Positions 1 to 64,000 of a stretch of 64,000 nt of DNA are shown piece after piece. How positions within the stretch are numbered: the stretch's first letter is position 1; the number at the start of each line of letters is the position of its first letter. The DNA lies in assembly GCF_000026545.1 (NCBI RefSeq), contig NC_011601.1; one strand, written 5' to 3'. Both the position numbers and the translations under genes were made by a program. The stretch comes from Escherichia coli O127:H6 str. E2348/69 (lineage in GTDB: Bacteria; Pseudomonadota; Gammaproteobacteria; Enterobacterales; Enterobacteriaceae). The notes beneath the pieces are model-generated. The model ran no database searches. It had not been told where the DNA came from and worked only from the letters and a program-made list of their open reading frames with translations.

Positions 1-123
1 GGTGACAGGGCGGCCTAAAAAGGCTTTGCTATTGCTTCCCTGAATCACCAGCGGCGTTTTATCGCTAATCGCCTGATTCACCTGCTCCAGCAGCGCCTGA
101 CTGTAATCACACTCGCGTAGCAT
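1..123 (-). CDS. glcE: Glycolate oxidase FAD-binding subunit GlcE, N-terminal fragment (gene continues past window start)
   Basis: Reverse-strand ATG at 123 overlaps the glcD stop (ATGA); translation begins MLRECDYSQALLEQVNQ..., matching the GlcE N-terminus; position downstream of glcD fits the glcDEFGB operon order. Confidence 0.8.
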   Translation of the reverse strand, partial: MLRECDYSQALLEQVNQAISDKTPLVIQGSNSKAFLGRPVT

Positions 124-1622
124 CAGAAACGCTCCAGTTCAGGGAAAGGTAAATGACCGTGATGCACATGCATGGCACCAAATTCAGCACAGCGGTGTAG
201 CGTGGGAATGTTTTTTCCTGGGTTCAGCAAACCATCGGGGTCAAACGCCGCCTTGACCGCATGGAAGGTCGTGATTTCATCGCTGTTGAACTGGGCGCAC
301 ATTTGATTGATTTTTTCGCGCCCGATGCCATGTTCCCCACTGATGCTGCCGCCAACTTCAACGCAGAGTTCGAGGATCTTCCCGCCCAGTTCTTCCGCGC
401 GGGCAAATTCACCGGGTTCGTTGGCATCGAAAAGGATTAACGGGTGCATGTTGCCGTCTCCGGCATGAAAGACGTTGGCAACGCGTAAATCATATTGCTG
501 CGATAAACGGGCAATGCCTTCCAGTACGCCTGGCAGGGCGCGGCGCGGGATGGTGCCATCCATGCAGTAGTAATCCGGGGAGATACGTCCTACCGCCGGG
601 AACGCATTTTTGCGACCGGCCCAGAAACGTACGCGCTCTGCTTCGTCCTGTGCCAGACGGACGTCAGTCGCACCCGCGTTCAACAAGATGTCGTTAACCT
701 GCTCGCAGTCTTCCTGTACGTCAGACTCCACGCCGTCCAGTTCGCATAACAAAATCGCTTCGGCATCGACGGGATAACCGGCATGAATAAAATCTTCCGC
801 CGCGCGAATCGACAGGTTATCCATCATCTCCAGCCCGCCGGGGATAATGCCATTGGCGATGATGTCACCAACCGCAAGTCCGGCTTTTTCTACCGAGTCA
901 AAGCTGGCTAACAGAACCCGCGCCACGGGCGGCTTCGGCAACAGCTTCACCGTTACTTCGGTGGTCACGCCGAGCATACCTTCCGATCCGGTAAACAGCG
1001 CCAGCAGGTCAAAACCAGGCGAATCCAGCGCGTCCGATCCCAGCGTCAGCGCCTCGCCATCCAGCGTTTGCACTTCAATTTTCAGCAGGTTATGTACGGT
1101 TAGACCATATTTCAGGCAGTGAACGCCACCGGCATTTTCCGCCACATTGCCGCCAATCGAACAGGCGATTTGTGAGGACGGATCCGGCGCGTAATAGAGA
1201 TTATGCGGCGCAACGGCCTGGGAGATCGCCAGGTTACGCACGCCCGGCTGCACGCGCGCGTGGCGACCAATGGGGTTAATGTCGAGGATCTCTTTAAAGC
1301 GCGCCATCACCAACAACACACCTTTTTCCAGCGGCAGCGCGCCACCAGAAAGCCCGGTGCCTGCGCCACGGGTCACCACCGGCACACGCAGGCGGTGGCA
1401 GACAGCCAGAATCGCCGTCACCTGTTCCATCTGCTTAGGCAGAACAACCAGTAATGGACGCGTGCGATACGCGCTCAACCCGTCACACTCGTAAGGAATG
1501 ATCTCCTCATCGGTATGCAGGATCTCCAGTCCAGGGACATGCTCACGCAGTGCCATCAGTACCGATGTGCGGTCGACTTCGGGTAAAGCGCCATCAAGAC
1601 GCTCTTCGTACAAGATGCTCAT
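123..1622 (-). CDS. glcD: Glycolate oxidase subunit GlcD (FAD-linked oxidase)
   Basis: 499-aa ORF; sequence recognised as E. coli GlcD; FAD-binding oxidase family. Confidence 0.95.
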   Translation of the reverse strand: MSILYEERLDGALPEVDRTSVLMALREHVPGLEILHTDEEIIPYECDGLSAYRTRPLLVVLPKQMEQVTAILAVCHRLRVPVVTRGAGTGLSGGALPLEKGVLLVMARFKEILDINPIGRHARVQPGVRNLAISQAVAPHNLYYAPDPSSQIACSIGGNVAENAGGVHCLKYGLTVHNLLKIEVQTLDGEALTLGSDALDSPGFDLLALFTGSEGMLGVTTEVTVKLLPKPPVARVLLASFDSVEKAGLAVGDIIANGIIPGGLEMMDNLSIRAAEDFIHAGYPVDAEAILLCELDGVESDVQEDCEQVNDILLNAGATDVRLAQDEAERVRFWAGRKNAFPAVGRISPDYYCMDGTIPRRALPGVLEGIARLSQQYDLRVANVFHAGDGNMHPLILFDANEPGEFARAEELGGKILELCVEVGGSISGEHGIGREKINQMCAQFNSDEITTFHAVKAAFDPDGLLNPGKNIPTLHRCAEFGAMHVHHGHLPFPELERF

Positions 1623-1872
1623 GAGTAGGGTTCGCTTTGTTGTGTTGTGTGGCAGCTGATTTTTTCGCGCTGCTTCTGTGAACAGTTATTAAGCGGGCTT
1701 TTCGTTTTCGTCTATATCTTTAGCTACCGGTCAGACCATTTTTTTTCCAGCTCTGTGACCTTGCTTTGGTTAACTTAATGTTAAATTGATGTAACATAAT
1801 CACTTACGTGATGTGCGTGTTTTGCGAGTTAAGAACAGAAAAATTGGTCCTACCTGTGCACGAGGTCCGGGA
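1623..1872. promoter_or_regulatory. Divergent glcC / glcDEFGB control region
   Basis: 250-bp AT-rich intergenic region between divergently transcribed glcD (-) and glcC (+); the GlcC-activated glc promoter is expected here. No individual sites mapped. Confidence 0.5.
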
Positions 1873-2637
1873 ATGAAAGATGAACGTCGCCCTATTTGCG
1901 AAGTGGTTGCAGAAAGTATCGAACGGTTAATTATCGACGGCGTACTGAAGGTCGGTCAGCCGCTTCCCTCGGAACGTCGACTGTGTGAAAAGCTCGGCTT
2001 CTCACGCTCCGCACTGCGTGAAGGGCTGACCGTGCTGCGCGGGCGCGGGATTATTGAAACGGCGCAGGGTCGCGATTCTCGTGTCGCACGGCTTAATCGG
2101 GTGCAGGACGCCAGCCCGCTGATCCATCTGTTCAGTACGCAGCCGCGAACGCTGTACGATCTGCTCGACGTTCGCGCATTACTGGAGGGCGAATCGGCAA
2201 GGCTGGCGGCAACGCTGGGAACGCAAGCTGATTTTGTTGTGATAACCCGCTGTTATGAAAAAATGCTCGCCGCCAGTGAGAACAACAAAGAGATTTCGCT
2301 GATCGAACATGCGCAGTTGGATCACGCTTTCCATCTCGCCATTTGTCAGGCTTCTCACAATCAGGTGTTGGTGTTTACACTGCAATCATTGACCGACCTG
2401 ATGTTTAATTCAGTGTTTGCCAGCGTAAATAATCTCTATCATCGACCACAGCAAAAAAAGCAGATCGATCGCCAGCATGCGCGGATCTACAACGCGGTGT
2501 TGCAGCGGCTGCCGCACGTCGCCCAGCGCGCAGCACGCGATCATGTGCGGACCGTGAAAAAGAATCTCCACGATATCGAGCTGGAAGGCCACCATTTGAT
2601 TCGCTCGGCGGTGCCGCTGGAGATGAAGCAGGGGTGA
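1873..2637 (+). CDS. glcC: GntR/FadR-family transcriptional activator of the glc operon
   Basis: ORF 1813..2637; start placed at the internal Met (MKDERRPICEV...) matching the remembered GlcC N-terminus; N-terminal GntR-type HTH. Confidence 0.9.
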   Translation: MKDERRPICEVVAESIERLIIDGVLKVGQPLPSERRLCEKLGFSRSALREGLTVLRGRGIIETAQGRDSRVARLNRVQDASPLIHLFSTQPRTLYDLLDVRALLEGESARLAATLGTQADFVVITRCYEKMLAASENNKEISLIEHAQLDHAFHLAICQASHNQVLVFTLQSLTDLMFNSVFASVNNLYHRPQQKKQIDRQHARIYNAVLQRLPHVAQRAARDHVRTVKKNLHDIELEGHHLIRSAVPLEMKQG

Positions 2638-2643
2638 CTGTCA

Positions 2644-3786
2644 TCAAATCTGCTTTTCATACAATCGGTAACGCTTGTACGGCTCCGCCCCAATGCGTTC
2701 CAGCATGTTATTCATGCCTGTATTGGTTTCGAGGATCCATGACATTTCCAGCGCATCGATCTTCCGACGGGCAAACGGATCGCGTAAGGCTTCAATCAAT
2801 AACAGCGCAATTACCGGGCCGATGCGGCTGAACTGATACTCGTCCCGCACGCCCATCAGCGGTACTCGCGCAGTTCGCACACCGCTGACTTTCAAACGCC
2901 ACAGCAATTTTGCCCAGCCGAAGGGAAAGAGCGATCCGTTCAGATCGGCAATCGCCTCGTTGATGTTCGGCAAGCCGACAATAAACGCGCAGGGTGCAGA
3001 ATCAATCTCAGCGATGTAGATCATATCGTCCGGCACCAGATATTTAAGTTGATCGCCCATGGTCGCGAATTCATGTTCGGTAAACGGCACAAATCCCCAG
3101 TTGTGCTGCCAGCCAGAATTGAAAATCTCACGCAGGATCTGCATCTCTTCGGCAAACCGCTGGCGATTGATGCAGCGAATGGTCACCTTTTTGCGCACCT
3201 GATCCATCAGTTTTTTTAGCGCCGGAGAGAAAGTGAGATCGGTTCGCTGCATCCACCACGCCAGTAAATCAATGCCTTTGTGATAACCCAGTTGTTCAAT
3301 ATGCGCGGCATACCACGGTTTGCCGTGTGGCATCATCGCACAGGGCGGAGTGTCAAAACCTTCAATCAGTAATCCGCTTTCCTGATTGATATTCAGGCTG
3401 AAAGGCCCGCTGATCTTACTTGCACCTTGTGACTTTAACCACGCTTCCGCTGTACCAAACAACGCGGCAAAAACCTGCGGATCATCAATGGCGTCAATCA
3501 TGCCGAAATGACCGGTATCTTCACCGTAACGCTCACGGTGCAAGGTATCTATTTGCGCGGTAATACGCCCAACTATCTGCCCCGCTTTTTTTGCCACCCA
3601 CGCCTGCCAGATGATATGGTCCGTCCCCGGATTCTTCGCAGACAAATGCTCGTTGCGTTCAATGAATAAAGGGGGTATCCAGTTTGGATCGTCGGGATAA
3701 AGTGATGACGGAAAAGCGATAAATGCCTTAAGGTCATTTTTATTAATTACTTTTTCAATTTTAATCATCAGCAGATCGCATTCCAT
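2644..3786 (-). CDS. yghO: YghO, full-length 380-aa form; candidate N-acyltransferase (remembered as a pseudogene in K-12)
   Basis: 380-aa intact ORF beginning MECDLLMIKIEKVINKNDLKAF...; divergent from the adjacent biosynthetic operon. Function inferred from context only; exact start (1st or 2nd Met) uncertain. Confidence 0.75.
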   Translation of the reverse strand: MECDLLMIKIEKVINKNDLKAFIAFPSSLYPDDPNWIPPLFIERNEHLSAKNPGTDHIIWQAWVAKKAGQIVGRITAQIDTLHRERYGEDTGHFGMIDAIDDPQVFAALFGTAEAWLKSQGASKISGPFSLNINQESGLLIEGFDTPPCAMMPHGKPWYAAHIEQLGYHKGIDLLAWWMQRTDLTFSPALKKLMDQVRKKVTIRCINRQRFAEEMQILREIFNSGWQHNWGFVPFTEHEFATMGDQLKYLVPDDMIYIAEIDSAPCAFIVGLPNINEAIADLNGSLFPFGWAKLLWRLKVSGVRTARVPLMGVRDEYQFSRIGPVIALLLIEALRDPFARRKIDALEMSWILETNTGMNNMLERIGAEPYKRYRLYEKQI

Positions 3787-4138
3787 AGTTCTGTGGGTAA
3801 CAAATAATTAACGGTGACAAACAGGTTGCAACAGCAACGAACGGCACCTTAACAATCAACCCAATGAATACAAACGACGAATAAATAGTATTATTAATGA
3901 TTACGATAAGGTCAGAGACTACACAGAAGCGCCTCAATGCCTTTTGTCGATTTAAGGCGACCGGACAAGGCTTCTTCTTAATATATTCATAAATTAAATA
4001 TCATTCACAAAAAAACTCAAACTCATTATTTAAATCAATGTTCATTTTCACACTGATGAAAATACTATCTCATTTATCTTTTATGCCTATATAATCCACC
4101 GCATTATTGTCATTTTATTTTGGATATCCAATTTTTTC
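3787..4138. promoter_or_regulatory. Divergent promoter region between yghO and the FAAL-reductase-ACP-AOS operon
   Basis: 352-bp strongly AT-rich intergenic region with several TATAAT-like hexamers separating divergent genes; no specific operator identified. Confidence 0.4.
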
Positions 4139-5872
4139 GTGGTGTATATGTCTAATAAAATCTTTACGCATTCCCTACCTATGCGCTATGCCGATTTTCC
4201 AACGCTGGTTGATGCTTTGGACTACGCCGCTCTGAGTAGCGCCGGAATGAATTTTTATGACAGACGTTGCCAACTTGAAGATCAACTGGAATATCAGACG
4301 TTAAAAGCGCGTGCCGAAGCTGGTGCGAAGCGGTTGTTATCGCTGAACCTGAAAAAAGGCGATCGCGTGGCGCTGATTGCCGAAACCAGTAGCGGGTTCG
4401 TAGAGGCTTTTTTTTCCTGCCAGTATGCCGGCTTAGTCGCCGTCCCGTTGGCGATTCCAATGGGCGTCGGTCAGCGGGATTCCTGGAGCGCCAAACTGCA
4501 GGGTTTACTGGCAAGTTGCCAGCCCGCAGCCATTATCACTGGTGATGAGTGGTTGCCACTGGTCAATGCCGCGACGCATAACAACAACCCCGAATTACAT
4601 GTTTTAAGCCACGCCTGGTTTAAGGCATTACCGGAAGCCGATGTTGCGCTCCAGCGTCCAGTTCCAAACGATATCGCCTACCTCCAGTACACCTCCGGCA
4701 GCACCCGTTTTCCCCGTGGCGTCATTATCACCCATCACGAAGTGATGGCTAATCTACGTGCTATAAGCCACGATGGCATTAAATTACGCCCTGGCGACCG
4801 CTGCGTCTCCTGGCTGCCTTTCTACCATGATATGGGACTGGTCGGCTTTCTCCTGACCCCCGTCGCCACGCAGCTTTCAGTAGATTATTTGCGCACTCAG
4901 GATTTTGCCATGCGTCCTCTGCAATGGCTTAAATTGATCAGTAAAAATCGCGGCACCGTTTCCGTTGCACCGCCGTTTGGCTATGAATTGTGCCAGCGCC
5001 GCGTGAATGAAAAAGATCTCGCTGAACTGGATCTTTCCTGCTGGCGCGTCGCTGGTATTGGAGCAGAACCGATCTCCGCAGAACAACTCCATCAATTCGC
5101 TGAATGTTTTCGTCAGGTTAACTTTGACGATAAAACTTTCATGCCGTGCTACGGACTGGCAGAAAATGCGCTGGCTGTCAGCTTCTCTGATGAAGCCTGC
5201 GGGGTTGTGGTTAACGAAGTGGATCGCGACATCCTCGAATACCAGGGTAAAGCCGTCGCGCCGGGTGCTGAAACACGCGCCGTATCGACTTTCGTCAACT
5301 GCGGTAAAGCGTTGCCGGAACATGGCATTGAAATCCGCAATGAAGCAGATATACCTGTCGCGGAACGTGTGGTAGGCCATATTTGCATCTCCGGCCCCAG
5401 CCTGATGAGCGGGTACTTTGGCGACCAGGTTTCGCAAGACGAGATTGCCGCGACGGGCTGGTTAGACACCGGCGACCTTGGTTATCTGCTGGACGGTTAT
5501 CTGTATGTCACCGGACGCATTAAAGATCTGATTATTATTCGTGGCCGTAATATCTGGCCGCAGGATATTGAATACATTGCGGAACAGGAACCGGAAATTC
5601 ATTCTGGCGATGCGATTGCTTTTGTTACCGCCCAGGAAAAAATCATTTTGCAGATCCAGTGTCGGATCAGCGACGAAGAACGTCGCGGGCAGCTTATCCA
5701 CGCGCTGGCAGCTCGGATCCAAAGCGAATTTGGCGTTACCGCGGATATCGATCTGTTGCCGCCCCACAGTATTCCCCGAACATCCTCCGGCAAGCCTGCC
5801 CGTGCGGAAGCGAAAAAACGTTATCAGAAGGCTTATGCTGCCAGTCTTCATGTGCAGGAATCCCTGGCATGA
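4139..5872 (+). CDS. AMP-dependent synthetase/ligase; fatty acyl-AMP ligase or acyl-ACP synthetase-like
   Basis: 577-aa ORF with adenylate-forming core motif YTSGSTRFPRGVIITH and downstream GYLYVTGRIKDLIIIRG motif typical of the ANL superfamily; stop overlaps next gene start (ATGA). Confidence 0.85.
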   Translation: MVYMSNKIFTHSLPMRYADFPTLVDALDYAALSSAGMNFYDRRCQLEDQLEYQTLKARAEAGAKRLLSLNLKKGDRVALIAETSSGFVEAFFSCQYAGLVAVPLAIPMGVGQRDSWSAKLQGLLASCQPAAIITGDEWLPLVNAATHNNNPELHVLSHAWFKALPEADVALQRPVPNDIAYLQYTSGSTRFPRGVIITHHEVMANLRAISHDGIKLRPGDRCVSWLPFYHDMGLVGFLLTPVATQLSVDYLRTQDFAMRPLQWLKLISKNRGTVSVAPPFGYELCQRRVNEKDLAELDLSCWRVAGIGAEPISAEQLHQFAECFRQVNFDDKTFMPCYGLAENALAVSFSDEACGVVVNEVDRDILEYQGKAVAPGAETRAVSTFVNCGKALPEHGIEIRNEADIPVAERVVGHICISGPSLMSGYFGDQVSQDEIAATGWLDTGDLGYLLDGYLYVTGRIKDLIIIRGRNIWPQDIEYIAEQEPEIHSGDAIAFVTAQEKIILQIQCRISDEERRGQLIHALAARIQSEFGVTADIDLLPPHSIPRTSSGKPARAEAKKRYQKAYAASLHVQESLA

Positions 5873-6783
5873 ATCAAACTGTCGCGGTGACGGGCGCTAC
5901 CGGGTTTATCGGTAAATATATTATTGATAACCTGCTCGCCCGCGGCTTTCACGTTCGCGCATTAACGCGTACTGCCCGCGCTCACGTCAATGATAATCTC
6001 ATCTGGGTGCGCGGTTCGCTGGAAGATACACATTCGCTTAGCGAACTGGTTGCCGGAGCCAGCGCGGTGGTCCATTGCGCCGGACAAGTGCGCGGACACA
6101 AAGAAGAGATTTTTACCCGCTGTAACGTTGACGGCAGCCTGCGCCTGATGCAAGCGGCAAAAGAGAGCGGCTTTTGCCAACGTTTTCTGTTTATCTCTTC
6201 GCTGGCGGCGCGCCATCCCGAACTCTCCTGGTACGCAAATTCCAAACACGTCGCCGAACAACGACTGATCGCAATGGCTGACGAAATTACGCTGGGCATT
6301 TTTCGCCCGACAGCCGTGTATGGTCCCGGCGATAAAGAGTTAAAACCGCTGTTTGACTGGATGCTGCGCGGCCTGCTGCCACGACTTGGTGCGCCAGATA
6401 CACAACTCTCTTTCCTGCACGTCACCGATTTTGCGCAAGCAGTGGGTCAGTGGTTAAACGCCGAAACTGTACAGACGCAAACCTATGAATTATGCGATGG
6501 CGTCGCTGGCGGCTATGACTGGCAACGCGTACGACAGCTTGCCGCCGAAGCCCGTTGTGGTTCTGTGCGGATGGTTGGCATTCCTCTGCCGCTACTCACC
6601 TGCCTTGCGGATATCAGTACTGCGTTGAGTCGCCTGGCAGGTAAAGAACCTATGCTGACCCGCTCGAAAATTCGTGAATTAACCCACGCCGACTGGTCGG
6701 CAAATAATAACCGTATTTCTGAAGATATTAATTGGTTTCCCGGGATTAGCCTGGAACACGCATTACGCAACGGGCTATTTTGA
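5869..6783 (+). CDS. NAD(P)-dependent epimerase/dehydratase-family oxidoreductase (extended SDR); candidate 3-keto reductase
   Basis: Start chosen at ATG 5869 (MNQTVAVTGATGFIGKYIIDNL...), giving an N-terminal Rossmann GxxGxxG motif; the longer ORF from 5659 would overlap the upstream gene by 200 bp and is rejected. Confidence 0.8.
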   Translation: MNQTVAVTGATGFIGKYIIDNLLARGFHVRALTRTARAHVNDNLIWVRGSLEDTHSLSELVAGASAVVHCAGQVRGHKEEIFTRCNVDGSLRLMQAAKESGFCQRFLFISSLAARHPELSWYANSKHVAEQRLIAMADEITLGIFRPTAVYGPGDKELKPLFDWMLRGLLPRLGAPDTQLSFLHVTDFAQAVGQWLNAETVQTQTYELCDGVAGGYDWQRVRQLAAEARCGSVRMVGIPLPLLTCLADISTALSRLAGKEPMLTRSKIRELTHADWSANNNRISEDINWFPGISLEHALRNGLF

Positions 6784-6814
6784 TTGTCTTGTTTAAAGGT
6801 GTGTTAACGTTTCT

Positions 6815-7063
6815 ATGGTAAATCGTGAAATAGTAATGGATTACATCCTTTCCTGTTTACAGGATTTGGTCGAAAACGGTGTGGAAATTAAGCCCGACAG
6901 CGATCTCGTCAACGATCTTGGCCTGGAGTCGATCAAAGTGATGGATCTCTTAATGATGCTGGAAGACAGATTCGATATTTCCATTCCTATTAATATTCTG
7001 CTGGATGTCAAAACCCCTGCGCAATTAATGGAAACTCTACTTCCATGGCTGGAGAATAAATAA
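6815..7063 (+). CDS. Acyl carrier protein (phosphopantetheine-binding)
   Basis: 82-aa acidic ORF with ACP-like motif DLGLESIKVMDLLMMLEDRF (conserved Ser attachment site); AAAGG ribosome-binding site upstream; stop overlaps next start (TAATG). Confidence 0.8.
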   Translation: MVNREIVMDYILSCLQDLVENGVEIKPDSDLVNDLGLESIKVMDLLMMLEDRFDISIPINILLDVKTPAQLMETLLPWLENK

Positions 7064-8235
7064 TGGGGCTATACGATAAATATGCGCGCCTTGCTGGCGA
7101 GCGCCTGCAATTTAGTGATAACGGGTTAACACCATTTGGCACCTGTATTGATGAAGTATATTCCGCCACCGAAGGCCGGATCGGCAATAAAAAAGTGATT
7201 CTGGCCGGGACCAATAATTATCTCGGTTTAACCTTTAATCATGATGCTATCCGCGAAGGTCAGGCAGCGTTAGCGGCCCAAGGCACTGGCACCACCGGTT
7301 CTCGTATGGCAAACGGCAGTTATGCGCCGCATCTGGCGTTAGAGAAAGAGATTGCCGAGTTTTTCAATCGCCCTACCGCTATCGTTTTTTCAACCGGTTA
7401 TACAGCTAATTTAGGCGTCATCAGCGCACTTGCCGACCATAACGCCGTGGTGTTACTGGATGCCGACAGCCACGCCAGTATTTATGACGCCTGTTCTCTC
7501 GGCGGCGCAGAGATTATTCGTTTCCGCCATAATGACGTCAACGATCTGGAACGGCGCATGGTCCGCCTCGGTGAACGGGCGAAAGAGGCGATTATTATCG
7601 TTGAAGGCATCTACAGTATGCTCGGTGACGTTGCGCCGCTGGCAGAAATTGTTGATATCAAACGTCGTCTCGGTGGTTATTTGATTGTCGATGAAGCACA
7701 TTCGTTTGGCGTGTTAGGCGTAACAGGCCGCGGACTGGTTGAAGCCGTTGGCGTTGAAGACGACGTGGATATTATCGTCGGCACCTTCAGTAAAAGTTTG
7801 GCTTCCATTGGTGGTTTTGCCGTGGGTTCAGAAGCGATGGAAGTGCTGCGCTACGGCAGCCGCCCGTATATTTTTACCGCCTCTCCTTCTCCGTCCTGCA
7901 TTGCGACCGTGCGCTCGTCGTTAAGAACCATTGCCACACAACCAGAGTTGCGGCAAAAACTGATGGATAACGCCAACCATCTGTATGACGGTCTGCAAAA
8001 ACTGGGTTACGAGTTAAGTTCACATATTAGCCCGGTAGTGCCAGTAATAATCGGTTCGAAAGAGGAAGGTTTACGCATCTGGCGCGAGCTTATTTCGCTG
8101 GGCGTTTATGTGAATCTTATCCTGCCACCTGCCGCGCCTGCAGGCATCACGCTGCTGCGCTGTAGCGTAAACGCTGCCCACAGTCGTGAGCAAATCGATG
8201 CCATCATTCAGGCATTTGCTACTCTGAAGCAGTAA
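7063..8235 (+). CDS. PLP-dependent alpha-oxoamine synthase (serine palmitoyltransferase / 8-amino-7-oxononanoate synthase family)
   Basis: 390-aa ORF with class-II aminotransferase features: HSFG motif and PLP-lysine motif GTFSKSLASIGGF. A paralogue of BioF/Kbl, but co-operonic with an ACP and an acyl-AMP ligase. Confidence 0.85.
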   Translation: MGLYDKYARLAGERLQFSDNGLTPFGTCIDEVYSATEGRIGNKKVILAGTNNYLGLTFNHDAIREGQAALAAQGTGTTGSRMANGSYAPHLALEKEIAEFFNRPTAIVFSTGYTANLGVISALADHNAVVLLDADSHASIYDACSLGGAEIIRFRHNDVNDLERRMVRLGERAKEAIIIVEGIYSMLGDVAPLAEIVDIKRRLGGYLIVDEAHSFGVLGVTGRGLVEAVGVEDDVDIIVGTFSKSLASIGGFAVGSEAMEVLRYGSRPYIFTASPSPSCIATVRSSLRTIATQPELRQKLMDNANHLYDGLQKLGYELSSHISPVVPVIIGSKEEGLRIWRELISLGVYVNLILPPAAPAGITLLRCSVNAAHSREQIDAIIQAFATLKQ

Positions 8236-8241
8236 TGTGAA

Positions 8242-8272
8242 CCCGCCGTGGTGTTGCGCCACGGCGGGTTTA
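8242..8272. terminator. Bidirectional intrinsic terminator between convergent operons
   Basis: Perfect inverted repeat CCCGCCGTGG-(7 nt)-CCACGGCGGG followed by TTTA, between the plus-strand AOS gene and the minus-strand LptG-like gene. Confidence 0.7.
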
Positions 8273-9349
8273 ATGTTGTCTGTCATGCCAATACACCAGG
8301 CTCAACGCCACCAGCACAAACGCTACCGGTAAACCGAGCGCGGTAACAGGTGCGCTCAACGCAAATAGCAATCCCAGATTGACCATGATTTGATAGCTGA
8401 TCCAGGTGAGTAAACCAACGATGACCCCTACAGCGAGACGGCTACCCATCCTAGGCGAGCGCGGGGCACTAAAGGTAAACGGCACAGCCAGCAAAATCAT
8501 CGCCAGAGTCAAGATGGGTTGCCCCAGTTTTTCCCACAGTGCAAGGCGGTATTCGCTGCTGGGTTGCCCGGTTTCCTGCAAATAATGGATGTAATGATTA
8601 AGCTGACGGACAGAAAAAGTATTTCCCGGCATCGATAACTCTTCAAGATTCATACTGGTGAAGGTCGATTGCCAGGCAAGATAATCAGATGTTTCCTGCG
8701 TTTCTTTGCCATTCAGCCATTTTTTATGATTCACACCATGCAGGATCCACGTTTTGTCATCTTCAATGGTGGCACTGCGCGCATAAATGTAGGATTCGAG
8801 CGAGAGATCATCGCGGTAATGAAATATCTCCACGTCCACCGGCTGGCCCTGCTCGTTCAGCGATTTCACCGTCACAAATTCATTACCACGCCTGGCCCAC
8901 AGCATATTGCCGGTAATGTCATCGTCCTCCCCCAACGCAGTGGCAGTCGATTTGATTTGCAGCGCCTGTTGCTGCAATGGCGACGCCACCCACTCATCTA
9001 TCGCGCCTAATGAAACAGTCCACAATATCCCGGCAACCAGCGCCACCAGTGCAATACGGAAGATAGAAAACCCCGTGCTGCGAATGGCGGTAAGCTCACT
9101 GTTTTTCGATAACTGCCCCAGGCCGACAATCCCTCCCAATAAGGCGATAAACGGCGAAAGTTCGACCAGTGTGCGCGGTAAGGTCATCAGCACCACCAGC
9201 ACCGCCTGAGTCCAGCGATAACCACCCGGGCTGACATCATCCAGTTCGTTAATCAGGTTGAAGGTGGTAAAAAGCGGCAGCAATAGCCCTGCGGCGGCGG
9301 CAAAACCGAGAAAGAGATGACGGATTAAATAGCGACTGAAAACATTCAT
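8270..9349 (-). CDS. LptG-like permease (YjgP/YjgQ family)
   Basis: Multi-pass membrane protein; start placed at Met of MNVFSRYLIRHLFLGF..., which overlaps the upstream gene stop (ATGA). Resembles LptF/LptG N-termini and topology, with a central periplasmic domain. Confidence 0.75.
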   Translation of the reverse strand: MNVFSRYLIRHLFLGFAAAAGLLLPLFTTFNLINELDDVSPGGYRWTQAVLVVLMTLPRTLVELSPFIALLGGIVGLGQLSKNSELTAIRSTGFSIFRIALVALVAGILWTVSLGAIDEWVASPLQQQALQIKSTATALGEDDDITGNMLWARRGNEFVTVKSLNEQGQPVDVEIFHYRDDLSLESYIYARSATIEDDKTWILHGVNHKKWLNGKETQETSDYLAWQSTFTSMNLEELSMPGNTFSVRQLNHYIHYLQETGQPSSEYRLALWEKLGQPILTLAMILLAVPFTFSAPRSPRMGSRLAVGVIVGLLTWISYQIMVNLGLLFALSAPVTALGLPVAFVLVALSLVYWHDRQH

Positions 9350-10416
9350 CGGGAAAATTTCTGCAGCAAAGAGAAGTCGCGTGCGACCAACATCAGCAGG
9401 CCCATTAGCATGAGTCCGGGTACTAACCACAAACCAGGAATGAGGGGAATCGCGCCGTTAGCCACCAGCGTACGGCAGACGTCGCCGCCATAAAAAATGG
9501 CAACAAACAGCAACGTCAGTGGCAATAACGTTGAAAATCGCCCTTGCCGCGGTTTTACCCGACTTAATGAAATGGCCAGCAGCGCCATCAACAATGCTGT
9601 CAGGCCACGGCTTTGTCGCCATTGCAGTTCGGCATGATCGGCAGGAAAGGCGGAGCGCGCCAGCTCCGTGACCGATTTTGCTTTGCGTTTGACGTTAGGG
9701 CTTTGATCCAGCGGATTCAGATGTAATTGCAGATTACGGTAGATCTGTTCGTTGTCGTCACGCCCCTGATGATCGAGAAGATAGGCGGTCCCGTTATGCA
9801 ACATAACGGTCGGTTTCTCAGGTGATGGGTCAACCACATCAACCGAACGGGCGCGGAAAATGCGGGTTCGATTAGCAGTAGAAGTATAAATCAGCGCGTC
9901 AGTCAGGCGATTATTATCCTGATCAACCGTCTGCGAAAGGATCATTCGTCCGTTATCGTTAGTGTTAAATTGCTTTGCCCGCAACTGGCGAACATCCAGC
10001 TCCGACTGTGACTGTTGCTCCAGTTGATAAATCTGCGCATAAGCCCACGGACGACCATACATCGACAGAAGGGTGACAAAAATACTTAGCGGTATCGCCA
10101 GATAAAGAACGGCTTTGTACAAGCGTCCCGGACTGCCCCCCGCCGCAGAGATAGCGGTAATTTCCGAGTCGGTATACATCTGCCCTAGCGTCACGCCAAC
10201 TGACACATACAGTCCAACAGGTAACAACATCTCCAGTGCAATCAGCACTTTGTAGAAAACGATATCCAGCACAACATCAAGAGCTAATGTCCCATTTGCC
10301 GCTTCGGTCAGATAACGCTGTGCGGAGTAGCTGGCGAAAATAAAGATCAGAAAACCGACGATAATCAGCACCAGACGGCGCGTACCACGCATGATGTAGT
10401 GTTCAACCAGCTTCAT
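9346..10416 (-). CDS. LptF-like permease (YjgP/YjgQ family)
   Basis: 356-aa ORF MKLVEHYIMRGTRRLVLIIVGFLIF...; hydrophobic N- and C-terminal segments with a central soluble domain, as in LptF/LptG; translationally coupled to the downstream permease. Confidence 0.75.
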   Translation of the reverse strand: MKLVEHYIMRGTRRLVLIIVGFLIFIFASYSAQRYLTEAANGTLALDVVLDIVFYKVLIALEMLLPVGLYVSVGVTLGQMYTDSEITAISAAGGSPGRLYKAVLYLAIPLSIFVTLLSMYGRPWAYAQIYQLEQQSQSELDVRQLRAKQFNTNDNGRMILSQTVDQDNNRLTDALIYTSTANRTRIFRARSVDVVDPSPEKPTVMLHNGTAYLLDHQGRDDNEQIYRNLQLHLNPLDQSPNVKRKAKSVTELARSAFPADHAELQWRQSRGLTALLMALLAISLSRVKPRQGRFSTLLPLTLLFVAIFYGGDVCRTLVANGAIPLIPGLWLVPGLMLMGLLMLVARDFSLLQKFSR

Positions 10417-10445
10417 CTCACTAACGCCCTCAATCCTTTGAATTT

Positions 10446-11009
10446 TTATTCATTGATCAGCTTCTGCGCCAGCGCAATGACATGATCTACCTCTTCCGGC
10501 GTCAGGCTGCCGTCCTTTGCCCACTGAATTTGCCCGGTTTTATTCAGCACCAGAATGGTTGAACTCTGCTCCTGCAAGTGCCAGGCAACGCGTCCCTGTC
10601 CATTGCCGTCAATAACGAATTGCGCCCATGGATAGCGGCGTTTATTTTTTTCGATTTTGCCAACGACAAAATAGCCGGTACCAAAGATGGCATCATCAGT
10701 GTTCACAATGGTGGTGGGCTGAAAACGATCCTGCGGAAAGTTTGCCGCTTCAACTGCTTTAATTAACAGTGAGTTCTTTTTCTTCGCCGACTTACGCCCG
10801 GCGATATACTGAATAATGCGAACTTTTCCTGCCAATTGGGTGCTGTTCCACTTTTGGTAGTGAATTTCGTCGTCGCTATTCCGAAGCAGCTCGCCGCCTT
10901 CCTGGATATAAACGGGGGTAACCGTTTTGCCAGTGACGAAATTGTGTGCCTGCACACCCGGGGCTAAGAGCATGATAATCAGCGCAATAATCAAACGAGA
11001 TGACATCAT
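10446..11009 (-). CDS. Secreted periplasmic protein, YtfJ-like
   Basis: 187-aa ORF with N-terminal signal peptide (MMSSRLIIALIIMLLAPGVQA); family assignment is from memory of YtfJ-type proteins, not a search. Confidence 0.5.
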   Translation of the reverse strand: MMSSRLIIALIIMLLAPGVQAHNFVTGKTVTPVYIQEGGELLRNSDDEIHYQKWNSTQLAGKVRIIQYIAGRKSAKKKNSLLIKAVEAANFPQDRFQPTTIVNTDDAIFGTGYFVVGKIEKNKRRYPWAQFVIDGNGQGRVAWHLQEQSSTILVLNKTGQIQWAKDGSLTPEEVDHVIALAQKLINE

Positions 11010-11017
11010 TGCTCCGG

Positions 11018-11842
11018 TTATAGCGGAAAACGCGAAATCAGCAGTTCTAAGCGCTGGCGAATATCGCTATCCAGCGCCATCGGTGCATCATACGACTGGC
11101 GGTTTTCCATATCATCCGCCACCATGTCGTCGTGTTTATCCCCCATCAGGCCATTAATGGCGGCGAGGAAGCGGGAAATCTGTAACGCCTCTTTATTTTC
11201 AGGATCAAGCGATCTTAAGGTGTCGTAATAAGAAACCTGCTGGCTGATGATTTTTCGCACATCATGAAATTCCCTGCCAGTTAGTTGCGGTTTAGCAATA
11301 ATCTCTTTCAGGATGTACATTTGCTTCTGGCGGTAGGCGATAAAACCGTTCACGGTTTCTAACTGGCTATGGCGCAATGAATAGTTCACCAGCCACCAGA
11401 CAGGGGAGCTCAAATAAACACGTAACAGGTTACCGTAAAACGACACAATATTTTTCTTACCGTTACGAAAGCCATCCTGAAAATGCCCAAGAAAAACGGT
11501 CGTTTTGCCGAATAAAAATCCAGCCTGATGCTTCTTTAAATACAGCCGTTGCGCAAAACGCAGATGCTTGTAGCGCGCTCGCATGTATTTAAACTGTTTG
11601 CGCTCGTCTGTCGTCAGCTCATCGCCTTTCGCCTGTTTGCGGATTAAACGCAGTAACTCCTGACGATTAACACCATCCAGCCAGAATTTCAGGCATAACG
11701 CGTAATTATCATGGATGATTTCGGTGGTACAACTTAGTGCGATAGTCGGCGGCAAACTGACCTGTGCATCAACAACATCATCTTCTTCAATCGCAACAAA
11801 TAGACGCTCGCTCGCCTCAAGCGGGAAATATTTTCTCATCAT
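11018..11842 (-). CDS. Hypothetical basic protein, operon member of unknown function
   Basis: 274-aa ORF with no signal peptide or obvious transmembrane segments; start overlaps the yghQ stop by 1 nt; no recognisable catalytic motif. Confidence 0.6.
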   Translation of the reverse strand: MMRKYFPLEASERLFVAIEEDDVVDAQVSLPPTIALSCTTEIIHDNYALCLKFWLDGVNRQELLRLIRKQAKGDELTTDERKQFKYMRARYKHLRFAQRLYLKKHQAGFLFGKTTVFLGHFQDGFRNGKKNIVSFYGNLLRVYLSSPVWWLVNYSLRHSQLETVNGFIAYRQKQMYILKEIIAKPQLTGREFHDVRKIISQQVSYYDTLRSLDPENKEALQISRFLAAINGLMGDKHDDMVADDMENRQSYDAPMALDSDIRQRLELLISRFPL

Positions 11843-13191
11843 CAGGATTTCTCTCCGGTTGAGTTATAAAGCAAGGAATGGCGCTGAAAAAATGCCTTTA
11901 AGGTCGGAATTAGCGAGAGCACCACATCCAGACATTGCCCACCGAAGTAAGCAAATGCAGCCCCCAGCACGCCAAACAGATGACAGAACATGAACAGCAA
12001 TACGATGTAGCCGATTGAGGCGATGGTTTGCGCCACGAGAAAAGCGCGCTGTTTTCCCGCCATCAATAGCAATGACTCCTGTGGGAAGCCCAGCATCGAA
12101 ATCACAATTGCGCCCAGCATCACCTGAATCAGGTCATACGCTTCGAGATACTTAACGCCAAACACCAGCGAAATGAGCGGCTTGCCGACGATCAACACCG
12201 CGAGCGCCACCAGAATACCGATTCCGCCCGCCAGTAAACCGGACTTCACGCCTAACAACCACGGTCTGGTGGTGCGTGGATCTAAACGCATCACCTCTGG
12301 ATAAAAACTTTTGCCCAGTAAACCCGCTGGCGTTCCGGCGGCATCGAAGAATGTCATGGCGATTTTAAATAACCCGACAGCAGCGGGTCCTAACACGATC
12401 CCCACCAACACTGTGCTGCACGAGTTACGCGCCGACCAGATGGAGTGGGCAATGTTGGTTGACCAGACAAAACTCCACGCGCCTTTAATGTGTCGGGCAG
12501 ACTCAAACAGATTCAATTTGAAGGCGTTATGGATATTTCTGCGGCGTAATTCGCGCGCGGCAAACCACCAGTACATGGTGCCGCCAACCAGATTCGACAC
12601 GTACCAGGCAATAACAAAACCCGCAAAACCAAAGTCAAAATACCAGGCTACGACGCTCCCCGCTGCGCGCAGAAAAGGTTTCGTCGCCTGCTGTACAGCA
12701 ATCAAATCAAAGCGATCTACCGCACGCAGAATGCCGGTCGGCGTGGAGGAAGCCATTGAAGGAATGAGCGTGCAATAGAGCGCCGCCAGCCAAAAGCTTT
12801 GGTCATCCAGACCTAATGAATGGGAAAGGAATGGCAGTAAGGCAATGCCGCCGACAATCGCCACCGCGCCGCTGACGATATCCAGCGAGAAGGAAAATGA
12901 GACAACATTGCGAAATTGCTGCGGATTATTGTTGGTCAAGGCCGGCGTTCCGTACTGGACCACCAGTTGCCATGTCTGAAACTTAATAAAATCGCTGATC
13001 GATTTGGCGTACGATTGCACAATTACCAGTACGCCAAACATGGCGGGCGTCATCCCTTTACCGGCACACGAGAGCGCCAACAGCCCCAGCAAAGCGCTCA
13101 CAACATTACTGGAGCCTAACCAGGCGCTATTGCGAATAATGGTGCGAAACGCGCCATCTGCAAACCAATGTTTGATGTTTAAACCCGCCAA
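11842..13191 (-). CDS. yghQ: Polysaccharide/lipid flippase-like inner membrane protein (MOP superfamily), full-length YghQ
   Basis: 449-aa polytopic membrane ORF; the K-12 YghQ is remembered as shorter (N-terminally truncated), and this copy appears to be the intact form. Confidence 0.8.
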   Translation of the reverse strand: MAGLNIKHWFADGAFRTIIRNSAWLGSSNVVSALLGLLALSCAGKGMTPAMFGVLVIVQSYAKSISDFIKFQTWQLVVQYGTPALTNNNPQQFRNVVSFSFSLDIVSGAVAIVGGIALLPFLSHSLGLDDQSFWLAALYCTLIPSMASSTPTGILRAVDRFDLIAVQQATKPFLRAAGSVVAWYFDFGFAGFVIAWYVSNLVGGTMYWWFAARELRRRNIHNAFKLNLFESARHIKGAWSFVWSTNIAHSIWSARNSCSTVLVGIVLGPAAVGLFKIAMTFFDAAGTPAGLLGKSFYPEVMRLDPRTTRPWLLGVKSGLLAGGIGILVALAVLIVGKPLISLVFGVKYLEAYDLIQVMLGAIVISMLGFPQESLLLMAGKQRAFLVAQTIASIGYIVLLFMFCHLFGVLGAAFAYFGGQCLDVVLSLIPTLKAFFQRHSLLYNSTGEKS

Positions 13192-13236
13192 TTCAGCCTG
13201 ACCTTATCGTTGATAGTAAAAAGTATCCCGCCAGCC

Positions 13237-13995
13237 TTAAGTTAAACTTCGGCGGTCAGAAACGATGGCAACCAGAGAAACCGCCTTCTGTGCCTGTTCC
13301 AGCACCTCGCTGTAAGGCGCTCTGGAATCAATCTCAAGAATTTTTGTGCCGTTATAGCCAATCGTCGACATGACGCCGATTTTGTCCTGCAGCTCGGCAT
13401 AGTCATGGTCAGGCTTGCGGGAGATGGCAGTATCAATATCAATCCCCAAGCGAATGATTAATTCAGGACGGTATTGCGCCATTTGTTGGTATAAGCGCCG
13501 TTCGCGCTGCGCCAGAAACATGCTGATTTTCCCGGTCGCACGTTCGACGCCGATCCCCGGTCCGTCATAATAAAAGCCCGAAATTTCAGCCTGCGGGAAG
13601 CGATCGCTGACCACCAGAACGCCACTTTGCGCCAGTCGCTGAACCTTGCGCAGATTCGCCATTCTTCGCAGCGAGAAGCAGTACATAATCACCGCCGCCC
13701 ATAGCGCCGGAGATTTGGTTTTCATGCTTTGGGTTTTCGAGGATTTGGCCGCCAGTCGCCGTTCCAGCCAGACGCCAACCAACGGCAACCGTTTGATTTT
13801 GTCGCCGTCTTCGCCTGAGAGCAGCCCCAGATAGCGGCGCTCGGTTTGCCAGTGTTGTTGCAGCGATTTCACCAGGTCAGTGGTCAGTGTGGATTTACCG
13901 GTGCCATCACACCCGACCACCGCAATCAGCCCCGGAATGTAGTTGGGCTGCGGCGCGGTTGTACTCTTAACAGTTTGTGTTTGTAGTGCATCCAT
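13237..13995 (-). CDS. yghR: P-loop NTPase, kinase-like (YghR)
   Basis: 252-aa ORF; Walker A GCDGTGKST plus VVSDRFPQ (DRY/F-like motif of nucleoside/nucleotide-kinase-fold proteins); paralogue of the next two genes. Confidence 0.85.
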   Translation of the reverse strand: MDALQTQTVKSTTAPQPNYIPGLIAVVGCDGTGKSTLTTDLVKSLQQHWQTERRYLGLLSGEDGDKIKRLPLVGVWLERRLAAKSSKTQSMKTKSPALWAAVIMYCFSLRRMANLRKVQRLAQSGVLVVSDRFPQAEISGFYYDGPGIGVERATGKISMFLAQRERRLYQQMAQYRPELIIRLGIDIDTAISRKPDHDYAELQDKIGVMSTIGYNGTKILEIDSRAPYSEVLEQAQKAVSLVAIVSDRRSLT

Positions 13996-14026
13996 TCGTT
14001 AAATCATCCCCTATCCATTTTGGTGA

Positions 14027-14740
14027 TCAGGAAAGCGCGGCGTGAATTGCGCGTAGTGACGCTTGCAGAATTTCATCGGCTGGTTGCCGACCATCCAGTT
14101 CAAGGATCTTTGCGCCATTGAATGTCAGTTGCGGCGTAACGGCGATTTTTTCCTGTAACGCTGCCAGTTGGTGGTCAGGTTTACGCGCAAACGCGGTTTG
14201 TTCATCAATGCCAAGACGAATCAACAATACGGGCAAATAAGACGCCATCCATTGGTACAGCTTCAGCTCGCGCTGCCTTAACATTTTTATCCAACCGTTA
14301 CCGCCCGTGGTTTTTGCCAATTGCGGGCCATCAAAGCGAAAACCCGGCACTTCAACCTGCGGGTAGCGGTCGGTGATGAGCAGATAGCCTTGCTGGCTTT
14401 TACACAACATTTTGCGAAACTTGTACGCCCGCCAGCAGGAAAGCAGATAGATAACCAGCGCAGTAATATTGCCAGGCGGTGTTAAGGGCTTTTCGTGCAC
14501 ATGTGCCGCTTTACTTCGCAAATAACGCCCAAAAGGTGCGCCAATAACAGGGAGCTGTGAAATCCATTCGCCAATTCGCCCGGACGATTGCCCGAGATAA
14601 ATGTGTTCTGTTGGCATTCTTGATGCCAGTTCATTTACCAGGCTTGCCGTGAGGGTCGATTTACCTGAACCATCACATCCTACAATGGCAATAACACGCA
14701 CTGGCGTGGAATTAATTATTGACATATTACGTTGATTCAC
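14027..14740 (-). CDS. yghS: P-loop NTPase, kinase-like (YghS)
   Basis: 237-aa ORF; Walker A GCDGSGKST and LITDRYPQ motif; paralogue of YghR and YghT. Confidence 0.85.
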   Translation of the reverse strand: MNQRNMSIINSTPVRVIAIVGCDGSGKSTLTASLVNELASRMPTEHIYLGQSSGRIGEWISQLPVIGAPFGRYLRSKAAHVHEKPLTPPGNITALVIYLLSCWRAYKFRKMLCKSQQGYLLITDRYPQVEVPGFRFDGPQLAKTTGGNGWIKMLRQRELKLYQWMASYLPVLLIRLGIDEQTAFARKPDHQLAALQEKIAVTPQLTFNGAKILELDGRQPADEILQASLRAIHAALS

Positions 14741-14914
14741 GAAAAACCCGGCAGCAAATAATGTATTGAATATTACGTGGTCCGTGCTCAGAATATCCGT
14801 TCAACCTTATTGTGACAATGGTTAATTGTGACATTGACCTGAATTACGCTTTCATCAAAAACATATTAACCAAATAAATATTTTGGATGGACATTTAAAT
14901 TTAAGGATATATTC

Positions 14915-15607
14915 ATGCAGTCAATAATACCTCCATTAATTGCCGTTATTGGTAGCGATGGTTCAGGCAAGTCAACGGTGTGTGAACATCTTATTACCGT
15001 TGTCGAAAAATATGGTGCTGCCGAAAGGGTTCATTTAGGAAAACAGGCCGGAAATGTCGGTCGTGCAGTGACAAAATTACCGTTGATGGGAAAATCCTTA
15101 CATAAAACAATTGAACGAAATCAGGTAAAAATAGCAAAAAAATTGCCGGGACCAGTTCCGGCGCTGGTAATTACAGCGTTTGTCGCCCGCCGCTTACTGC
15201 GCTTTCGTCATATGCTTGCCTGTCGTCGTCGCGGGTTAATTGTTTTAACCGACCGTTATCCGCAGGAACAGATTCCTGGCGCTTATGATGGTACGGTGTT
15301 CCCGCCTAACGTTGAAGGTGGTCGTTTTGTCTCATGGCTGGCAAGTCAGGAACGTAAAGCATTTCACTGGATGGCGAGCCATAAGCCCGATCTGGTCATC
15401 AAACTCAATGTCGATCTGGACGTAGCCTGCGCGCGTAAGCCTGACCACAAAAGAGAATCGCTGGAAAGGAAGATAGCAATAACGCCACAGTTAACCTTTG
15501 GAGGCGCGCAACTGGTTGATATCGATGCCAATCAACCGCTGGAACAAGTGCTGGTTGATGCGGAAAAAGCGATTACGGATTTTATGACCGCGCGTGGTTA
15601 TCACTAG
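14915..15607 (+). CDS. yghT: P-loop NTPase, kinase-like (YghT)
   Basis: 230-aa ORF; Walker [10 protein letters not shown] and VLTDRYPQ motif; divergently transcribed from yghS. Confidence 0.85.
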
Positions 15608-15655
15608 TCAAAAATGGAAATGCCCGATCGCCAGGACCGGGCATTTTCAGGAAGG

Positions 15656-17155
15656 TTAAATCAACTGCAATGCTATCCAGTACAACCCACCAGAAAGAAA
15701 AATCGCCGCCGGTAAAGTAAATACCCACGCCATCAGGATGCTGGTTACCGTTTTACGCTGTAACCCACCGCCGTCCACCACCATCGTCCCTGCTACTGCA
15801 GACGAGAGTACGTGTGTTGTGGAGACGGGCATCCCAATATAACTGGCAAGGCCGATAGACACTGCCGCCGTCATCTGTGCCGCCATGCCTTGCGCATACG
15901 TCATGCCGCGCTTACCAATCTTCTCACCGATGGTCATCGCTACACGACGCCAGCCAATCATGGTGCCGATGCCGAGCGCCAGTGCTACCGCCATGATGAT
16001 CCATACCGGTGCGTACTCAATGGTGCTTAACATATCGCTGCGCAGTTTTTTCAGCAGGTTCTGGTCTTCTTTACTGACGCCTGGCAGTTTCGCCAGCTTC
16101 GCGGAGGTATCAGAGATGCACAGCATAATGCGGCGCAGCTGGCTGCGCTGACTCACGCTTAACGGCTCGTAACTTTCCATATTGCCTGGCAGCATCGTTT
16201 TAACGCGCGCAATCGCATCAAAGGTATTTGCCGGATGACAGTGAAACTCTGTTACTTGCGTGCCATCAGTCGATGTCGCAGGCAATGGAGGTTCCATCGT
16301 AATCAACTTCTGCGGCAGTTCAGGATGCTGTTGCAGGTAGTGTTCGAAGTTGGTGACGGCATCGCGGGTACGGGTAATTTCATAGCCGGACGCATTCATA
16401 TTGACGACAAACCCGGCGGGAGCAATCCCCACCAGCACCAGCATCACCAGACCAATTCCTTTCTGCCCGTCGTTCGCGCCGTGCGAAAACGCCACGCCCG
16501 CAGCGGAAACAATGAGGGCAATACGCGTCCAGAATGGCGGCTTACGTTTGCCTTTTTTCTTTTGGCGATCTTCCGGAATGCGGTGAATACGGTCACGCTT
16601 TTTCGTCCCGCTCCAGTAGCGACGCAGCAGAAAAATCAGCCCCCCCGCAATCACCAGCCCCACGATGGGGGAGACAATGAGTGAAGAGAAAATCTTGGTG
16701 ACTTCGCGCAGGTTTAACGCATCCATCACCGACGAACCATTTAACAGCGCGTTGGTTAAACCGATGCCGATAATCGCACCAATCAAAGTGTGCGAACTGG
16801 AGGCCGGTAAACCAAAGAACCACGTTCCCAGATTCCAGATAATCGCCGCCAGCAGCATGGAAAAGACCATCGCCAGACCGTGAGTTGACCCCATATTCAG
16901 CAACAAATCGGTTGGCAACATATGGACGATGGCATAGGCAACGCTAAGCCCGCCAAGCAATACGCCAAAAAAGTTAAAAAATGCCGCCATGACTACAGCA
17001 AGCTGTGGTTGCATGGCACGGGTATAAATAACGGTTGCCACCGCATTCGCTGTGTCATGAAAACCATTGATTGCTTCATAGAACAACACAAATGCCAGAG
17101 CAAGTAATAACAAAAGCCCCGTATATATATCAAGGCCAACAAATAAATTTAGCAT
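15656..17155 (-). CDS. pitB: Low-affinity inorganic phosphate transporter PitB
   Basis: 499-aa polytopic ORF recognised as E. coli PitB (PiT family). Confidence 0.9.
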
Positions 17156-17445
17156 ATATTAGATTACGCCATTTTGAATTTACGAACGGAGGCATTATCA
17201 GTGACTTTCACGGCGTGGGCAAAGTGAAATATCATTTTTTAACGATAAAAAGCGTGTTATTTCTTGTGTATCAGACAATAAGCCTTCATTCAAAGCTTTT
17301 AGAAATAATTAATACACTGAAATTTCGTTAGTTGATATATTCATGTACAGAATACATATATAATAAATATATAAGAATTAAATGCTTTGATTAATCCCCG
17401 TACTGATTATTCATCATAATCAGTACGGAGTTGCTACAACATGTA

Positions 17446-19305
17446 TTACTCTTTTACCACAATTAACGGCTCAATATCACTCTCTTTTTTGATGACCAGT
17501 GATTCATCACCGCGTAAGCAAGTCCCACCGTAGTTGCCGCCAACGGTGAAGGTACATACCTGAATGTATTTACCGTCCACTTTCGGCAAACACCACAGTT
17601 GCTGATAGATGTTTTTCTGCTCGGCAAATTTACCGCTGGTTTTGTCCAGCACCTCTTCATGATGGCTGACGAGGTCGATGTTACTGCCACAGCGACCGGC
17701 GATCGGTTTAACGGCATAACCGGTTTTCACCAGCTCATCATTCACGGTGAAGTCAGTATCCAACAGATAACGATGGTGCGGGAACAGAGACCAGAGGATC
17801 GGCAGAATCGCTTTGTTGCCGGGGATCACTGTCCACAGAGGTTCAAAGACCAGCACTTCCGGGCGCAGCAATACGTCGATAAGACGCACTTCATTTTGCG
17901 GATGACCGGTACGGATCGGCACCGCAGCAAACTCACGGTCGCTAACTTCACGAATCTGATCAAACGCGGTTTCCCACGCCCAGGTTTTCCACACGCAGTT
18001 AACCAGTCGCCCTTCCCCATCAATCAGTTGCCCGGCAGCATCCCAGCCCAGTTCATCCAGCCCGCGCAAGATACGCGTTTCAAAGCCCGCCTGGTGCAGC
18101 GCCTGCTCCATAAACTGCGCGTGATAGTTTTCCTCGATATCTTTGTCCTGCATGATATGGACAAACGGACGTGCACGACTGTGTTTCCAGGCACCAGCCA
18201 GTTCGTTAATCAGCCCTTCCGCCGGATTGAAGCCGTTGCCTTTATAGCCCTGCTCCGCCCAACGTTCGAGGATCAAGCCAGCTTCGGTATGACAGGAGGC
18301 GGAGTCGGCGTTGTATTCGTAGACCTTCAGGCCACGTTCGTCCATACAGAAATCCATACGACCGGTGATCATATGGTGACGGCGACGCTGCCAGGAGAGA
18401 CGCAAACGTGGCCAGAGGATTTTTGGGATGTCGAACAGCGCCAGCAGGTTGTCATCTTTCAGCACCTTGTCGGTTGCGTGAAGATACATCAGGTGCAGTT
18501 CGTTGGTGGCTTTAATCAGCTCCTGCTCTGCGCTCTCGGTAATGGTGTAGTAATGATACGGATCCTGATTGATCACCTGACCGTTGGCCTGCACATAGGC
18601 GTTTTGTAGCGGATCTTTTTCATCCAGCCATTTACCGTCAAACTGGCCTTTGTTTTCCAGACGCGCTCCGCTGATTTTCAGCAGCTCGCCTGCAATTTCC
18701 GGCTGCGGTAAGCTGTATTCAGTATCTTCCGTCTGGATCATCCAGCCCAGAATAGTGGTGTCATCGAAGGTGTCTTTCAGGGTATAGCAGCCGTTTTCGA
18801 CCACCATCTCCAGCTCGCGTGTCCACTGTTGCCCTTGCGGCAACGGGGAATGAATCACGTTCTGTTCCGCAATACGGACTTTGTTGCCATGCAATTGGGT
18901 AATGATGGCGACATGGCCAGTGTCTTTAAATTCACCGCCTTTATCCCAGATAAGAAGCGCCCCCGCTACCGGTGCACGCGGCGAACCGTTAGGAAATGCC
19001 TGCAATGGCAGGATGTTGTCATTGACCACTTCACGCAAGAAGCGCAGTGAGAAAATCTCCCATGCCATACCCACGTCAGTGAAGACTACACCGTAGTTCA
19101 GAAAGAGAAAACGGCGAGCAAATTCAACGCATTGCCATTTGTGGCCCATATATTCATCGTCGATATAGCTACGGAATACGGCGTCATCTTCGTATTCCTG
19201 CGGATCGAGAGAACTGTAATCTGAAGAGTAGATTGCTACCCCACCTGGGGCGTAGCCCAATAATGTCCCGAACGGGGCATCCTGGCTGGTCGTTCCTTTG
19301 CTCAT
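17446..19305 (-). CDS. gss: Bifunctional glutathionylspermidine synthetase/amidase
   Basis: ORF 17446..19308; start placed at the second Met (MSKGTTSQDAPFGTLLGYAPGG...), giving the 619-aa Gss remembered for E. coli. Confidence 0.9.
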   Translation of the reverse strand: MSKGTTSQDAPFGTLLGYAPGGVAIYSSDYSSLDPQEYEDDAVFRSYIDDEYMGHKWQCVEFARRFLFLNYGVVFTDVGMAWEIFSLRFLREVVNDNILPLQAFPNGSPRAPVAGALLIWDKGGEFKDTGHVAIITQLHGNKVRIAEQNVIHSPLPQGQQWTRELEMVVENGCYTLKDTFDDTTILGWMIQTEDTEYSLPQPEIAGELLKISGARLENKGQFDGKWLDEKDPLQNAYVQANGQVINQDPYHYYTITESAEQELIKATNELHLMYLHATDKVLKDDNLLALFDIPKILWPRLRLSWQRRRHHMITGRMDFCMDERGLKVYEYNADSASCHTEAGLILERWAEQGYKGNGFNPAEGLINELAGAWKHSRARPFVHIMQDKDIEENYHAQFMEQALHQAGFETRILRGLDELGWDAAGQLIDGEGRLVNCVWKTWAWETAFDQIREVSDREFAAVPIRTGHPQNEVRLIDVLLRPEVLVFEPLWTVIPGNKAILPILWSLFPHHRYLLDTDFTVNDELVKTGYAVKPIAGRCGSNIDLVSHHEEVLDKTSGKFAEQKNIYQQLWCLPKVDGKYIQVCTFTVGGNYGGTCLRGDESLVIKKESDIEPLIVVKE

Positions 19306-19509
19306 CACTTTACCTTTAACAATACAACCTAAGCAGTTGGCGTAATTGTTGTGCTCTGATTACCTGCTCAGCGACATTAACCGGACAGAGGTCAGAGTAA
19401 TCATACACCTCATCGCAGCGGCTGGCGCAAAGGGTTAAAAAATTCACATTCTGTACAGCAAGTGACCTGCTACACTGCTTCAACACTACCACTCAGAAGG
19501 CAACTCACT

Positions 19510-20376
19510 ATGACAGACAATACTTATCAGCCCGCGAAAGTCTGGACGTGGGATAAATCCGCTGGCGGCGCGTTCGCCAGTATCAATCGCCCGATTTCTG
19601 GTCCGACGCATGAAAAAACGCTGCCGGTGGGCAAACATCCATTGCAACTTTATTCGCTGGGAACGCCGAACGGTCAGAAAGTGACGATTATGCTCGAAGA
19701 ACTACTCGCACTGGGCGTTACTGGTGCAGAGTACGACGCCTGGCTGATTCGCATTGGCGATGGCGATCAATTCTCCAGCGGCTTTGTCGAAGTGAACCCG
19801 AATTCGAAGATCCCGGCATTGCGCGATCATACCCATAATCCGCCGATCCGCGTGTTTGAGTCAGGCTCGATTCTGCTTTATCTGGCGGAGAAATTTGGCT
19901 ACTTCTTGCCGCAGGATCTGGCAAAGCGTACTGAAACGATGAGCTGGCTGTTCTGGTTACAGGGCGCGGCACCGTTCCTCGGCGGTGGTTTTGGTCACTT
20001 TTACCATTACGCACCGGTGAAAATTGAGTACGCCATCAACCGCTTTACTATGGAAGCCAAGCGCCTTCTCGACGTGCTGGATAAGCAACTGGCGCAGCAT
20101 AAGTTTGTTGCGGGCGATGAGTACACCATTGCGGATATGGCGATCTGGCCGTGGTTTGGCAATGTGGTGTTAGGCGGCGTATATGATGCCGCAGAGTTTC
20201 TTGATGCGGGCAGTTATAAGCATGTACAACGCTGGGCGAAAGAAGTGGGCGAACGTCCGGCAGTGAAGCGTGGGCGTATTGTTAACCGCATCAACGGACC
20301 GCTGAACGAGCAGTTGCATGAACGCCATGACGCCAGTGATTTCGAGACGAATACGGAAGATAAGCGTCAGGGGTAA
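19510..20376 (+). CDS. yghU: Glutathione S-transferase-like protein YghU
   Basis: Start placed at internal Met MTDNTYQPAKVWTWDKS..., matching the YghU N-terminus (288 aa). Confidence 0.9.
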   Translation: MTDNTYQPAKVWTWDKSAGGAFASINRPISGPTHEKTLPVGKHPLQLYSLGTPNGQKVTIMLEELLALGVTGAEYDAWLIRIGDGDQFSSGFVEVNPNSKIPALRDHTHNPPIRVFESGSILLYLAEKFGYFLPQDLAKRTETMSWLFWLQGAAPFLGGGFGHFYHYAPVKIEYAINRFTMEAKRLLDVLDKQLAQHKFVAGDEYTIADMAIWPWFGNVVLGGVYDAAEFLDAGSYKHVQRWAKEVGERPAVKRGRIVNRINGPLNEQLHERHDASDFETNTEDKRQG

Positions 20377-20414
20377 TGGTTAGCGTTCGTCGCAGCAAGC
20401 CATCCAGACCAATG

Positions 20415-20512
20415 TAGGCCGGATAAGGCGTTCACGCCGCATCCGGCAATCAGGCACAATGCCTGATGCGACGCTGCCGCGTCTTATCAGGCCTACGAAA
20501 GCATCCGGCTTT
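20415..20512. repeat. REP/BIME-type extragenic palindromic repeat cluster
   Basis: Imperfect palindromes GCCGGATAAGGCGTTCACGCCGCATCCGGC and GCCTGATGCGACGCTGCCGCGTCTTATCAGGCCTAC between convergent yghU and hybG. Confidence 0.8.
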
Positions 20513-20517
20513 AATCA

Positions 20518-20766
20518 TCACGCGCTGGTAATGTCGTAATCCATTTGGCGCAGTGCGTCTAATGTGGCTTTGGCTTCGTCTTCATCGATAATGCTCATGG
20601 CAAATCCGACGTGTACCAGTACCCACTGGCCCAGCAGATCGGCAGGGTTACCTTCACAAATCAGGGCGATATTCACGTCGCGCTTGATACCACATACTTC
20701 AACCTGCGCAAGCTGGTGAATATCTTCACCGACAGCCAGCACCTGGCCTGGAACGCCAATACACAT
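20518..20766 (-). CDS. hybG: Hydrogenase maturation factor HybG (HypC family)
   Basis: 82-aa ORF beginning MCIGVPGQV (HypC-type N-terminal Cys). Confidence 0.95.
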
Positions 20767-20778
20767 TGTTAACTCCGG

Positions 20779-21120
20779 TTATTCAACTTCAATACTTTTG
20801 ACGATTAGCGAATCGCCGGTATCGACACGCAACCGCTCGCCGTGACAGATCGGACACTGCGCATCGTGCTGATGAATCTCCACCACCTGGCTGCAATCCC
20901 AACACCAGGCCTGGGCGGGTTTATAGACGATATGTAAATCGCACCCTTGCGCTACCGTTCCGTGGCAGACAATTTCAAAACTAAAACGGACGGCGCTCTC
21001 CTCAACGCAGGAGAGTGCGCCAATTTCCAGCCACACGGCGGTGACGCGCTTAACATCGTGCTGCTCCGCCTGCCGTTGGATAATTTCAACGGCGCTCTGG
21101 CAAAGCGACAACTCATGCAT
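20779..21120 (-). CDS. hybF: Hydrogenase nickel-incorporation protein HybF (HypA family)
   Basis: Start placed at MHELSLCQSAVEI...; two CxxC zinc motifs (CWDC, CPICHG); 113 aa. Confidence 0.9.
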   Translation of the reverse strand: MHELSLCQSAVEIIQRQAEQHDVKRVTAVWLEIGALSCVEESAVRFSFEIVCHGTVAQGCDLHIVYKPAQAWCWDCSQVVEIHQHDAQCPICHGERLRVDTGDSLIVKSIEVE

Positions 21121-21601
21121 TTTCGCCACTCCTGCGGCCAAATAGCAGGGCACGACGCCCTGCGTGTGGTACATCCGGATTGGTGACTGGCAGCGAAAGG
21201 ATCATTCGGGCGCAGTCATCCGTCAGCCGTTGGCCCTCTTCAATCGACATGCTGTGCGAAAGCGGCGACATCAGCGAGCAGGAGAGGTATTGCGAAACAC
21301 CGTCCAGTTCACCAACAGTAAAGGTCATAGTGCCATACGGCAGTTGCAGACCAATTTTTTCACTCACTTTGCGCAGCGGCCAGAGTTGATCCGGGCCGGG
21401 GAAGATAACTGCACTCAGCATCCACGGGGTGATCACACACCCCGTCCACTGACCTTCGAACAGCGTAAAGTCAGAAACATACACCGGCATTGAAGGATGC
21501 AGAAAAGAGAGATCATGCATCGAACGCCGGGCAATTTCTTCAAAAGCTACCTGTACTTGCGCCTTCGGGGAGGTCTGGAAACCTGCTATCTCTTCAGTCA
21601 T
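21113..21601 (-). CDS. hybE: Hydrogenase 2-specific chaperone HybE
   Basis: Start placed at MTEEIAGFQTSPKAQ... (162 aa); overlaps hybD and hybF ends as expected for this operon. Confidence 0.9.
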   Translation of the reverse strand: MTEEIAGFQTSPKAQVQVAFEEIARRSMHDLSFLHPSMPVYVSDFTLFEGQWTGCVITPWMLSAVIFPGPDQLWPLRKVSEKIGLQLPYGTMTFTVGELDGVSQYLSCSLMSPLSHSMSIEEGQRLTDDCARMILSLPVTNPDVPHAGRRALLFGRRSGENA

Positions 21602-22088
21602 GAGTCGCCTCCCGTGGGATAGCTTCCACGCCTGATTCGCGCAGCGCAGCCAGAACCTGCTCAAGCGCAGGTTCAATCATCGCTTCGACCGTCGGCGTCA
21701 AACCGATGTGCGGCTCCAGTGATTCCGGGATCACGCCGACCAGGGTCAGCTTTTTCGGAAACTCACCGGTGAAGCGCAGGGCCGACAAGACGTCGGCCAG
21801 GCCAAGCTGATGCGGAGAGATTTTGTTGGTAAACAACGCCGGAACTTCTTCATCCCGCAGGATCATCATCGTTCCCGGCGCGTTCTTTTTCGACACAATG
21901 GCATCCGCAATAATCAGATGATCGCGATTTGCCATGTCACCAAGCAGCTCCATTCCCGCTGTGCCGCCATCGAGGATCTCAACATAATCCGGCAGAATGT
22001 ATCGTTGCTCTAACGCTTCAACAATCCGCACACCGATGGCTTCATCAGTCAGCAAAATATTGCCGATCCCTAAGACTAAAATACGCAT
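21594..22088 (-). CDS. hybD: Hydrogenase 2 maturation endopeptidase HybD
   Basis: 164-aa ORF MRILVLGIGNILLTDEAIGVRIVE... typical of hydrogenase maturation proteases. Confidence 0.95.
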   Translation of the reverse strand: MRILVLGIGNILLTDEAIGVRIVEALEQRYILPDYVEILDGGTAGMELLGDMANRDHLIIADAIVSKKNAPGTMMILRDEEVPALFTNKISPHQLGLADVLSALRFTGEFPKKLTLVGVIPESLEPHIGLTPTVEAMIEPALEQVLAALRESGVEAIPREATHD

Positions 22089-23791
22089 TACAGAACCTTC
22101 ACTGAAACCACTTCATTGCCGTCGGCATCCACTACGTGTACCGCACAGGCCATGCACGGGTCGAAGGAGTGAATGGTACGCACCACTTCCAGCGGTTTAT
22201 TCGGATCGGCAACCGGTGTACCCACCAGAGACTGCTCGTAAGGACCGACGTCATCATTGAAGTTACGCGGGCCAGAGTTCCAGGTTGATGGAACAACTGC
22301 CTGGTAGTTACTGATGATACCGTCTTTAATAACCATCCAGTGAGAGAGCATACCGCGCGGTGCTTCGAGGAAACCTACGCCTTTGAACTCACCCGTTGCC
22401 GGAATGTTCGGCTTCACAAAGGTGGTGTGATCGCCTTTGCCGATATTGGTGATCAGTGCACTATATTGATTTTGCAGGATATCCTGCAATTCACAGCAGT
22501 GAACGGTACGACCAATAATACGGCCCAGCGTGGAGTGCAGCTGCGCCACTTCCAGCGTGTTGCCCGTCAGTTTCTGATAAATCGCAACGATTTCATTCAG
22601 TTTGTTCTGGGTAGACTCGCGTCCTGCCGCCAGTTTCACCAGCATGTTAGCCAGCGGACCCACTTCTACCGTTTTGCCGTAGAAAGTCGGTGATTTCACC
22701 CAGGAATATTTACCGTCGTCAGACCAACCATCATAAGCCGGAATGGTGGTACCTTCCCACGGTGCCTGCGGCGCTTCGTCTTTATACCAGGAATGCTTTG
22801 CGCTTTCCTGAATTCCTTTGATCAGGTATTCATCGGAATGAGAAGTGATCGGACGATACGAGGACAGATCCGCATTCTCAATGTAGCCACCCGGGAACAG
22901 GAAGCTGCCATTTTTACTGTCGGTCGGGAATTCCGGCACGCTCAGGTAGTTCACCGCACCTTTACCGCGCGTCAGCCATTCCGGGTAGAACGCAGCGATA
23001 ACTGCAGTATCAACCTTGTAAACCTGCTCAACAAAGTCGCTCAGCTTGTCGATGAAGGACTTGATGTACATCAGGCGCTCAAGGTTCAGCACACCCAGAC
23101 CGTCGAGGTTGATCGGGTTCGCGACACCACCTACCGCCAGGTTCTGAATATGCGGCGTTTTACCGCCCAGCAGCGCCACAACGCGGTTAGCGTCACGCTG
23201 ACACTCCAGCGCCTGCAGGTAGTGCGCTACCGCAATCAGGTTCACTTCCGGCGGCAGTTTCATTGCCGGGTGACCCCAGTAGCCATTGGCGAAAATACCC
23301 AACTGACCGCTGGCAACCAGATCTTTGATCTTGTTCTGAACTTTGGTGAACTCTTCCGGGCTGTTCAGATGCCAGGTCGAAACGCCTTTCAGCATTTCGG
23401 AGGCTTTGGTCGGATCGGCTTGCAGTGCAGAAGTGATGTCCACCCAGTCCAGCGCCGAAAGCTGATAGAAATGAACAATATGGTCATGCGTGGTGTGCGC
23501 AGCCAGAATGATGTTACGGATGTATTGCGCGTTAACCGGAACGTCGATATTCAGCGCACTTTCTGCCGCACGAACGGAAGACAGCGCGTGAGTGGTAGTA
23601 CATACGCCACAGATACGTTGCACAATCATCCATGCATCGCGCGGATCGCGGTTTTTCACGATCTCTTCCATGCCGCGCCACATGGTACCGGAAGCCCATG
23701 CTTTCGAAACGACGCCATTTTCGATTTCGCAATCAATGCGTAAATGCCCTTCAATACGGGTTACCGGATCAATAGTAATTCTCTGGCTCAT
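22088..23791 (-). CDS. hybC: [NiFe] hydrogenase 2 large subunit HybC
   Basis: 567-aa ORF; N-terminal RxCGxCxxxH nickel-binding motif (RICGVCTTTHA) and C-terminal DPCMACAVH motif. Confidence 0.95.
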   Translation of the reverse strand: MSQRITIDPVTRIEGHLRIDCEIENGVVSKAWASGTMWRGMEEIVKNRDPRDAWMIVQRICGVCTTTHALSSVRAAESALNIDVPVNAQYIRNIILAAHTTHDHIVHFYQLSALDWVDITSALQADPTKASEMLKGVSTWHLNSPEEFTKVQNKIKDLVASGQLGIFANGYWGHPAMKLPPEVNLIAVAHYLQALECQRDANRVVALLGGKTPHIQNLAVGGVANPINLDGLGVLNLERLMYIKSFIDKLSDFVEQVYKVDTAVIAAFYPEWLTRGKGAVNYLSVPEFPTDSKNGSFLFPGGYIENADLSSYRPITSHSDEYLIKGIQESAKHSWYKDEAPQAPWEGTTIPAYDGWSDDGKYSWVKSPTFYGKTVEVGPLANMLVKLAAGRESTQNKLNEIVAIYQKLTGNTLEVAQLHSTLGRIIGRTVHCCELQDILQNQYSALITNIGKGDHTTFVKPNIPATGEFKGVGFLEAPRGMLSHWMVIKDGIISNYQAVVPSTWNSGPRNFNDDVGPYEQSLVGTPVADPNKPLEVVRTIHSFDPCMACAVHVVDADGNEVVSVKVL

Positions 23792-24966
23792 GCTTTGCTC
23801 GCCTCATGACGATTATGATCGTTTTGTTTTAAAGGAGGAAGTATCGGCAGTAGACGAATGAGTACGATATAAGCGCAAATCTCAATAGCCACAAAACCAA
23901 TAGAAATCAACAGTTCTTCCCAGGTCGGGAAGTAGGCGTAACCGCCACCCGGGTTGAATGCCACCAGCGAATAGGTCAGACGCCAGGTTGCACAACCTAA
24001 CAGTGCACTCAGTGCTGACAGGAACAGCATGCGGGAATCATTACGCAACTTCGCCACACGCAGAACGACCAGCGGGAAGAGCATCAGCAGGACTTCAATC
24101 CAGAACATCACGGAGTAGAAGTCACCGGCAAACGCTAACGACAGCTTGTCGCGATAGATAAGCTCGCCAAAGCGCAGCACGATGAAAATCGCCAGCAACA
24201 CACTGATGGTGTTGGTCAGCTTAACGAACAGACTCTTTTCATCCGGACCGTTGCCACGCAGACCCGCCTGCACCAACGAACCTTCAAAGATGACAATCGA
24301 GAAGCCCATGATGAACGCCGTCAGCAGCGAGAACAGCGGCAACATTTCATAGCTTTGCCACAGCGGATGCACCTTGTAGCCCGCCGAGATCATCAGCGAT
24401 CCCATTGAAGACTGGTGCATAGTTGGCAGCAGCGCACCAAGCGCGATGATAAAGAACATCACCTTGTTCAGACGTTTGAGTGACAGTTTCCAGCCCAGAC
24501 GTTCAAACAATGCCGGAGCAAACTCCAGTGCCATCACACCGATGTAGATGGTCATACAGACCGCCGTCTCGAACAGTACCGAGTTCACGTTGAAGTGACC
24601 CGGAATGTAGAAGTACGGCAGGTTCCAGTAGCGACCCACGTCGATAGTGATCGACAAGCCACCCAGTGAATAACCAAACAGACTCGCCAACAGCGCCGGA
24701 CGCACCAGCGGATGGTATTGCCCACGGTTAAAGACGTATACTGCCCACGCCAGCGCCCAGCCGCCACAGGCAAAGCCGGTACCGATCAGCAGGTCAAACG
24801 CGATCCACACGCCCCACGGGAAGCCGCCGTTCAGGTCGGAGACAGAGCCCAGACCGAACACCAGACGCTTCACAATCAGGAGCATACAGATGACGATTAA
24901 CGGTCCAAAAATCATGACCGGTTTACTGATGATTTTGCCGCCCAGCGGTTGTGGATCATGACTCAT
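23788..24966 (-). CDS. hybB: Hydrogenase 2 integral membrane subunit HybB
   Basis: 392-aa polytopic membrane ORF between hybA and hybC. Confidence 0.9.
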
Positions 24967-25942
24967 GATCGTCTCCTCCGTCGTGATGGTCGTTTTTAGT
25001 GTTGCGACGAACCAGCACGGTTAAGCCCGCCAGCACAGCCAGTGGTAGCATCATGCCTTTATACAGGGTGTGTTGGACATGTTCGGAACGCGCACCAGTA
25101 GAAAGATCGTCCAGTTTCGGCAGGTCGAGATTTTCATAAGGCACACCCGTCAGTACCAGAACCTGAGTACCGCCGCCCTCTTTCTCGCCGTACAGATGCG
25201 GATAATATTTCGGCACCGTATGCAGGTAAGTGTCGCCAGATTTCAGCGTCTGACGCGGATAGTGGTATTCGCTGCCCGGCTTCAGCGCCAGACGTTTTTT
25301 CGCCTCCGCCATCAGCTCTTCACGCGTACCAAAAATCACCGCGCCCGCCGGGCACACTTCTACGCAGCCAGGCAGACCGCCTTTATCGAGACGTTCCACA
25401 CCTTTCTGGTTGCACAACTCGCACTTATGCAGCGCACCAAACGGGTTGTTGTAGTCGTACTTCGGCACGTTGTATGGGCAGGCGACCATGCAGTAACGGC
25501 AGCCGGTGCACACATCTTTGTCGTAATGGACAATGCCGGTTTTCGGATCTTTTTTCAGCGCAGAGACCGGGCACACAGAGACACAGTTCGGATCGACGCA
25601 GTGCATACACTGTTTCTTAATGTACGCGTAGCCATTCTCCTCCTGGTCTTTGTTGACCCCTGTGCCGCTGGTCCACACCTGAATGATGTTATTGGTATAC
25701 GGCGACAGTTTGTCGTTGTTCGACCAGGTCTGTTCCCCTTGCGGGTTACGTTCAGGGAAGTTGATATCCTGACACTTGGTGACGCAAGCCTGACAGCCTA
25801 CGCACAAGGTCGAGTCGTACAACATCCCCAGCGATCCCGGAATTGGCGGGCGGTTTTCAGCAGCCGCATGACTGACAGACGGCAGCGCGCCCGTCAGCAA
25901 TGCCCCGCAGGAGGCTGCTTTAATAAAATTACGTCTGTTCAC
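24956..25942 (-). CDS. hybA: Hydrogenase 2 iron-sulfur ferredoxin-type subunit HybA
   Basis: 328-aa ORF with several CxxCxxCxxxCP 4Fe-4S motifs and a twin-arginine-like N-terminus ([11 protein letters not shown]). Confidence 0.95.
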
Positions 25943-25944
25943 GG

Positions 25945-27063
25945 TTATTCTCCCCGTGAGTCAGCGTTATCTTTCTTTTGCTGACGACCCAGTTCACGCA
26001 CCGCCATCACGCTGACACCGGCAACCAGCCCAACCACACCGCCGAGCAAACCAATAGCGCCTGCCGAGACGTTGCCGCCTTCTTTAGCGTTAACGTCCGG
26101 TTTCTGTGAACGCGGAGTCTGGTTTTCGACGTTGGCAAGCTGATGGATGTCTTTATGGAAGCCGATACCTTCTTCGTTACAGCCATAGCACGGGTGACCA
26201 ATCGCTACCGGCCACACGCCGCCAACATCGCAGAATTGCAGCGTTGAGCAGTTGCCGTAAGTTTCTGGCCCTTTACAGCCGAGGTGGTACAGGCACCAAC
26301 CTTCGCGGTGGCCTTCATCACCGAACTCTTTGGCAAAACGACCAGCATCGAAGTGCGGGCGACGTTCACAGTGTTCGTGAATCAGACGACCATAGGCGAA
26401 AGTCGGACGGTTTTTGTCATCCAGTTTCGGCGGTTTGCCGTAAGTGATGATGTGCGCAACGGTCGCGAGGAAGTTGTGCGGGTTCGGCGGGCAGCCAGGA
26501 ATATTGATAACGGTTTTGCCCGGTAGAACTTCTTGCAGGCTGACTGCGCCAGTTGGGTTAACTCCAGCTGCGGCAACACCGCCCCACGCAGAGCAGGAAC
26601 CGATAGCGATAATGGCTGCTGCGCCTTCCGCCGCTTTGCGGATGTGATCCACAATCGGCTCACCGGCAACCATGCAATAAATACCGTTATCTTTTAATGG
26701 GATGGAACCATCCACCACTAACACATACTGCCCTTTGTACTTCTCGAGAGCGTTATGTTTGTTCTCTTCGACCTGATGACCGAAGGCGGCGGAAAGCACT
26801 TCGTGATACTCCAGAGAGATAGTCTCCAGCACGAGGTTTTCTACCGTTGGATGCGTTGCACGAAGCAGAGATTCCGTACAACCGGTGCACTCCTGCGCGC
26901 CAATCCAGATAACTGGCGGACGCTGCGGGTTAGTAACCGATTCGGCCATCTCTGCAGCGGCTTTGCTACTTAACCCCATGGTGGCGGCTAATGCTGCACA
27001 AAGCTTCATGAAATCACGACGGTTAATGCCGTGAGAATGGATGAGGGTGTTATCTCCAGTCAT
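25945..27063 (-). CDS. hybO: [NiFe] hydrogenase 2 small subunit HybO
   Basis: 372-aa ORF with Tat signal ([13 protein letters not shown]) and cysteine-rich Fe-S ligand motifs. Confidence 0.95.
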
Positions 27064-27251
27064 TTATAGTTATTCCGTTGCGAAGACCTGGCATATATTT
27101 TGCCTCAATCGCAAAATCAATAATGCGATCGATGCGCCATTTACCACACATTTATTATGGTTATCGATATCATGATACTGCGGCGGGGCACTAAAACGAA
27201 GGGAAGAAGCATTAGTGTAATTAATTAAAGCAAGATAATACGTATGTTTGA
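27064..27251. promoter_or_regulatory. hyb operon promoter region
   Basis: AT-rich 188-bp region immediately upstream of hybO (minus strand); no individual binding sites resolved. Confidence 0.4.
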
Positions 27252-27539
27252 TCAATTTTCTAGGCGATAACCAGCCATAAAAAAGCGCAACGTAGAACAG
27301 GAATTATTCTCACGAAAGAAATCCATTACCATCTCTTTATCCAGTCCATAACGGCGCGTCAGAATACCCGCTTCCCAGGCGCTAAGCTGGCGATCTCCGG
27401 TCTTTTCGTACATCCGGTGTGAGTAGCCTAATACAAAACCGCGTTTATAATCGGCACAGAATTTTGTCACATTAACCGCACTGTCGGCATGCGTTGCTTT
27501 TAATCCCGCCATTAAGCCTTTACCAAAATGGTTATTCAT
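27252..27539 (-). CDS. yghW: Small protein YghW (DUF2623-like)
   Basis: 95-aa [23 protein letters not shown]... recognised as YghW. Confidence 0.85.
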
Positions 27540-27657
27540 CGTTCACCTCATTCGCTATATATTGCCATATATAGCGATATTTTAGGCAAAGAACGACATT
27601 TGCGCACGCTATTTTTTCATGCTTGTTTAAGACGTAATCCTGTAAGAGATAAACCCA

Positions 27658-28545
27658 TCAGGAGAGATATTTATCGAACCATTTCAGCGTCCTTTGCCAG
27701 GCAAGATCGGCGGCAGATTTGTCATAACGGGGCGTGGAATCATTATGGAATCCGTGATTAACCCCCGGATATATATACGCCTCATAGACCTTATTATTGG
27801 CTTTCAACGCCGCCTCGTAAGCGGGCCAGCCCTCGTTGATTCGGCTATCCAGTTCAGCGTAGTGGAGCAGTAAAGGCGCTTCAATCTTCGCCACATCGGC
27901 AGTGGGTGCCTGACGCCCATAAAACGGCACCGCGCAGGCCAGTTCCGGATACGCGACTGCTGCCGCGTTCGATACGCCCCCGCCATAGCAAAATCCGCTA
28001 ATACCCACTTTGCCTGTCGCTTGCGGATAGCGTTGCATAAACTCAATTGCGGCAAAGAAATCATTCATCAGTTTGGTTGGATCAACCTGCTGTTGCAGCT
28101 CACGACCTTTATCATCATTTCCCGGATAACCTCCAACGGAACTTAAGCCGTCAGGTGCCAGGGCGATATACCCCGCCTTCGCCACTCGCCGTGCCACATC
28201 TTCGATATACGGATTCAGTCCACGATTCTCATGCACCACCACCACGGCTGGCGTTTTGCCGCTCATTTTTGCGGGCTTCACCAGATAACCCCGTACCTCG
28301 CCGTGACCATTTGGCGAGGGATACGTGATGTACTCAGCAACAATTTCCGGGTCGGTAAACTCTACCTGAGTCGCCAGCGCATAATTTGGCTTGAGCAAAT
28401 CAAACAGCGCTAATGCCGTCATCCCGCCCACCGCATACTTCGCCGCAAGGTTGAGGAACTCACGTTTCGAGATTTTCCCGTGAGCGTAATAGTCGTAGTA
28501 ATCCAGCAACTCTTGTGGGAAATCTTTGGCGGTTAAACGCGGCAT
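27658..28545 (-). CDS. yghX: Dienelactone hydrolase-family protein YghX (intact here)
   Basis: Start placed at MPRLTAKDFPQ..., preceded by a GAGGAG ribosome-binding site; alpha/beta-hydrolase of dienelactone hydrolase type. Remembered as a frameshifted pseudogene in K-12; uninterrupted in this window. Confidence 0.8.
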   Translation of the reverse strand: MPRLTAKDFPQELLDYYDYYAHGKISKREFLNLAAKYAVGGMTALALFDLLKPNYALATQVEFTDPEIVAEYITYPSPNGHGEVRGYLVKPAKMSGKTPAVVVVHENRGLNPYIEDVARRVAKAGYIALAPDGLSSVGGYPGNDDKGRELQQQVDPTKLMNDFFAAIEFMQRYPQATGKVGISGFCYGGGVSNAAAVAYPELACAVPFYGRQAPTADVAKIEAPLLLHYAELDSRINEGWPAYEAALKANNKVYEAYIYPGVNHGFHNDSTPRYDKSAADLAWQRTLKWFDKYLS

Positions 28546-28701
28546 CGTTGCACTCCTCAACTGGTGTTTTTTTAAGCAAAGCATAAGCGCGTGTTTTTGC
28601 CCAGTTTTTCGTCACTCTGTGAGCCAGACTACGGGATACGCGCTGGCGAATCGCTAAACTAGAAACATTGTTTCGAAATTGAACGATGGAAAGGAGAGGT
28701 C

Positions 28702-29010
28702 ATGGTCTGGTTAGCGAATCCCGAACGTTACGGGCAGATGCAGTACCGCTATTGCGGAAAAAGTGGTTTACGCCTGCCCGCGTTATCGCTCGGTTTATGG
28801 CACAATTTCGGTCACGTTAACGCGCTGGAATCACAGCGTGCGATCCTGCGTAAAGCGTTTGATTTAGGCATTACGCACTTTGATTTAGCCAACAATTACG
28901 GGCCGCCTCCAGGAAGCGCAGAAGAGAACTTTGGTCGCCTGCTGCGCGAGGATTTTGCCGCTTATCGCGATGAACTGATTATCTCTACCAAAGCCGGATA
29001 CGATATGTGG
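28702..29010 (+). pseudogene. yghZ: yghZ 5' fragment (aldo-keto reductase), interrupted by IS insertion
   Basis: Encodes MVWLANPERYGQMQYRYCGKSGLRLPALSLGLWHNFG...STKAGYDMW, then runs into the IS end, which supplies a TGA stop; the remainder of the reading frame resumes at 30440. Confidence 0.9.
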
Positions 29011-29034
29011 TGAACTGCACCCCAAATGTTGGAC
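29011..29034 (+). repeat. IS left terminal inverted repeat
   Basis: TGAACTGCACCCCAAATGTTGGAC, matching the reverse complement of the right end at about 20 of 24 positions. Confidence 0.75.
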
Positions 29035-29061
29035 ATAATCTGACATCTGAAGGTACAGTTT

Positions 29062-29555
29062 ATGAAACATTCATTTGAAGTAAAACTTGCCGCTGTAAAT
29101 CATTACCTGGCTGGTCATGCAGGCATCATTTCTACGGCAAAACTCTTTCAACTTTCTCACACCAGCCTCTCACACTGGATTAATCTTTTTCTTCTTCACG
29201 GTCCTCGGGCACTGGATTGCAGACACAAGCGTAGCTATTCTCCTGAAGATAAACTTTGCGTGGTTCTTTATGCTCTCGGGCATTCTGAGTCTCTACCCCG
29301 GGTAGCTGCCCGGTTTAACATTCCCAGCCACAACACGGTTAAAAACTGGATAAAAGGCTACCGCAAATCTGGTAATGAGGCCTTTATCAGGCGCAGGAAG
29401 GAGAAAAGCATGACCCGTTCTGATGATACCCATGAAAACGAGGCAAACATGACGCCGGAAGAGATGAAGAATGAGCTGCGTTATCTTCGCGCAGAAAATG
29501 CATATCTGAAAGCCATGCAGGAGCATCTCCTGGAAAAAAAGCGCCAGGAGCTGGA

Positions 29556-29583
<28 letters not shown>
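29062..29583 (+). CDS. insJ: IS150 transposase OrfA (InsJ, HTH DNA-binding)
   Basis: 173-aa ORF MKHSFEVKLAAVNHYLAGHAGIISTAKLF... recognised as IS150 InsJ; leucine-zipper-like C-terminal region. Confidence 0.9.
29535..29541 (+). other. Programmed -1 ribosomal frameshift slippery heptamer (A_AAA_AAG)
   Basis: A AAA AAG lies in the OrfA frame just before its stop, and the downstream OrfB is in the -1 frame; the classic IS3-family arrangement yielding an OrfAB fusion transposase. Confidence 0.7.
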
Positions 29584-31174
<1,591 letters not shown>

Positions 31175-31213
31175 CCTGTTAATAACGGGCGCGAGAACCG
31201 CGCCCGAATCAGA

Positions 31214-31777
<564 letters not shown>

Positions 31778-31898
31778 TCAACATATCCGTTAAACCTTTG
31801 TCGCATAAATCCGAGGTTTAGGGATCTTCCTGGTTCCCTTATCAACGCATCGAGAGCGTCTACCCTTAAAGGGCGTTGAACCTGAAGGGAGAAAAACA

Positions 31899-32783
31899 AT
31901 GTCTCATTTAAAAGACCCGACCACGCAGTATTACACTGGTGAATATCCCAAACAGAAACAACCGACGCCAGGCATCCAGGCGAAAATGACACCGGTGCCG
32001 GATTGCGGCGAGAAAACCTATGTTGGTAGCGGCCGCCTGAAAGATCGTAAAGCACTGGTGACAGGGGGCGATTCCGGAATCGGTCGCGCTGCCGCCATTG
32101 CTTACGCGCGTGAAGGGGCTGACGTGGCGATCAGTTATCTTCCCGTGGAAGAAGAAGACGCTCAGGATGTGAAAAAGATCATTGAAGAATGCGGACGCAA
32201 AGCCGTTCTGCTGCCAGGCGATTTAAGCGATGAGAAATTCGCCCGTTCGCTGGTTCACGAAGCACACAAGGCGTTAGGCGGGCTGGATATTATGGCGCTG
32301 GTAGCCGGGAAACAGGTTGCCATTCCTGATATTGCAGACCTCACCAGCGAACAGTTTCAAAAGACCTTTGCCATTAACGTTTTCGCGTTGTTCTGGCTAA
32401 CCCAGGAAGCGATCCCCCTGCTACCGAAAGGTGCAAGTATCATCACCACTTCCTCAATCCAGGCATACCAGCCAAGCCCGCATTTACTGGACTATGCGGC
32501 TACGAAGGTGGCAATTCTGAACTACAGCCGTGGCCTGGCAAAACAGGTCGCAGAGAAAGGTATTCGGGTGAATATTGTCGCGCCAGGCCCGATCTGGACA
32601 GCACTGCAAATTTCTGGCGGGCAAACGCAGGATAAGATCCCGCAGTTTGGTCAGAAAACGCCGATGAAGCGTGCGGGGCAACCGGCGGAGCTGGCCCCTG
32701 TATATGTTTACCTGGCAAGTCAGGAGTCGAGCTACGTCACCGCAGAAGTGCACGGTGTCTGCGGCGGCGAGCATTTAGGTTAA
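31899..32783 (+). CDS. yghA: Short-chain dehydrogenase/reductase YghA
   Basis: 294-aa ORF; SDR cofactor motif [10 protein letters not shown] and active-site Y-x3-K (YAATKVA). Confidence 0.9.
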
Positions 32784-32825
32784 AAAAATGCCCGGTTGTG
32801 AAAAGCAACCGGGCATCATTTTTAT
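32784..32825. terminator. Bidirectional intrinsic terminator (yghA / exbD)
   Basis: Stem ATGCCCGGTTG...CAACCGGGCAT flanked by A-run upstream and T-run downstream, between convergent genes. Confidence 0.75.
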
Positions 32826-33247
32826 TTCGCTTTCGCAGTTTCTTCGCCGACCAGACCTATTTTCAGGTAACCCGCCTGATGCAGCGTATCCATTACCTTC
32901 ATCAACGTCTCGTAATCGACAGTTTTATCCGCACGGAAGAAGATGGTGGTGTCTTTCTTGCCTTCGGTTAACGCATTCAACGCCGTAATCATTGTTTCAT
33001 CGGTGACCGGATCGTTACCAATAAACATCGAGTTGTCTGCTTTCACCGACAGATAAACCGGTTTTTCCGGGCGCGGCTGCGGCGTGCTGGTAGAAGCAGG
33101 CAAATTCACCTTCACATCTACCGTCGCTAACGGTGCCGCCACCATAAAGATAATCAGCAAAACCAACATCACGTCGATAAACGGCGTCACGTTGATATCA
33201 TGCATTTCGCCGTTATCGTCGAGGTTTTCGTTAAGATGCATTGCCAT
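32822..33247 (-). CDS. exbD: TonB-system energiser ExbD
   Basis: 141-aa ORF recognised as ExbD. Confidence 0.95.
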   Translation of the reverse strand: MAMHLNENLDDNGEMHDINVTPFIDVMLVLLIIFMVAAPLATVDVKVNLPASTSTPQPRPEKPVYLSVKADNSMFIGNDPVTDETMITALNALTEGKKDTTIFFRADKTVDYETLMKVMDTLHQAGYLKIGLVGEETAKAK

Positions 33248-33253
33248 CGGACA

Positions 33254-33988
33254 TTATCCTGCGCGTAATTTTTGTGCGACACGAACCGGATGTGCAGCGG
33301 CGCTGGCTTCCAGATCCAGGTCACGGCTTTGCAACAACAATACCTGCGCTGCAACGTCACCCAGCATCGCTTTAAAGCCACCAATCTGGCGCGCGAATAC
33401 GTTATAGATAACGACCGCAGGAATCGCTGCCACGAGGCCGATTGCCGTTGCTAACAGAGCTTCTGCAATACCCGGCGCAACGACTGCCAGGTTAGTGGTC
33501 TGCGTTTGCGCGATACCAATAAAGCTGTTCATGATGCCCCAGACCGTACCAAACAGACCAACGAACGGCGAAATCGCGCCGATGGTTGCCAGATAGCCGT
33601 TACCACGGCCCATTTGACGACCTACTGCGGCGACCCGACGCTCCAGACGGAAGCTGGTACGTTCTTTAATACCTTCGTTATCGTCGCTGCCTTCTGACAG
33701 TTCCAGCTCATTCTGCGCTTCATTGAGCAAATGCAGGCTCAAGCTTTTGCTACCAAAATCAGCGGCGATATCGTTGGCCTGGTTTAAGGAACGCGCTTCA
33801 GCCAGCAATTGCTGCTCGCGCTTAAGACGACGCTTCTGATTGAAGAACTCCACGCTCTTACTGAAGAAGATTGCCCAGGTGACTACGGAGGCCAAAATAA
33901 GCCCAATCATCACGCACTTAACGACAATATCGGCGTGCTGATACATACCCCAGACGGAGAGGTCCGTCTGCATTAAATTATTACCCAC
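33254..33988 (-). CDS. exbB: TonB-system energiser ExbB
   Basis: 244-aa ORF recognised as ExbB (MotA/TolQ/ExbB family). Confidence 0.95.
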   Translation of the reverse strand: MGNNLMQTDLSVWGMYQHADIVVKCVMIGLILASVVTWAIFFSKSVEFFNQKRRLKREQQLLAEARSLNQANDIAADFGSKSLSLHLLNEAQNELELSEGSDDNEGIKERTSFRLERRVAAVGRQMGRGNGYLATIGAISPFVGLFGTVWGIMNSFIGIAQTQTTNLAVVAPGIAEALLATAIGLVAAIPAVVIYNVFARQIGGFKAMLGDVAAQVLLLQSRDLDLEASAAAHPVRVAQKLRAG

Positions 33989-34020
33989 TGTGTATCTCCA
34001 GGACGCAAGTCACAAAATCT

Positions 34021-34076
34021 GTGCATAATAATATCAAAACGACGTCGAATTGATAGTCGTTCTCATTACTATTTGC
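34021..34076 (-). promoter_or_regulatory. exbB promoter region with candidate Fur box
   Basis: AT-rich segment upstream of exbB containing GATAAT/ATCATT-like hexamer repeats (reverse strand AATAGTAATGAGAACGACTATCAATT); exbBD is known to be iron-regulated. The site was not scored against a matrix. Confidence 0.4.
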
Positions 34077-34203
34077 ATACTGCCGTACCTTTGCTTTCTT
34101 TTCCTTGCGTTTACGCAGTAAAAAAGTCACCAGCACGCCATTTGCGAAAATTTTCTGCTTTATGCCAATTCTTCAGGATGCGCCCGCGAATATTCATGCT
34201 AGT

Positions 34204-34221
34204 TTAGACATCCAGACGTAT
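34204..34221 (+). promoter_or_regulatory. Tandem MetJ boxes in the metC promoter
   Basis: TTAGACATCCAGACGTAT contains two adjacent 8-bp repeats resembling the metbox consensus AGACGTCT, about 20 bp upstream of the metC start. Confidence 0.6.
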
Positions 34222-34239
34222 AAAAACAGGAATCCCGAC

Positions 34240-35427
34240 ATGGCGGACAAAAAGCTTGATACTCAACTGGTGAATGCAGGACGCAGCAAAAAATACACGC
34301 TCGGTGCGGTAAATAGCGTGATTCAGCGCGCGTCTTCGCTGGTCTTTGACAGTGTAGAAGCCAAAAAACACGCGACACGTAATCGCGCCAATGGCGAGTT
34401 GTTCTATGGACGGCGTGGAACGTTAACCCATTTCTCCTTACAACAAGCGATGTGTGAACTGGAAGGTGGCGCAGGCTGTGTGCTATTTCCCTGCGGGGCG
34501 GCAGCGGTTGCTAATTCCATTCTTGCTTTTGTCGAACAGGGCGATCATGTGTTGATGACCAACACCGCCTATGAACCGAGTCAGGATTTCTGTAGCAAAA
34601 TCCTCAGCAAACTGGGCGTAACGACATCGTGGTTTGATCCGCTGATTGGTGCCGATATCGTTAAGCATCTGCAGCCAAACACTAAAATCGTGTTTCTGGA
34701 ATCGCCAGGTTCCATCACCATGGAAGTCCACGATGTTCCGGCGATTGTTGCCGCCGTACGCAGTGTGGTCCCGAATGCCATCATTATGATCGACAACACC
34801 TGGGCAGCCGGTGTGCTGTTTAAGGCGCTGGATTTTGGCATCGATGTTTCTATTCAGGCCGCCACCAAATATCTGGTTGGGCATTCAGATGCGATGATTG
34901 GCACTGCGGTGTGCAATGCCCGTTGCTGGGAGCAGCTGCGAGAGAATGCCTATCTGATGGGCCAGATGGTCGATGCCGATACCGCCTATATAACCAGCCG
35001 TGGCCTGCGCACTTTGGGGGTTCGCCTGCGTCAACATCGTGAAAGCAGTCTGAAAGTGGCTGAATGGCTGGCAGAACATCCCCAAGTAGCGCGAGTTAAC
35101 CACCCTGCTCTGCCTGGCAGTAAAGGTCACGAATTCTGGAAACGAGACTTTACAGGCAGCAGCGGGCTATTTTCCTTTGTGCTTAAGAAAAAACTCAATA
35201 ACGAAGAGCTGGCGAACTATCTGGATAACTTCAGTTTATTCAGCATGGCCTACTCGTGGGGCGGGTATGAATCGTTGATCCTGGCAAATCAACCAGAACA
35301 TATCGCCGCCATTCGCCCACAAGGCGAGATCGATTTTAGCGGGACCTTGATTCGCCTGCATATTGGTCTGGAAGATGTCGACGATCTGATTGCCGATCTG
35401 GACGCCGGTTTTGCGCGAATTGTATAA
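34240..35427 (+). CDS. metC: Cystathionine beta-lyase MetC
   Basis: Start placed at [25 protein letters not shown]... (395 aa); PLP-dependent Cys/Met metabolism family. Confidence 0.95.
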
Positions 35428-35486
35428 CATTGCCACTTTTGGACAATTTTGCAGACATTTTATTGTGAAAAGTCTTAAATTGTTGC

Positions 35487-35510
35487 GTCCGGGATCAAGG
35501 CGTCCCGGAC
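35487..35510 (+). terminator. Stem-loop downstream of metC (possible terminator)
   Basis: GTCCGGGATCAAGGCGTCCCGGAC hairpin; no clear T-run, so terminator function is uncertain. Confidence 0.3.
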
Positions 35511-35566
35511 GATTCAGGAGTACAATAGGCAGATAAAGGCTTAAACGCTGTTCCACAGGAAAGTCC

Positions 35567-36226
35567 ATGGCTGTTATTCAAGATATCATCGCTGCGCTCT
35601 GGCAACACGACTTTGCCGCGCTGGCGGATCCTCATATTGTTAGCGTTGTTTACTTTGTCATGTTTGCCACGCTGTTTTTAGAAAACGGCCTGCTGCCCGC
35701 CTCATTTTTGCCAGGCGACAGCTTGTTAATATTGGCAGGCGCATTGATTGCCCAGGGGGTTATGGATTTTCTGCCTACGATTGCGATTCTGACCGCCGCA
35801 GCAAGTCTGGGCTGCTGGCTAAGTTATATTCAGGGGCGCTGGTTAGGGAATACCAAAACGGTGAAAGGCTGGCTGGCACAGCTTCCTGCTAAATATCACC
35901 AGCGCGCCACCTGCATGTTTGACCGCCACGGTCTGCTGGCGCTGCTGGCTGGACGTTTTCTTGCATTTGTCCGTACGTTGCTGCCAACCATGGCGGGAAT
36001 TTCCGGTCTGCCAAACCGCCGCTTCCAGTTTTTCAACTGGTTAAGCGGATTGCTGTGGGTCAGCGTGGTAACCAGTTTCGGCTATGCCTTAAGTATGATT
36101 CCGTTCGTTAAACGCCATGAAGATCAGGTAATGACGTTCCTGATGATCCTGCCAGTTGCCTTGTTAACCGCTGGCTTGTTGGGCACGCTGTTTGTGGTGA
36201 TTAAAAAAAAATACTGTAACGCCTGA
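35567..36226 (+). CDS. yghB: DedA-family inner membrane protein YghB
   Basis: 219-aa membrane ORF recognised as YghB. Confidence 0.9.
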
Positions 36227-36265
36227 CGATTTTCCCCGTTCCCGGTTGCTGTACCGGGAACGTAT

Positions 36266-37222
36266 TTAATTCCCCTGCATCGCCCGCATTCTTGCCGCAT
36301 CTTCCCCCGGCGTCACACCGAAGTAACGTTTAAACTCACGGCTAAATTGCGATGCACTTTCGTAACCGACGCGCATCGCTGCCGCACTGGCCTTCATGCC
36401 GTCGTGGATGATCATCATCCGCGCCTTATGCAGACGGTAATTCTTCAAATACTGCAACGGCGAGGTGCTGGTGACAGACTTAAAATTATGGTGGAACGCC
36501 GATACGCTCATGTTGGCTTCTGCCGCCAGTTGCTCGACGCTCAGGTTTTCGGTGTATTTATTCTCAATCCGTTTCAGCACGCGGCTAATCAGGCTGAAGT
36601 GGGTCTGACGGCTGACCAGTGCCAGTAACGCGCCGCCGCAAGGTCCGGTCAGCACGTAGTATAGAATTTCGCGGATAATCTGTTTGCCGAGAATGCGCGC
36701 ATCCAGCGGTCGCTCCATCACATCCAGTAACCGCTCTGCCGCGCATAAAATCTCTTCTGATAACGTGGCGGAGTTAATACCGCTGGCTGCCATTGACGGC
36801 TGAAAATGTTCATCTTCGCCAATGTCCATCAACAGTTCCTGTAACTGCAAAATATCGACATTGAGACGCAACCCTGCCAGCGGCACCTCTGACGTGGCAT
36901 AGGTTTCGCACTCAAACGGCAACGGCACCGTCAGCAGCAGGTATTCATTGGCATCATAACGAAACACGCGTTCATTGATATAACCGATTTTATGCCCGGA
37001 AAAGAGAATTATGATGCCAGGCTCGTACATCACCGGTGTGCGTGCGAAAGGCGTCTCGCCATACAACAAACGCACATCGGGCAACAGCTCTGACAAACTA
37101 TTTTCTTTATTTTTCAGTTTATTAACTTTATCCGCCAGCAAGCGGCAAATCTCTTCACGTTTCATATCGCGTAATTTCTTAGGAATAATGCGGCAATTTG
37201 ATTGTGCGCAATTTTGTAGCAT
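36266..37222 (-). CDS. yqhC: AraC-family transcriptional activator YqhC
   Basis: Start placed at [17 protein letters not shown]... (318 aa); C-terminal AraC-type HTH; divergent from yqhD. Confidence 0.9.
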
Positions 37223-37358
37223 TTCTCCAGCACTCTGGAGAAATAGGCAAGACATTGGCAGAAATGAGCATTGAGAGGTACGGCGCTGGCGACCACAATG
37301 AAAAACATCAGGCAGATCGTTCTCTGCCCTCATATTGACCCAGCAAAGGGAGCAAGTA
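37223..37358. promoter_or_regulatory. Divergent yqhC / yqhD-dkgA control region
   Basis: Short intergenic region between the divergent regulator and its known target operon; contains partial palindromic sequence; sites not resolved. Confidence 0.45.
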
Positions 37359-38522
37359 ATGAACAACTTTAATCTGCACACCCCAACCCGCATTCTGTTT
37401 GGTAAAGGCGCAATCGCTGGTTTACGCGAACAAATTCCTCACGATGCTCGCGTATTGATTACCTACGGCGGCGGCAGCGTGAAAAAAACCGGCGTTCTCG
37501 ATCAAGTTCTGGATGCCCTGAAAGGCATGGACGTGCTGGAATTTGGCGGTATTGAACCAAACCCGGCTTATGAAACGCTGATGAACGCCGTGAAACTGGT
37601 TCGCGAACAGAAAGTGACTTTCCTGCTGGCGGTTGGCGGCGGTTCTGTACTGGACGGCACCAAATTTATCGCTGCAGCGGCTAACTATCCGGAAAATATC
37701 GATCCGTGGCACATTCTGCAAACGGGCGGCAAAGAGATTAAAAGCGCCATCCCGATGGGCTGTGTGCTGACGCTGCCAGCAACCGGTTCAGAATCCAACG
37801 CAGGCGCGGTGATCTCCCGTAAAACCACAGGCGACAAGCAGGCGTTCCATTCTGCCCATGTTCAGCCCGTATTTGCCGTGCTCGATCCGGTTTATACCTA
37901 CACCCTGCCGCCGCGTCAGGTGGCTAACGGCGTAGTGGATGCCTTTGTACACACCGTGGAACAGTATGTTACCAAACCGGTTGATGCCAAAATTCAGGAC
38001 CGTTTCGCAGAAGGCATTTTGCTGACGCTGATCGAAGATGGTCCGAAAGCCCTGAAAGAGCCAGAAAACTACGATGTGCGCGCCAACGTCATGTGGGCGG
38101 CGACTCAGGCGCTGAACGGTTTGATCGGCGCTGGCGTACCGCAGGACTGGGCAACGCATATGCTGGGCCACGAACTGACGGCGATGCACGGTCTGGATCA
38201 CGCGCAAACACTGGCTATCGTCCTGCCTGCACTGTGGAATGAAAAACGCGATACCAAGCGCGCTAAGCTGCTGCAATATGCTGAACGCGTCTGGAACATC
38301 ACTGAAGGTTCAGACGATGAGCGTATTGACGCCGCGATAGCCGCAACCCGCAATTTCTTTGAGCAATTAGGCGTGCCGACCCACCTCTCCGACTACGGTC
38401 TGGACGGCAGCTCCATCCCGGCTTTGCTGAAAAAACTGGAAGAGCACGGCATGACCCAACTGGGCGAAAATCATGACATTACGCTGGATGTCAGCCGCCG
38501 TATATACGAAGCCGCCCGCTAA
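37359..38522 (+). CDS. yqhD: NADPH-dependent aldehyde reductase YqhD (iron-containing ADH family)
   Basis: Start placed at [17 protein letters not shown]... (387 aa). Confidence 0.95.
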
Positions 38523-38626
38523 GCTTTTTACGCCTCAAACTTTCGTTTTCGGGCATTTCGTCCAGACTTAAGTTCACAACACCTCACCGGATCCTGCTCC
38601 GGTGAGTTCATATAAAGGAGGAACGT

Positions 38627-39454
38627 ATGGCTAATCCAACCGTTATTAAGCTACAGGATGGCAATGTCATGCCCCAGCTGGGACTGGGCGTCTGGCAAGC
38701 AAGTAATGAGGAAGTAATCACCGCCATTCAAAAAGCGTTAGAAGTGGGTTATCGCTCGATTGATACCGCCGCGGCCTACAAGAACGAAGAAGGTGTCGGC
38801 AAAGCCCTGAAAAATGCCTCAGTCAACAGAGAAGAACTGTTCATCACCACTAAGCTGTGGAACGACGACCACAAGCGCCCCCGCGAAGCCCTGCTCGACA
38901 GCCTGAAAAAACTCCAGCTTGATTATATCGACCTCTATTTAATGCACTGGCCCGTTCCCGCTATCGACCATTATGTCAAAGCATGGAAAGGCATGATCGA
39001 ATTGCAAAAAGAGGGATTAATCAAAAGCATCGGCGTGTGCAACTTCCAGATCCATCACCTGCAACGCCTGATTGATGAAACTGGCGTGACGCCTGTGATA
39101 AACCAGATCGAACTTCACCCGCTGATGCAACAACGCCAGCTACATGCCTGGAACGCGACACACAAAATCCAGACCGAATCCTGGAGCCCATTAGCGCAAG
39201 GAGGGAAAGGCGTTTTCGATCAGAAAGTCATTCGCGATCTGGCAGATAAATACGGCAAAACCCCTGCGCAGATTGTTATCCGCTGGCATCTGGATAGCGG
39301 CCTGGTGGTGATCCCAAAATCGGTCACACCTTCACGCATTGTCGAAAACTTTGATGTCTGGGATTTCCGTCTCGACAAAGACGAACTTGGCGAAATTGCA
39401 AAACTCGATCAGGGCAAGCGTCTCGGTCCCGATCCTGACCAGTTCGGCGGCTAA
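38627..39454 (+). CDS. dkgA: 2,5-diketo-D-gluconate reductase A / methylglyoxal reductase (aldo-keto reductase)
   Basis: 275-aa ORF recognised as DkgA. Confidence 0.95.
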   Translation: MANPTVIKLQDGNVMPQLGLGVWQASNEEVITAIQKALEVGYRSIDTAAAYKNEEGVGKALKNASVNREELFITTKLWNDDHKRPREALLDSLKKLQLDYIDLYLMHWPVPAIDHYVKAWKGMIELQKEGLIKSIGVCNFQIHHLQRLIDETGVTPVINQIELHPLMQQRQLHAWNATHKIQTESWSPLAQGGKGVFDQKVIRDLADKYGKTPAQIVIRWHLDSGLVVIPKSVTPSRIVENFDVWDFRLDKDELGEIAKLDQGKRLGPDPDQFGG

Positions 39455-39653
39455 CGTGCAAATTCTCCCGGTGGCGGTAATGTTCCGCTACCGGACTTTT
39501 CAGAAATCATTTATTCCCCTCGCGTCCCGCCCGTTGCTACTCTTCCTTGTTCAGGAATGCCAAATATAAGGACATCATCATGCAGAGCCGGAAGCTCTTA
39601 AAAGAACAACTCATCTATATCCGGGATAAACGCAACGGAGAGGTGAAAAACAG

Positions 39654-40580
39654 ATGAAAATAATACTTCTGTTTTTAGCAGCCCTGGCAAGTTTTACCGT
39701 ACACGCACAGCCCCCCTCACAGACCGTAGAACAAACAGTCCGGCATATTTATCAGAACTATAAATCAGATGCCACTGCCCCTTATTTTGGTGAAACCGGA
39801 GAGCGAGCGATAACTTCTGCGCGTATTCAACAGGCGCTTACCCTGAACGACAATCTTACGCTGCCGGGCAATATTGGCTGGCTGGATTATGATCCGGTTT
39901 GTGATTGTCAGGATTTTGGCGATCTGGTGTTAGAAAGCGTAGCGATAACCCAAACTGACGCCAATCATGCCGATGCCGTTGTGCACTTTCGTATCTTTAA
40001 AGACGATAAAGAAAAGACCTCGCAGACACTGAAAATGGTGGCGGAAAATGGTCGTTGGGTCATTGACGATATTGTCAGCAATCATGGCAGCGTCTTACAA
40101 GCGGTTAATAGCGAGAATGAAAAAACACTGGCCGCTATAGCTTCGTTGCAAAAAGAACAGCCGGAAGCCTTTGTTGCCGAACTCTTTGAACATATTGCTG
40201 ATTATAGCTGGCCGTGGACGTGGGTGGTTTCCGACTCTTACCGCCAGGCGGTCAATGCCTTCTATAAAACCACCTTCAAGACGGCCAACAATCCCGATGA
40301 AGATATGCAAATAGAACGGCAATTTATTTACGACAATCCGATCTGTTTTGGCGAAGAGTCGTTATTTTCACGCGTTGATGAAATTCGAGTCCTGGAGAAA
40401 ACCACCGATTCCGCCCGCATTCATGTTCGTTTTACGCTGACCAATGGCAACAACGAAGAGCAAGAACTGATTTTACAACGGCGCGAAGGTAAGTGGGAAA
40501 TCGCTGATTTTATCCACCCGAACAGCGGCAGCCTACTTAAACAGATTGAGGCAAAAACCGCCGCCAGATTAAAACAATGA
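39654..40580 (+). CDS. yqhG: Periplasmic protein YqhG (DUF3828)
   Basis: 308-aa ORF with signal peptide (MKIILLFLAALASFTVHA). Confidence 0.85.
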   Translation: MKIILLFLAALASFTVHAQPPSQTVEQTVRHIYQNYKSDATAPYFGETGERAITSARIQQALTLNDNLTLPGNIGWLDYDPVCDCQDFGDLVLESVAITQTDANHADAVVHFRIFKDDKEKTSQTLKMVAENGRWVIDDIVSNHGSVLQAVNSENEKTLAAIASLQKEQPEAFVAELFEHIADYSWPWTWVVSDSYRQAVNAFYKTTFKTANNPDEDMQIERQFIYDNPICFGEESLFSRVDEIRVLEKTTDSARIHVRFTLTNGNNEEQELILQRREGKWEIADFIHPNSGSLLKQIEAKTAARLKQ

Positions 40581-40630
40581 GCTGAATTAAATAACAATTA
40601 GCCGGAACAATAAATAAAAGGGAACACTAT

Positions 40631-40888
40631 ATGAAAACAATTTTCACCGTGGGAGCTGTTGTTCTGGCAACCTGCTTGCTCAGTGGCTGCGTCAATGAGC
40701 AAAAGGTCAATCAGCTGGCGAGCAATGTGCAAACATTAAATGCCAAAATCGCCCGGCTTGAGCAGGATATGAAAGCATTACGCCCACAAATCTATGCTGC
40801 CAAATCCGAAGCTAACAGAGCCAATACGCGTCTTGATGCACAGGACTATTTCGACTGCCTGCGCTGCTTGCGTATGTACGCAGAATGA
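40631..40888 (+). CDS. yqhH: Small lipoprotein YqhH (Lpp-like)
   Basis: 85-aa ORF with lipoprotein signal and lipobox (LLSGC) followed by a coiled-coil-like region. Confidence 0.85.
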
Positions 40889-40889
40889 T

Positions 40890-40931
40890 AAAAAAATCCC
40901 CGGCAGCATTCTGTTACCGGGGATATTTTTT
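40890..40931. terminator. Bidirectional intrinsic terminator (yqhH / ygiQ)
   Basis: Hairpin TCCCCGG-(13 nt)-CCGGGGA flanked by an A-run and a T-run between convergent genes. Confidence 0.7.
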
Positions 40932-43149
40932 AACGTCCACCCGCCGCTTTAGGGCGTTTCTTCGCACCAGCATTCTGCAGGCGAGATTGCGTAGACGACG
41001 CTTTTTTTGCCGTAGCAGGTGTCTGACGCTGGGTCGCCATCGGCGTATGTTTAGTCAACGCCGGACGGGTATTGCGGTTCTGGCGGCGAGCCTCACGCAT
41101 CTCTTCAATGGTTGGCGCAGGCACTAAGCAATCGCGACGGCTGCCAATCAGATGCTTTTTACCCATTGCTTCCAGCGCCTGGCGGATTAACGGCCAGTTT
41201 GCCGGATCGTGGTAACGCAACAACGCTTTATGCAAACGACGCTGTTTGTCGCCCTTCGGCACGAAGACGTCTTCACTCTTATAACCAATTTTCGCCAGCG
41301 GGTTTTTGCCGGTGTAATACATGGTGGTCGAGTTAGCCAGCGGCGACGGATAGAAGTTCTGCACCTGGTCGAGGCGGAAGCGATGCTTTTTCAGCCATAG
41401 CGCCAGATTCACCATATCTTCATCACGCGTACCCGGGTGCGCGGAGATGAAATACGGGATCAGATACTGTTCTTTACCTGCCTGTTTCGAGTAAGTATCG
41501 AACAGCTCTTTAAAGCGGTCATAGCTGCCCATGCCCGGCTTCATCATCTTCGATAACGGCCCTTCTTCGGTATGTTCCGGGGCAATCTTCAGATAACCGC
41601 CGACGTGATGGGTCGCCAGCTCTTTGATATAGCGCGGATCTTCTACGGCGATGTCATAACGCACACCAGAGGCAATCAGGATCTTTTTAATGCCTTTCAG
41701 ATCGCGCGCACGGCGATAGAGGTTGATCGTCGGTTCGTGGTTAGTGTCCATATGCGGACAAATATCCGGATAAACGCACGACAAACGACGGCAGGTTTGC
41801 TCAGCGCGTGGCGATTTGCAACGCAACATATACATGTTGGCAGTAGGCCCACCGAGATCGGAAATCACGCCCGTAAAACCTGGAACAGTGTCGCGGATCG
41901 CTTCGATCTCATTAATAATCGAATCTTCGGAACGGCTCTGAATAATGCGCCCTTCGTGCTCGGTAATAGAACAGAAAGAGCAGCCGCCAAAGCAGCCACG
42001 CATAATGTTGACCGAGAAACGAATCATTTCGTAAGCCGGAATTCGGGCATTACCGTAAGCCGGATGCAGCACGCGCTTGTACGGCAGCGCAAAGACGCTA
42101 TCCATCTCTTCGGTAGAAAGCGGAATAGCAGGCGGGTTGATCCATACATAGCGGTCGCCATGTTTTTGCATCAATGCGCGGGCGCAGCCTGGGTTAGTTT
42201 CGTGGTGCAGAATGCGCGAAGCATGGGCGTACAGCACTTTATCGCCCTTCACTTTCTCGAAAGAAGGCAGCAACACGTAGGTTTTTTCCCACGGTTTCGG
42301 GCGTGGTGGCTGCACGGTTACAGCTTTGGCTTCCTGCTTTTTCGGAGCTACCGGTTTGTTATCCGCGCACGGCAAATCTTCGCCATACGGATGCGGGATT
42401 GGGTCGATTTTCCCTGGGGTATCAAGACGGGTGGAATCCACACCGCTCCAGCCAGGCAACGCCTCTTTTACGATAATCGCGGTATTACGCACATCGCGGA
42501 TTTCACTAATCGGCTCGCCCATCGCCAGACGGTGCGCCACTTCCACCAGCGGACGCTCGCCATTGCCAAACATCAACATGTCGGCTTTAGAATCCACCAG
42601 CACGGAACGGCGCACGGTATCGGACCAGTAATCATAATGCGCGGTACGCCGCAGGCTGGCTTCGATACCGCCGAGGATCACCGGCACATCTTTCCACGCC
42701 TCTTTACAACGCTGGGTATAAACCAGTGTTGCACGATCCGGGCGCTTACCCGCGACGTTATTCGGCGTGTAAGCGTCATCATGGCGCAAACGGCGATCGG
42801 CTGTGTAACGGTTGATCATCGAGTCCATGTTGCCAGCAGTAACGCCGAAAAACAGATTCGGTTTACCCAGACGCATAAAGTCGTCTTTGCTGCTCCAGTC
42901 TGGCTGGGCGATGATCCCAACGCGAAAGCCCTGCGCTTCCAGCATACGACCACAAATCGCCATCCCGAAGCTTGGGTGATCGACATACGCGTCGCCAGTA
43001 ACCAAAATGATGTCGCAGCTATCCCAGCCAAGTTGATCCATCTCTTCACGTGACATCGGCAAAAACGGTGCCGGTCCAAAACAGGCGGCCCAGTACTGCG
43101 GCCAGGAGAACAGGTCGCGATCCGGTTGGATCAGGGAGATAGAGCTCAT
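40930..43149 (-). CDS. ygiQ: Radical SAM superfamily protein YgiQ (UPF0313)
   Basis: 739-aa ORF; contains the radical-SAM cysteine cluster (CFGGCSFC) and a lysine/arginine-rich C-terminal tail. Confidence 0.9.
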
Positions 43150-43400
43150 TTTGCTTCCAGAAATGGTAAAAAAATAATCAAAGGCCGGGGATTATACGCT
43201 GTATCACGCGCGGAAATGAAGTGATGTTGATGAACGGTGGCGAAATACCCTGGTGAGGTTTTTCACTGCCCGACTTGGGCAAGCACATTTAAGGCTGGCG
43301 GTATCGTGGCAACTGCCGCTACTATTTATGCCGATCAGCAACGTTCAAATCATATTGCACGACGATCGGCTATCCGAGGACACCCACAGTAAGGCAAGGT

Positions 43401-44150
43401 ATGGAACAGGTTATTACAAAGCGCCGCTATTACGATATTGGTCTACAGATTGAAGAGCTGCTGTATTCAGGCGTATTTAAGGCCGGAGAACGCTTACCTT
43501 CAGAACGTGAACTGAGCGAGCGGTTTAATACCAGCCGAACTACCATTCGTGAAGCCATCATTATGCTGGAACTGAAAGGCGTATTGAATGTGAAGCAAGG
43601 GTCAGGGATTTTCTTTGTCGACTCCACCGATAAGCTCAACCAGAAATCATTAATGCCCTATTCAGAAATTGGCCCGTTTGAACTGTTACAGGCACGTCAG
43701 GTAATTGAGAGCAATATTACCGGTTTTGCTGCCAGCCAGATCAGCTTTAACGAGTTACAAGAGTTGAAGAAAATCATTGGATTACAGGAAAAAGCCATCG
43801 CTGCGGAAAGTGATAAATTTGAAGACCTGGATCACCGATTTCATAGCATTATTGCCGAAGCGACGCAAAATCGGGTACTCATCAAACAAGCCGCTGAATT
43901 ATGGCGGGCAGTGCGCACAGAAAACCCCCGCTGGAAGAAACTTAACTACAAGTACCTGCATGAAAAGCATTTGCGTCTGCAATGGCTGGAAGATCACCGG
44001 GCTATTTTCTTGGCTCTGCAACAGAAAGATTCAGAGCTCGCCAGGGAAGCGTCCTGGAGACATCTGGAAAACAGCAAAAATGAACTGATCAAAATCTTCA
44101 AACAAGACGCTTCCATCAGCGATTTTGATGACTTTTTCTTCGCTCGTTAA
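43401..44150 (+). CDS. GntR/FadR-family transcriptional regulator (accessory island)
   Basis: 249-aa ORF with N-terminal GntR-type winged HTH (GERLPSERELSERFNTSRTTIREAI) and FadR-like C-terminal domain; not part of the K-12 ygiQ–ftsP interval as I remember it. Confidence 0.8.
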   Translation: MEQVITKRRYYDIGLQIEELLYSGVFKAGERLPSERELSERFNTSRTTIREAIIMLELKGVLNVKQGSGIFFVDSTDKLNQKSLMPYSEIGPFELLQARQVIESNITGFAASQISFNELQELKKIIGLQEKAIAAESDKFEDLDHRFHSIIAEATQNRVLIKQAAELWRAVRTENPRWKKLNYKYLHEKHLRLQWLEDHRAIFLALQQKDSELAREASWRHLENSKNELIKIFKQDASISDFDDFFFAR

Positions 44151-44472
44151 CCTTCATTAGTCCAGAGCTGGCGGAAAAAATAACGCCGGCTCTGCCTTCC
44201 GCCCTCCACTGGTACACGCTCTCTTTTTAATTGGTCTAATAAATCAACTATCATCAGATATCTTAGATTAGCGGCAATTATCCTAAAAACTGACCTCTAA
44301 AAAACTTTCCTTTCATTTTATTCATATAACTCATTGATACAGATATAAATAACGCCTTGTTGTTCTGTTTCGTACTTTTACCTTTCTCTGCAAGCGTGAT
44401 GCATCCCTCTGTTTTTGGTCTAGTGAATTATGTAAATTGGTATACACACAAGCCACCAGGAGTAAGAGCATA

Positions 44473-45945
44473 ATGTCAGGGAACGAAAGTATCGATGCCG
44501 CCCACTATGATCAGGTAACCACCTGGCCTCGGGGCGGGTTACAGGCAGATATTGTCCATATTGGTTTTGGCGCTTTTCATCGCGGACACCAGGCTGTCTA
44601 CACGGATCTCACTAATCAACTTTCGGACACCCGCTGGGGGATCTTTGAGATTAACCTGTTTGGTGATGCTCAACTGATCGAAAACTTAAATGCGCAAAAT
44701 GGGCTGTTTTCGGTTGTGGAAACATCTGCATCGCAATCTACCTCACGCCTTGTGCGTTCGGTGGCTGGCGGTATTCATACCCCCAGAGATGGCATTGCCG
44801 CAGCAATCCATAAACTGGCTGAACCTCAGGTAAAAATCGTTTCATTAACTATCACCGAGAAAGGCTATTGTCTCGATCCGCAAACGCGATCGCTTGATCT
44901 CACCAATGGATTAATCAACCACGATCTACAAAATCCGGATGCGCCTCAGTCGGCTATTGGCGTGATCGTCTGTGCTTTGCAACAACGTAAAGCGGCAGGA
45001 CTCGCCGCTTTTAGTGTGCTCTCCTGCGACAACTTGCCAGACAATGGGCATCTGACGCGAAATGCCGTTCTCGGTTTTGCCCGACAACTGGACCAGCCCC
45101 TGGCTCAGTGGATCGAAGAAAATGTCTCATTTCCAGGCACGATGGTAGATCGCATTGTTCCGGCAATGACTGAATCGCAATTCGCCTTACTGGAAACGAA
45201 AACCGGTTATGCCGATCCCTGCGGGATCGTCTGCGAATCATTTCGTCAGTGGGTGATCGAAGATAATTTTGTGCGCGGACGACCGGAATGGGATAAAGCC
45301 GGCGCGATGTTTGTCAGCAATGTTCAGCCTTATGAAGAGATGAAGTTACGCATGTTAAATGGTAGCCATTCATTTCTGGCTTATAACGGCTCACTGGCTG
45401 GCTATGAATTTATCTGGCAATGCATGGAAGACGCTGATTTTCGTTCCATTACCCGCCAACTGATGATTAATGAACAAGCCCGAACACTTAATCCAGACTT
45501 AAATATCGACGCCCAGGAATACGCCGACCTGTTAATTGAACGCTTTAGCAACCGTAATGTTGCACACCGTACCGGGCAAATCGCTATGGACGGTTCGCAA
45601 AAGCTTCCCCAGCGAGCGCTGACGCCCTGGCTGAAATTGCATCAGCAAAAACAAAACAATGCTGTTCTGTCACTGCTCGTTGCTGGTTGGTTGCATTATG
45701 TCATTGATGCTGTTGAGAAAAGCCAGTCTGTCGCTGATCCAATGAATGACCAACTTCAGGCGCTAATAAAGGAACAACAAGACGCATGGCAACAGGCGCT
45801 CGCATTACTGCACCTTAGCGCCATATTTGGTGATTTAAGCAACCATCAGCCATTTATAAATGAAATAAAAATCGCCTTTGCAAATATAAAAAACAAAGGC
45901 ATCAAGGCCACCATCAGCCAATTATTATCGGATGAGCAGAAATGA
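44473..45945 (+). CDS. Long-chain mannitol dehydrogenase-family oxidoreductase (mannonate/fructuronate reductase-like)
   Basis: Start at ATG 44473 with GGAG ribosome-binding site; N-terminal HIGFGAFHRGHQA dinucleotide-binding motif typical of the mannitol dehydrogenase family. Confidence 0.8.
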   Translation: MSGNESIDAAHYDQVTTWPRGGLQADIVHIGFGAFHRGHQAVYTDLTNQLSDTRWGIFEINLFGDAQLIENLNAQNGLFSVVETSASQSTSRLVRSVAGGIHTPRDGIAAAIHKLAEPQVKIVSLTITEKGYCLDPQTRSLDLTNGLINHDLQNPDAPQSAIGVIVCALQQRKAAGLAAFSVLSCDNLPDNGHLTRNAVLGFARQLDQPLAQWIEENVSFPGTMVDRIVPAMTESQFALLETKTGYADPCGIVCESFRQWVIEDNFVRGRPEWDKAGAMFVSNVQPYEEMKLRMLNGSHSFLAYNGSLAGYEFIWQCMEDADFRSITRQLMINEQARTLNPDLNIDAQEYADLLIERFSNRNVAHRTGQIAMDGSQKLPQRALTPWLKLHQQKQNNAVLSLLVAGWLHYVIDAVEKSQSVADPMNDQLQALIKEQQDAWQQALALLHLSAIFGDLSNHQPFINEIKIAFANIKNKGIKATISQLLSDEQK

Positions 45946-46958
45946 AAACATTAATTTGTCAGCAGCCTGGCGTTATGGAATATGTGGAAAAGGATATTCC
46001 CACACCAGCAGATAATGAAGTGCTGTTAAAAATCAAAGCTGTGGGTATTTGTGGTACGGATATTCACGCTTTTGCCGGCAGACAGCCTTTTTTTAGCTAC
46101 CCACGTGTATTAGGTCATGAAATATGCGCCGAAGCGGTTTCGCTAGGCAGCCAGTGCCAAACAGCACAGCCAGGCCAGCGCTATTCCGTCATCCCATGCA
46201 TTCCGTGTGGCGAGTGCGCAGCCTGTCGGGAAGAGAAAACGAATTGCTGCGAACGTGTTTCGCTGTATGGCGTGCATCAGGATGGAGGTTTTAGTGAGTA
46301 CCTTGCGGTACGTAAAGACAACCTGGTGCCGCTCCCTGACGAGGTAAGCGACAGCGCCGGAGCATTGGTTGAATGTTTCGCCATTGGTGCACATGCCGTT
46401 CGTCGGGCTGAGATCAAGGCTGAACAAAACGTACTGGTGATTGGCGCCGGGCCAATAGGTCTGGCTACCGCAGCCATCGCCAGGGCTAAAGGGGCGCATG
46501 TTGTTGTTGCTGATATTGATTGTCAACGTCGCCAGCACGTTGTGGGTAATCTGGATATTAATGCCTTCGATCCCACACAGAAAGATTTTATTGCCGCGCT
46601 TCGTGAGGCTTTTGGAGGCGAACTGGCTTGCGTAGTACTGGATGCGACGGGAAATAAAGCTTCAATGAGTCAGGATGTAAATCTTATTCGTCATGGCGGC
46701 AAAATTGTTTTCATCGGTTTATACATTGGTGAACTTGTTATTGACGATCCGACCTTCCATAAAAAAGAGACAACGTTACTCAGCAGTCGCAATGCCACAC
46801 GGGAAGATTTTGCGTTGGTGATTGAACTGATGCGCAGCAATAAAATTCACGAAAATTTAATGAAAAACCAGGCGTTCGATTTCTTTAGTGTTGGCGAAGA
46901 TTACCAGCGTAACGTTGTAGAAAATAAAAATATGGTCAAGGGTGTGATCACTTTTTAA
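45942..46958 (+). CDS. Zinc-dependent medium-chain alcohol/polyol dehydrogenase (sugar-acid 5-dehydrogenase-like)
   Basis: 338-aa ORF with GHE catalytic zinc motif, a structural-zinc Cys cluster (CGECAACREEKTNCC) and Rossmann motif VIGAGPIGL. Confidence 0.8.
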   Translation: MKTLICQQPGVMEYVEKDIPTPADNEVLLKIKAVGICGTDIHAFAGRQPFFSYPRVLGHEICAEAVSLGSQCQTAQPGQRYSVIPCIPCGECAACREEKTNCCERVSLYGVHQDGGFSEYLAVRKDNLVPLPDEVSDSAGALVECFAIGAHAVRRAEIKAEQNVLVIGAGPIGLATAAIARAKGAHVVVADIDCQRRQHVVGNLDINAFDPTQKDFIAALREAFGGELACVVLDATGNKASMSQDVNLIRHGGKIVFIGLYIGELVIDDPTFHKKETTLLSSRNATREDFALVIELMRSNKIHENLMKNQAFDFFSVGEDYQRNVVENKNMVKGVITF

Positions 46959-46968
46959 GGGAACAAAT

Positions 46969-47979
46969 ATGACAACTGTTTATGTCAGTGAAGAAAATTT
47001 AAAATCACTGGTGCACCACAAATTACATACCGCCGGGCTGGATACCGACACCACACAACAGGTGACAGATGTTTTAGTACATGCCGATATTACCGGTGTG
47101 CATTCACATGGTGTTATGTGTGTCGAACATTATTGCACCCGCCTTGCTGCCGGAGGGTTAAATAAAGCCCCGCAGTTTAGCATTGAGCAAATTTCACCGT
47201 CAGTGGCCATTCTCGACTCTGACGACGGAATGGGGCATTCCGCATTAATTACCGCCACTGAGCACGCTATTAAACTGGCCCAGCAAGAGGGTCTCGGTTT
47301 TGTTAGCGTTAAAAACACGTCTCACTGTGGTGCGTTATCTTATTTTGCAGAGATGATCACCAACAAAGGGTTGGTTGCTATCGTAATGACGCAAACCGAT
47401 ACCTGTGTGGCTCCCCATGGCGGCGCCGAGCGCTTTTTGGGAACTAACCCCATCGCCTTTGGTTTCCCGGTGGAAAACAGCCATCCGATGATTGTTGATA
47501 TGGCGACCAGTGCCACGGCTTTCGGCAAAATACTTCATGCAAAGGAAACCGGAAAACATATTGGTGAAGGGCTGGCGATAGATAAAAACGGTTATGGCAC
47601 CACTGATCCGTATAAGATTGAAAACCTGCTACCTTTCGGCCAACACAAAGGTTCAGGCATTGCACTGGCTATTGATGCACTGACTGGCGTGCTGATGAAT
47701 GCGAATTTTGGCAACCATATTGTTCGCATGTATGGTGATTATGACAAGATGCGTAAGCTGGCAAGTTTGGTTATTGCCATCGATCCGAAAAAGCTCGGCA
47801 ATCCTGTTTTTGCAAAAACTATGGCGAAAATGGTCACGGAGCTGCATGCCGTTAAACCGGCTCCTGGTGTCGAAAAAGTGTTAGCGCCGAACGATCCGCA
47901 AATGCACTACAAAGAAAAATGCCAACAGGAAGGTATTCCGGTTCCGGCAGGAATATTCCATTATCTGGCAGAGAATTAA
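46969..47979 (+). CDS. Ldh2-family (malate/L-lactate dehydrogenase-type) oxidoreductase, YiaK-like
   Basis: 336-aa ORF; family assignment from overall resemblance to Ldh2/YiaK-type 2-keto-acid reductases (motifs HGVMCVEHY, SHCGALSYFAEM). Confidence 0.65.
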   Translation: MTTVYVSEENLKSLVHHKLHTAGLDTDTTQQVTDVLVHADITGVHSHGVMCVEHYCTRLAAGGLNKAPQFSIEQISPSVAILDSDDGMGHSALITATEHAIKLAQQEGLGFVSVKNTSHCGALSYFAEMITNKGLVAIVMTQTDTCVAPHGGAERFLGTNPIAFGFPVENSHPMIVDMATSATAFGKILHAKETGKHIGEGLAIDKNGYGTTDPYKIENLLPFGQHKGSGIALAIDALTGVLMNANFGNHIVRMYGDYDKMRKLASLVIAIDPKKLGNPVFAKTMAKMVTELHAVKPAPGVEKVLAPNDPQMHYKEKCQQEGIPVPAGIFHYLAEN

Positions 47980-48051
47980 TCACTATTTTTTATTATAACG
48001 ATAGAAAAGCGCTGTATTTATCGTTTCTGTTATATTAACCAGGAGCAGGAT

Positions 48052-49035
48052 ATGAAAGCACTTCGTCCTCTGACGGCATCGCTTATGCTGTTAACCAGTT
48101 GTTTATTAATATCTAATACCACACTGGCAAAAACAACATTAAAACTGAGTCATAATCAGGATAAAAGCCATGCTGTCCATAAAGCATTAAGCTATTTAGC
48201 GGATAAAACCAAAGAGTATTCTAATAGTGAATTAGTTATTCGCATTTACCCAAATGCGACATTAGGTAATGAGCGTGAATCACTGGAATTAATGAACTCC
48301 GGTGCATTACAGATGGTTAAGGTTAATGCCGCATCACTAGAATCATTTGCTCCGGATTACAGCCTTTTCAGTCTGCCGTTCTTATTCCGCGACCGTGATC
48401 ACTATTATCGTGTTCTGCAAAGTGATTTAGGTAAAAAAATACTTAATTCATCAGAAAGCAAAGGTTTTGTTGGTATTACGTACTATGACGGCGGTGCGAG
48501 AAGTTTTTATTCCAATAAACCGATTACAAAACCTGAAGATTTAGCGGGAATGAAAATCAGGGTTCAACAAAGCCCCAGCGCCATTGCAATGATGAAAGCA
48601 CTCGGTGGTGTCGCTACCCCGATGGCGCAAGGCGAACTCTACACCGCACTTCAGCAAGGAGTGGTTGATGGCGGAGAGAACAATACCGTTGTCTATGCCG
48701 ATATGCGTCACGCCGAAGTCGCAAAAGTCTATTCACGTGATGAACACACCATGGTGCCTGATGTGTTAATTATCAGCACCGACGTGTTGAATAAACTTGG
48801 TGATAAAGAGCGCACGGCATTATTAAAAGCAGCCGATGAGTCAATGATGCAGATGAAGGACGTCATTTGGCCTGCGGCTGAAAAAGAAGCCTACGACAAA
48901 ATGAAAGGGATGAACGCAACAGTTGTTGATGTTGATAAATCCGCTTTCAAAGAACGCGTCAAACCGTTATACGATGAATTCAAGGCGAAAGATGCACAAT
49001 CAGCCAAAAACCTTGAGCTAGTAGAAAGTATGTAA
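48052..49035 (+). CDS. TRAP transporter substrate-binding protein (DctP family)
   Basis: 327-aa ORF with signal peptide, followed by small and large TRAP permease genes. Confidence 0.8.
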   Translation: MKALRPLTASLMLLTSCLLISNTTLAKTTLKLSHNQDKSHAVHKALSYLADKTKEYSNSELVIRIYPNATLGNERESLELMNSGALQMVKVNAASLESFAPDYSLFSLPFLFRDRDHYYRVLQSDLGKKILNSSESKGFVGITYYDGGARSFYSNKPITKPEDLAGMKIRVQQSPSAIAMMKALGGVATPMAQGELYTALQQGVVDGGENNTVVYADMRHAEVAKVYSRDEHTMVPDVLIISTDVLNKLGDKERTALLKAADESMMQMKDVIWPAAEKEAYDKMKGMNATVVDVDKSAFKERVKPLYDEFKAKDAQSAKNLELVESM

Positions 49036-49076
49036 CCCTAATGGGCAGGTAATTCCTGCCTTTTCATGGAAGACTT

Positions 49077-49559
49077 ATGCGAACACTCACTCATATTCTT
49101 AATAAGATCCTTGCCGGATGTTGCTGCATTATTCTCGCCATTATGGTGTTCTGCGTAACCTGGCAAGTTATTGCACGTTTTATTTTTAACGCTCCCAGCA
49201 CTGTGCTTGATGAGTTCACCCAGATTTTATTTATGTGGATGATTTTGCTTGGCGGTGTATATACTGCGGGTTTAAAAAAACATCTGGCCATTGATTTGTT
49301 GGCTCAAAAACTTCCTGCTGCATCTGTTCTGACGCTTGACAGTTTTATCCAAATTATCATTACGGTCTTTGCGGTTATTTTCATGATCTATGGCGGGAAT
49401 ATTGTTGTTGAAAAAGCACAACATGTTGGACAAATCTCTCCAGTATTAAAATGGCCAATGGATAAAGTATATTGGGTTATGCCTGTCAGTGGGCTTATTC
49501 TGGTCTGGTATTCAGTAATGAATATTATTGACAACTATCGTAAACGGAATTTTCATTAA
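49077..49559 (+). CDS. TRAP transporter small permease (DctQ family)
   Basis: 160-aa, 4-TM-type hydrophobic ORF between the binding-protein and large-permease genes. Confidence 0.8.
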   Translation: MRTLTHILNKILAGCCCIILAIMVFCVTWQVIARFIFNAPSTVLDEFTQILFMWMILLGGVYTAGLKKHLAIDLLAQKLPAASVLTLDSFIQIIITVFAVIFMIYGGNIVVEKAQHVGQISPVLKWPMDKVYWVMPVSGLILVWYSVMNIIDNYRKRNFH

Positions 49560-49569
49560 CGAGGGAAAT

Positions 49570-50874
49570 ATGGAATTTGAATATATCTACCCCGTCTTAA
49601 TTTTATTTGGCAGTTTTGCCGTCATGCTGGCAATAGGTGTGCCAATTACTTTTGCGATTGGTCTTTCTTCGCTGTTATCTATTATTACTGCCTTGCCACC
49701 CGACGCTGCCATTTCTGTTATTTCACAAAAAATGACTGTAGGGCTGGATGGCTTTACGCTATTAGCCATTCCCTTCTTCGTGTTAGCCGGAAACATTATG
49801 AATACCGGTGGTATAGCCAGACGACTGGTTAACCTGGCGCAAGCATTAGTTGGGCGTCTTCCTGGCTCACTGGCTCATTGTAATATCCTCGCGAATACAC
49901 TGTTTGGTGCGATTTCAGGTTCAGCCGTTGCGTCAGCCGCAGCGGTAGGTGGGATTATGTCACCACTGCAAGAAAAAGAGGGATATGATCCGGCGTTTTC
50001 AGCAGCGGTTAATATTGCCTCTGCCCCCATTGGCCTGATGATCCCACCGAGCAATGTGTTGATTGTTTATTCCCTCGCCAGTGGCGGGACTTCTGTCGCT
50101 GCGTTGTTCTTAGCTGGATATCTGCCGGGCATCCTCACCGCTGTTGCCTTAATGTTTGTAGCTGCACTTTATGCACGACGTCACCATTACCCAGTGGCCG
50201 AACGCATCAATTACCGTCAGTTTTTACAGGTATTCCGCGAATCAATTCCTAGCCTGATGCTTATTTTTATCATTATTGGCGGTATTATCGCAGGGGTATT
50301 TACGCCCACAGAAGCATCAGCAATAGCGGTAATTTATAGTTTAGCCCTGGCGATGATTTACCGGGAACTCACTCTTAAGAAACTCAATGATATTCTGTTA
50401 GATTCGGTAGTAACCAGTTCAATTGTTCTGTTACTGGTAGGCTGTTCAATGGGAATGTCATGGGCCATGACGAATGCTGATGTTCCTGAGTTGATCAACG
50501 AACTGATTACCCGCGTTTCGGATAACAAATGGGTCATTCTGTTTATTATCAATATCATTCTGTTGATCGTCGGTACCTTTATGGATATCACGCCGGCGAT
50601 CCTGATATTTACACCTATTTTCCTGCCGATCGCCCAGCATCTGGGGATTGATCCGATTCACTTCGGCATCATTATGGTTTTCAACTTAACCATTGGCCTT
50701 TGCACACCACCTGTCGGCACCATTCTGTTTGTGGGGTGCAGCATTGGTAAGGTCAGTATCGACAGGGCAATAAAACCATTACTGCCGATGTTTCTGGCAT
50801 TGTTTGTAGTAATGGCAATTATTTGTTATTTCCCGCAGCTTAGTCTGATGTTGCCAGGATTATTTTCGACCTGA
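49570..50874 (+). CDS. TRAP transporter large permease (DctM family)
   Basis: Start placed at MEFEYIYPVLILFG... with GAGGG ribosome-binding site; about 434-aa polytopic membrane protein. Confidence 0.8.
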   Translation: MEFEYIYPVLILFGSFAVMLAIGVPITFAIGLSSLLSIITALPPDAAISVISQKMTVGLDGFTLLAIPFFVLAGNIMNTGGIARRLVNLAQALVGRLPGSLAHCNILANTLFGAISGSAVASAAAVGGIMSPLQEKEGYDPAFSAAVNIASAPIGLMIPPSNVLIVYSLASGGTSVAALFLAGYLPGILTAVALMFVAALYARRHHYPVAERINYRQFLQVFRESIPSLMLIFIIIGGIIAGVFTPTEASAIAVIYSLALAMIYRELTLKKLNDILLDSVVTSSIVLLLVGCSMGMSWAMTNADVPELINELITRVSDNKWVILFIINIILLIVGTFMDITPAILIFTPIFLPIAQHLGIDPIHFGIIMVFNLTIGLCTPPVGTILFVGCSIGKVSIDRAIKPLLPMFLALFVVMAIICYFPQLSLMLPGLFST

Positions 50875-50944
50875 TACACAATGAAGACTGCATACTGAGT
50901 AATTTTCAATGCCCCACCACTCTGTGGGGCATTGAATTGGTCCA

Positions 50945-52357
50945 TTACGGTACCGGATTGACCAACAGTTGCCCAATCGAGCCACGGTCCGCCATTTCCA
51001 GCGTCTGACTGTTGAAGTAGAACGGGAAGTGCGCCCAGGAAGGCTGACCGAAATAAACAAGCAGCTCCACTTGTCCGTCAACCCAAACGGTATCTTTCCA
51101 GCCTCTGTCTTCCGGGAACGGCATCGCGCCATTCACGTTACGGATCTGGAACATCACGCCTTCAATATGGAACGCTTGCGGCTCGTCCGCGCGCACCGTC
51201 CAGCGTTCCCACGTTCCTTGCTGCGCAGTAACATCAATACGGTTGACGTCCCACAACTGCCCATTAATCCCCGGGTCATCACCCAGACTGATATCACGAC
51301 TTCGAATCGGCGAACCGGCCATGATTTCAGTTGGCAGCAAGCGCATCGGAAGACTGTCAGTGACCAGCGGCAGAAGGCCGGTTGGGCGCAGCGTTAGCAC
51401 CAGAGTAGAAACCAGAATGCTGGATGGCTCAAAGAAGCCACGAATACGATCAACAATGCTCGCCGCTTCGCCACAGGTAATCGACACTTCATCACCGTTG
51501 CTCATATCCACCAGAATCTCACGACGCTCGCCCGGTGCCAGCGAAAGTTGCTTCACCGATACAGGAGCGGGCAGGAATCCCTGATCGCCAGAAATCACAT
51601 GTAACGGGCGACCATCGCTCATCTGTAGTTGATAGCGACGAGAGTTCGACGCGTTCAACAGACGCAAGCGCACCCAGCCACGCGAGACTTCAACGTACGG
51701 GCTTTGTACACCGTTAACCAGCAGCGTATCACCAACAAAGCCGCCGTTTCCCGGTTCGTTGTATTCTGGCGTACCAAAGTTATCCAGCCGTTTATCCTGA
51801 ATAATGACCGGAAAATCATCCACACCATAATGGTTGGGGATAGGCAGCGATTTACTGACTTCATCTTCCACCAGCCACATTCCGGCAAGGCCGTTATAGA
51901 CCTGCTGAGCCGTGCGGTTGGGAGTATTGGCGTGATACCACAGAGTAGCTGCGTTCTGGCGAATGGGCAGTACGGGTGCCCAGTCAGCGTTTGGCGACAT
52001 CATCCGTGCCGGACCGCCCATCAGCGGGCCAGGTACCTGTAGCCCGGCCACCGTCATTGAGACATTTTCTGTCAGGCGGTTGCTGTAAATAAGCTTAACA
52101 TCGTCGCCCTTCCAGACGCGGATAGTCGGCCCCAGGTAACGACCATTGATTCCCCAAACCGACGCGCGTGTCCCTGGCGTAAATGACCAGTGCGCACGTT
52201 GTACAGTCATAAACAGCGGTTGCCCACGGCGAGATTCAAGCAGCGGCGGAACGGGTAGCGGTTGCTGTTGCCCGGCTGCGCTGGCCTTCAGGGGAACAGC
52301 GCCTGCACAAAGTGCAATCCCCGATGCCTGAATGAACTGACGCCGACTGAGTGACAT
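50945..52357 (-). CDS. ftsP: Cell division protein FtsP (SufI), multicopper-oxidase-like Tat substrate
   Basis: 470-aa ORF with Tat signal MSLSRRQFIQASGIALCAGA... Confidence 0.95.
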   Translation of the reverse strand: MSLSRRQFIQASGIALCAGAVPLKASAAGQQQPLPVPPLLESRRGQPLFMTVQRAHWSFTPGTRASVWGINGRYLGPTIRVWKGDDVKLIYSNRLTENVSMTVAGLQVPGPLMGGPARMMSPNADWAPVLPIRQNAATLWYHANTPNRTAQQVYNGLAGMWLVEDEVSKSLPIPNHYGVDDFPVIIQDKRLDNFGTPEYNEPGNGGFVGDTLLVNGVQSPYVEVSRGWVRLRLLNASNSRRYQLQMSDGRPLHVISGDQGFLPAPVSVKQLSLAPGERREILVDMSNGDEVSITCGEAASIVDRIRGFFEPSSILVSTLVLTLRPTGLLPLVTDSLPMRLLPTEIMAGSPIRSRDISLGDDPGINGQLWDVNRIDVTAQQGTWERWTVRADEPQAFHIEGVMFQIRNVNGAMPFPEDRGWKDTVWVDGQVELLVYFGQPSWAHFPFYFNSQTLEMADRGSIGQLLVNPVP

Positions 52358-52431
52358 ATTTGCTCCATGTAAAACTGGCTAAAGTAATACCGTGCAGGAA
52401 AGTGTTCCCCGCAAAAATACAGATTGCCGAC

Positions 52432-53169
52432 TTAAACTTTTCCGGCGGCTTCGCGTTCTGCGACTTCTTTATCGAGCTCGGCGATTTTTTGTTCCATTAT
52501 CGAACGACAATGGGCAGCCAACTCGCGAACCTGATCTTTGCCATACTGACTGACGTCAATTGGCGGCAGCATTTCGACAATCACCAGACCGTTGTGTAGC
52601 CGATTAAGATTAATCTTATTCGAAGTTGTAGAGACGCACACGGGTATAATCGGGACGCCCGCCGCAATTGCCGCGTGAAATGCCCCGGTCTTGAACGGCA
52701 GCAGGCCGCGACCACGGCTGCGGGTTCCTTCCGGGAACATCCAGATGGAAATACGGCGTTTTTTGAAGTGATTCACTACTTCCGCAATAGTGCCGTGAGC
52801 TTTAGTGCGATTGTTTCTGTCGATCAATAAGTTGCCGGTTAACCAGTACAACTGCCCGAAGAAGGGGATCCACAGCAAGCTCTTTTTACCTACCGTCACT
52901 GTCGGCGGCTGCACAATGTTCGATGCCGTCACCATGTCATAATTGTTCTGGTGGTTAGCGATATAGATAGCATTGCCGTAGCTTTCAGCGTCTGCAGGTT
53001 TGCGGCACTCCACTTTCAGGCCGAAAAGCGGCGCAAGACGACCAAACATATGCCCAAAGGTGGCCACATGTTTCGGGTTACGCGGGCTGAAAAGGCAGTA
53101 AATGGAGCCGAATACACAGACTAAGATGCTGTAAATCACGGTAATAATAAGACGAAAGATATATAGCAT
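52432..53169 (-). CDS. plsC: 1-acyl-sn-glycerol-3-phosphate acyltransferase PlsC
   Basis: 245-aa ORF containing the acyltransferase HxxxxD motif (NHQNNYD) and PEGTR motif. Confidence 0.95.
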   Translation of the reverse strand: MLYIFRLIITVIYSILVCVFGSIYCLFSPRNPKHVATFGHMFGRLAPLFGLKVECRKPADAESYGNAIYIANHQNNYDMVTASNIVQPPTVTVGKKSLLWIPFFGQLYWLTGNLLIDRNNRTKAHGTIAEVVNHFKKRRISIWMFPEGTRSRGRGLLPFKTGAFHAAIAAGVPIIPVCVSTTSNKINLNRLHNGLVIVEMLPPIDVSQYGKDQVRELAAHCRSIMEQKIAELDKEVAEREAAGKV

Positions 53170-53403
53170 AACACCCTCTGAAGGTCTGAGAGACTGGCAT
53201 TGTACGTCACCTGAAAATCAGGTTAGGGCATTGTTAAAAGCCGCTCTCTGGAAAAGCGTATTGTTAATCGCAACGCATGAATAAACAACGGTTTCAAGGG
53301 AATTTTTATCGTTTCCGGGGGTTGAATACGCTGCCGGATGACGACTTAACGTTTCATCCGGCGTTTCTTGCAAGCGGGAGGAAACAGCGCCCTCCCCGGC
53401 ATA

Positions 53404-55662
53404 TTACTCTTCGCTATCACCGCTGCTGGCACGGCGAGGAGAGTCGATCTCAACACGATCGATACGCTGCAAACCGCGCATCAACGTACCGCGGCGTCCA
53501 CGTTCGCCAGCGACTTTCTGTAGCTCTTCCGGACGCAGTTTAATTTTGCGTTTCCCAACATGAATGGTCAGCGTGCTTTGCGGCGGCAGAACGTACAGTT
53601 GCGCAAGACCATCCTCGCCACGCGCGGCTTCTGCCGATGGAATGTTGATAATCTTGTTGCCTTTGCCCTTCGACAGCTGCGGCAGATCGCTTACCGGGAA
53701 CATCAACATACGGCCTGCCTGAGTGATTGCCAGCAGCATATCGGAAGCATCTTCAATCACCACCGGCGGCATAACATGGGCATTTTCCGGTAAGGTGATC
53801 AAAGCTTTACCTGCACGGTTACGCGCCACCAGATCGTTAAAGGTGCAGACGAAACCGTAACCCGCATCGGAAGCCATCAGCAGTTTCTGATCGTCGCTTT
53901 CCATCAGCATATGGTCAACGGTCGCTCCAGGCGGCAACGTTAATTTGCCGGTGAGCGGCTCGCCCTGACCACGCGCCGACGGCAGCGTAATCGGGTCGAT
54001 GGCATAGCTACGACCGGTGGAATCAACAAACACTACCGGTTGGTTGCTCTTACCTTTCACCGCCGCTTTGAAGCTATCGCCCGCTTTATAATTCAGGCCC
54101 GGCGCGTCGATATCATGGCCTTTAGCGCTGCGTACCCAGCCCATCTGCGACAGCACAATGGTGACAGGTTCAGACGGCAGCATGTCGTGCTCGCTCATCG
54201 CTTTCGCTTCTTCGCGTTCCTGCAACGGCGAACGACGTTCGTCACCGTAGGCTTGCGCGTCTGCCTGCAGTTCTTTCTTCAGCAGGTTATTCATTTTACG
54301 CTCGGAAGCCAAAATGCCCTGCAACTGGTCGCGCTCTTTTTCCAGCTCACTCTGCTCACCGCGAATCTTCATCTCTTCCAGTTTGGCAAGATGACGCAGT
54401 TTCAGTTCGAGGATCGCTTCCGCCTGGGTTTCCGTAAGGCCAAACCGCGACATCAGCGCCGGTTTCGGTTCATCTTCATTACGAATGATCTCAATCACTT
54501 CGTCGATATTGAGAAACGCCACCAGCAAACCTTCAAGGATATGCAGGCGCTTGAGGACTTTCTCCAGACGATAGTTCAGTCGGCGGCGCACGGTATCGCG
54601 GCGGAACACCAGCCATTCGGAGAGGATTTCCAGCAGGTTTTTCACCGCCGGACGACCATCCAGACCGATCATATTGAGGTTAATGCGATAGCTCTTTTCC
54701 AGATCGGTGGTAGCAAAGAGGTGGTTCATCACCTGATCCATATCCACGCGGTTGGAACGCGGCACAATCACCAGACGGGTCGGGTTCTCGTGGTCAGATT
54801 CATCGCGCAGATCGTCAACCATCGGCAGCTTTTTGTTGCGCATTTGCGCAGCAATTTGCTCCAGTACGCGCGCACCTGAAACCTGATGCGGCAATGCGCT
54901 GATAACCACCGCGCCATCTTCTTTCTTCCAAACCGCGCGCATACGCACTGAACCACGTCCGTTCTCGTAGATTTTACGAATCTCGGCGCGCGAAGTGATA
55001 ATTTCCGCTTCAGTCGGATAATCCGGCCCCTGCACGATATCCAGCAGCTGATCGAGCGTGGTTTTCGGCTGGTCGATTAATGCGATTGCCGCCTGAGCCA
55101 CTTCACGCAGGTTATGCGGTGGAATATCGGTCGCCATGCCGACGGCAATACCGGTGGTGCCGTTAAGCAAAATGTTTGGCAGACGGGCAGGCAGCATTTT
55201 CGGCTCCTGCAAAGTGCCGTCGAAGTTTGGCACCCAGTCAGCCGTCCCCTGCCCCAGCTCGCTCAATAGCAGCTCGGAATATTTCGACAACCGGGATTCG
55301 GTGTAACGCATTGCCGCGAACGATTTCGGATCGTCCGGCGCGCCCCAGTTCCCCTGACCATCAACCAGCGGATAACGGTAAGAGAACGGCTGCGCCATCA
55401 GGACCATCGCTTCATAACAGGCACTATCGCCGTGCGGATGGTATTTACCCAGTACGTCACCGACGGTACGGGCCGATTTTTTAAATTTGGCGCTGGCATT
55501 CAGGCCCAGCTCAGACATCGCATACACAATGCGGCGCTGAACAGGTTTCAGACCATCACCAATAAACGGCAACGCACGGTCCATGATCACGTACATGGAG
55601 TAGTTTAAGTAGGCGTTTTCCGTAAATTCATGTAGCGCAAGGCGCTCTGCCATATCGCTCAT
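53404..55662 (-). CDS. parC: DNA topoisomerase IV subunit A ParC
   Basis: 752-aa ORF recognised as ParC (GyrA-like; active-site region AMRYTE). Confidence 0.95.
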
Positions 55663-55799
55663 TAATTCTGATTCCTCAACTTATTCGCCAGCCTTCAAAG
55701 GGGCAATATTGCCGGAGATACTACATTATCTGCCGCGTCGAGTCACAGGAGATCAGCGTGAATAGCGCCGCCGGACGTGCTCCGACGGCGATAAAGGCA

Positions 55800-57407
55800 T
55801 CAATGTGCCTTGATATACAACTCTTTGCTGTAGACATAATCCTGGGGATTATGCAGCGGAAAACCGCCAACGTAGGGTTTAAGCAGTTTGATTAACGGCT
55901 GATAGTAGATGGGAATCAGCGGTGCCTGCTGGTTGATGATCACTTCTGCCTGCTGATACAACGCATTACGCTTTGTCGCATCAGTGATCTGCGTGGCCTG
56001 GTTTAGTAAGGCGTCATACTGCGCATTTTTCCAGTGACCGACGTTTTCTTCACTATCGCTTTTGAGCGTGTTCAGAAAGCTGGAGGCATCATTGTACGTC
56101 GCATCCCACGACTGCCGAGACAGCATGAAATCACCGGCTCGTCGGGCATCAAGATAGGTTTTCCACTCCATTGCGCGCAGCGTCACCTGTGCACCCAGCC
56201 ATTTTTTCCATTCGGAAGACAACGCTATCGCGGTCTTTTCATGCAGATCGTACTTGTTGTAGAACAGCTCAAAGCGTAGCGGATGAGAGGCGTCGTATCC
56301 CGTCTGTTTGAGCAAGACTTTTGCCATCGCGACGCGCTCACTCATTGGCTTTTGCAGTTCATCGAACGTCGTCGCGCTAAAGCCTTTTACCTCTGGCGGC
56401 GTCAGCGTGGTTGCGGGCGTTCTCAACCCCAGTACCTTTTGCGCAATAAGCTGTCGATCAACCGTAAGATATAGCGCCCGACGCACCCGCACATCGTTAA
56501 ATGGCGGTTTCTCAAGGTTAAAGTTGTAATATTCGCTGTTCAGACGCGGGATAATTCGTAGCTCGCCAGGCAGTGATTTTTCAATGGCGGGAATTTGCTG
56601 CGCCGGAACCCAGGTGAGATCGACCTCTCCCGCGCGATAGCGGTTATAGCCGGTGACCGAATTATCCAGCGCCAGATACTCAACCTGTTGCAATACTGTA
56701 TGTTGCGCATCGCGGTACTTTGGATTTTTGCGTGCAGTAATCTTTTCGTTAACTACCCATTTATCAAGCACAAAGGCACCGTTGTAAACCATGTTCTCTG
56801 GCTTACTCCAGCTATCGCCATGTTTAGCGATGACATGATGAGGAACCGGGAACAGCGTCGGCCAGGCGAGCATCGTCGTGAACCAAGGAACTGGCTGCTC
56901 AAGCGTAACTTCAAGAGTACGATCATCCGTCGCTTTGACACCCAGCGATGTAACATCTGCTTTACCCGCAACAATAGCCGCGGCATTGTTAATGTGCGCC
57001 TGTGCCAGATAGCCAGCAAAAGGGCTTGCCGTTTTCGGGTCAACCGCGCGCTGCCAGCCGAGGACAAAATCCTCTGCCGTCAGAGGCTGACCGTCTGACC
57101 ACTGCAAACCGCTACGCAGATGGAAAATATAGCGCTTGCCGCCGTCAAGTATCTCCCAGCGTTCAGCCTGAGCGGGCTGCACCTGGCCTTCACCGTCCAT
57201 CCATACCAGACCTTCAAACAGATCCAGCACAATCTGCGCGGCAGTATTCTCCTCTACCTTTTGCGGGTCGAGCGTGCCTGGGTCGCTATGATTGTTGTAA
57301 CGAAAGACTTGTTGCGGGGCGAGCGGTGTGTTGGCGGGAACGTCAGCAGCGTAGAGAGGAGCCGCACTTACCAGGCTGACCAGCCATAATAAATTTCGCG
57401 TATACAT
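55800..57407 (-). CDS. ygiS: Periplasmic solute-binding protein YgiS (oligopeptide/bile-acid-binding family)
   Basis: Start placed at MYTRNLLWLVSLVSAAPLYA (signal peptide), giving 535 aa. Confidence 0.9.
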   Translation of the reverse strand: MYTRNLLWLVSLVSAAPLYAADVPANTPLAPQQVFRYNNHSDPGTLDPQKVEENTAAQIVLDLFEGLVWMDGEGQVQPAQAERWEILDGGKRYIFHLRSGLQWSDGQPLTAEDFVLGWQRAVDPKTASPFAGYLAQAHINNAAAIVAGKADVTSLGVKATDDRTLEVTLEQPVPWFTTMLAWPTLFPVPHHVIAKHGDSWSKPENMVYNGAFVLDKWVVNEKITARKNPKYRDAQHTVLQQVEYLALDNSVTGYNRYRAGEVDLTWVPAQQIPAIEKSLPGELRIIPRLNSEYYNFNLEKPPFNDVRVRRALYLTVDRQLIAQKVLGLRTPATTLTPPEVKGFSATTFDELQKPMSERVAMAKVLLKQTGYDASHPLRFELFYNKYDLHEKTAIALSSEWKKWLGAQVTLRAMEWKTYLDARRAGDFMLSRQSWDATYNDASSFLNTLKSDSEENVGHWKNAQYDALLNQATQITDATKRNALYQQAEVIINQQAPLIPIYYQPLIKLLKPYVGGFPLHNPQDYVYSKELYIKAH

Positions 57408-57515
57408 GGTATTCCTTACCGGAGAAATTATAAGCCCGACAACAATACGCCTGTGGCATTGTTTGCTCAAACTTATCGCGAGTGATTTGGCTCACACTCC
57501 GGTAAAGATTCCCCA

Positions 57516-57998
57516 TCACGCCAACGGCACATAAATATCCGTTTCCAGTCGCCGCTCTGTCATCCCTTCGGCAAGATTGGTGTAGTGAAACAGGATCGGG
57601 GCTTTGCGCATTTTTTCGCCGCTTGCAGGTAGCCAGTGGCGAATGATGCCCCATATCGTGTGTGAAATATCGTCCAGCTCGCCAACATGGCGGGCAACAG
57701 CATAACGCCCACCGGTAAGTTCGCCATTACTCACGCCATAACGATTATCGGGAACAGGTTCGCTAACGCTGCCGCAGATATCAAAGCGAAACGCTTCCGG
57801 TGCGGTGGTGGCTGGGTCGTCCCAGGCGACGCCAAAAGTCTGGCTTTGGTTAACAGGAGAAAGCCCCGTCTCTTTACGCCACATGATAAATTTCGCCACG
57901 CTGTAGTTGAGCAACTCAGGGCTACAGCGGTGCGGCAACATCGCCACAGGGATTGATGGGAAATCGATAATATTTACATCCAGTGTCAGGTTTGTCAT
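57516..57998 (-). CDS. ygiV: GyrI-like domain transcriptional regulator YgiV
   Basis: 160-aa ORF recognised as YgiV; lies directly after ygiS with no intervening mqsRA. Confidence 0.85.
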   Translation of the reverse strand: MTNLTLDVNIIDFPSIPVAMLPHRCSPELLNYSVAKFIMWRKETGLSPVNQSQTFGVAWDDPATTAPEAFRFDICGSVSEPVPDNRYGVSNGELTGGRYAVARHVGELDDISHTIWGIIRHWLPASGEKMRKAPILFHYTNLAEGMTERRLETDIYVPLA

Positions 57999-58050
57999 TT
58001 TGCCTCCCTGCGAAATTATTCCCGGGAACGCGTCCCGGGAGCGGTAACAA

Positions 58051-58443
58051 TTACGGATTTACTTTGCGGATCTGTTTGACGTCAATTTCAACAGAGTTCC
58101 AGTCTTTATCGACTTCCCCCTGAATCTCAACCGTATCTTTCGGCGTCACCGTCACGCCGTTCCAGCGTTTGTGGTCGATATCAACATTGATAGTACCGCT
58201 GGCATCTTTGAACACGTAGAGATCGTCAGAGGTGCGTTCAACGATATTGCCGCGTAGGGTTACCCAGGTGTCGTCACGCAGGGATTTTGCGCTTTCTACG
58301 GTCGTTACGCTGCCGTTCGGCCCCTGGAATCCTCCGGCCTGACTTTGCGTTGCCGATGGGCCAGAAAAACCTCCCTGCTCTGCTGCCATAACCGGTGTAC
58401 TGCACAGGGCCATTACTGCGATTACTGCTGCGAATTTTTTCAT
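58051..58443 (-). CDS. ygiW: Periplasmic OB-fold (BOF) stress protein YgiW/VisP
   Basis: Start placed at MKKFAAVIAVMALCSTPVMA (signal peptide), giving 130 aa. Confidence 0.9.
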   Translation of the reverse strand: MKKFAAVIAVMALCSTPVMAAEQGGFSGPSATQSQAGGFQGPNGSVTTVESAKSLRDDTWVTLRGNIVERTSDDLYVFKDASGTINVDIDHKRWNGVTVTPKDTVEIQGEVDKDWNSVEIDVKQIRKVNP

Positions 58444-58594
58444 GTTTATTACTCCCTTTAATGTCTGTTTCCGAGCATTTAACAAGATAGTCCTTAACAA
58501 CTTCTTAAGGGAAAAAAATAAAATTTAATGCTGTACAGAGCGCGTTACAACACGGTTTACTGGCAGCAAATACGGTTATCGCAGGGATGAAAAA

Positions 58595-59254
58595 ATGCGA
58601 ATTTTACTGATAGAAGATGACATGCTGATTGGCGACGGCATCAAAACGGGCCTTAGTAAAATGGGTTTTAGCATCGACTGGTTTACACAAGGTCGTCAGG
58701 GAAAAGAGGCGCTATATAGCGCGCCTTATGATGCGGTGATCCTAGATTTAACCTTACCAGGCATGGATGGTCGCGATATTTTGCGCGAATGGCGAGAAAA
58801 AGGTCAGCGTGAGCCGGTACTGATCCTGACCGCGCGCGATGCGCTGGCGGAACGTGTAGAAGGGCTGCGTCTGGGAGCTGACGATTATCTGTGTAAACCT
58901 TTTGCGTTGATAGAAGTCGCCGCCAGGCTGGAAGCTCTGATGCGCCGAACCAACGGCCAGGCCAGCAACGAGCTGCGCCACGGCAACGTCATGCTCGACC
59001 CCGGCAAACGTATCGCCACGCTGGCTGGCGAACCCTTAACGCTGAAACCAAAAGAATTTGCCCTGCTGGAATTGCTGATGCGTAACGCTGGTCGGGTACT
59101 GCCGCGCAAACTGATTGAAGAGAAACTGTATACCTGGGACGAAGAGGTCACCAGTAATGCCGTTGAAGTGCATGTGCATCATCTGCGACGCAAACTCGGC
59201 AGTGATTTTATTCGTACCGTTCATGGTATTGGCTACACATTAGGTGAGAAATGA
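58595..59254 (+). CDS. qseB: Two-component response regulator QseB (OmpR family)
   Basis: 219-aa ORF with receiver domain (phospho-acceptor Asp in [12 protein letters not shown]) and winged-helix output domain. Confidence 0.95.
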
Positions 59255-60600
59255 AATTTACCCAACGTCTTAGTCTGCGAGTCAGGCTGACGCTAATCTT
59301 TTTAATTCTGGCCTCAGTGACCTGGCTGCTTTCCAGCTTTGTCGCCTGGAAACAAACAACGGATAACGTCGATGAGTTGTTCGACACCCAACTGATGCTG
59401 TTTGCCAAGCGGTTAAGTACGCTCGATCTCAACGAAATCAATGCGGCAGATCGCATGGCACAGACGCCAAATAAATTAAAACACGGTCATGTTGATGACG
59501 ATGCGCTGACCTTTGCCATCTTTACCCACGACGGCAGAATGGTCCTTAACGATGGCGATAACGGAGAAGATATTCCCTATAGCTATCAACGGGAAGGTTT
59601 TGCTAACGGGCAACTGGTCGGTGAAGACGATCCCTGGCGTTTTGTCTGGATGACCTCACCTGATGGCAAATATCGCATCGTTGTTGGTCAGGAATGGGAA
59701 TACCGCGAAGACATGGCGCTGGCGATTGTTGCCAGGCAATTGATCCCGTGGCTTGTCGCACTGCCGATTATGTTAATCATCATGATGGTACTACTGGGTC
59801 GTGAACTCGCGCCGCTGAACAAACTGGCGCTGGCACTACGTATGCGTGACCCTGACTCGGAAAAACCACTAAACGCGACGGGCGTACCCAGCGAAGTGCG
59901 TCCACTGGTTGAGTCGTTGAATCAACTGTTCGCCCGCACACATGCGATGATGGTTCGTGAACGACGCTTTACCTCCGACGCAGCTCACGAACTACGTAGC
60001 CCGTTAACGGCGCTGAAAGTGCAAACCGAAGTTGCGCAGCTCTCTGACGATGATCAGCAGGCGCGGAAAAAAGCGCTGCTTCAATTACATTCCGGAATCG
60101 ATCGCGCTACTCGTCTGGTTGATCAACTGCTCACGCTATCGCGGCTGGACTCACTGGATAACCTTCAGGACGTCGCGGAGATCCCGCTTGAAGATCTCCT
60201 GCAATCGTCGGTGATGGATATTTACCACACGGCGCAGCAGGCGAAAATTGACGTGCGACTGACACTCAATGCCCACGGCATCAAACGTACCGGACAACCG
60301 CTATTGCTAAGTTTGTTGGTGCGAAATTTGCTGGATAACGCCGTGCGCTACAGTCCACAGGGCAGCGTGGTGGACGTCACGCTGAATGCCGATAATTTCA
60401 TCGTGAGGGATAACGGCCCCGGTGTGACACCAGAGGCACTGGCGAGAATTGGCGAACGCTTCTATCGCCCACCCGGACAAACCGCTACCGGCAGTGGACT
60501 TGGGCTATCAATTGTCCAGCGAATCGCCAAGCTGCATGGCATGAATGTTGAGTTTGGGAATGCGGAACAAGGTGGATTTGAGACGAAGGTAAGCTGGTAA
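59251..60600 (+). CDS. qseC: Sensor histidine kinase QseC
   Basis: 449-aa ORF; H-box ([12 protein letters not shown]) and ATPase G-boxes; start overlaps the qseB stop. Confidence 0.95.
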
Positions 60601-60709
60601 GGGTAAGATTTTTGCTAAATTCGCAAAAGACTTTGCACATTTTGCTAATTTCACCGTACCGCTCTGTGACGTACTATAGTCGGCAAACGTCTCACCTTGA
60701 GGTTAAAAA

Positions 60710-61291
60710 ATGAGCAACATCCTGATTATCAACGGCGCGAAAAAATTCGCCCACTCCAATGGTCAACTGAACGACACCCTGACCGAAGTCGCGGATGGCA
60801 CGTTGCGCGACCTCGGGCATGATGTCCGCATCGTTCGCGCCGACAGCGACTACGATGTCAAAGCGGAAGTACAAAACTTTCTCTGGGCTGATGTGGTGAT
60901 CTGGCAGATGCCAGGCTGGTGGATGGGCGCGCCGTGGACAGTGAAAAAATACATTGATGATGTATTCACCGAAGGTCACGGCACGCTGTACGCCAGCGAT
61001 GGTCGTACCCGCAAAGATCCGTCGAAAAAATACGGCTCCGGCGGCCTGGTACAGGGCAAAAAATATATGCTTTCTCTGACCTGGAACGCACCAATGGAAG
61101 CCTTCACCGAAAAAGATCAGTTCTTCCACGGCGTTGGCGTTGACGGTGTGTATCTGCCGTTCCATAAAGCAAACCAATTCCTTGGCATGGAACCGCTGCC
61201 GACATTTATCGCTAATGACGTGATAAAAATGCCTGATGTTCCCCGCTATACTGAAGAATATCGCAAGCATCTTGTGGAAATTTTTGGTTAA
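60710..61291 (+). CDS. mdaB: NADPH:quinone oxidoreductase MdaB
   Basis: 193-aa ORF recognised as MdaB (flavodoxin-like fold). Confidence 0.95.
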   Translation: MSNILIINGAKKFAHSNGQLNDTLTEVADGTLRDLGHDVRIVRADSDYDVKAEVQNFLWADVVIWQMPGWWMGAPWTVKKYIDDVFTEGHGTLYASDGRTRKDPSKKYGSGGLVQGKKYMLSLTWNAPMEAFTEKDQFFHGVGVDGVYLPFHKANQFLGMEPLPTFIANDVIKMPDVPRYTEEYRKHLVEIFG

Positions 61292-61321
61292 CTAGAGCTC
61301 AGGCTTTAGAAGGAGTTAACC

Positions 61322-61636
61322 ATGCTTACCGTAATCGCAGAAATCCGTACTCGTCCTGGTCAACATCACCGTCAGGCGGTATTGGATCAGTTTGCTAAAA
61401 TCGTTCCAACCGTACTGAAAGAAGAAGGTTGCCACGGCTATGCGCCAATGGTGGATTGCGCTGCTGGCGTGAGTTTCCAGTCTATGGCACCGGATTCTAT
61501 CGTGATGATTGAGCAGTGGGAAAGCATCGCGCATCTTGAAGCGCATCTGCAAACCCCGCACATGAAGGCGTACAGCGAAGCCGTAAAAGGTGACGTGCTG
61601 GAGATGAATATTCGTATCCTGCAGCCGGGGCTTTGA
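61322..61636 (+). CDS. ygiN: Quinol monooxygenase YgiN (ABM domain)
   Basis: 104-aa ORF recognised as YgiN. Confidence 0.9.
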   Translation: MLTVIAEIRTRPGQHHRQAVLDQFAKIVPTVLKEEGCHGYAPMVDCAAGVSFQSMAPDSIVMIEQWESIAHLEAHLQTPHMKAYSEAVKGDVLEMNIRILQPGL

Positions 61637-61680
61637 CATTTCTAAAAAGAGGCCGGTGCTGCTACCGGTCTCAGCCCAGA

Positions 61681-62568
61681 TTAGCCATTCTTTCTTCCCG
61701 TTTTCAGTCCTCGATGGAAATCGTTAATTCGCTTAATGGTTTTAACCGCACGCTGCGGCACTGCGGAAGCTACCGACCAGACAATCATTTCCAGACACAA
61801 CAATACCGTACCATGTAGCGGCGTTTTCCCTTTTTCATCCCCGCGCGGAACATGAATCACGATACTGGCGTCTTTGCTAAAACGTGAATCCAGCGCGTTT
61901 GTCAGCAAAATAACAGGGATCCCCAGCCGCCTCGCCTCACGAAGCGTTGTCAGCCCTTCCCGGTGCGCAGATTTTTGCGCCATCATGATCAGAACATCGC
62001 CACGTTGAAGCGCGATCAGTTGCTCGGCAAGGCCAATACCCGTACGGTTTAGTGCCGTGGCAGGCAAACCTATGCGGTTGAATAGTCGTGCGGTATAGTC
62101 CGCCAGGATACCCGAAGCGCCAATGCCAAAAATAGCGACTTGCCGTGCCTGCACCAACAACGCTACAGCTTGCGCAAGCGCGTGGCGGTTTTCAGGCTCT
62201 GACAGGACATTACAGGTATACAAATGCCCTTCAAGAACAAAGTCGATTGCGGTGTTAACATCGCTCGTCAAGTTACTCACCGTCGTAGACATCTTTTCGC
62301 TGGAACTAAGGGCTGGACCAAGCCACTGTTCCAGAGTGCGTTTCAGATCACGCAGCCCGGCAAACCCCAGGGCCTGTATAGCCCTGATAACTGTGGCATC
62401 GGAAGTGTTCAACGTGGCCGCAATTTCCATCGCCGTTTGCTCGAGTACCACTTCACGATGCTCATTAATGTAGCTGGCGACAGCTCTTAACCCAGGCGTT
62501 AACTGACTCGCGCGAGTGCGAAAACGCTCACCAAAAATATCAACCCGCGCTTTATCTTTCTGGATCAT
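61681..62568 (-). CDS. RpiR/MurR-family transcriptional regulator (HTH + SIS domain)
   Basis: 295-aa ORF with N-terminal HTH_6-type region and C-terminal sugar-isomerase (SIS)-like phosphosugar-binding domain; accessory relative to K-12 as I remember it. Confidence 0.7.
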   Translation of the reverse strand: MIQKDKARVDIFGERFRTRASQLTPGLRAVASYINEHREVVLEQTAMEIAATLNTSDATVIRAIQALGFAGLRDLKRTLEQWLGPALSSSEKMSTTVSNLTSDVNTAIDFVLEGHLYTCNVLSEPENRHALAQAVALLVQARQVAIFGIGASGILADYTARLFNRIGLPATALNRTGIGLAEQLIALQRGDVLIMMAQKSAHREGLTTLREARRLGIPVILLTNALDSRFSKDASIVIHVPRGDEKGKTPLHGTVLLCLEMIVWSVASAVPQRAVKTIKRINDFHRGLKTGRKNG

Positions 62569-63512
62569 TTAGCCTCCGGTAGAGGTCGCCCTGCAATTTG
62601 TGATTGTATCTGCGCAGCCATCAGCCCCAGTGATGCAAAGGAGTTAGAAATTGCCTCTTCACGAGAAATCAGCACATAACGCCCGGAACGACAGGCAGTC
62701 AGAAACTGACACCATCCCGGCATGACTTTTTCCATTGCTGCCAGCTCATCCTGAGGTTTACCACCGGTGTCACCGCGCCAGGTTGCAAAAACAAAATCGG
62801 CATCCAGTTCAGGTAAACGCTCCGCGCTCACATCCATTCGCCCACCTTCAGGAATGCTCTCAATCAGCGGCGGAAAACGAAAACCAGCATCGCGTAATAC
62901 CCGCCCCAGCGAATGATAGCTATGCATCACATTAATTTTTCCCTGGTTTGCCTGAATCACCGATACCGTTATTTTTTGGCTGTCCAGCGTCGCCTTCAGC
63001 GCATTGATTTGTGCCTGATAGCGGCGTTCAAGTATCGCCAGCTGCGACTGCGTTCCTGTAAGTTCTGCCAGCTTGCGATAGATTTCTGGCGCGCCCCCTT
63101 TGAGATGATCAATGCTCACCGTGGGCGCAATTTTTTCAAGTTGTTCAATGGGCGTATTACGGGTCGGTTCTGTGATGATCAAGTCAGGCTTTGCCGCCAC
63201 AATCGCTTCAATATCAATATCAGCGGTACCAATAAAGGCGATCGATGAATTATCAAAGTCGACACCTGTCAATAACGCGCCAGATCGAATGAAATGGCTA
63301 CCGTCAGGCCGAGTTCGCCCGTGGCTGGCGACAGGAGGTACACCGAGCTCAATCAGAGGAATAGTGATATCAAGATCGTGTAAAGAGACAATTCTCTTTG
63401 GATGAGCAGGAACAGTGACTTTGCGCCCTAAATCATCAGTAAATACCTGAACAGGTTCTGTTGCACGGGAAAAAAATGACAACAGTATCAGCAGAGAAAA
63501 AAATAAACGCAT
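62565..63512 (-). CDS. ABC transporter periplasmic binding protein (class III, iron-siderophore/hemin/B12 type)
   Basis: Start placed at MRLFFSLLILLSFFSRA (signal peptide); overall resemblance to FecB/BtuF-type binding proteins; adjacent to a FecCD-type permease. Confidence 0.65.
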   Translation of the reverse strand: MRLFFSLLILLSFFSRATEPVQVFTDDLGRKVTVPAHPKRIVSLHDLDITIPLIELGVPPVASHGRTRPDGSHFIRSGALLTGVDFDNSSIAFIGTADIDIEAIVAAKPDLIITEPTRNTPIEQLEKIAPTVSIDHLKGGAPEIYRKLAELTGTQSQLAILERRYQAQINALKATLDSQKITVSVIQANQGKINVMHSYHSLGRVLRDAGFRFPPLIESIPEGGRMDVSAERLPELDADFVFATWRGDTGGKPQDELAAMEKVMPGWCQFLTACRSGRYVLISREEAISNSFASLGLMAAQIQSQIAGRPLPEAK

Positions 63513-63522
63513 ATAACTCCCG

Positions 63523-64000
63523 TTAAAAACTGTTCCTGCGCTGCCAGAGCAGTAGCAAAAAAAATGGTCCACCAATCAGTGAGATAATGATTCCGGCAGG
63601 CAGTTGCAAAGGCAAAAAAGCCAAACGACCAATGCTATCCGCCAGAATAACTAACAACGCCCCCGATACCGCGCTCCCCAGCAGTAATGTCGTCTGCCCG
63701 CCACGTAGAATAAAACGTGATATATGGGGTGCTATCAATCCGACAAAACCGATGTTACCAACACACGAAACGCAGACGGCTGTCAGGATTATGGGTGCGG
63801 CGACACGTAACAACGCCAGACGAGAACTATTCACCCCTAACCCGGTTGCAACCTGATGACCAAGCAGAGCGATATCCGCCGTCCTGGCGGTGAACAGCAA
63901 TAAAAGAGCGGCTGGCAACATCCAACAGGCTGAAATACCGACTAACATCCAGTTAGCTGCATGCAGGCTTCCCGATAACCACATCAATGCAGTTTGTACA
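63523..64000 (-). CDS. ABC transporter permease, FecCD family (C-terminal part; gene continues beyond window end)
   Basis: Hydrophobic ORF with FecCD/BtuC-like C-terminal segment (…GGPFFLLLLWQRR); N-terminus lies outside the window. Confidence 0.65.
   Translation of the reverse strand, partial: VQTALMWLSGSLHAANWMLVGISACWMLPAALLLLFTARTADIALLGHQVATGLGVNSSRLALLRVAAPIILTAVCVSCVGNIGFVGLIAPHISRFILRGGQTTLLLGSAVSGALLVILADSIGRLAFLPLQLPAGIIISLIGGPFFLLLLWQRRNSF

Follow-up and report, generated by a model that had tools for sequence, protein, structure and literature searches.

The gene at 11018..11842 on the minus strand of the window (the whole stretch of 64,000 nucleotides analysed, from Escherichia coli O127:H6 str. 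E2348/69) very probably encodes a stand-alone, highly diverged CHAD-fold domain. It lies inside a sphingolipid locus, and we tentatively propose that its product may be a cytoplasmic phosphate- or anion-binding partner of a kinase-flippase module acting on sphingolipids. The features of the locus are as follows.

2644-3786, minus strand: yghO/bcerS, ceramide synthesis
4148-5872, plus strand: aasR, ceramide synthesis
5869-6783, plus strand: cerR/epi, ceramide synthesis
6815-7063, plus strand: acpR, ceramide synthesis
7063-8235, plus strand: spt, ceramide synthesis
8270..9349, minus strand: lptG2, second LptG-type permease, final gene of the apparent yghS-to-lptG2 operon
9346..10416, minus strand: lptF2, second LptF-type permease
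10446..11006, minus strand: YtfJ-family periplasmic protein (TIGR01626, E 3.7e-63) with a signal-peptide-like N-terminus
11018..11842, minus strand: the gene under study (WP_000984970.1), 274 aa, ATG start and TAA stop as read from the open reading frame
11842..13191, minus strand: yghQ, 449-aa Polysacc_synt/MOP-superfamily membrane transporter, candidate lipid flippase
11851..11856, minus strand: GGAGAG site resembling a Shine-Dalgarno sequence, within the 3' end of yghQ and 8 nt 5' of the ATG of the gene under study
13237..13995, minus strand: yghR, P-loop kinase of the YghR/S/T family, dTMP-kinase fold
14027..14740, minus strand: yghS, paralogue of yghR, modelled structure closest to dTMP kinases
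14915..15607, plus strand: yghT, third YghR/S/T paralogue, divergently transcribed

The ceramide-synthesis block spans 2644..8235, and E. coli B versions of this neighbouring cluster have been characterised biochemically and make ceramide. On the minus strand, the gaps from yghS to lptG2 are 31, 45, -1, 11, 29 and -4 nt in order, and a convincing internal terminator was not found between these two genes, so the seven genes look like a single operon; a 16-bp hairpin is placed at 8238-8272, between the converging lptG2 and spt. The TGA stop of yghQ (11844-11842) and the ATG of the gene under study (11842-11840) overlap by one base in TGATG, which together with the GGAGAG site indicates translational coupling of the two genes (11840-11844). 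The YtfJ-family gene begins 11 nt past the TAA stop. The original prediction, made from the letters alone, had described both this 1-nt coupling to a flippase-like gene and the position between yghQ and a YtfJ-like gene, and both descriptions hold.

YghQ was matched by the Pfam Polysacc_synt/MOP superfamily at E 4e-9, and its match to the NCBIfam MOP flippase model was below the cut-off. YghR, YghS and YghT are paralogous P-loop proteins carrying two conserved motifs peculiar to their family, DRYPQ and ARKPDH, and the family profile matches dTMP kinases at E 3e-7. Neither a glycosyltransferase nor a CDP-alcohol transferase is present among the annotated genes of the E. coli locus.

The product of the gene is labelled hypothetical protein in RefSeq, with the name ybl138 given in a few E. 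coli records. Of 5426 complete E. coli genomes, 4127 carry the gene at a coverage of at least 80%, annotated throughout as hypothetical protein, and it is chromosomal and syntenic across these 4127 genomes. A word-indexed search gave 343 homologues, an exhaustive search gave 197 cluster representatives at E <= 1e-3, and a dN/dS of 0.07-0.09 against other Escherichia copies revealed strong purifying selection. With such selection, so many homologues and presence in most E. coli genomes, this is a real gene and not a chance open reading frame. In K-12 MG1655 an IS5 element sits between yghO and a truncated yghQ, replacing aasR, cerR, acpR, spt, lptG2, lptF2, the ytfJ-like gene and the gene under study, which was thus lost from K-12 through an IS5-associated deletion. 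Its absence from K-12 is the reason why it has no K-12 gene name and no literature: no functional study was found in the literature search, nor any mutant or lipid data for it.

With a pI of 9.15 and a GRAVY of -0.38 the protein is basic and soluble, as it had appeared to be at first reading. Sequence analysis revealed no signal peptide, membrane anchor or hydrophobic segment, the top 19-residue Kyte-Doolittle mean being 0.82, and from this absence of export signals the protein is predicted to be cytoplasmic. Nearly all members of the family are 270-300 residues long and the median pI of the family is 9.27, so that it is a basic family as a whole.

Searches with the single sequence against Pfam, NCBIfam, PHROGs, PADLOC and PDB sequences gave no usable match. 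The Pfam family SPP1_GP23-1, at E 0.093, was dismissed as noise, and the Pfam CHAD model was not matched by the E. coli protein even at E <= 10. No phage, IS or defence remnant was matched either (PHROGs best E 0.84, PADLOC none), and none of the outcomes that the original prediction had named as refuting it came up. At the level of the family the result was different. The family profile matched the CHAD structure 6qv5 from Ricinus at E 0.0024 with both conserved motifs colinear, and the Chlorobium CHAD only at E about 1. When 79 relatives were scanned singly, CHAD was the sole Pfam family that recurred, with matches in 3/79 at E <= 1e-3 and in 22/79 at E <= 0.1, the best being 2.5e-5. One relative is already named CHAD domain-containing protein in UniRef, and the other members whose names were examined are hypothetical or uncharacterised. 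When the two halves of the family are aligned with one another, the register is also the expected one (P 0.0027).

A confident AlphaFold2 model was obtained (pLDDT 96.9, pTM 0.93), which is all-alpha with 11 helices. Foldseek of this model against the PDB returned nothing significant, with 6qv5 at rank 4 (E 0.35, TM 0.48), so the structure comparison that had been suggested as a check gave a reliable model but no significant match. Since the family profile match, the Pfam hits in relatives and the model agree, the CHAD-fold assignment is held with high confidence. The earlier statement that no domain could be recognised is therefore correct for single-sequence searches and does not stand at the level of family and fold. 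The relation to PF05235 is one of remote homology at the level of the family instead of membership in the curated model, and the family is a remote, previously unrecognised CHAD-fold branch outside the curated Pfam model. The protein is not an LptC/LptA-type periplasmic bridge, which would be a periplasmic beta-jellyroll, because the model is all-alpha and there is neither signal peptide nor membrane anchor. An HD fold with the H...HD...D metal site of metal-dependent phosphohydrolases was likewise not found in the protein.

The nearest known proteins are those of the CHAD domain (PF05235), with structures for RcCHAD of Ricinus (6qv5), CtCHAD of Chlorobium (3e0s/6qv7) and PptA of Streptomyces (6rn5). 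The predicted model shares with the long CHAD type an internal pseudo-twofold symmetry between two up-down four-helix bundles, each with a conserved basic helix motif, within about 270-300 residues, in keeping with the internally duplicated CHAD architecture reported by Lorenzo-Orts et al. As in CHAD domains, the protein is basic, and a helix motif [H/K]-x2-R-x3-[K/R] followed by a helix motif G-x2-x-D is repeated in it. In contrast to them, its sequence identity to CHADs is only 9-17% and it escapes the Pfam model, the first conserved His is changed to Lys, motif 2 lacks two basic positions, and H105, N230, H237 and Y251 are additional invariant residues.

Motif conservation was taken from the 79-sequence alignment of the family. 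Motif 1 comprises K85-x2-R88-x3-K92-x2-R95, H105 and G119-x2-Q122-D123, and motif 2 comprises H193-x2-R196-K197-x2-S200, N230, G234-x2-H237-D238 and Y251; the two are mutually similar in a pseudo-symmetric way, and their residues are invariant or almost so, with conservation of 84-100% for K85-R88-K92-R95 and 94-100% for H193-R196-K197. H193 and R196 align with His253 and Arg256 of CtCHAD, which were shown by mutation to bind polyphosphate (Lorenzo-Orts et al.). The basic polyphosphate-binding surface of CtCHAD includes His253, Arg256, Arg260 and Arg296. K85, R88, K92 and R95 align with the H-x2-R-x3-K-x2-R of the second CtCHAD bundle, Lys replacing His, while motif 2 is devoid of the canonical CHAD basic residues at +7 and +8 and carries S200 at the position of CtCHAD Arg260.

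These residues bear on whether the protein could be a true, phosin-like polyphosphate-binding CHAD, which would supply or position polyphosphate or oligophosphates for YghR/S/T or tether granules. The CHAD fold, the basic character of the family and the conserved counterparts of the polyphosphate-contacting His and Arg all speak for it, as does the fact that stand-alone CHAD proteins are typically encoded beside polyphosphate-acting kinases or phosphatases. However, part of the canonical basic surface has been lost from motif 2, YghS is of dTMP-kinase and not PPK2 nature, and genes for PPK1, PPK2, PPX or CYTH were not among the recurrent annotated neighbours of the 79 loci surveyed, where the gene is found instead beside a MOP transporter and dTMP-kinase-fold proteins. 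This reading is thus considered unlikely. The nearest E. coli point of comparison, YgiF (5a61), consists of a CYTH triphosphatase with a C-terminal short CHAD lacking the central pore; that CHAD is fused to its enzyme, whereas the protein studied here is separate and coupled to a transporter. No match was obtained by hhalign between the family and E. coli YgiF, which is short and divergent and was used as a single-sequence input, so that this result says little either way.

Alternatively, the protein could be an enzyme, for example a head-group phosphohydrolase or phosphotransferase, in which the nearly invariant H105, D123, H193, H237-D238 and Y251 would form a metal or phosphoryl-transfer site. 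Invariant His and Asp residues with an H-D pair among them would suit this reading, and there is also no other obvious head-group transferase in the locus. On the other hand, D123 and D238 (in G-x2-[QH]-D) take the place of LG-x3-D in the alignment with CHAD structures, so their conservation is explained by the fold, no hydrolase fold was matched by the protein, and the CHAD domains characterised so far have neither catalytic activity nor a conserved metal site. A catalytic role is held to be just as unlikely as polyphosphate binding, and the suggestion in the original prediction of an unrecognised enzyme found no positive support, since the CHAD domains studied are binding modules and not catalysts. 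They are non-catalytic binders of phosphate polymers, and we infer from this that the likeliest role of the protein would be to bind a phosphate-rich anion for its partners.

These partners were sought by a scan with one genome per species, in which a 23-sequence alignment served as query and which yielded 158 relatives, with 79 loci kept. These loci come from alpha- and gammaproteobacteria. The gene occurs in Enterobacterales (Escherichia, Pseudocitrobacter, Hafnia, Serratia, Pantoea, Erwinia, Sodalis, Rosenbergiella and others), in the Luteibacter/Rhodanobacter/Dyella group of Rhodanobacteraceae, in Sphingomonadales (Novosphingobium, Sphingobium, Sphingopyxis, Sphingomonas), in Acetobacteraceae (Acetobacter, Komagataeibacter, Bombella) and in a few MAGs. 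Its most constant neighbour is yghQ, located within 10 kb in 68-70 of the 79 loci; in 61 of them yghQ is the next gene upstream and has the same orientation. In 69 loci a YghR/S/T-like kinase is found at a distance of up to 10 kb. The conserved context that had been claimed for the gene was thereby borne out, its E. coli setting being the sphingolipid locus. The yghQ stop overlaps the start of the gene in loci reaching from Enterobacterales to Sphingomonadales: 48 of the 67 that could be measured show such an overlap, 30 of them with 4 nt and 10 with 1 nt, and in 62/67 the two codons are no more than 13 nt apart; with the overlap recurring so widely, the coupling is conserved between two proteobacterial classes. 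In Sphingobium wenxiniae and Sphingomonas formosensis an apparent fusion to YghQ, in a reading frame of 701-774 aa, was rejected as an artefact, because it arises from Arg/Ala-rich alternate-frame translation of high-GC DNA before the true start.

Such tight and conserved coupling to yghQ (61/79 genomes) would also suit a partner that supports or regulates YghQ independently of phosphate, such as a chaperone, gate or plug. Nevertheless, in Acetobacteraceae and in the gammaproteobacterial MAG L077 the gene accompanies the kinases and not yghQ: the kinase is immediately upstream in Acetobacter and Komagataeibacter, with yghQ 1-3 kb off, and in the MAG two copies of the gene alternate with three kinases. 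Moreover, the conserved residues are the basic ones of the CHAD type. This makes a phosphate-independent partner improbable, and less to be expected than either of the two readings above. In Luteibacter the gene is present in two tandem copies, and in five loci (L017, L026, L062, L069 and L072) neither yghQ nor a kinase is nearby.

The genes spt, acpR and cerR are found within 10 kb in 44 of the 79 loci, in Enterobacterales and in the Luteibacter/Rhodanobacter/Dyella group with differing gene orders. The co-occurrence with Spt-like genes proposed earlier is therefore seen in part, spt being absent at this distance in the remaining 35. The ytfJ-like gene (44/79) and lptF2/G2 are near in 40-44 of the 79 loci, in Enterobacterales only. 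A two-component system, an RND efflux pump and a GT4 glycosyltransferase also turn up repeatedly around the gene. The module was not beside spt in the 10-kb scan of Sphingomonadales and Acetobacteraceae; the sphingolipid genes of these taxa are known to be scattered, and it is through their known biology that the module may be tied to sphingolipids there. Among distant relatives, some carry signal peptides and one is an APH-type kinase fused to two copies of the domain; their neighbourhoods are unrelated and tell nothing on function.

It might be asked whether the module works on a different component of the envelope, a phosphorylated glycolipid or polysaccharide for example, with the adjacency in Enterobacterales coming from shared regulation or chance. 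The loci with no spt within 10 kb (35/79) would agree with this, as would the GT4 glycosyltransferase that recurs in five alpha- and betaproteobacterial loci and the fact that the YghQ family is best known for flippases of polysaccharide units. Yet in two independent orders, represented by Enterobacterales and by Luteibacter/Rhodanobacter/Dyella, the module lies inside the spt cluster although the gene orders differ, and most of the genera are Sphingomonadales, Acetobacteraceae or carriers of spt, in agreement with the published distribution of sphingolipids. Service to another envelope molecule is accordingly given little weight, about as little as a phosphate-independent YghQ partner.

For the preferred reading, a phosphate-binding partner in sphingolipid metabolism, the following route is proposed. 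The CHAD-like protein would be produced in fixed proportion with YghQ through the overlapping stop and start codons, and together with YghQ and the dTMP-kinase-fold YghR/S/T it would act as one module in sphingolipid-producing proteobacteria. With no glycosyltransferase or CDP-alcohol transferase in the E. coli locus, YghR/S/T are the only candidate head-group enzymes, and therefore an anionic phosphorylated ceramide is expected as the product. YghR/S/T would phosphorylate the sphingolipid head group or produce a phosphorylated intermediate. The CHAD-like protein, being non-catalytic, may bind the phosphate-rich anion, most likely this head group or intermediate, and hold or present the anionic head group to YghQ on its cytoplasmic side so that the lipid could be flipped; LptF2/G2 would then extract the lipid towards the outer membrane. 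An assembly factor of the pathway, as the original prediction had also suggested, is the most likely class of role, but yghQ and YghR/S/T are closer partners than Spt.

Caulobacter shares the logic of the locus, with ceramide genes, head-group enzymes, a Polysacc_synt-type flippase candidate (CC_1166) and a second LptFG pair. The sphingolipid set described there comprises CpgA-D, CC_1166 and LptF2/G2/C2, and a counterpart of the CHAD-like protein is not described in it. LptF2 and LptG2 of Caulobacter form a complex and bind LptB; they could not be deleted while the anionic sphingolipid CPG2 was made, and they are required for its transport. The proposed role is consistent with this, as the importance of the Lpt paralogues is specific to cells that make an anionic sphingolipid. 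It counts against the role that the flippase candidate CC_1166 has no such partner, and also that no E. coli sphingolipid with a head group was reported in the literature searched. Two Caulobacter proteins were considered as relatives and rejected: CpgB, compared with YghR/S/T, belongs to the LCB5/DAG-kinase type and is not a P-loop protein, and CC_1167, which adjoins CC_1166, is CDP-glycerol glycerophosphotransferase-like and not a counterpart of the CHAD-like protein. The CHAD-like protein is unrelated to the Caulobacter head-group enzymes.

The chemistry of dTMP kinase is the phosphorylation of a phosphate, and relatives of YghQ flip pyrophosphate-linked lipids. A bolder version of the route would have YghR/S/T furnish ceramide with a head group of pyro- or oligophosphate, which would be recognised by the CHAD-like protein, flipped by YghQ and transported by LptF2/G2. 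This is the least probable of all the readings given here and is regarded as a long shot. If true, bacteria would have in ceramide oligophosphate a class of lipid not known before, and the protein would be the first CHAD domain with a lipid head group, and not free polyphosphate, as its ligand.

The protein is set apart from canonical CHADs because the curated model failed to detect it and the usual genomic company is missing; it probably descends from CHAD domains and, by analogy, may work like them. To our knowledge CHAD has so far been linked only to inorganic polyphosphate, and its fold is now placed in a membrane-lipid setting, while about 200 sequence clusters called hypothetical gain a fold and a motif. 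Most natural E. coli possess a complete sphingolipid locus that is missing in K-12. The ceramide-synthesis half of this locus had been studied before, and the CHAD-like protein gives a lead on the steps past ceramide. The localisation study states that up to 2024 a flippase for sphingolipids had yet to be identified, and the proposed role would address this gap. The dTMP-kinase-fold proteins, YghQ and the CHAD-like protein make up a constant trio of candidates for phosphorylating the head group and for flipping, in an organism that is easy to work with genetically. The CHAD-like protein is thus a candidate for a missing component of bacterial sphingolipid head-group synthesis or export, and a somewhat unexpected lead in a young field from the best-studied bacterium.

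In strain K-12 MG1655 (locus L086, NC_000913.3 3130146-3131340), the IS5 element insH9 is flanked by yghO and a shortened yghQ, the gene for a MOP-superfamily transporter. Compared with positions 3787-12100 of the window, K-12 yghQ encodes a truncated protein of 355 aa without its 3' part, and IS5 replaces aasR, cerR, acpR, spt, lptG2, lptF2, the ytfJ-like gene, the target gene (encoding the 274-aa protein with a diverged CHAD fold) and the 3' part of yghQ, while yghR, yghS and yghT are retained. Since IS5 stands where those genes would be, the laboratory strain is missing the complete half of the locus that is devoted to sphingolipids and transport.

Within Escherichia (loci L003-L005), the target and the ytfJ-like gene (window 10446-11842) have clearly diverged further than the adjoining genes, with amino-acid identities of about 90% for the target and 84-89% for the ytfJ-like protein, against 95-97% for YghQ, LptF2 and YghR. 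The dS of the target was 0.54-0.64, compared with 0.22-0.55 in its neighbours, and dN/dS stayed low. Over the target, the majority of E. coli genomes were just 90-95% identical to E2348/69. Old allelic lineages or recombination may lie behind the extra divergence of the two genes.

The genes spt (stop at 8235) and lptG2 (stop at 8270) converge, and their stop codons are separated by a 34-nt gap, which holds one feature:
8238-8272, perfect 16-bp GC-rich hairpin
This hairpin is likely a bidirectional terminator serving the operons on both the spt side and the lptG2 side.

For the P-loop paralogues YghR, YghS and YghT (window 13237-15607), the family alignment A3 revealed near-invariant, family-specific motifs, D124-R125-x-P127-Q128, G133 and D137-G138, together with A183-x2-R186-K187-x-D189-H190 (YghS numbering). 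A helical insert (about residues 50-116), modelled in part at low confidence, distinguishes them from dTMP kinases, and the RefSeq label "dTMP kinase" is probably wrong.

In 10-12 loci, an OmpR-family response regulator and sensor histidine kinase pair recurs beside the module of kinase, yghQ and target:
about 1-4 kb from the target, two-component pair in L053, L054, L065, L068 and other Sphingomonadales and Carnimonas loci
The module may be regulated by this adjoining system. In several other loci, the recurring neighbours are an RND efflux system resembling MdtABC and a GT4 glycosyltransferase.

An Enterobacterales-type locus was also observed in a genome labelled as an alphaproteobacterium, "Martelella alba" BGMRC 2031 (L031, NZ_SZPQ01000026.1), with gene order identical to that of E. 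coli and protein identities of 61-78%; this assembly is probably either contaminated or assigned to the wrong taxon. Among family members whose source names were read, only the copy from this assembly is named "CHAD domain-containing protein".

In high-GC sphingomonads, open frames of 701-774 codons cross yghQ out of frame and then enter the target gene:
L052 8744-10849, long open frame
L071 8489-10813, long open frame
A YghQ-target fusion was rejected for both, as Arg/Ala-rich nonsense is translated 5' of the true start; the frames resemble a fusion protein and can mislead automatic gene callers.

The CHAD-like domain was repeatedly duplicated across relatives:
L043 (Luteibacter) 9968-11760, two tandem target genes
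L077 (gammaproteobacterial MAG) 5501-10214, two target copies alternating with three YghR/S/T-like kinases
P0124, 564-aa protein, tandem pair of full domain copies
In the distant relatives P0255 and P0264 (L081 8001-10931), an APH/choline-kinase-type phosphotransferase domain is fused to two CHAD-like domains, with a signal-peptide-like N-terminus and an unrelated gene neighbourhood. Because signal peptides were also found on the distant relatives P0193, P0236 and P0242, some members of the wider family may lie outside the cytoplasm.

Follow-up and report, generated by a model that had tools for sequence, protein, structure and literature searches.

Among the described relatives of YghX, ClcD (carboxymethylenebutenolidase of Pseudomonas knackmussii; 1DIN, 4U2B) shares the alpha/beta hydrolase fold, and its Cys-His-Asp triad and the Glu beside the oxyanion region match YghX residue for residue at an overall identity of only about 25%. 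ClcD, with 236 aa, acts in the cytoplasm in the breakdown of chlorocatechol and, unlike YghX, lacks an N-terminal extension; as the chlorocatechol degradation pathway is absent from Escherichia coli, the substrate of YghX is probably unlike that of ClcD. The closest solved relative outside E. coli is the putative dienelactone hydrolase 3F67 of Klebsiella pneumoniae (E = 2e-23, 28% identity), which has the same nucleophile-elbow motif GFCxGG, belongs to another subfamily and is not a YghX ortholog. YghX itself is represented by 4ZV9, the protein of O157:H7 Sakai solved at 2.0 Å and deposited as 'uncharacterized protein', which corresponds to YghX from residue 59/60 on. The purified 4ZV9 protein ('EcoDLH') was inactive on the phosphotriesters paraoxon and FDDEP (preprint 10.1101/2025.10.30.685675). 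A role of yghX as cPHB polymerase was once suggested, with the motif GXCXG as sole basis (PMC3709699).

K-12 has the gene in a broken state. In MG1655, yghX is the pseudogene b4658, over whose 5' end the 47-aa yqhI (b4755) is annotated, and the RefSeq note for K-12 RV308 reads 'frameshifted'; both entries agree with the earlier note, which gives yghX as a frameshifted pseudogene in K-12. The small K-12 protein YqhI (MPRLTAKDF...) was shown to be translated (PMC6001520), and many metabolic-engineering papers use 'pseudogene yghX' as an integration site. That yghX is intact in E2348/69 and broken in K-12 is correct, already known and ordinary, most E. coli having the intact gene; the finding is on record in RefSeq, in EcoCyc-style annotation, in an NCBIfam 'exception' model and in a PDB entry.

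We analysed a stretch of 64,000 nucleotides of E. coli O127:H6 strain E2348/69 (contig NC_011601.1), referred to as the window, in which yghX lies on the minus strand, a detail that the earlier note had not given. As that note had stated, one uninterrupted frame preceded by a good ribosome-binding site encodes the whole protein (Table 1). A 1.4-kb query around yghX was 100% identical to the EPEC E2348/69 chromosome, for which RefSeq annotates the CDS as intact (WP_001298390.1, 'YghX family hydrolase'). The gene order exbBD, yghA, yqhA, gpr, yghX, yghW, hybOABC is the same in K-12, and yghX occupies the orthologous position, divergent from gpr/yghZ and upstream of yghW and the hyb operon, in the order of MG1655. 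Mechanical ORF calling reaches an in-frame ATG at 28584 (minus strand), 39 nt further upstream, and so yields 308 aa. This start was rejected: it has no Shine-Dalgarno sequence, is unsupported by YqhI and the orthologs and lies outside the NCBIfam model. The start is placed at 28545, because K-12 YqhI, the NCBIfam model and the orthologs all begin there. The intergenic region towards gpr must hold the yghX promoter; a scan of 27200-28800 for consensus promoters and terminators gave no convincing yghX promoter, with counts no higher than in shuffled sequence, and an Rfam scan of 27000-29100 returned zero matches.

Table 1 Features of the yghX locus in the window (positions are those of the whole stretch).
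Feature	Position	Strand	Basis or remark
yghX CDS, intact, 295 aa + stop	27658..28545	-	ORF reading, NF041440, RefSeq
Start codon ATG; stop codon	28545..28543; 27660..27658	-	888 nt, 295 aa
Shine-Dalgarno sequence GAGGAG	28553..28558	-	7-nt spacer upstream of ATG, read from sequence
yghX-gpr (yghZ) divergent intergenic region, 156 bp	28546..28701		
Codons 1-58, conserved N-terminal segment	28372..28545	-	PF23678, alignments, AF2
K27-R28 codons, at twin-arginine position of distant relatives	28462..28467	-	
TA dinucleotide in codon Y37, present in window, deleted in K-12	28436..28437	-	
CC pair, codon 157 region, both C kept in window	28075..28076	-	
Dienelactone-hydrolase (alpha/beta hydrolase) domain, residues 84-294	27664..28296	-	PF01738
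Cys186 codon, nucleophile in G-F-C-Y-G-G	27988..27990	-	aligns with ClcD Cys123
Asp233 codon	27847..27849	-	aligns with ClcD Asp171
His264 codon	27754..27756	-	aligns with ClcD His202

Both neighbours of yghX show features of their own. The gene gpr (yghZ, L-glyceraldehyde-3-phosphate reductase; 28702-31177, plus strand) is split at codon 103 by an insertion sequence of 1,429 bp (29011-30439), an IS3-family element that RefSeq places in the IS1397 family, with the terminal repeats TGAACTG[C/A]ACCCCAAA and a 3-bp TGG target duplication. The same junction between gpr and the IS was found in 25 of the 5,426 complete genomes, among them strains of O127:H6 and a single O25:H4 strain. With gpr split and yghX intact, E2348/69 is thus the opposite of K-12. 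In Enterobacter mori (contig L006, 4878-6888), a YghX homolog is divergent from a Gpr-type aldo-keto reductase that is 88% identical to Gpr, and on a metagenomic contig (L007, 6001-8108) a 68%-identical YghX homolog is followed in tandem downstream by a reductase 58% identical to Gpr; these two data points from gene order hint at a functional link between YghX and Gpr. On the short contigs (2-3 kb) of two other distant homologs, a conserved partner gene was not seen. Towards yghW, the intergenic region contains a perfect 11-bp inverted repeat, TCGCTATATAT-nnnn-ATATATAGCGA (27530-27600, minus strand; core palindrome 27552-27577), which as RNA is predicted to form an extended stem that sequesters the Shine-Dalgarno sequence and start region of yghW (ΔG -24.8 kcal/mol, z = -5.4, a stability that 0 of 200 shuffles reached). 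Its sole difference from K-12 lies in the loop, and it has no Rfam match. The repeat may serve to control yghW, either at translation or as an operator.

The assignment of YghX to the dienelactone hydrolase family made in the earlier note is borne out by profile matches and by the identity to 4ZV9, all of which lie far beyond chance. The NCBIfam model NF041440 (YghX family hydrolase) scored 586 bits against a cutoff of 460, with residues 3-294 covering profile positions 1-292 of 292, and PF01738 (DLH) scored 161.6 bits against a cutoff of 21, with residues 84-294 covering all of its positions (1-217/217). In the alignment to 4u2c, Glu106 corresponds to ClcD Glu36. Together with the three triad residues listed in Table 1, Glu106 is without variation among the ten orthologs aligned; among 33 distant members, D233 is present in all, and C186 and H264 are each at least 90% conserved. 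The AlphaFold (AF2) model of YghX has a pLDDT of 96.5, and Foldseek aligned it to 4ZV9 with a TM-score of 0.99 and an rmsd of 1.0 Å, and to ClcD 1din with E = 5e-17 and a TM-score of 0.84. Between residues 59 and 294, 4ZV9 is 97% identical to YghX of the window, with the same fold and the same triad. The two differ by a few conservative changes (S183 in the window versus T, Y229 versus F, S234 versus T, V69 versus F and S135 versus N). All sequence and structural criteria that we applied agree, and by sequence and predicted structure YghX is clearly an alpha/beta hydrolase of the DLH family. The E2348/69 allele is presumably also competent for catalysis.

To map the lesions of the K-12 gene, yghX of the window was globally aligned with that of MG1655. 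The two loci are about 97.6% identical at the nucleotide level, have the same start codon and ribosome-binding site and both lie between gpr and yghW. The earlier note had spoken of a single frameshift in K-12; the gene is indeed frameshifted, but by two lesions, not one, and the case in which the K-12 gene would be intact and identical to that of the window falls away. The first lesion is a 2-bp deletion of TA at gene nucleotides 109-110 (MG1655 about 3,147,633), and the second, near nucleotide 470 (MG1655 about 3,147,274), reduces a CC pair to a single C. Both TA and CC are present in the window, which rules out that its yghX is a pseudogene of the K-12 type. In frame 0, the K-12 gene encodes residues 1-36 and then 11 out-of-frame residues up to a stop, a product that matches YqhI exactly. 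The part for residues 38-157 stays open in the +1 frame, after which frame 0 is restored by the second deletion. With no stop in the +1 frame over residues 38-157 and the remainder back in frame 0, the pseudogene is young. Compared to a frame-repaired K-12 gene, yghX of the window differs by 21 substitutions, 18 of them synonymous and three conservative (S183T, Y229F, S234T). The only product of K-12 yghX is the 47-aa YqhI (b4755; 28405-28545, minus strand, in the window versus 3147597-3147740 in MG1655). YqhI, and so its namesake Pfam family PF23678, is therefore an N-terminal stump translated from the 5' end of the yghX pseudogene, and the glycosyltransferase-domain match that was reported for YqhI (PMC6001520) is probably spurious.

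Both lesions were typed across 5,426 complete E. coli genomes using allele-specific probes of 40-41 nt, designed so that no exact 28-nt megablast word can match without crossing the indel. At the second site, the intact CC was found in 4,221 genomes and ΔC in 1,198, so that 5,419 of the 5,425 genomes with the locus were typed. At the first site, 2,784 genomes had TA within the haplotype of the window, 844 had TA together with a neighbouring A117 SNP (e.g. O157:H7) and 1,251 had ΔTA, while about 546 genomes were left untyped by these probes. Among the carriers are K-12 derivatives, ETEC H10407 and many isolates from humans, pigs, poultry and water. The pseudogene thus occurs in at least 23% of the complete genomes, a share that is inflated by laboratory strains and that counts ΔTA and ΔC only; as wild isolates are included, it is a trait of a lineage and not a laboratory artefact. 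Strains CX08 and NCTC9008 carry ΔTA without ΔC and are annotated as frameshifted, which puts ΔTA first and ΔC later, inside the ΔTA lineage. The two counts differ by 53 genomes, a gap consistent with ΔC being nested in ΔTA. In strain IAL7254 (NZ_CM130001.1), our 1,401-nt query matched 1,402 nt, which means that 1 bp has been inserted at some point in the yghX region, perhaps as an independent lesion.

The segment in front of the catalytic domain consists of the YqhI-like domain (PF23678, residues 1-36, 75.9 bits), the motif SKREFL, which resembles that of Tat signals, a hydrophobic stretch and a final A-L-A. Across genera, residues 1-58 are near-invariant in the ortholog alignment. When 33 distant relatives of 37-68% identity were aligned, the S-K-R-E-F-L of the enterobacterial proteins fell onto a twin-arginine motif; the consensus of these relatives reads ...LYDxYxHxxxxRRxFL... 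and leads into a hydrophobic stretch rich in Ala and Gly, with an AxA-type site behind it. Of the 66 distant representatives that are full length, RR occurs in 43 and KR in 4, and several distant members carry textbook Tat signals, such as DRRGFMETLTKLTGSAAAAAVIAPMLAANQAQA. The Tat-signal profile TIGR01409 (cutoff 16.7) scored 20.6 bits on the N-terminus of one family member, and 16.1 and 14.7 bits on those of two others. YghX of the window has S-K-R-E-F-L in place of the S/T-R-R-x-F-L-K motif and thus no consecutive arginines, and its N-terminus gave no match to TIGR01409 or PF10518 even at E <= 10. The motif is followed by the uncharged stretch YAVGGMTALALF and then by K-P-N-Y-A-L-A58, with K36 and D49 interrupting the hydrophobic region. 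Peak hydropathy of the segment is 1.9, compared to 2.1 for the Tat signal of HybO, which is encoded 1.5 kb away.

KR variants of Tat signals remain Tat-competent (PMC1182353). Natural Lys-Arg signals, such as that of Salmonella TtrB, and Arg-to-Lys variants of SufI and TorA have K-R-x-F-L as in YghX; a region of moderate hydrophobicity behind the motif, ending in an AxA site, may be a further common trait. YghX differs from these signals in its n-region, which spans 26 residues, shows strong conservation and is predicted to be helical. Within the full-length AF2 model, residues 1-58 form three helices (11-21, 27-37 and 44-51) with pLDDT values of 91-95, the hydrophobic/AxA region being folded as a helix-loop-helix. 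The same helices were obtained when a 62-residue segment was modelled alone (pLDDT 86.5, pTM 0.69). A Foldseek search of this mini-domain against the PDB returned only generic three-helix matches with E > 3, and our literature search for Tat-exported dienelactone hydrolases yielded incidental co-mentions only. Judged from the alignments, residues 1-58 are homologous to a Tat signal peptide with an unusually conserved n-region, which YghX carries in a Lys-Arg form. By the strict criteria for the Tat signal peptide class, the arginine pair and a profile match, YghX falls outside it; the family context nevertheless supports the view that the segment may function as one. As aligned and modelled, a segment so conserved and so confidently folded is unlike an ordinary disposable signal peptide.

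Taken as a whole, these observations are best explained by an intact ancestral yghX, a stepwise loss in K-12 and a probable Tat-like export of the product, an explanation that we hold with good confidence. In K-12, the TA deletion in codon 37 cut translation short to the 47-aa YqhI, and the C deletion near codon 157 would have followed in a sub-lineage. The intact gene is ancestral, because other enterobacterial genera, with Citrobacter koseri, Pseudescherichia vulneris, Enterobacter, Kosakonia, Leclercia and Silvania as hosts, have full-length orthologs (294-299 aa, 85-92% identity, both Pfam domains present; mean identity of the ten aligned orthologs 92%). One could formally invert this order and regard the K-12 state as ancestral and the open frame of the window as secondarily repaired or recombined, given that the two deletions sum to 3 nt and the ends of the gene stay in frame. 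We give this reading next to no weight: the outgroups have the TA, the C and full-length proteins, which refutes it; most of the divergent E. coli have the intact gene, O157:H7 and B2 strains among them; and the intermediates with ΔTA only speak for stepwise decay, not repair. The proposal of the earlier note that this strain may retain the ancestral functional allele is supported by the orthologs, by the C kept in most genomes, by the excess of synonymous over non-synonymous changes and by the invariant triad; that the allele is functional we infer. Even so, an open frame might be a relic, already functionless or dispensable in this strain and not yet decayed. In favour of this, the complete genomes with ΔTA or ΔC have lost yghX at no obvious cost, the locus routinely serves K-12 engineers as neutral ground for integration, neither a phenotype nor a substrate is on record, and the adjoining gpr is itself disrupted in E2348/69. 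We nevertheless consider a relic improbable in view of the strong synonymous bias relative to K-12, the full length of the orthologs with every catalytic residue invariant, and the detection of the YqhI remnant, according to which promoter, ribosome-binding site and start are active even in K-12.

The N-terminal segment itself allows more than one reading, and here our preference is weaker. We lean towards a Tat-type export signal whose n-region is unusual in being structured and conserved, a choice that the RRxFL consensus of the family, the TIGR01409 scores, the HybO-like hydropathy, the competence of KR signals and the 4ZV9 construct, from which the depositors had removed residues 1-58/59, favour slightly over the alternatives. 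YghX would then most likely fold in the cytoplasm, be exported to the periplasm and be cleaved after Ala-Leu-Ala58. Residues 1-58 could instead be permanent: if the hydrolase is cytoplasmic, they would be a cap or a regulatory mini-domain of three helices; otherwise they would form an uncleaved Tat-dependent membrane anchor of the kind found in Rieske proteins, whose Tat-signal profile PF10399 scored 20.8 bits on the N-terminus of one family member. Such a permanent role would agree with the confident and identical helices in both models, with the near-invariance of the segment across Enterobacteriaceae and the family-wide conservation of the (L)YDxYxH motif, with its status in Pfam as a domain of its own (PF23678), and with the KR and the missing Tat-profile match of the window protein. 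It is less easily reconciled with the textbook Tat signals of distant members, with the score of one family member above the TIGR01409 cutoff, with the conserved AxA-type site and with a catalytic domain that folds and crystallises without the segment; moreover, the AF2 confidence is compatible with cleavage after export. We therefore see a permanent cap or anchor as a minority reading, which we doubt. More speculatively, and with lower probability still, the N-terminus of the whole family may combine a Tat-type signal (RRxFL, with KR in enterobacteria) with the (L)YDxYxH n-region as a three-helix unit of the cytoplasmic precursor, or may be such a unit that outlasted the loss of export as a cap or anchor.

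The discovery value of an intact yghX is small, as it already has a RefSeq annotation, an NCBIfam model of its own and a crystal structure. What our analysis adds are the exact coordinates of two sequential lesions in K-12, the spread of the pseudogene through complete E. coli genomes beyond laboratory strains, and the identification of YqhI as the translated stump of yghX. Functional work on YghX needs a non-K-12 allele, and it should retain the conserved Tat-like N-terminus, which was removed in all structural and biochemical work so far. If the speculative view of the family N-terminus is true, the structured signal could serve as a pro-peptide or in quality control, keeping the cysteine hydrolase masked or stable until export; alternatively, the segment could have been kept as a cap or anchor after the KR clade lost export. 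Either version would represent an undescribed kind of hybrid between signal peptide and domain.

Follow-up and report, generated by a model that had tools for sequence, protein, structure and literature searches.

The transposases of the IS3 family are made, by the textbook route, through -1 frameshifting at an A_AAA_AAG heptamer. In dnaX and in IS911, which serve as mechanistic models, the same heptamer lies between an upstream Shine–Dalgarno-like sequence (about 10–11 nt before it) and a downstream hairpin. IS150 (1443 bp; positions 242–1684 of L009) is the prototype of the IS150 group, with an IS3-family organization, an in-phase A_AAA_AAG within the orfA/orfB overlap, a hairpin downstream and a 3–4-bp target duplication. 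IS1397 is built alike, with a candidate hairpin downstream. In E. coli, A_AAA_AAG ranks among the most efficient -1 motifs (PMC4066793).

In the stretch of 64,000 nt analyzed here (E. coli O127:H6 str. E2348/69, NC_011601.1; called the window below), a preliminary description had noted an intact -1 frameshift signal in an insertion sequence that it assigned to IS150. The heptamer is indeed intact, and RefSeq annotates the copy at 29011–30439 as a single transposase CDS joined via a "programmed frameshift", with gpr pseudogene fragments on either side. The name, however, has to be changed. We are confident that the locus is a copy of IS1397, inserted in gpr (yghZ) between two TGG repeats, with OrfAB made by -1 frameshifting at A_AAA_AAG. 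The feature is ordinary and, being annotated in RefSeq, already known; part of the corrective value lies in the element name, IS1397 instead of IS150. The element and its surroundings are as follows.

28702..29010, + strand: 5′ fragment of gpr (yghZ, L-glyceraldehyde 3-phosphate reductase), a RefSeq pseudogene fragment
29008..29010, no strand: left copy of the TGG target-site duplication (the gpr frame is restored on its removal)
29011..30439, + strand: IS1397 copy, IS3 family, 1429 bp (from identity to RefSeq-named copies)
29011..29035, + strand: left inverted repeat with a 5′-TG start, 25 nt, 84% complementary to 30415–30439
30415..30439, + strand: right inverted repeat with a CA-3′ end, pairing with 29011–29035
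30440..30442, no strand: right copy of the TGG target-site duplication (from sequence reading)
30440..31174, + strand: 3′ fragment of gpr, a RefSeq pseudogene fragment

The whole element was compared by megablast with 5426 complete E. coli genomes. It matches at 100% the gpr copy in NZ_LT827011 and NZ_LT903847 (both derived from E2348/69) and at 99.5–99.7% the 1432-bp copies present in many strains. The RefSeq name of the matched copies is "IS3-like element IS1397 family transposase", and it is against these RefSeq-named copies that the identity was measured. A near-full-length copy of IS1397 is found in 1707 of the genomes, and the full-length query finds six places in NZ_LT827011. The annotated copies, at 99.5–100% nucleotide identity, have the same inverted repeats, the same two-frame layout and the RefSeq-annotated frameshift; the repeats (TGAACTG...CAGTTCA) do not differ among any of the IS1397 copies compared. 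The copy in the window has the two partly overlapping ORFs of the IS3 family, with orfB in the -1 frame, and the ends of that family, imperfect TG...CA inverted repeats with a 3–4-bp target duplication (TGG here). By its sequence, the element is IS1397, which within the IS3 family stands nearest to the IS150 group. It differs from the other copies of IS1397 in being 3 bp shorter, in the SNP A29055 and in its position within a coding sequence rather than a palindromic unit (PU).

A slightly shortened IS150 would share with this element the family, a similar size, similar terminal repeats and the heptamer itself. But the proteins are only ~42% identical, the likeness at the DNA level is restricted to one 70-nt patch (at 79%), the ends differ (TGAACTG vs. 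TGTACTG in IS150), and the frameshift site is 8 codons downstream of that in IS150. There is practically no chance that the element is IS150. The length of 1429 bp given in the preliminary description is exact (29011–30439), and the shortfall noted there is real; it stems from a 3-bp internal deletion by comparison with IS1397 copies of 1432 bp in other genomes.

The frameshift cassette has three parts.

29062..29583, + strand: orfA, HTH DNA-binding protein of 173 aa (Pfam HTH_28, HTH_Tnp_1; 99% identical to P0001)
29535..29541, + strand: slippery heptamer A_AAA_AAG, -1 frameshift site, in phase (the sole in-phase motif, within an invariant block)
29541..30407, + strand: orfB-frame part of OrfAB, with G29541 re-read (HTH_21, rve; D294/D354/E390)

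The window reads AAAAAAG at 29535–29541. From the ATG of orfA at 29062 to its TGA at 29581–29583, the codons around the site are CTG GAA AAA AAG CGC, and the zero-frame codons GAA (29533), AAA (29536) and AAG (29539) put the heptamer in the A_AAA_AAG phase that tandem -1 slippage requires. The -1 frame, open from 29475 up to its stop codon (30405–30407), overlaps orfA over 109 nt, with the heptamer inside. The phase and the overlap agree with the earlier placement of A_AAA_AAG in the OrfA frame before a -1 OrfB frame, and the two ORFs are open, as had been described (orfA, 29062–29583; -1 frame, 29475–30407). The locus contains an in-phase X_XXY_YYZ within a two-frame overlap, the arrangement of a -1 frameshift cassette. 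No other in-phase X_XXY_YYZ (Y = A/T) occurs in the 109-nt overlap; two other A-runs, beginning at 29534 and 29557, do not have the required phase. Shuffling of codons or mononucleotides yields an in-phase A_AAA_AAG in ~1% of cases for an overlap this rich in lysine, so that the motif by itself is only moderately unlikely and is suggestive rather than decisive. Conservation in relatives is stronger evidence than the motif. In addition, the orfB frame has neither an ATG nor an in-frame GTG before 29685 and, therefore, a full-length transposase requires the shift.

Ribosomes translating orfA would meet A_AAA_AAG at 29535–29541, where the two lysyl-tRNAs would slip back by 1 nt. After the slip, translation would go on in the orfB frame to yield an OrfAB of 448 aa with HTH, HTH_21 and DDE (rve) domains, with a predicted junction peptide ...LLEKKAPGAGEK..., and the ribosomes that do not slip would make the OrfA of 173 aa. 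We infer both the occurrence of slippage at this copy and its efficiency.

Relatives were collected with an OrfA protein search (53–59% identity), and the DNA of five of them was taken (L014–L018). They belong to the IS1397 clade and come from metagenome or run assemblies, with one close protein named from Erwinia. In all five, an in-phase A_AAA_AAG is present at the same place, 36–39 nt before the end of orfA, within the same cassette, a 14-nt block GGAAAAAAAGCGCC that is invariant in an alignment with a mean column identity of 81%. In two of them (L015 and L017), a stop in the -1 frame directly precedes the heptamer and the -1 frame opens only 3 nt upstream, so that the shift is possible only there. 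An in-phase A_AAA_AAG occurs also in IS150, ISKpn8, a Mycetohabitans element and a Photobacterium element. In these four, "YLKK" marks the site, 8 codons before the "LLEKK" of the IS1397 clade; within the group, the frameshift site has evidently moved.

The same fused frame would result from one A added to the mRNA by RNA polymerase on the A7 run at 29534–29540, without any ribosomal frameshifting, and that run is present in the six members of the clade (6/6). Such transcriptional slippage is very improbable as the source of OrfAB. At their site, IS150 and the other relatives have only A6G, and in every element the phase of the motif is exact for tandem tRNA slippage, a phase that slippage during transcription would not need. 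In E. coli, transcriptional slippage is efficient only on runs of roughly nine residues or more. Ribosomal -1 frameshifting at A_AAA_AAG is, thus, the reading retained here.

There is a further difference between IS1397 and its clade at the end of orfA. In L014–L018, a GTG in the orfB frame overlaps the stop of orfA (ATAGTG) and is called as a separate start of orfB. IS1397 has instead a CTG at 29580 (CTGA at 29580–29583), which makes the separate synthesis of OrfB look less likely; it may be reduced or absent in IS1397. At the older "YLKK" position, IS1397 now reads CTG AAA GCC (29503–29541 of the window compared with L009–L012).

Two candidate stimulators of the shift, and a small hairpin besides, lie around the heptamer.

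29520..29523, + strand: GGAG, Shine–Dalgarno-like, candidate stimulator 11 nt upstream of the heptamer
29518..29532, + strand: small hairpin CAGGAG-CAU-CUCCUG in the MFE fold, just upstream of the heptamer
29545..29582, + strand: candidate downstream hairpin, 38 nt, interrupted, dG -12.4 kcal/mol, starting 4 nt after the motif

The spacing of GGAG fits the 6–17 nt rule for upstream Shine–Dalgarno-like sequences, and the hairpin at 29545–29582 conforms to the empirical rules, in which the structure starts 4–10 nt past the motif (PMC4066793). GGAG is present in five of the six clade members, but it codes also for a conserved Q-E. The pairs of the small hairpin at 29518–29532 break in two of the six, and no covariation is seen in it among the six members. 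The inner stem of the 29545–29582 hairpin is not kept in the relatives. In some copies of IS1397, the variant G29575A replaces one U·G pair there by U-A. The case for a conserved RNA structure downstream of the heptamer was rejected: the covariation term of the RNAalifold consensus is only -0.02, column shuffles reached the values observed for the hairpin model in 420–466 of 500 trials (no signal), and Rfam gave no match beyond a chance one for the frameshift region. In IS150, a clean stem of 10 bp begins 7 nt past the motif; the stem in IS1397 has only 9 bp and is interrupted. The layout is that of dnaX and IS911, with the difference that the stimulators of IS1397 are predicted only; GGAG 11 nt upstream and the 38-nt hairpin 4 nt downstream would be the likely ones.

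Removal of the element together with one TGG brings back the frame of gpr/yghZ (...GYDMWPGPY...). The gpr gene of E2348/69 is therefore inactivated by IS1397. IS1397 is known for its insertion into REP sequences, or the palindromic units of BIMEs. Among the other IS1397 copies examined with their flanks, four of four lie in genuine REP/PU sequences, with 3–4-bp duplications at the dyad, in accordance with PMC1525189. The gpr copy lies in a coding sequence and not at the center of a PU, and the left half of its target resembles a PU arm.

28993..29010, + strand: left target half GCCGGATACGATATGTGG, like the left REP/PU arm (11/13 pattern positions)

The uninterrupted target reads GCCGGATACGATATGTGG|CCCGGTCCATACGGC (28993–29010 joined to 30440–30457). 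It scores 17/20 against the PU pattern (the real PUs in the window score 19–20), a value of 17 being reached by only 7 of ~125,000 positions in the window. The distance from GCC to the insertion is 18 nt, a value shared by three of the four genuine PUs used for comparison (the remaining one has 16 nt), and the TGG duplication is exactly central (positions 16–18 of 33). The site is not a true palindromic unit: folding gives it no hairpin potential (z = 0.21). IS1397, regarded as specific for REP/PU sequences, sits here at the center of a 33-nt stretch of gpr that resembles a PU in its outer arms only (GCCGGAT...ATACGGC) and cannot fold into the hairpin. An insertion within a gene, at a partial mimic of a PU, offers a small lead on target recognition by a REP-targeting transposase. 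The window contains genuine REP/PU sequences at 20418–20492 (a two-PU BIME) and at 53333–53362 (a single palindrome), both free of IS1397.

The gpr::IS1397 junction is found in 25 of the 5426 genomes, three records of E2348/69 and 22 genomes of a second lineage (including ZH063 and SK1144). In the second lineage (L004 and L005), the site in gpr and the orientation are the same, and the copy belongs to the type Z subtype, with 20 SNPs, mostly synonymous, plus the GCA triplet. The flanks of this lineage are diverged by 0.5–1.4% from the window, right up to the element; the flanks in the window are 100% identical to those of the E2348/69 record NZ_CP059840.2. The central patch of the gpr copy in NZ_CP059840.2 was dropped as evidence for a single ancestral insertion in E2348/69 and ZH063, type Z being found whole at yijF–gldA in NZ_LT827011; the two lineages may share one old insertion or have acquired two independent ones. 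If the two insertions were independent, gpr would offer a natural minimal target, and the transposase would read the sequence and spacing of the arms, not the palindrome, a tentative reading to which we give a rather low probability.

The copies of IS1397 in E2348/69 show four left ends, and three loci were compared (gpr, yijF–gldA and yjbB–pepE). The difference that separates the window copy from the 1432-bp copies within the coding region is a small deletion.

29618..29619, + strand: 3-bp deletion (GCA) relative to the 1432-bp IS1397, removing Ala186 from DLLKAAGLARSTLYY

In the window, NZ_LT827011 and NZ_LT903847, the gpr and yjbB copies have the common haplotype with GCA deleted, and the yijF copy is of type Z (1432 bp). 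In NZ_CP059840.2, of the same strain E2348/69, the gpr copy is 1432 bp long; there, the gpr and yjbB copies carry a type-Z central patch with GCA present, and it is the yijF copy that has GCA deleted. The disagreement between the assemblies is confined to this central patch, 29529–29792 (264 bp; L001, L006–L008, L019 and L020), with the GCA deletion and linked SNPs, five at gpr/yjbB and four at yijF–gldA. The parts of each copy that adjoin the flanks are the same in both assemblies.

The center could, therefore, have been assigned to the wrong copy in one of the assemblies, in which case the true gpr copy would be 1432 bp long and the deletion would not be its own. The reversal of the GCA state between gpr/yjbB and yijF–gldA fits with this, as does the restriction of the differences to the part of the element furthest from unique flanks. 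On the other hand, the versions in the window and in the LT records are coherent and resemble natural haplotypes (the yijF copy of the LT records is 3 sites from the ZH063 copy, and the window copy is the common type except for one SNP and the deletion), whereas the versions in NZ_CP059840.2 are chimeras of both haplotypes. A misassigned center in the window is possible, with the balance against it; we lean toward a correct sequence in the window, or a real recombination in the other lineage. The exact sequence of the gpr copy is nevertheless uncertain, since an independent assembly of the same strain gives different central 264 bp. E2348/69 is a reference EPEC strain, and the conflict between its assemblies over the centers of IS1397 calls for caution in studies of IS variation.

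Other differences exist between these records. In NZ_LT903847, the IS1397 at yjbB–pepE is broken by the IS110-like ISEc21 (1374 bp inserted past IS position 1112, at ~3144–4517 of L008); in NZ_CP059840.2 (L020), that copy is uninterrupted. In NZ_LT827011 (E2348/69 "variety 2"), yghX is truncated by IS66 and IS3 fragments (L001, 1–2195). The gene is intact in the window (upstream of 28205) and in NZ_CP059840.2, so that stocks or assemblies of one strain differ structurally here.

The 448-aa fusion scores 379 bits on NF033516 transpos_IS3 (NCBIfam; cut-off 160), and Pfam recognizes HTH_28, HTH_21, rve and rve_2 in it (PF00665 at 76 bits). The DDE residues are D294 (29940–29942), D354 (30120–30122) and E390 (30228–30230), in the motifs WVTD, HSDQG and DNAVME. 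There are no stops in the orfA or orfB frames of the window copy. Between the subtypes of IS1397, ~20 SNPs lead to only 5 amino-acid changes, which suggests that purifying selection has acted on the transposase across the whole lineage. From the title of a 1999 report by Clement et al., IS1397 is said to be active in K-12.

Two differences set the window copy apart from the 1432-bp copies, the SNP at 29055 and the loss of GCA past 29618. The loss is in frame and creates no stop; one alanine of an Ala-Ala pair is gone. The frameshift signal could, thus, be intact in a copy unable to transpose on its own, should the loss of Ala186 from DLLKAAGLARSTLYY cripple OrfAB (DNA binding or multimerization could be impaired). 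The length of this segment is constant in 11 related elements, down to ~42% identity, and the deletion, carried or reported to be carried by the gpr copy, is seen among the 5426 genomes only in assemblies of E2348/69. Against a crippled OrfAB, the lost residue is a single alanine out of a pair, and one assembly has the deleted allele at two loci (gpr and yjbB–pepE, with 1 nt different between them), which fits a spread after the deletion. The presence at several loci was rejected as proof of transposition: the copies are mosaic, and gene conversion fits equally. The argument is weakened further because both PU sites are occupied in other strains (IS1397 is present at yijF–gldA in 11 and at yjbB–pepE in 99 other genomes). 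A copy defective for autonomous transposition is a minority possibility that we take seriously.

We consider it plausible that the copy in the window is competent for transposition: a residue is lost from a segment of constant length, but the ends, the catalytic residues and the frames are otherwise intact. The preliminary description had called the element transposition-competent. The frames, the ends and D294/D354/E390 are as this would require; with Ala186 missing, the wording goes slightly beyond the evidence. It had also named internal deletions or premature stops as findings that would refute this; an internal deletion exists (GCA), and no premature stop does.

Upstream of orfA, a promoter-like match at 29030–29059 was rejected as the orfA promoter: it ends 3 nt before the ATG and, for that reason, could not serve orfA in the usual way. 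At 29055, only the gpr and yjbB copies of E2348/69 have A, and the other subtypes have G; this SNP lies between the Shine–Dalgarno region and the ATG of orfA, inside a weak -10-like hexamer, TACAGT.

Follow-up and report, generated by a model that had tools for sequence, protein, structure and literature searches.

A probably old accessory operon between ygiQ and ftsP in Escherichia coli that may join a glucuronate-type TRAP importer to a sugar-acid dehydrogenase module

Escherichia coli E2348/69 carries, between ygiQ and ftsP, seven co-directional genes that we interpret, with somewhat better than even confidence, as an old, non-mobile chromosomal accessory operon in which a glucuronate-type TRAP importer is combined with a sugar-acid module of one regulator and three dehydrogenases. 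The window (the whole 64-kb stretch of DNA that was analysed) is 100% identical to this strain, and the ORF list and RefSeq annotation give the same seven plus-strand genes (Table 1); for the mannitol-dehydrogenase-family gene and dctM, RefSeq uses the ATG starts at 44473 and 49570 (the ORF list also has 44437 and 49528). As the initial annotation had proposed, the genes are absent from K-12: ygiQ and ftsP are neighbours in MG1655, separated by a 110-bp spacer of which 58 bp are exchanged for the accessory segment in the alignment (identity lost at ~43197 and regained at ~50944). Comparative genomics across E. coli, which that annotation had suggested as a check, found the cluster (at least 80% of it present) in 1,201 of 5,426 complete genomes (approximately a fifth; 22%) and an intact K-12-type junction, that is, an empty site, in 4,199.

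Table 1 Features of the accessory segment in E. coli E2348/69 (window coordinates)
Feature	Position	Strand	Details or basis
Accessory segment relative to K-12	43198..50943	.	7746 bp in place of 58 bp
FadR-subfamily GntR regulator (GntR HTH + FCD), 249 aa	43401..44150	+	Pfam, NCBIfam
Isolated TGGTCTA half-site, candidate operator element	44232..44238	+	Regulator-to-dehydrogenase spacer; inferred by inspection
Paired operator-like motif TTTGGTCTAGTGAATTATGTAAATTGGTATACAC	44414..44447	+	Two TTGGT sites, starts 22 bp apart
Mannitol-dehydrogenase-family oxidoreductase, 490 aa	44473..45945	+	NCBIfam, PDB, K-12 identities
Zn-dependent medium-chain dehydrogenase, 338 aa	45942..46958	+	K-12 LgoD/RspB identities, PDB, motifs
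Ldh2-family (malate/L-lactate dehydrogenase type 2) oxidoreductase, 336 aa	46969..47979	+	NCBIfam, PDB
DctP-family TRAP solute-binding protein, 327 aa, signal peptide	48052..49035	+	TIGR00787, STM3169 ortholog
DctQ, small TRAP membrane subunit, 160 aa	49077..49559	+	Pfam PF04290, 6.5e-27
DctM, large TRAP membrane subunit, 434 aa	49570..50874	+	TIGR00786, 515 bits (cut-off 268)
GC-rich hairpin AATGCCCCAC...GTGGGGCATT	50908..50933	.	Between convergent dctM and ftsP stops; sequence

Pfam and NCBIfam matches and the RefSeq annotation agree with the families originally assigned (GntR/FCD regulator, mannitol dehydrogenase, Zn-dehydrogenase, Ldh2 and DctPQM), and the gene content agrees with a TRAP importer, three dehydrogenases and an FCD regulator in one cluster. 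Judged by sequence, dctPQM is the ortholog of the Salmonella STM3169–3171 importer: the binding protein (215 bits against TIGR00787; cut-off, 175) is 83% identical to Salmonella P0133, which is encoded at the same ygiQ–ftsP locus and is STM3169 according to a match to the published primers and residue numbering, and DctQ and DctM are 70% and 88% identical to their Salmonella orthologs. STM3169 binds D-glucuronate with a Kd of 0.17–0.25 µM (PMC7660916), and all seven ligand residues reported for it (N35, Q36, E74, R150, R170, N210 and D237) are kept in E2348/69, in place of the L-gulonate- or 2,3-diketo-L-gulonate-type binder initially suggested. By analogy with the experiments on this ortholog, dctPQM most likely imports D-glucuronate at sub-micromolar affinity, and perhaps close analogues too. 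The Salmonella study covered just five hexose derivatives (PMC7660916), so there may be other or better ligands than D-glucuronate. The protein falls in a uronate-binding clade to which other TRAP binders are only distantly related; its next-nearest relatives are 52–57% identical, and, among their loci, the two Vibrio and Serratia ones with a detailed annotation are canonical eda-kdgK-uxaC-uxuB/uxuR-uxuA clusters.

The other unit comprises the FCD-type regulator and three NAD(P)-dependent dehydrogenases. The mannitol-dehydrogenase-family enzyme (50% identity to YdfI, its top PDB match (4im7), and 49% to UxuB; 508 bits against NCBIfam fructuronate reductase, below the cut-off of 603) is a fructuronate reductase paralog and is predicted to act as a keto-sugar-acid reductase. 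The Zn-dehydrogenase, whose gene overlaps the upstream one by 4 bp, is 56% identical to K-12 LgoD and 31% to RspB (top PDB match, 4ilk), carries GHE and Cys-rich zinc sequence motifs and a GAGPIG nucleotide-binding loop, and is a paralog of the L-galactonate 5-dehydrogenase LgoD, with a predicted role as a C5 dehydrogenase of L-configured sugar acids. The Ldh2 enzyme, first described as YiaK-like, is nearer to AllD, its top PDB match, than to YiaK and is below both cut-offs (AllD, 337 bits (cut-off, 356); YiaK, 122 bits (cut-off, 316); sulfolactate dehydrogenase, 233 bits). A redox route into the mannonate/KDG pathway, as envisaged in the initial annotation, is, with the LgoD and YdfI/UxuB identities above, the most reasonable reading. 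The Zn-dehydrogenase would oxidize a sugar acid with an L-galactonate/L-gulonate-type C4/C5 configuration at its C5 hydroxyl, the mannitol-dehydrogenase-family enzyme would re-reduce the C5 ketone to the D configuration, and the product (D-mannonate, D-altronate or 2-keto-3-deoxy-D-gluconate) would enter the core UxuA/UxaA–KdgK–Eda route encoded elsewhere; the Ldh2 enzyme would perform a keto/hydroxy step at the carbon adjoining the carboxylate. Several points weigh against this scheme. Glucuronate itself does not readily suit an LgoD-like C5 dehydrogenase: a reductase would first have to convert it to L-gulonate, an activity known for no Ldh2 enzyme. Nor do three two-electron steps add up to a simple L-to-D inversion, whose net change is zero, and this leaves no evident role for the Ldh2 enzyme. 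E. coli already has ExuT, UxaC, UxuAB and LgoD, which counts against a clear advantage of the operon, and for the mannitol-dehydrogenase-family enzyme, the Ldh2 enzyme and the regulator the score against the nearest named family falls short of the curated cut-off in each case.

The regulator would act as a repressor through the paired TTGGT operators 5′ of the first dehydrogenase gene, relieved by a sugar-acid effector. It matches Pfam GntR (1.4e-19) and FCD (9.2e-22), and its NCBIfam scores for UxuR (193 bits; cut-off, 442) and ExuR (185 bits; cut-off, 396) mark it as a UxuR/ExuR-like protein but not an equivalog; it is 38% identical to K-12 UxuR and 78–79% identical to the trio-adjoining regulators of Salmonella and K. 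quasipneumoniae. The 27-nt pattern searched for (TTTGGT-N16-ATTGG) ends at 44440, 32 bp ahead of the start codon of the first dehydrogenase gene, and has a single match in the 64 kb (0.04 expected). Against such regulation, the regulator-to-dehydrogenase spacer yielded no consensus promoter, and in the E. coli operator-like palindromes the second half-sites are degenerate. The paired motif also lies 5′ of the trio in Salmonella, K. quasipneumoniae, K. spallanzanii, E. albertii and E. whittamii, and the Salmonella stm3169 promoter carries it as well, which makes it a candidate operator linking the Salmonella TRAP promoter with the dehydrogenase module. The TRAP and dehydrogenase units occupy separate loci in Salmonella but form a single cluster in Escherichia and K. 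spallanzanii; this fusion and the common operator-like motif argue for coupling of transporter and enzymes.

The regulator and trio form a conserved module, found with 62–79% identity and unchanged gene order in Salmonella, K. quasipneumoniae, V. agarivorans and A. gilvus; Ldh2 orthologs (70–78%; Salmonella, Klebsiella, Vibrio, Agarivorans and Marinomonas) lie in every case 3′ of the same two dehydrogenases. Its neighbours in Vibrio, Agarivorans and Klebsiella are an orthologous 3,6-anhydro-L-galactonate cycloisomerase (684–828 bits against PDB 5XD7), a PfkB kinase (KDG kinase) and an Eda (KDPG) aldolase, the kinase and aldolase being in a divergent operon in V. agarivorans and A. gilvus. The occurrence of the module beside this cycloisomerase had escaped the initial annotation. 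The Salmonella trio adjoins a cycloisomerase pseudogene and, as at two other loci, has a DUF386 (YiaL-family) gene 3′ of Ldh2; KdgT, KduI, KduD and a DUF386 anomerase-like protein are neighbours in other taxa or loci. A Rhodobacteraceae locus has the Zn-dehydrogenase and Ldh2 genes without the mannitol-dehydrogenase gene and with a cycloisomerase nearby, and at one metagenomic locus the trio adjoins a complete uxaC-uxuB-uxuA set. Flavobacterial AHG clusters contain a Zn-dehydrogenase and a KduD-like reductase, the former just 26% identical and therefore analogous, not orthologous. Neither a cycloisomerase nor a remnant of one was found in Escherichia.

These neighbourhoods would fit a trio that serves as the gamma-proteobacterial route from 2-keto-3-deoxy-L-galactonate (L-KDGal, the cycloisomerase product) through 2,5-diketo-3-deoxygluconate to KDG, with the cycloisomerase lost from E. 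coli and the TRAP system directly importing a keto-deoxy sugar acid or its relative 5-keto-4-deoxy-glucuronate. The cycloisomerases and the pseudogene, the Rhodobacteraceae locus, the divergent kinase and aldolase, the KdgT, KduI, KduD and DUF386 neighbours and the flavobacterial arrangement are consistent with it, as is the C4/C5 configuration that, by our own derivation, L-KDGal shares with L-galactonate; a 2024 review describes the bacterial fate of L-KDGal as unresolved (PMC11219438). We nevertheless judge this route unlikely here: Ldh2 would be surplus, because conversion of L-KDGal to KDG takes just two redox steps, Escherichia has no trace of the cycloisomerase, the E. coli binding protein keeps all glucuronate-contact residues, and the flavobacterial counterpart is analogous. 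Also doubtful is that the trio stands in for UxaC, with Ldh2 (or an unrecognised activity of the other two) reducing imported D-glucuronate to L-gulonate, the Zn-dehydrogenase converting this to D-fructuronate and the mannitol-dehydrogenase-family enzyme forming D-mannonate for UxuA. Glucuronate binding by the Salmonella ortholog, the single cluster and the operator motif common to both units in Salmonella favour this, and by our own stoichiometry the conversion of a uronate to a D-hexonate (three two-electron steps, net one reduction) is an exact match; the trio is also kept by purifying selection in enterics whose cycloisomerase has been lost, and the title of Kuivanen & Richard 2014 (cited in PMC12928451) indicates that L-gulonate is a substrate of LgoD-type enzymes. 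However, the trio beside the complete uxaC-uxuB-uxuA set therefore does not replace UxaC at that locus, and the route would be redundant in E. coli because UxaC is kept. To our knowledge, moreover, all characterised Ldh2-family enzymes act at the carbon adjoining the carboxylate, never on the distal aldehyde. A substrate along the lines originally proposed (an acid of the L-gulonate, L-idonate, 2-keto-L-gulonate or 2,3-diketo-L-gulonate type) would have its 2-keto group reduced by Ldh2 in YiaK fashion, with the Zn-dehydrogenase as an L-idonate/L-gulonate 5-dehydrogenase and the mannitol-dehydrogenase-family enzyme turning the 5-keto product into D-gluconate or D-mannonate. Such chemistry fits the families (Ldh2 on an alpha-keto acid, the Zn-dehydrogenase at C5, net one reduction), the layout resembles yiaK-yiaMNO, and the DUF386 genes belong to the YiaL family, yet we consider it very improbable given the uronate-binding clade of the binding protein, the low scores of Ldh2 on the YiaK model and of the Zn-dehydrogenase on the IdnD model (130 bits; cut-off, 469), and a cluster without a yiaK–S type kinase or decarboxylase.

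The AT-richness reported in the initial annotation is borne out, whereas the horizontal acquisition drawn from it is not the best reading. GC content is 0.452 in the cluster and 0.514 in the remaining window (dctP, 0.421; dctQ, 0.383; ygiQ, 0.543; ftsP, 0.560), and GC3 is 37–49% in the cluster compared with 58–62% in flanking core genes (dctP/dctQ, 0.37–0.39; ygiQ/ftsP, 0.58–0.60). This composition, the patchy distribution and the fact that carriers with names are B2 or ExPEC strains would suit a recent, horizontally acquired island confined to pathogenic (B2) E. coli. We regard such an island as improbable, as the same site is occupied by the cluster in E. albertii, E. whittamii and Klebsiella spallanzanii and by its TRAP part in Salmonella, and cluster dS relative to E. 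albertii and E. whittamii (0.17–0.63) overlaps that of the flanks (0.28–0.53). Mobility signatures are also absent: the RefSeq annotation of the locus contains no integrase, transposase or tRNA, no flanking repeats or Rfam match were found in 42900–51200, and no insertion sequence or direct repeats were found at the cluster. The cluster is under purifying selection (dN/dS of 0.02–0.18 relative to the same two species; 0.13–0.18 for the mannitol-dehydrogenase gene). Loss from most E. coli, the simpler account, fits the patchy pattern better than recent import; the operon would thus be old at ygiQ–ftsP in Escherichia and would have been lost by about three quarters of E. coli, including K-12. 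The hairpin 3′ of dctM, which differs from the K-12 ftsP terminator and is missing from the output of a consensus terminator scan because its T-run is weak, is likely to be a terminator shared by dctM and ftsP.

The locus consists of seven co-directional accessory genes between ygiQ and ftsP, as the initial annotation had described, and RefSeq annotates all seven at these positions in E. coli E2348/69, to which the DNA is identical in sequence. Given the gaps of −4 to 72 bp within the six structural genes and the 322-bp spacer that follows the regulator gene, the layout fits a regulator gene plus a six-gene operon. A promoter and terminator consensus scan of both spacers yielded nothing convincing, with counts at or below the shuffle expectation. 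A mechanical ORF list also contained a 493-aa antisense ORF within ygiQ (window 41572–43053, + strand); as RefSeq annotates no gene there, this is most likely an artefact of reading frames in a GC-rich gene. One E. coli database entry (P0116, 544 aa) joins DctM and Ldh2 domains in a single protein; it probably reflects a mis-assembly, or else a rearrangement of the cluster in one strain.

Genes of the cluster and its flanks (positions in the window) and the sources supporting each assignment
Feature	Position	Strand	Support
FCD/GntR regulator	43401–44150	+	NCBIfam, Pfam; RefSeq agrees
mannitol-dehydrogenase-family enzyme	44473–45945	+	NCBIfam; RefSeq agrees
Zn-dependent dehydrogenase	45942–46958	+	NCBIfam; RefSeq agrees
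Ldh2-family enzyme	46969–47979	+	NCBIfam; RefSeq agrees
dctP	48052–49035	+	NCBIfam; RefSeq agrees
dctQ	49077–49559	+	Pfam; RefSeq agrees
dctM	49570–50874	+	NCBIfam; RefSeq agrees
ygiQ (flank)	40930–43149	−	
ftsP (flank)	50945–52357	−	

DctPQM-type TRAP transporters combine a periplasmic binding protein with a small 4-TM and a large 12-TM subunit, and the complete gene trio is present (48052–50874; gaps of 41 bp and 10 bp), with scores of 215 bits on TIGR00787 (cut-off 175), 515 on TIGR00786 (cut-off 268) and 6.5e-27 on PF04290. In TRAP binding proteins, a conserved arginine pairs with the ligand carboxylate. Arg170, and also Arg150, is invariant in our binding-protein alignment (A1), and the role of both residues in a TRAP binding protein has been described (PMC7660916). 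The E. coli binding protein is 83% identical over 327 aa to a Salmonella protein (P0133) whose gene also lies between ygiQ and ftsP, there with dctQ and dctM as its only companions. P0133 was identified as STM3169 from termini that agree with the published deletion primers and from a residue numbering that agrees with Herman et al. A peptide-pattern scan of contigs, which picked up no Salmonella copy, had suggested that STM3169 was unrelated; the protein-database search overturned this. STM3169 binds D-glucuronate (Kd 0.17–0.25 µM) and showed no response to D-galacturonate or D-gluconate (PMC7660916), and all seven of its contact residues (Asn35, Gln36, Glu74, Arg150, Arg170, Asn210 and Asp237) occur at the same positions in the E. 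coli protein. The same study (Herman 2020, PMC7660916) is the source for the ligands of the PDB neighbours 4N91, 4MHF and 4N15. The next-closest binding proteins (52–57% identity) come from Vibrio, Serratia, Cedecea and Marinomonas, and the two loci annotated in detail, from Vibrio thalassae and from Serratia sp. DD3, have the classic make-up of a glucuronate cluster (eda, kdgK, uxaC, uxuB, a GUS-like GH2, uxuR and uxuA). Orthology to STM3169, the conserved contact residues and the glucuronate-cluster context of these relatives together argue strongly that the E. coli transporter would take up D-glucuronate, with the qualification that the Salmonella ligand panel was small.

STM3169–STM3171, the Salmonella transporter (Haneda 2010, PMC3022708; Herman 2020, PMC7660916), thus resembles the E. 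coli system in its ygiQ–ftsP/sufI site, in its subunits (DctP 83%, DctQ 70% and DctM 88% identical) and in its upstream motif, and differs in that the transporter stands alone at this site, the regulator and the three dehydrogenase genes being located elsewhere, between speA and speB. In Salmonella, ppGpp and SsrB control the transporter gene, which has a part in survival within macrophages. An accessory locus common among enteropathogenic and extraintestinal E. coli is tied, by its transporter half, to a Salmonella factor with a measured ligand and a virulence phenotype, which makes high-affinity glucuronate scavenging in the host a testable trait. The cluster as a whole is a known accessory operon, whose transporter half can now be annotated with fair confidence. 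A second accessory E. coli TRAP system (L083, NZ_CP025869.1 230364–248515, outside the window) has a binding protein 56% identical to that of the cluster and lies beside rplI with genes for a TetR regulator, a 3-ketoacyl-ACP reductase, an enoyl-CoA hydratase, a CoA-transferase and an FAD oxidoreductase. A functional link to this paralog was rejected given its unrelated CoA-transferase/enoyl-CoA hydratase surroundings. About 1370 genomes gave a weak DNA match, and the sampled matches are annotated as a TRAP binding-protein gene.

In MG1655, a spacer of 110 bp is all that lies between ygiQ and ftsP, confirming that the cluster is absent from the K-12 gene order. Aligned with K-12, the extra DNA runs from about 43198 to about 50943, so that 7746 bp stand in place of 58 bp of the spacer, including the K-12 ftsP terminator; E2348/69 has a hairpin at 50908–50933 instead. 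This hairpin (AATGCCCCAC...GTGGGGCATT) is wholly different from that at about 3200–3235 of the K-12 locus L002 (ATACTCGCCC...GGGCGAGTAT), so that the indel exchanges the 3′ end signal of an essential-region gene as well. Comparison across E. coli, which the initial annotation had proposed, showed the cluster in 1201/5426 complete genomes and the uninterrupted K-12 junction in 4199/5426. The segment appears as 'GR 21, ygiQ..ftsP' in an ExPEC genome comparison from 2026, which has it as common to B2 model strains and classes it among uncharacterised sugar-metabolism regions (PMC12928451); the association of the cluster with B2 is based on named carrier strains only.

The cluster has a GC content of 0.452, compared with 0.514 in its surroundings, and the GC calculation bore out the suspected AT-richness of the transporter genes (dctQ, 0.383) relative to the flanks (ygiQ and ftsP, 0.543–0.560). 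Immediately upstream of ygiQ, the core genes yqhG and yqhH (window 39654–40888) also fall below ygiQ and ftsP (0.465–0.484), so that in this region a low GC content is by itself poor evidence of foreign origin. No integrase, transposase, tRNA or att-site insertion is annotated at the cluster, a repeat search detected short chance-level repeats only, with no direct repeats flanking the segment, and an Rfam scan of 42900–51200 returned no RNA family match at E ≤ 0.1. The hallmarks of a mobile island are thus missing, and the junction is a clean replacement of the 58 bp. The whole cluster occupies the same site in E. albertii, E. whittamii and Klebsiella spallanzanii, as does the TRAP part in Salmonella. 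Relative to E. albertii and E. whittamii, the dS values of cluster genes (0.17–0.63) overlap those of the flanks (0.28–0.53), and dN/dS of the cluster genes is 0.02–0.18. Given the lack of mobility marks, the shared site in relatives, the flank-like dS and the low dN/dS, we take the cluster to have long resided at this site, maintained by purifying selection and since deleted from most E. coli lineages. A recent import into B2 seems unlikely, and the horizontal acquisition first proposed is the poorer explanation of these data.

The mannitol-dehydrogenase-family and Ldh2-family enzymes and the regulator all fall short of the curated cut-offs of their nearest named families. Among K-12 proteins, the Zn-dependent dehydrogenase shares 56% identity with LgoD, the L-galactonate 5-dehydrogenase, and 31% with RspB; no curated LgoD model was among the best 25 of 33 matches. 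The mannitol-dehydrogenase-family enzyme is 50% identical to YdfI, its best match in both PDB and K-12, and 49% to UxuB; it scores 508 bits on the fructuronate reductase model NF011611, below the cut-off of 603, compared with 762 bits for a Vibrio uxuB from a canonical cluster. The Ldh2-family enzyme is nearest to AllD, below both cut-offs (337 bits against 356 and 315 against 496), and its neighbours are sugar-acid genes, with no all (allantoin) genes. The regulator shares the GntR plus FCD domain architecture of UxuR and ExuR and scores far below both models (193 bits against 442 and 185 against 396, respectively). The Ldh2-family enzyme had been called YiaK-like, which is contradicted by its 122 bits on the YiaK model (cut-off 316). 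The observation is thus confirmed and the original interpretation holds in part: the accessory, AT-rich cluster absent from K-12 stands, its YiaK-like reductase does not, and a horizontal origin is not favoured.

Several known systems resemble parts of the cluster. The K-12 lgoR–lgoD–lgoT locus follows the same plan, with a C5 dehydrogenase that supplies the hexuronate pathway alongside a transporter and a regulator, and LgoD is the closest K-12 paralog of the Zn-dehydrogenase (56%); however, LgoT is an MFS transporter rather than a TRAP system, LgoR is a different regulator, and lgo has neither a mannitol-dehydrogenase-family nor an Ldh2 partner. The rspAB–ydfI genes, reportedly described by Wichelecki and colleagues in 2014 as a cryptic L-gulonate route of E. 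coli CFT073, likewise pair a Zn-dehydrogenase with a mannitol-dehydrogenase-family fructuronate reductase, but RspB is only 31% identical to the cluster enzyme, and the system includes a dehydratase of the enolase superfamily (RspA) and lacks TRAP and Ldh2 genes. In yiaK–yiaL–yiaMNO of K-12 (2,3-diketo-L-gulonate reductase and TRAP), an Ldh2-family gene also adjoins a sugar-acid TRAP system, although the proteins are distant (DctM, 289 bits on YiaN against a cut-off of 800; DctQ, 1e-7 on YiaM) and the downstream genes differ from those of the E. coli cluster. The regulator is, like UxuR and ExuR, a FadR-subfamily GntR protein with these two as its best named matches, but shares only 38% identity with UxuR and stays well under the curated cut-offs of the two. 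Within the hexuronate operon of Bacillus subtilis, Ldh2-family and Zn-dehydrogenase genes are paired as yjmC–yjmD, whose function is, to our knowledge, also uncharacterised. One source calls an Ldh2 ortholog 'YjmC'.

Agar degraders break down 3,6-anhydro-L-galactose (AHG) with dedicated gene clusters (Vibrio sp. EJY3 VejACI, PDB 5XD7; pathway of P. atlantica, Lee et al. 2014), in which orthologs of all three dehydrogenases stand beside a cycloisomerase, a KDG kinase and a KDPG aldolase; those of V. agarivorans are 60–76% identical to the E. coli enzymes, and its regulator 66%. Ldh2 orthologs (70–78% identity) were found in Salmonella, Klebsiella, Enterobacter and many agar- or alginate-degrading marine bacteria, and the three genes kept the same order in nearly every context examined, the exceptions being a Rhodobacteraceae locus without the mannitol-dehydrogenase gene and one metagenomic contig with another order. 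An orthologous regulator comes with the trio in Salmonella and K. quasipneumoniae; in V. agarivorans it is encoded about 9 kb from it. The dehydrogenase trio is thus a conserved module. The divergent neighbour of the module in V. agarivorans, A. gilvus and K. quasipneumoniae is a 3,6-anhydro-L-galactonate cycloisomerase ortholog (684–828 bits to 5XD7), accompanied by a KDG kinase and a KDPG aldolase in V. agarivorans and A. gilvus; two more distant loci have KdgT, KduI, KduD and a DUF386 anomerase-like gene near trio genes. In contrast to the AHG clusters, the E. coli cluster has no cycloisomerase, AHG dehydrogenase, kinase, aldolase or agarases, and carries a uronate-type TRAP transporter instead. 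Neither the window nor the other Escherichia and K. spallanzanii loci yielded a cycloisomerase in tblastn searches with two orthologs as queries; the best window match (E 0.027) fell at an unrelated position. The cycloisomerase and AHG dehydrogenase that mark an AHG catabolic cluster are missing from the E. coli locus.

A degraded cycloisomerase gene lies between the FCD regulator and the trio in the speA–speB region of Salmonella enterica (L084, 6348–6938), with frameshifts and the loss of roughly residues 137–266; a DUF386 gene and an alpha/beta hydrolase gene follow the trio there. The Agarivorans gilvus ortholog (L089, 4477–5567) is called as two overlapping ORFs of 259 and 107 aa, which suggests a frameshift or a sequencing error. 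Flavobacterial agar clusters contain an analogous pair, a Zn-dehydrogenase and a KduD-like reductase; the Zn-dehydrogenase of Cellulophaga lytica was rejected as an ortholog at only 26% identity. ABG41067/8 are the assayed P. atlantica 2-keto-3-deoxy-L-galactonate (L-KDGal) 5-dehydrogenase and reductase; the cycloisomerase search returned no P. atlantica match. The genomic partners of this widely conserved module point to the bacterial fate of L-KDGal from red-algal agar, called unresolved by a 2024 review (PMC11219438).

By our own derivation, L-gulonate, L-galactonate, L-idonate and L-KDGal have a common C4/C5 configuration, and oxidation at C5 followed by re-reduction would convert them to D-mannonate, D-altronate, D-gluconate and KDG, respectively. 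The natural pair for such an inversion would be the LgoD-like dehydrogenase and the UxuB-like reductase. Members of the Ldh2 family act next to the carboxylate, and three two-electron steps do not fit a simple epimerisation; they suit a substrate that is more oxidised than the product by one level, for example a uronate or 2-keto-L-hexonate. Given this mismatch, three substrate-specific alternatives for the trio were retained beside the LgoD/UxuB-like redox conversion. The most ambitious reading, which we hold to be rather unlikely, is a three-step redox pathway including a reaction new to the Ldh2 family, converting L-KDGal to KDG or D-glucuronate via L-gulonate without an isomerase, and forming with the STM3169-type TRAP transporter an enteric regulon that serves as a B2 host-adaptation trait. 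If true, its L-KDGal version would supply the missing bacterial route from L-KDGal to KDG. Basic concepts would be unchanged; a pathway variant would be added, and thousands of genes that now bear family names only could be annotated.

Transporter and module are fused in Escherichia and K. spallanzanii, and they also share a candidate operator motif. The motif TTTGGT-N16-ATTGG has one match in the 64-kb window (0.04 expected), ending 32 bp before the start codon of the first dehydrogenase gene. Across 94 loci, matches preceded the first dehydrogenase gene in the five cluster copies of Escherichia and K. spallanzanii, the trio of Salmonella and that of K. quasipneumoniae, and Salmonella stm3169; one further match is probably due to chance. 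This recurrence upstream of both the trio and stm3169 suggests that transporter and trio may form one regulon, which in Salmonella would be small and undescribed. The candidate half-sites are of the TTGGT type, AAATTGGTATAC resembles the UxuR/ExuR box, and core UxuR or ExuR could bind these sites as well. In E. whittamii, the spacer between regulator and dehydrogenase genes holds a second copy of the motif (L005, 6096–6122) besides the conserved one. In the 487-bp spacer between ygiQ and stm3169 of Salmonella (L088, 9514–10000), a second ATTGGT pair (GAAATTGGTCTTATGAGTATCTTCAAATTGGTATGC) lies upstream of the E. coli-type pair, and four candidate operator half-sites therefore precede stm3169, a gene reportedly controlled by ppGpp and SsrB.

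Follow-up and report, generated by a model that had tools for sequence, protein, structure and literature searches.

In Escherichia coli K-12 MG1655, the type II toxin-antitoxin (TA) genes mqsA (b3021) and mqsR (b3022) lie between ygiS (b3020) and ygiV (b3023), while in the phylogroup B2 strain EPEC O127:H6 E2348/69, ygiS and ygiV are separated by only 108 bp. This raises the question of whether the module was never acquired by this strain or was acquired and then precisely lost. The K-12 gene order given in the initial annotation of the 64-kb stretch of E2348/69 DNA analyzed here (64,000 nucleotides, referred to below as the window) is correct. MG1655 and the window share the order parC-ygiS-ygiV-ygiW-qseBC, with the mqsRA site between ygiS and ygiV, as well as the ygiS leader and its hairpin. 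The window differs from MG1655 in having TTCCC instead of a 927-bp cassette and in having no ygiZ downstream of qseC. The features of the locus in the window are the following.

55800 to 57407, minus strand: ygiS, intact, 535 amino acids (translation; Pfam SBP_bac_5, E = 4e-82; RefSeq annotation of E2348/69, identical in sequence)
57408 to 57515, 108 bp: ygiV-ygiS spacer, the unoccupied and very probably ancestral mqsRA site (sequence, outgroup, and population data)
57412 to 57508, minus strand: long predicted hairpin in the ygiS leader, with arms at 57497 to 57508 and 57413 to 57424
57509 to 57513, 5 bp: TTCCC (GGGAA in gene orientation), swapped for the 927-bp cassette in K-12-type genomes
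57516 to 57998, minus strand: ygiV, intact, 160 amino acids (translation; Pfam GyrI-like, E = 2e-36; RefSeq annotation)

The product of ygiS is a periplasmic solute-binding protein with the N terminus MYTRNLLWLVSLVSAAPLYA. Read as complement, positions 57405 to 57407 are its start codon and positions 57516 to 57518 the stop codon of ygiV; the coordinates of both genes agree with those that RefSeq gives for the same sequence in E2348/69. The gap of 108 bp without an ORF, as originally described, is thus exact. No ORF lies wholly inside 57408 to 57515, and the two mechanical ORFs that overlap it, one on the plus strand (57406 to 57534, 42 amino acids, no Pfam match) and one out of frame on the minus strand (57343 to 57654), both extend beyond the gap.

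We searched the window for the missing genes. No match was found in the 64 kb by tblastn with the K-12 MqsR and MqsA proteins or by blastn with the whole cassette. When all six-frame ORFs of the window were compared with a profile HMM derived from 106 homologues of MqsA, none scored below E = 0.6, and a phmmer search of the same ORFs with MqsR returned nothing. The K-12 proteins themselves match PF15723 (MqsR, E = 5.5e-35) and the zinc-ribbon and HTH family PF15731 (MqsA, E = 7e-56), the hallmark of the system being a PF15723 ORF with an adjacent PF15731 ORF downstream; the window contains neither. These searches bear out the initial remark that mqsRA was not seen elsewhere in the window.

The proposed alignment against K-12 was carried out with a K-12-type locus (L001) and reduced the difference to an indel of 927 bp in the K-12 type versus the 5 bp TTCCC in the window. 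Homology on the left ends at window position 57508 (...CTCCGGTAAAGA) and resumes on the right at position 57514 (CATCACGCC...). The breakpoints are sharp (57508/57514 in the window, 2109/3037 in L001), and the window flanks are contiguous and collinear with those of the occupied allele. In the order of transcription, the 927-bp cassette comprises a 204-bp upstream region holding the mqsRA promoter, mqsR, mqsA, and a terminator-like structure, namely, a GC-rich hairpin followed by a T-run, located 31 bp beyond the mqsA stop codon and still inside the cassette. The insertion point follows the stop codon of ygiV at a distance of two bases. Neither a target-site duplication nor terminal repeats nor flanking direct repeats were seen at the cassette ends. 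The GC content of the cassette is 41%, compared to 52 to 53% for ygiS and ygiV, indicating that its composition is foreign to the locus.

The distribution of the two alleles was determined in 5,426 complete E. coli genomes, mqsRA and the empty junction being scored separately, the latter with a 300-bp probe across it. The states of the locus were as follows.

mqsRA present: 2,298 genomes (42%), every copy chromosomal, identity at least 99%
Uninterrupted junction: 3,110 genomes (57%), detected with the 300-bp probe
Empty with an intact ygiS (the state of the window): about 1,750 genomes (32%), calculated as 3,110 minus 1,357
Empty, ygiS replaced by 242 bp: 1,357 genomes (25%), a subset of the 3,110
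Other rearrangements: about 18 genomes (0.3%), for example, an IS30-associated deletion

Carriers, which include K-12, BL21, and H10407, and genomes with an uninterrupted junction, which include B2 strains, O157:H7, O91, and O111, together account for 5,408 of the 5,426 (2,298 + 3,110). The junction probe gave 2,297 excess places (7,721 minus 5,424), a number matching that of the carriers and thus indicating that mqsRA is essentially always found at one and the same site. The cassette is also uniform, its copies being at least 99% identical (n = 2,298) versus flanks that vary between 95 and 99%. At the empty junction, B2 and E strains (CFT073, ST131, APEC O1, NRG857c, and O157:H7) have the same ygiS/ygiV junction as the window, with 95 to 100% identity and differences only at the level of SNPs.

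The 242-bp sequence that replaces ygiS occurs in B1-type genomes, which also have no mqsRA. It is single-copy and unannotated, and all that is left of ygiS beside it is 36 bp at the 3' end and 22 bp at the 5' end; in E. coli O91 RM7190 the replacement occupies positions 5759 to 6000 of the locus (L002), corresponding to 55836 to 57385 in the window, and it is found in O111:H8 as well. We considered whether it could be a fragment of a group II intron, since its reverse strand begins with GTGCG, and rejected this candidate, as a search of Rfam gave no match at E ≤ 1 for this single-copy, unannotated sequence. In E. coli MB20 (L003, 3764 to 6101), an IS30 element lies between a ygiS missing its 5' part and a ygiV missing its 3' part, which shows that other rearrangements also arise at the locus.

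The polarity of the difference was addressed with outgroups. A scan with YgiV as the query and one genome per species returned five non-E. coli Escherichia species, the set comprising neither E. fergusonii nor the E. coli species representative, and MqsR and MqsA were absent from the site in all five. Three of them, E. albertii, E. whittamii, and an Escherichia sp. (L006), have ygiV directly adjoining ygiS, with a spacer of roughly 110 bp that aligns position by position with that of the window. The outgroup spacers keep the succession TGA-TG-GGGAA-TCTTTACCGGAG, the 5 bp being present as GGGAA or GGGA. In two outgroup Escherichia (L005 and L007), ygiS is internally deleted. Since the outgroups share the contiguous spacer including the 5 bp, the empty junction is the ancestral one, and since the K-12 junctions do not contain TTCCC, a simple deletion cannot restore the sequence of the window. 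Of the two histories between which the initial annotation did not choose, the outgroup junctions, the foreign GC content, and the absence of TTCCC from the K-12 junctions thus favor the first, that the module was never acquired. We are highly confident that the window displays the ancestral, never-occupied ygiV-ygiS spacer and that the cassette was gained in the lineage toward K-12-like strains.

The events that would best account for these alleles start with the insertion of a foreign 927-bp cassette downstream of the ygiV stop codon, in the lineage leading to K-12-like strains, with replacement of 5 bp. This cassette would have brought an autoregulated mqsRA promoter, mqsR, mqsA, and an intrinsic terminator, and it would then have been passed on within E. 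coli vertically and probably also through homologous recombination involving its flanks. The B2 lineage of E2348/69 would have stayed without the cassette, the original 108-bp spacer with the ygiS leader persisting there. We infer both the single acquisition and this route of spread.

The background in which the empty site lies in E2348/69 is marked by an island located between ygiQ and ftsP (window positions 43400 to 50875) and encoding an FCD-family regulator, a mannitol dehydrogenase family protein, a Zn-dependent alcohol dehydrogenase, an Ldh-family oxidoreductase, and a TRAP transporter. Probed with positions 44000 to 46999, this B2-associated island was detected in about 1,200 of the 5,426 genomes, only about 80 of which carry mqsRA.

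Three other histories could in principle lead to the same empty site. The ancestors of E2348/69 might have carried mqsRA and lost it by a spontaneous, precise deletion of the cassette. TA cassettes can indeed be lost, and deletions are seen at this locus, but those are of other kinds, either IS30 mediated, affecting the 5' part of ygiS and the 3' part of ygiV, or consisting of the ygiS replacement found in 1,357 genomes. A precise deletion would have had to yield the TTCCC kept in the window, which the occupied allele could not recreate, being without it at its junctions. In addition, E. albertii and E. whittamii have the same junction, the window contains no remnant of the cassette, and direct repeats able to drive its excision were not seen at its ends, so that we give this history next to no credence. 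A locus that was never occupied is also to be preferred to one that was occupied and then reverted through homologous recombination with an imported empty allele, a scenario that we regard as very unlikely. Cassette copies from all carriers, including the roughly 80 genomes with the B2-type island, share at least 99% identity, which indicates that recombination across the locus does occur and that the cassette moves between backgrounds, making a replacement back to the empty state formally possible. However, the flanks in the window are 99 to 100% identical to those of other B2 strains and 97.5% identical to those of K-12 or B1 strains, while the flanks of K-12 share 99.3 to 100% identity with those of an empty B1 genome (O91) and 97.5% with those of the window. 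Flank divergence hence tracks phylogroup and not occupancy, and the B2 type of the window flanks argues for a site that was never occupied over one that was replaced. Nearly all of the island-bearing, B2-like genomes are empty, nothing demands an additional step of gain plus loss, and replacement by an empty allele is much less parsimonious than a never-occupied site.

Finally, mqsRA could have been relocated elsewhere in the genome of E2348/69, or a divergent paralogue could be present. MqsRA-family pairs do exist on plasmids of other Enterobacterales, but we found no support for either variant in E2348/69, where the window has no match even at the profile level. As a probe for relocation, 3 kb of strain-specific sequence was joined to the mqsRA coding region. 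In "near" mode, this chimeric probe gave exactly one place in each of three E2348/69 chromosome assemblies, all of which are 100% identical to a 24-kb stretch of the window, the next best genomes reaching 99.0%; in "distant" mode it was uninformative, dehydrogenase paralogues giving 5 places in every genome. Sensitive blastn over the 5,426 genomes retrieved only copies that are at least 99% identical, none of them divergent and none plasmid borne, and the complete-genome collection holds no record of mqsRA on an E. coli plasmid. Judged at the DNA level, relocation within E2348/69 is excluded, and the probability that we leave to this explanation as a whole is minimal. The never-occupied spacer is thus the reading that we retain.

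We then looked for the origin of the cassette. In PLSDB, it was found in two E. coli records only, one of which is a 4.9-Mb replicon. More distant plasmid relatives occur in Rahnella, Rouxiella, Pectobacterium, and Yersinia, with 64 to 73% DNA identity across a portion of the coding region, and the closest non-E. coli MqsA proteins, from Brenneria and Pluralibacter, are about 70% identical. According to their annotations, the pairs on these plasmids belong to the same two-gene family as mqsRA, with the toxin gene first, but with 64 to 73% identity at the DNA level and about 64 to 70% at the level of the MqsA protein they differ too much from E. coli mqsRA to be its direct donor. No donor was found among the PLSDB plasmids or the MqsA homologues. 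MqsA variants with 78 to 92% identity were considered as alleles from sister species and rejected, since they come from the same E. coli ygiV-mqsRA-ygiS locus in assemblies with fragmented genes, the fragmentation being probably due to sequencing errors.

The spacer itself is predicted to form a long hairpin in the ygiS leader. It is closed by a 12-bp inverted repeat in which TCTTTACCGGAG pairs with CTCCGGTAAGGA (minus strand), its predicted RNA fold has an energy of -43.7 kcal/mol (z = -3.6 versus shuffled sequences), and the Shine-Dalgarno sequence of ygiS, AAGGA, lies within its 3' arm. K-12 retains both arms, and its cassette lies immediately 5' of the hairpin base. The hairpin sequence is conserved across Escherichia, and no compensatory changes indicative of covariation were seen. 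Rfam gave no match for the spacer or the hairpin, and a scan of the spacer for promoters and terminators found nothing convincing, the one weak terminator-like site having no proper T-run. The hairpin may possibly regulate ygiS. Cleavage of ygiS mRNA by MqsR has been reported. One could imagine a three-allele polymorphism in which the gain of MqsR and the loss of ygiS would be alternative routes to less YgiS-dependent bile-salt uptake, ancestral ygiS being controlled instead by the conserved hairpin sequestering its ribosome-binding site; we mention this as a tentative idea that is unlikely to be correct.

The occupied allele fits the description of horizontally acquired TA cassettes given in PMC5120126, which, with reference to Ramisetty and Santhosh 2016, describes the chromosomal TA modules of E. 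coli as horizontally transferred cassettes integrated beside core genes. Like these, it is a compact module of promoter and operator plus the TA ORFs, has an atypical GC content, and is located between core genes, and the window represents the unoccupied counterpart of such an intergenic cassette. Unlike the "minimal" cassettes of Table 1 in that source, the mqsRA cassette brings its own terminator. The absence of mqsRA from E2348/69 is a common polymorphism that has already been documented and entails no new biology. Norton and Mulvey showed that the type II TA repertoire is reduced in common among B2 strains, E2348/69 being one of those they named, and that CFT073 has only 7 of the 16 loci of MG1655 (PMC3464220); the B2 strain NRG857c was reported to lack MqsRA homologues (PMC7232551), and a pan-genome study counts mqsR, mqsA, and ygiS among the accessory genes, with variable frequencies (PMC11390585).

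The initial annotation had also held that the absence of the module matters for interpreting persistence and biofilm phenotypes. What stands of this claim is that results obtained with MqsR/MqsA in K-12, namely, on biofilm, persistence, control of GhoST, and deoxycholate tolerance via ygiS, are not transferable to E2348/69, nor more generally to complete E. coli genomes without the module, which make up 57%. The claim is nevertheless weakened by an independent study in which Fraikin et al. failed to reproduce the reported effects of mqsRA on the stress response, biofilm formation, and deoxycholate tolerance (PMC6918082; reviewed in PMC7167474); the physiological importance of mqsRA is disputed. 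Since the empty state is both ancestral and in the majority, mqsRA is an accessory, horizontally acquired module and not a core regulator of E. coli physiology, which agrees with the skeptical reassessment in PMC6918082.

Outside the mqsRA site, two further differences from other strains were observed in the window. Between qseC and the region upstream of mdaB there are only 5 bp (60601 to 60605) and no ygiZ; the same interval measures 592 bp and contains ygiZ in K-12 and O91, and in the B2 strain FDAARGOS_536 it extends over 1,722 bp containing ygiZ, a hypothetical gene, and an orphan Hcp (type VI secretion system) gene. In addition, a 1.43-kb IS3-family element (29011 to 30439), with orfA at 29062 to 29583 and orfB at 29685 to 30407, interrupts gpr, encoding L-glyceraldehyde 3-phosphate reductase; at this position, FDAARGOS_536 does not carry the element.

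Follow-up and report, generated by a model that had tools for sequence, protein, structure and literature searches.

The empty qseC-mdaB spacer of Escherichia coli E2348/69 as a probable ancestral-type site for a predicted effector/immunity islet

The qseC-mdaB interval of E2348/69

The stretch of DNA analyzed here (termed the window) spans 64 kb and matches the minus strand of the finished E. coli E2348/69 chromosome (NZ_CP059840.2) at 100% identity. It contains the sensor kinase gene qseC followed by the quinone-related genes mdaB and ygiN, which are co-oriented with each other (Table 1). The QseC protein encoded by the window shares 99% amino acid identity with that of K-12. A reading made earlier from the sequence alone (termed here the sequence-only reading) had placed qseC and mdaB directly next to each other with a gap that lacks a gene, and on this both the coordinates and RefSeq agree: the annotation of the identical E2348/69 record has no feature within the qseC-mdaB gap, and the only mechanically predicted open reading frames (ORFs) that touch it are one of 33 aa with a TTG start (60612..60713) and two on the antisense strand that enter qseC. 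These are not credible as genes because the underlying sequence varies freely between genera.

In K-12 MG1655 the corresponding interval is 696 bp long, versus 109 bp in the window--a difference of 587 bp--and it holds ygiZ (b3027), a minus-strand gene of 110 codons annotated as 'DUF2645 inner membrane protein'. The gene order that the sequence-only reading gave for K-12 was therefore correct, and the indel relative to K-12, which is seen both by alignment and by comparison of the junctions, is real. (The qseC-mdaB junctions were compared by hand and by script; a global MAFFT alignment of the window with K-12 had the left flank misplaced.) A tblastn search of the 64-kb window with K-12 YgiZ yielded no match (best E = 5.2), which bears out the absence of ygiZ from the qseC-mdaB site.

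Table 1. Coordinates of features at and near the qseC-mdaB spacer (window positions)
Feature	Position	Strand	Remarks
qseC (sensor kinase, 449 aa)	59251..60600	+	ORF list and RefSeq; stop codon TAA at 60598-60600
qseC-mdaB spacer, empty (unoccupied) allele	60601..60709		109 bp
Non-conserved 9-bp linker GGGTAAGAT	60601..60609		Between the qseC stop and the palindrome; islet insertion position in other strains
Palindrome TTTTGC-N7-GCAAAA	60610..60628		Alignment of 17 spacers
Conserved 29-nt core GCAAAAGACTTTGCACATTTTGCTAATTT	60623..60651	+	Alignment of 17 spacers
Candidate -10 TACTAT	60672..60677	+	TAnnAT (GTAnnAT column block) conserved across genera; no consensus -35
mdaB (NADPH:quinone oxidoreductase, 193 aa)	60710..61291	+	ORF list and RefSeq
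ygiN (quinol monooxygenase)	61322..61636	+	Co-oriented with mdaB
RpiR/MurR regulator	61681..62568		Iron-uptake island
Iron-siderophore binding protein	62565..63512		Iron-uptake island

Alignment of 17 spacers reveals two conserved elements between the linker and the candidate -10 hexamer. The first is a palindrome whose arms (TTGC-N7-GCAA) are intact in 15 of 17 sequences, one arm being substituted in S. arizonae and in Kluyvera, and whose loop varies; it may be a protein-binding site or a weak hairpin, and RNA folding of this segment (60610..60628) gives a structure no better than that of shuffled sequences. The second is a core of which bases 1-19 (60623-60641) are identical in all 17 sequences and of which the last 10 show scattered substitutions in six. 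This core is a probable activator-binding region of the mdaB-ygiN promoter, and it is judged to be regulatory because it is conserved across the aligned genera rather than because it matches a marbox pattern: a marbox-like sequence at 60632-60650 has two mismatches to AYnGCACnnWnnRYYAAAYn, and such matches are not enriched in the window (11 found versus 18 expected). The mdaB gene has been cited as a member of the mar regulon (PMC2989944). Three TTTGC repeats lie within 60610-60651, for which the candidate regulators are MarA/SoxS/Rob, QseB/PreA or another protein.

A simple sigma-70 scan of the spacer found no full promoter, which would fit an activator-dependent one. Within 60601-60709 there is no terminator-like site (fold z-scores of -0.4 to -0.9), and Rfam covariance models run against 60300-61000 gave no match at E <= 1; the spacer was therefore rejected as a terminator, an sRNA or a known RNA, there being no unusual fold either.

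Three alleles and the ancestral state of the site

To place the window and K-12 within a broader comparison, mdaB neighborhoods were taken from 80 species-representative Enterobacteriaceae genomes, and QseC, MdaB, YgiN, YgiZ, Hcp and X (a protein encoded between hcp and ygiZ, described below) were located in each. Nothing is inserted between qseC and mdaB in 77 of the 80, which include Citrobacter, Salmonella, Klebsiella, Enterobacter, Kluyvera, Leclercia and Raoultella; 74 combine an intact qseC with a spacer of 102-112 bp, and the other insert-free representatives comprise one with a 144-bp spacer and two with a disrupted qseC and a normal spacer. A spacer of exactly 109 bp is found in E. 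albertii, in Escherichia sp. MOD1-EC7003 and in a record labelled E. coli SCPM-O-B-8794. The remaining three representatives carry an insert, always at the same position: in E. whittamii it consists, as in K-12, of ygiZ alone, and in Citrobacter werkmanii and a Pseudocitrobacter metagenome-assembled genome (MAG) it consists of hcp-X-ygiZ. The inserted DNA has a GC content of 34%, versus 51% for the window. Because 77 of the 80 representatives are insert-free and the insert is so AT-rich, the compact spacer is the ancestral-type state and K-12 the derived one, carrying a horizontally acquired islet. Hence one part of the sequence-only reading stands, namely that the window lacks a gene that K-12 has, whereas its implication that the window is the deviant sequence does not: it is K-12 that has an insertion, and a gene that is missing by comparison with K-12 should not be taken to have been deleted.

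Three records in this comparison call for separate mention. In Leclercia adecarboxylata NCTC13032 and Kluyvera genomosp. 3 YDC799 the QseC alignment stops at residue 371 and residue 251, respectively, at in-frame stop codons; both have qseC-like sequence further downstream and a normal spacer, and thus contain either qseC pseudogenes or sequencing frameshifts. Contig CACSKA010000008.1, which is labelled Chryseobacterium sp. 18061, has a typical enterobacterial qseC-mdaB-ygiN arrangement (its MdaB and QseC are 89% and 67% identical to those of E. coli); this assembly is probably contaminated or mislabelled.

The boundaries of the islet were defined by comparing the junctions of the window, K-12, AR_0013, E. 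whittamii, C. werkmanii and Pseudocitrobacter. On its left the islet abuts the qseC stop codon, and on its right it is followed by TTTTGCTAAATTC (window position 60610). The linker that occupies this position in the window has its counterpart in O157 (GGGTAAGAC), and empty-allele linkers are of a type, nGGTAAGAy, that is common to the outgroups, which share with the window the spacer length, the linker type and the lack of any scar. The ends of the islet show neither convincing direct repeats nor a convincing target-site duplication, there being merely a short, imperfect similarity to the 3' end of qseC. In Escherichia sp. MOD1-EC7003 (locus 3889-3897) the qseC stop codon is changed from TAA to TCA, so that QseC is extended by two codons to an in-frame TAA within the linker. 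The right end of the islet (…GGTGAG TCAGAGTAAGA TCAGAC) resembles this MOD1-type qseC terminus, a likeness that hints that the islet may first have entered, or have been exchanged through, a qseC allele of that type.

Within E. coli the site occurs in three states. The empty allele, as in the window and in O157, was counted among 5,426 complete genomes by a contiguous match to a 140-nt junction query, which is too short to bridge the 587-bp insert, and it was found in 824 of them (15.2%). The full hcp-X-ygiZ allele is carried by 1,262 genomes (23.3%) and the ygiZ-alone allele by about 3,340 (about 62%), with ygiZ DNA being present in 4,600 genomes in total. YgiZ is also listed among strain-variable genes in a published comparison of a strain pair (PMC5807354). 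Considering that the 824 empty and 4,600 ygiZ-positive genomes are to be set against 5,425 genomes having the locus, ygiZ is probably not kept elsewhere in strains with an empty site, E2348/69 included, as these totals indirectly indicate.

The full cassette is about 1.7 kb long; in AR_0013, for example, qseC and mdaB are 1,826 bp apart, and hcp, X and ygiZ are all encoded on the minus strand. The ygiZ-only allele differs from it by having 163 bp that are unique to K-12 in place of 1,293 bp. This segment, which lies upstream of ygiZ, contains no remnant of hcp or X, and the ygiZ-only allele is thus ruled out as a simple, one-step internal deletion of the full cassette. E. whittamii carries the K-12-specific segment too, at about 85% identity, which argues that the islet is old in this clade. 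In ST131 and ATCC 11775, which are taken here to belong to phylogroup B2, the match to ygiZ is limited to bases 1-311, and this is the pattern seen in three cross-checked genomes that carry hcp-X. In view of both the ygiZ pattern of these B2 strains and the upstream segment of E. whittamii, the three alleles look either old or freely exchanged. Among ygiZ-only strains, the region upstream of ygiZ exists in at least two unrelated versions (K-12 locus 12191-12353 and EC21Z-147 locus 1079-1300, with inserts of 587 versus 626 bp), neither of which has a remnant of hcp or X.

An apparent age of this kind raises the possibility that the E2348/69 lineage once had the islet and lost it secondarily, through a deletion or, as is more plausible, because homologous recombination replaced it with the empty allele of another strain. 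Such a loss would accord with the presence of ygiZ in E. whittamii and in 85% of complete E. coli genomes, with the hcp-X-like ygiZ pattern of the presumed B2 strains, and with the sharing of the 163-bp segment between K-12 and E. whittamii; against it, the empty allele has the exact outgroup architecture, both in its length of 109 bp and in its nGGTAAGAy linker. The form of loss that involves a simple deletion can be addressed more directly. The window linker contains no islet remnant or scar, and recombination between the short GTAA repeats found at either end of the islet would give GATCAGAC, which is not seen, rather than the actual GGGTAAGAT; together with the outgroup type of the linker, this excludes the window allele as a simple deletion derivative. 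Secondary loss by allelic replacement is possible but less likely than not; in the present data such a replacement and vertical retention of the empty allele would look alike.

Several other differences between strains lie close by. Between ygiS (55800..57407, minus strand) and ygiV (57516..57998, minus strand) the window has 108 bp (57408-57515), where K-12 has about 1 kb containing the mqsR-mqsA toxin-antitoxin pair; neither MqsR nor MqsA has a tblastn match in the window. With mqsRA and ygiZ both missing, two accessory islets that flank qseBC are absent from E2348/69. From about 49570-50874 (E2348/69 record 738180-739484 onward), TRAP-transporter genes (for the large and small permeases and a binding protein) adjoin ftsP at the position where K-12 has ygiQ, and these may be another strain-specific insertion. 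In addition, ygiN and parE, which follow each other directly in K-12, are separated by an iron-uptake island of about 7 kb (window 61681-64000 and beyond); besides the genes in Table 1, this island encodes FecCD permeases, an ATPase and a TonB-dependent receptor. This RpiR/iron-uptake island occurs in O157 and in 1,870 of the 5,426 complete E. coli genomes. A tie between the island and the empty allele was considered and rejected, since 1,870 genomes with the island versus 824 with the empty allele leave no 1:1 linkage.

Control of mdaB with and without the islet

The sequence-only reading had raised the prospect that the indel affects regulation close to qseBC. In its most specific form, this explanation holds that the lack of ygiZ alters local regulation either by allowing qseBC transcripts to read through into mdaB-ygiN or by removing divergent-promoter or H-NS effects on mdaB. 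What speaks for it is, first, a structural difference: the K-12 islet opens with a strong terminator-like hairpin directly 3' of qseC (dG -21.3 kcal/mol, z -4.9), which the window does not have and which, as far as folding predictions go, appears to be the sole structural difference relevant to transcription. Because the window spacer is free of terminator-like structure, read-through from qseC into mdaB is conceivable in empty-site strains. Second, in K-12 the AT-rich ygiZ promoter region abuts the mdaB promoter, and ygiZ is activated there by BglJ-RcsB, which has been described as a regulator that counteracts H-NS silencing (PMC3950696); such control would fit foreign DNA.

Other observations speak against it. 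Over the 100 nt upstream of the mdaB start codon, the window, K-12 and AR_0013, which represent all three alleles, do not differ by a single base, which implies that the polymorphism leaves the mdaB-ygiN promoter region untouched and makes a promoter-level effect of islet absence unlikely. Moreover, the compact layout is the norm, being found in 77 of 80 species. A natural point of comparison is the Salmonella preB(qseC)-mdaB-ygiN locus (Merighi et al. 2009, PMC2653508), which has the same gene order, a 106-bp spacer without ygiZ and a conserved core: there preB and mdaB are not co-transcribed, and mdaB-ygiN forms its own operon, activated by PreA (QseB) (PMC2653508). This locus belongs to another genus, and its transcript mapping pertains to Salmonella rather than to E2348/69. 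A meaningful regulatory consequence of the missing islet is, on balance, unlikely, and the suggestion of the sequence-only reading gains little from these comparisons. The islet lands outside the conserved mdaB control region, and for that reason its absence leaves the mdaB-ygiN promoter as it is.

A predicted effector/immunity cassette

The product of the gene between hcp and ygiZ, X, is a protein of 236 aa that RefSeq designates a 'hypothetical protein' and whose close homologues are confined to Enterobacterales. Searches of Pfam, NCBIfam and, with the single sequence, of the PDB gave no match for E. coli X, and Pfam and NCBIfam searches with X and 25 close homologues gave none above threshold. 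An exhaustive profile search retrieved 374 representative clusters and provided a 70-sequence alignment, in which E82, G85, S112 and Q119 do not vary and Y188, N189 and G191 hardly do. These residues correspond to the pattern ES / G-x-x-x-Q / YNxG that lytic transglycosylases show. An AlphaFold model of X based on the 70-sequence alignment has a pLDDT of 94.4 (an earlier model based on the 25 close homologues, with a pLDDT of 59 and meaningless Foldseek matches, was discarded). Foldseek places Tse3 at the top of the matches to this model, with moderate TM-scores of 0.45-0.55, and the only coherent matches of the X profile to PDB sequences are to Tse3 and MltE, which are weak (E 0.04-0.15) and align the catalytic Glu. 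The Pfam family SLT (PF01464) is passed by a single distant homologue, P0235 (22.6 versus 21.3 bits), E. coli X itself being below threshold. Taken together, the model and the conserved residues assign to X a predicted lysozyme/lytic-transglycosylase (GH23-type) fold, nearest to that of the T6SS muramidase Tse3.

The genomic contexts of X are consistent with a delivered toxin. Directly upstream of X lies hcp in eight contexts: one in E. coli, two in other genera at qseC-mdaB and five at loci elsewhere. The contexts retrieved from elsewhere have Hcp (159 aa), then X (236-246 aa), then a co-directional gene of about 110 aa. They include a Pectobacterium chromosome, where the genes lie between pagP and eamA, a 75-kb Serratia plasmid that also bears conjugative-transfer genes, and a Chania island adjoining integrase and IS genes, in each of which the downstream gene belongs to Pfam DUF2645, and a locus adjoining thiamine-type ABC transporter genes, where the downstream gene has no Pfam hit and weak similarity to YgiZ. 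In longer proteins the X domain is found C-terminal to PAAR, to RHS repeats or to eCIS-core (DUF4157) sequences. X is thus tied to Hcp, PAAR and RHS, in each case outside the window. Fusions to eCIS-core/DUF4157 are frequent (proteins P0170, P0238, P0245, P0250 and P0259), which indicates that the toxin module is apparently used by extracellular contractile injection systems besides the T6SS.

The small gene downstream is equally consistent in its placement. A co-directional small gene follows X in nine of nine contexts, often with overlapping stop and start codons, and in eight of these it is DUF2645-positive, either by Pfam or by tblastn to YgiZ; in the ninth it encodes a 109-aa membrane protein with weak similarity to YgiZ. 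Among the eight is a PAAR-X fusion with a DUF2645 gene immediately 3', which means that the small gene goes with the toxin domain and not with the delivery module; judging from gene order, this would be the classical signature of an immunity gene. YgiZ itself has three hydrophobic segments and is positively charged both at its N-terminus and in the loop between TM2 and TM3; residues 29-55 form a conserved acidic loop that is predicted to face the periplasm, which is where a peptidoglycan hydrolase would act. Between genera, YgiZ diverges faster than X and Hcp do. Faster divergence is usual for immunity proteins.

One could suppose instead that ygiZ is an ordinary housekeeping gene for a membrane protein, unrelated to the T6SS, and that its adjacency to hcp-X is incidental. 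Screens for solvent tolerance, among others, have picked up the gene, and the membrane topology of YgiZ is unlike that of known Tgi-type immunity proteins. Yet a YgiZ-like gene follows X in nine contexts, including the plasmid and the PAAR-X fusion, and the DUF2645 family has few members, is restricted to Enterobacterales and is lacking in most species; incidental adjacency is quite improbable. Finally, there is a negligible chance that ygiZ was collapsed out of the sequence as an assembly or sampling artefact, given the window's identity to a finished chromosome and the recurrence of the same junction in 824 independent complete genomes. Because the X domain also turns up in fusions with PAAR, Rhs and eCIS modules, and a YgiZ-like gene comes after it in all nine contexts examined, ygiZ is probably an orphan T6SS immunity gene.

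Comparison with known systems indicates where the predicted cassette would resemble them and where it differs. In its presumed mode of working it is likened to Tse3-Tsi3 (Tge1-Tgi1), the T6SS muramidase pair of Pseudomonas aeruginosa, of which it is not a member by sequence: X and Tse3 share 13-15% identity, X has 236 aa versus about 400 for Tse3 and, unlike Tse3, is linked to Hcp, PAAR or Rhs; no part of the hcp-X-ygiZ cassette lies in the window. The immunity proteins known for T6SS muramidases, Tsi3 among them, are (lipo)proteins of the periplasm, whereas the putative immunity protein YgiZ is a polytopic membrane protein with three transmembrane segments. Similarly, E. coli X falls below any Pfam or NCBIfam threshold that would place it among the Family-1 lytic transglycosylases (MltE and Slt70; Pfam SLT PF01464). 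The concept of orphan immunity genes that persist after the loss of a toxin is established for T6SS, CDI and Rhs systems. That about 62% of E. coli have ygiZ but no hcp-X is as expected for an antidote kept against neighbors in which the toxin persists; the ygiZ-only allele differs from such cases by having its own 163-bp upstream segment and promoter, and its protective role is a prediction. The Hcp-linked cargo (Hcp-ET) islands of Enterobacteriaceae likewise have an hcp gene outside of the main T6SS cluster, followed by toxin and immunity genes, and are AT-rich; in one of these, hcp2B-xmtU/xmtV, repression by H-NS has been demonstrated (PMC5874247). In Hcp-ET islands, however, the toxin is a C-terminal extension of Hcp with a nuclease or peptidase domain, whereas X is a separate, lysozyme-like protein. 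In the searchable literature, i.e., that outside of subscription, no description was found of the hcp-X-ygiZ cassette, of DUF2645 or of PF10840, and what is reported on ygiZ concerns BglJ-RcsB regulation, solvent tolerance and lists of strain-variable genes.

The explanation proposed here, which is held with considerable confidence, is that the window spacer is an unoccupied allele of ancestral type, that the islet found elsewhere is an hcp-X-ygiZ effector/immunity cassette or its ygiZ-only form, and that the mdaB promoter is the same in either case. From this perspective, most other E. coli would have acquired an AT-rich islet within the 9-bp linker after the qseC stop codon, either as the complete hcp-X-ygiZ cassette or in the reduced form retaining ygiZ alone that K-12 has; X would be a T6SS effector that degrades peptidoglycan and is loaded through Hcp; and YgiZ (DUF2645), as a three-helix inner-membrane protein, would be its cognate immunity protein. 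The ygiZ gene of K-12 would thus be an orphan immunity gene, and E2348/69 would have neither toxin nor antidote.

For the window itself, this amounts to a common, scar-free difference in gene content with the mdaB control region intact--an ordinary polymorphism that matters little. A broader proposal, which seems rather more plausible than not, is that YgiZ is the immunity protein of an undescribed family of lysozyme-fold T6SS/eCIS effectors and that a toxin/antidote/empty polymorphism is maintained at qseC-mdaB, in which empty strains can be killed and ygiZ-only strains are protected. If this is true, then strains with an empty site, such as the enteropathogenic E. coli (EPEC) strain E2348/69 and O157:H7, which have neither the toxin nor the antidote, would be expected to be susceptible to contact-dependent killing by those E. 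coli, roughly 23%, that have hcp-X together with ygiZ, and the 62% that carry ygiZ alone, K-12 among them, would be protected. The comparison thereby offers a testable function for the orphan y-gene ygiZ.
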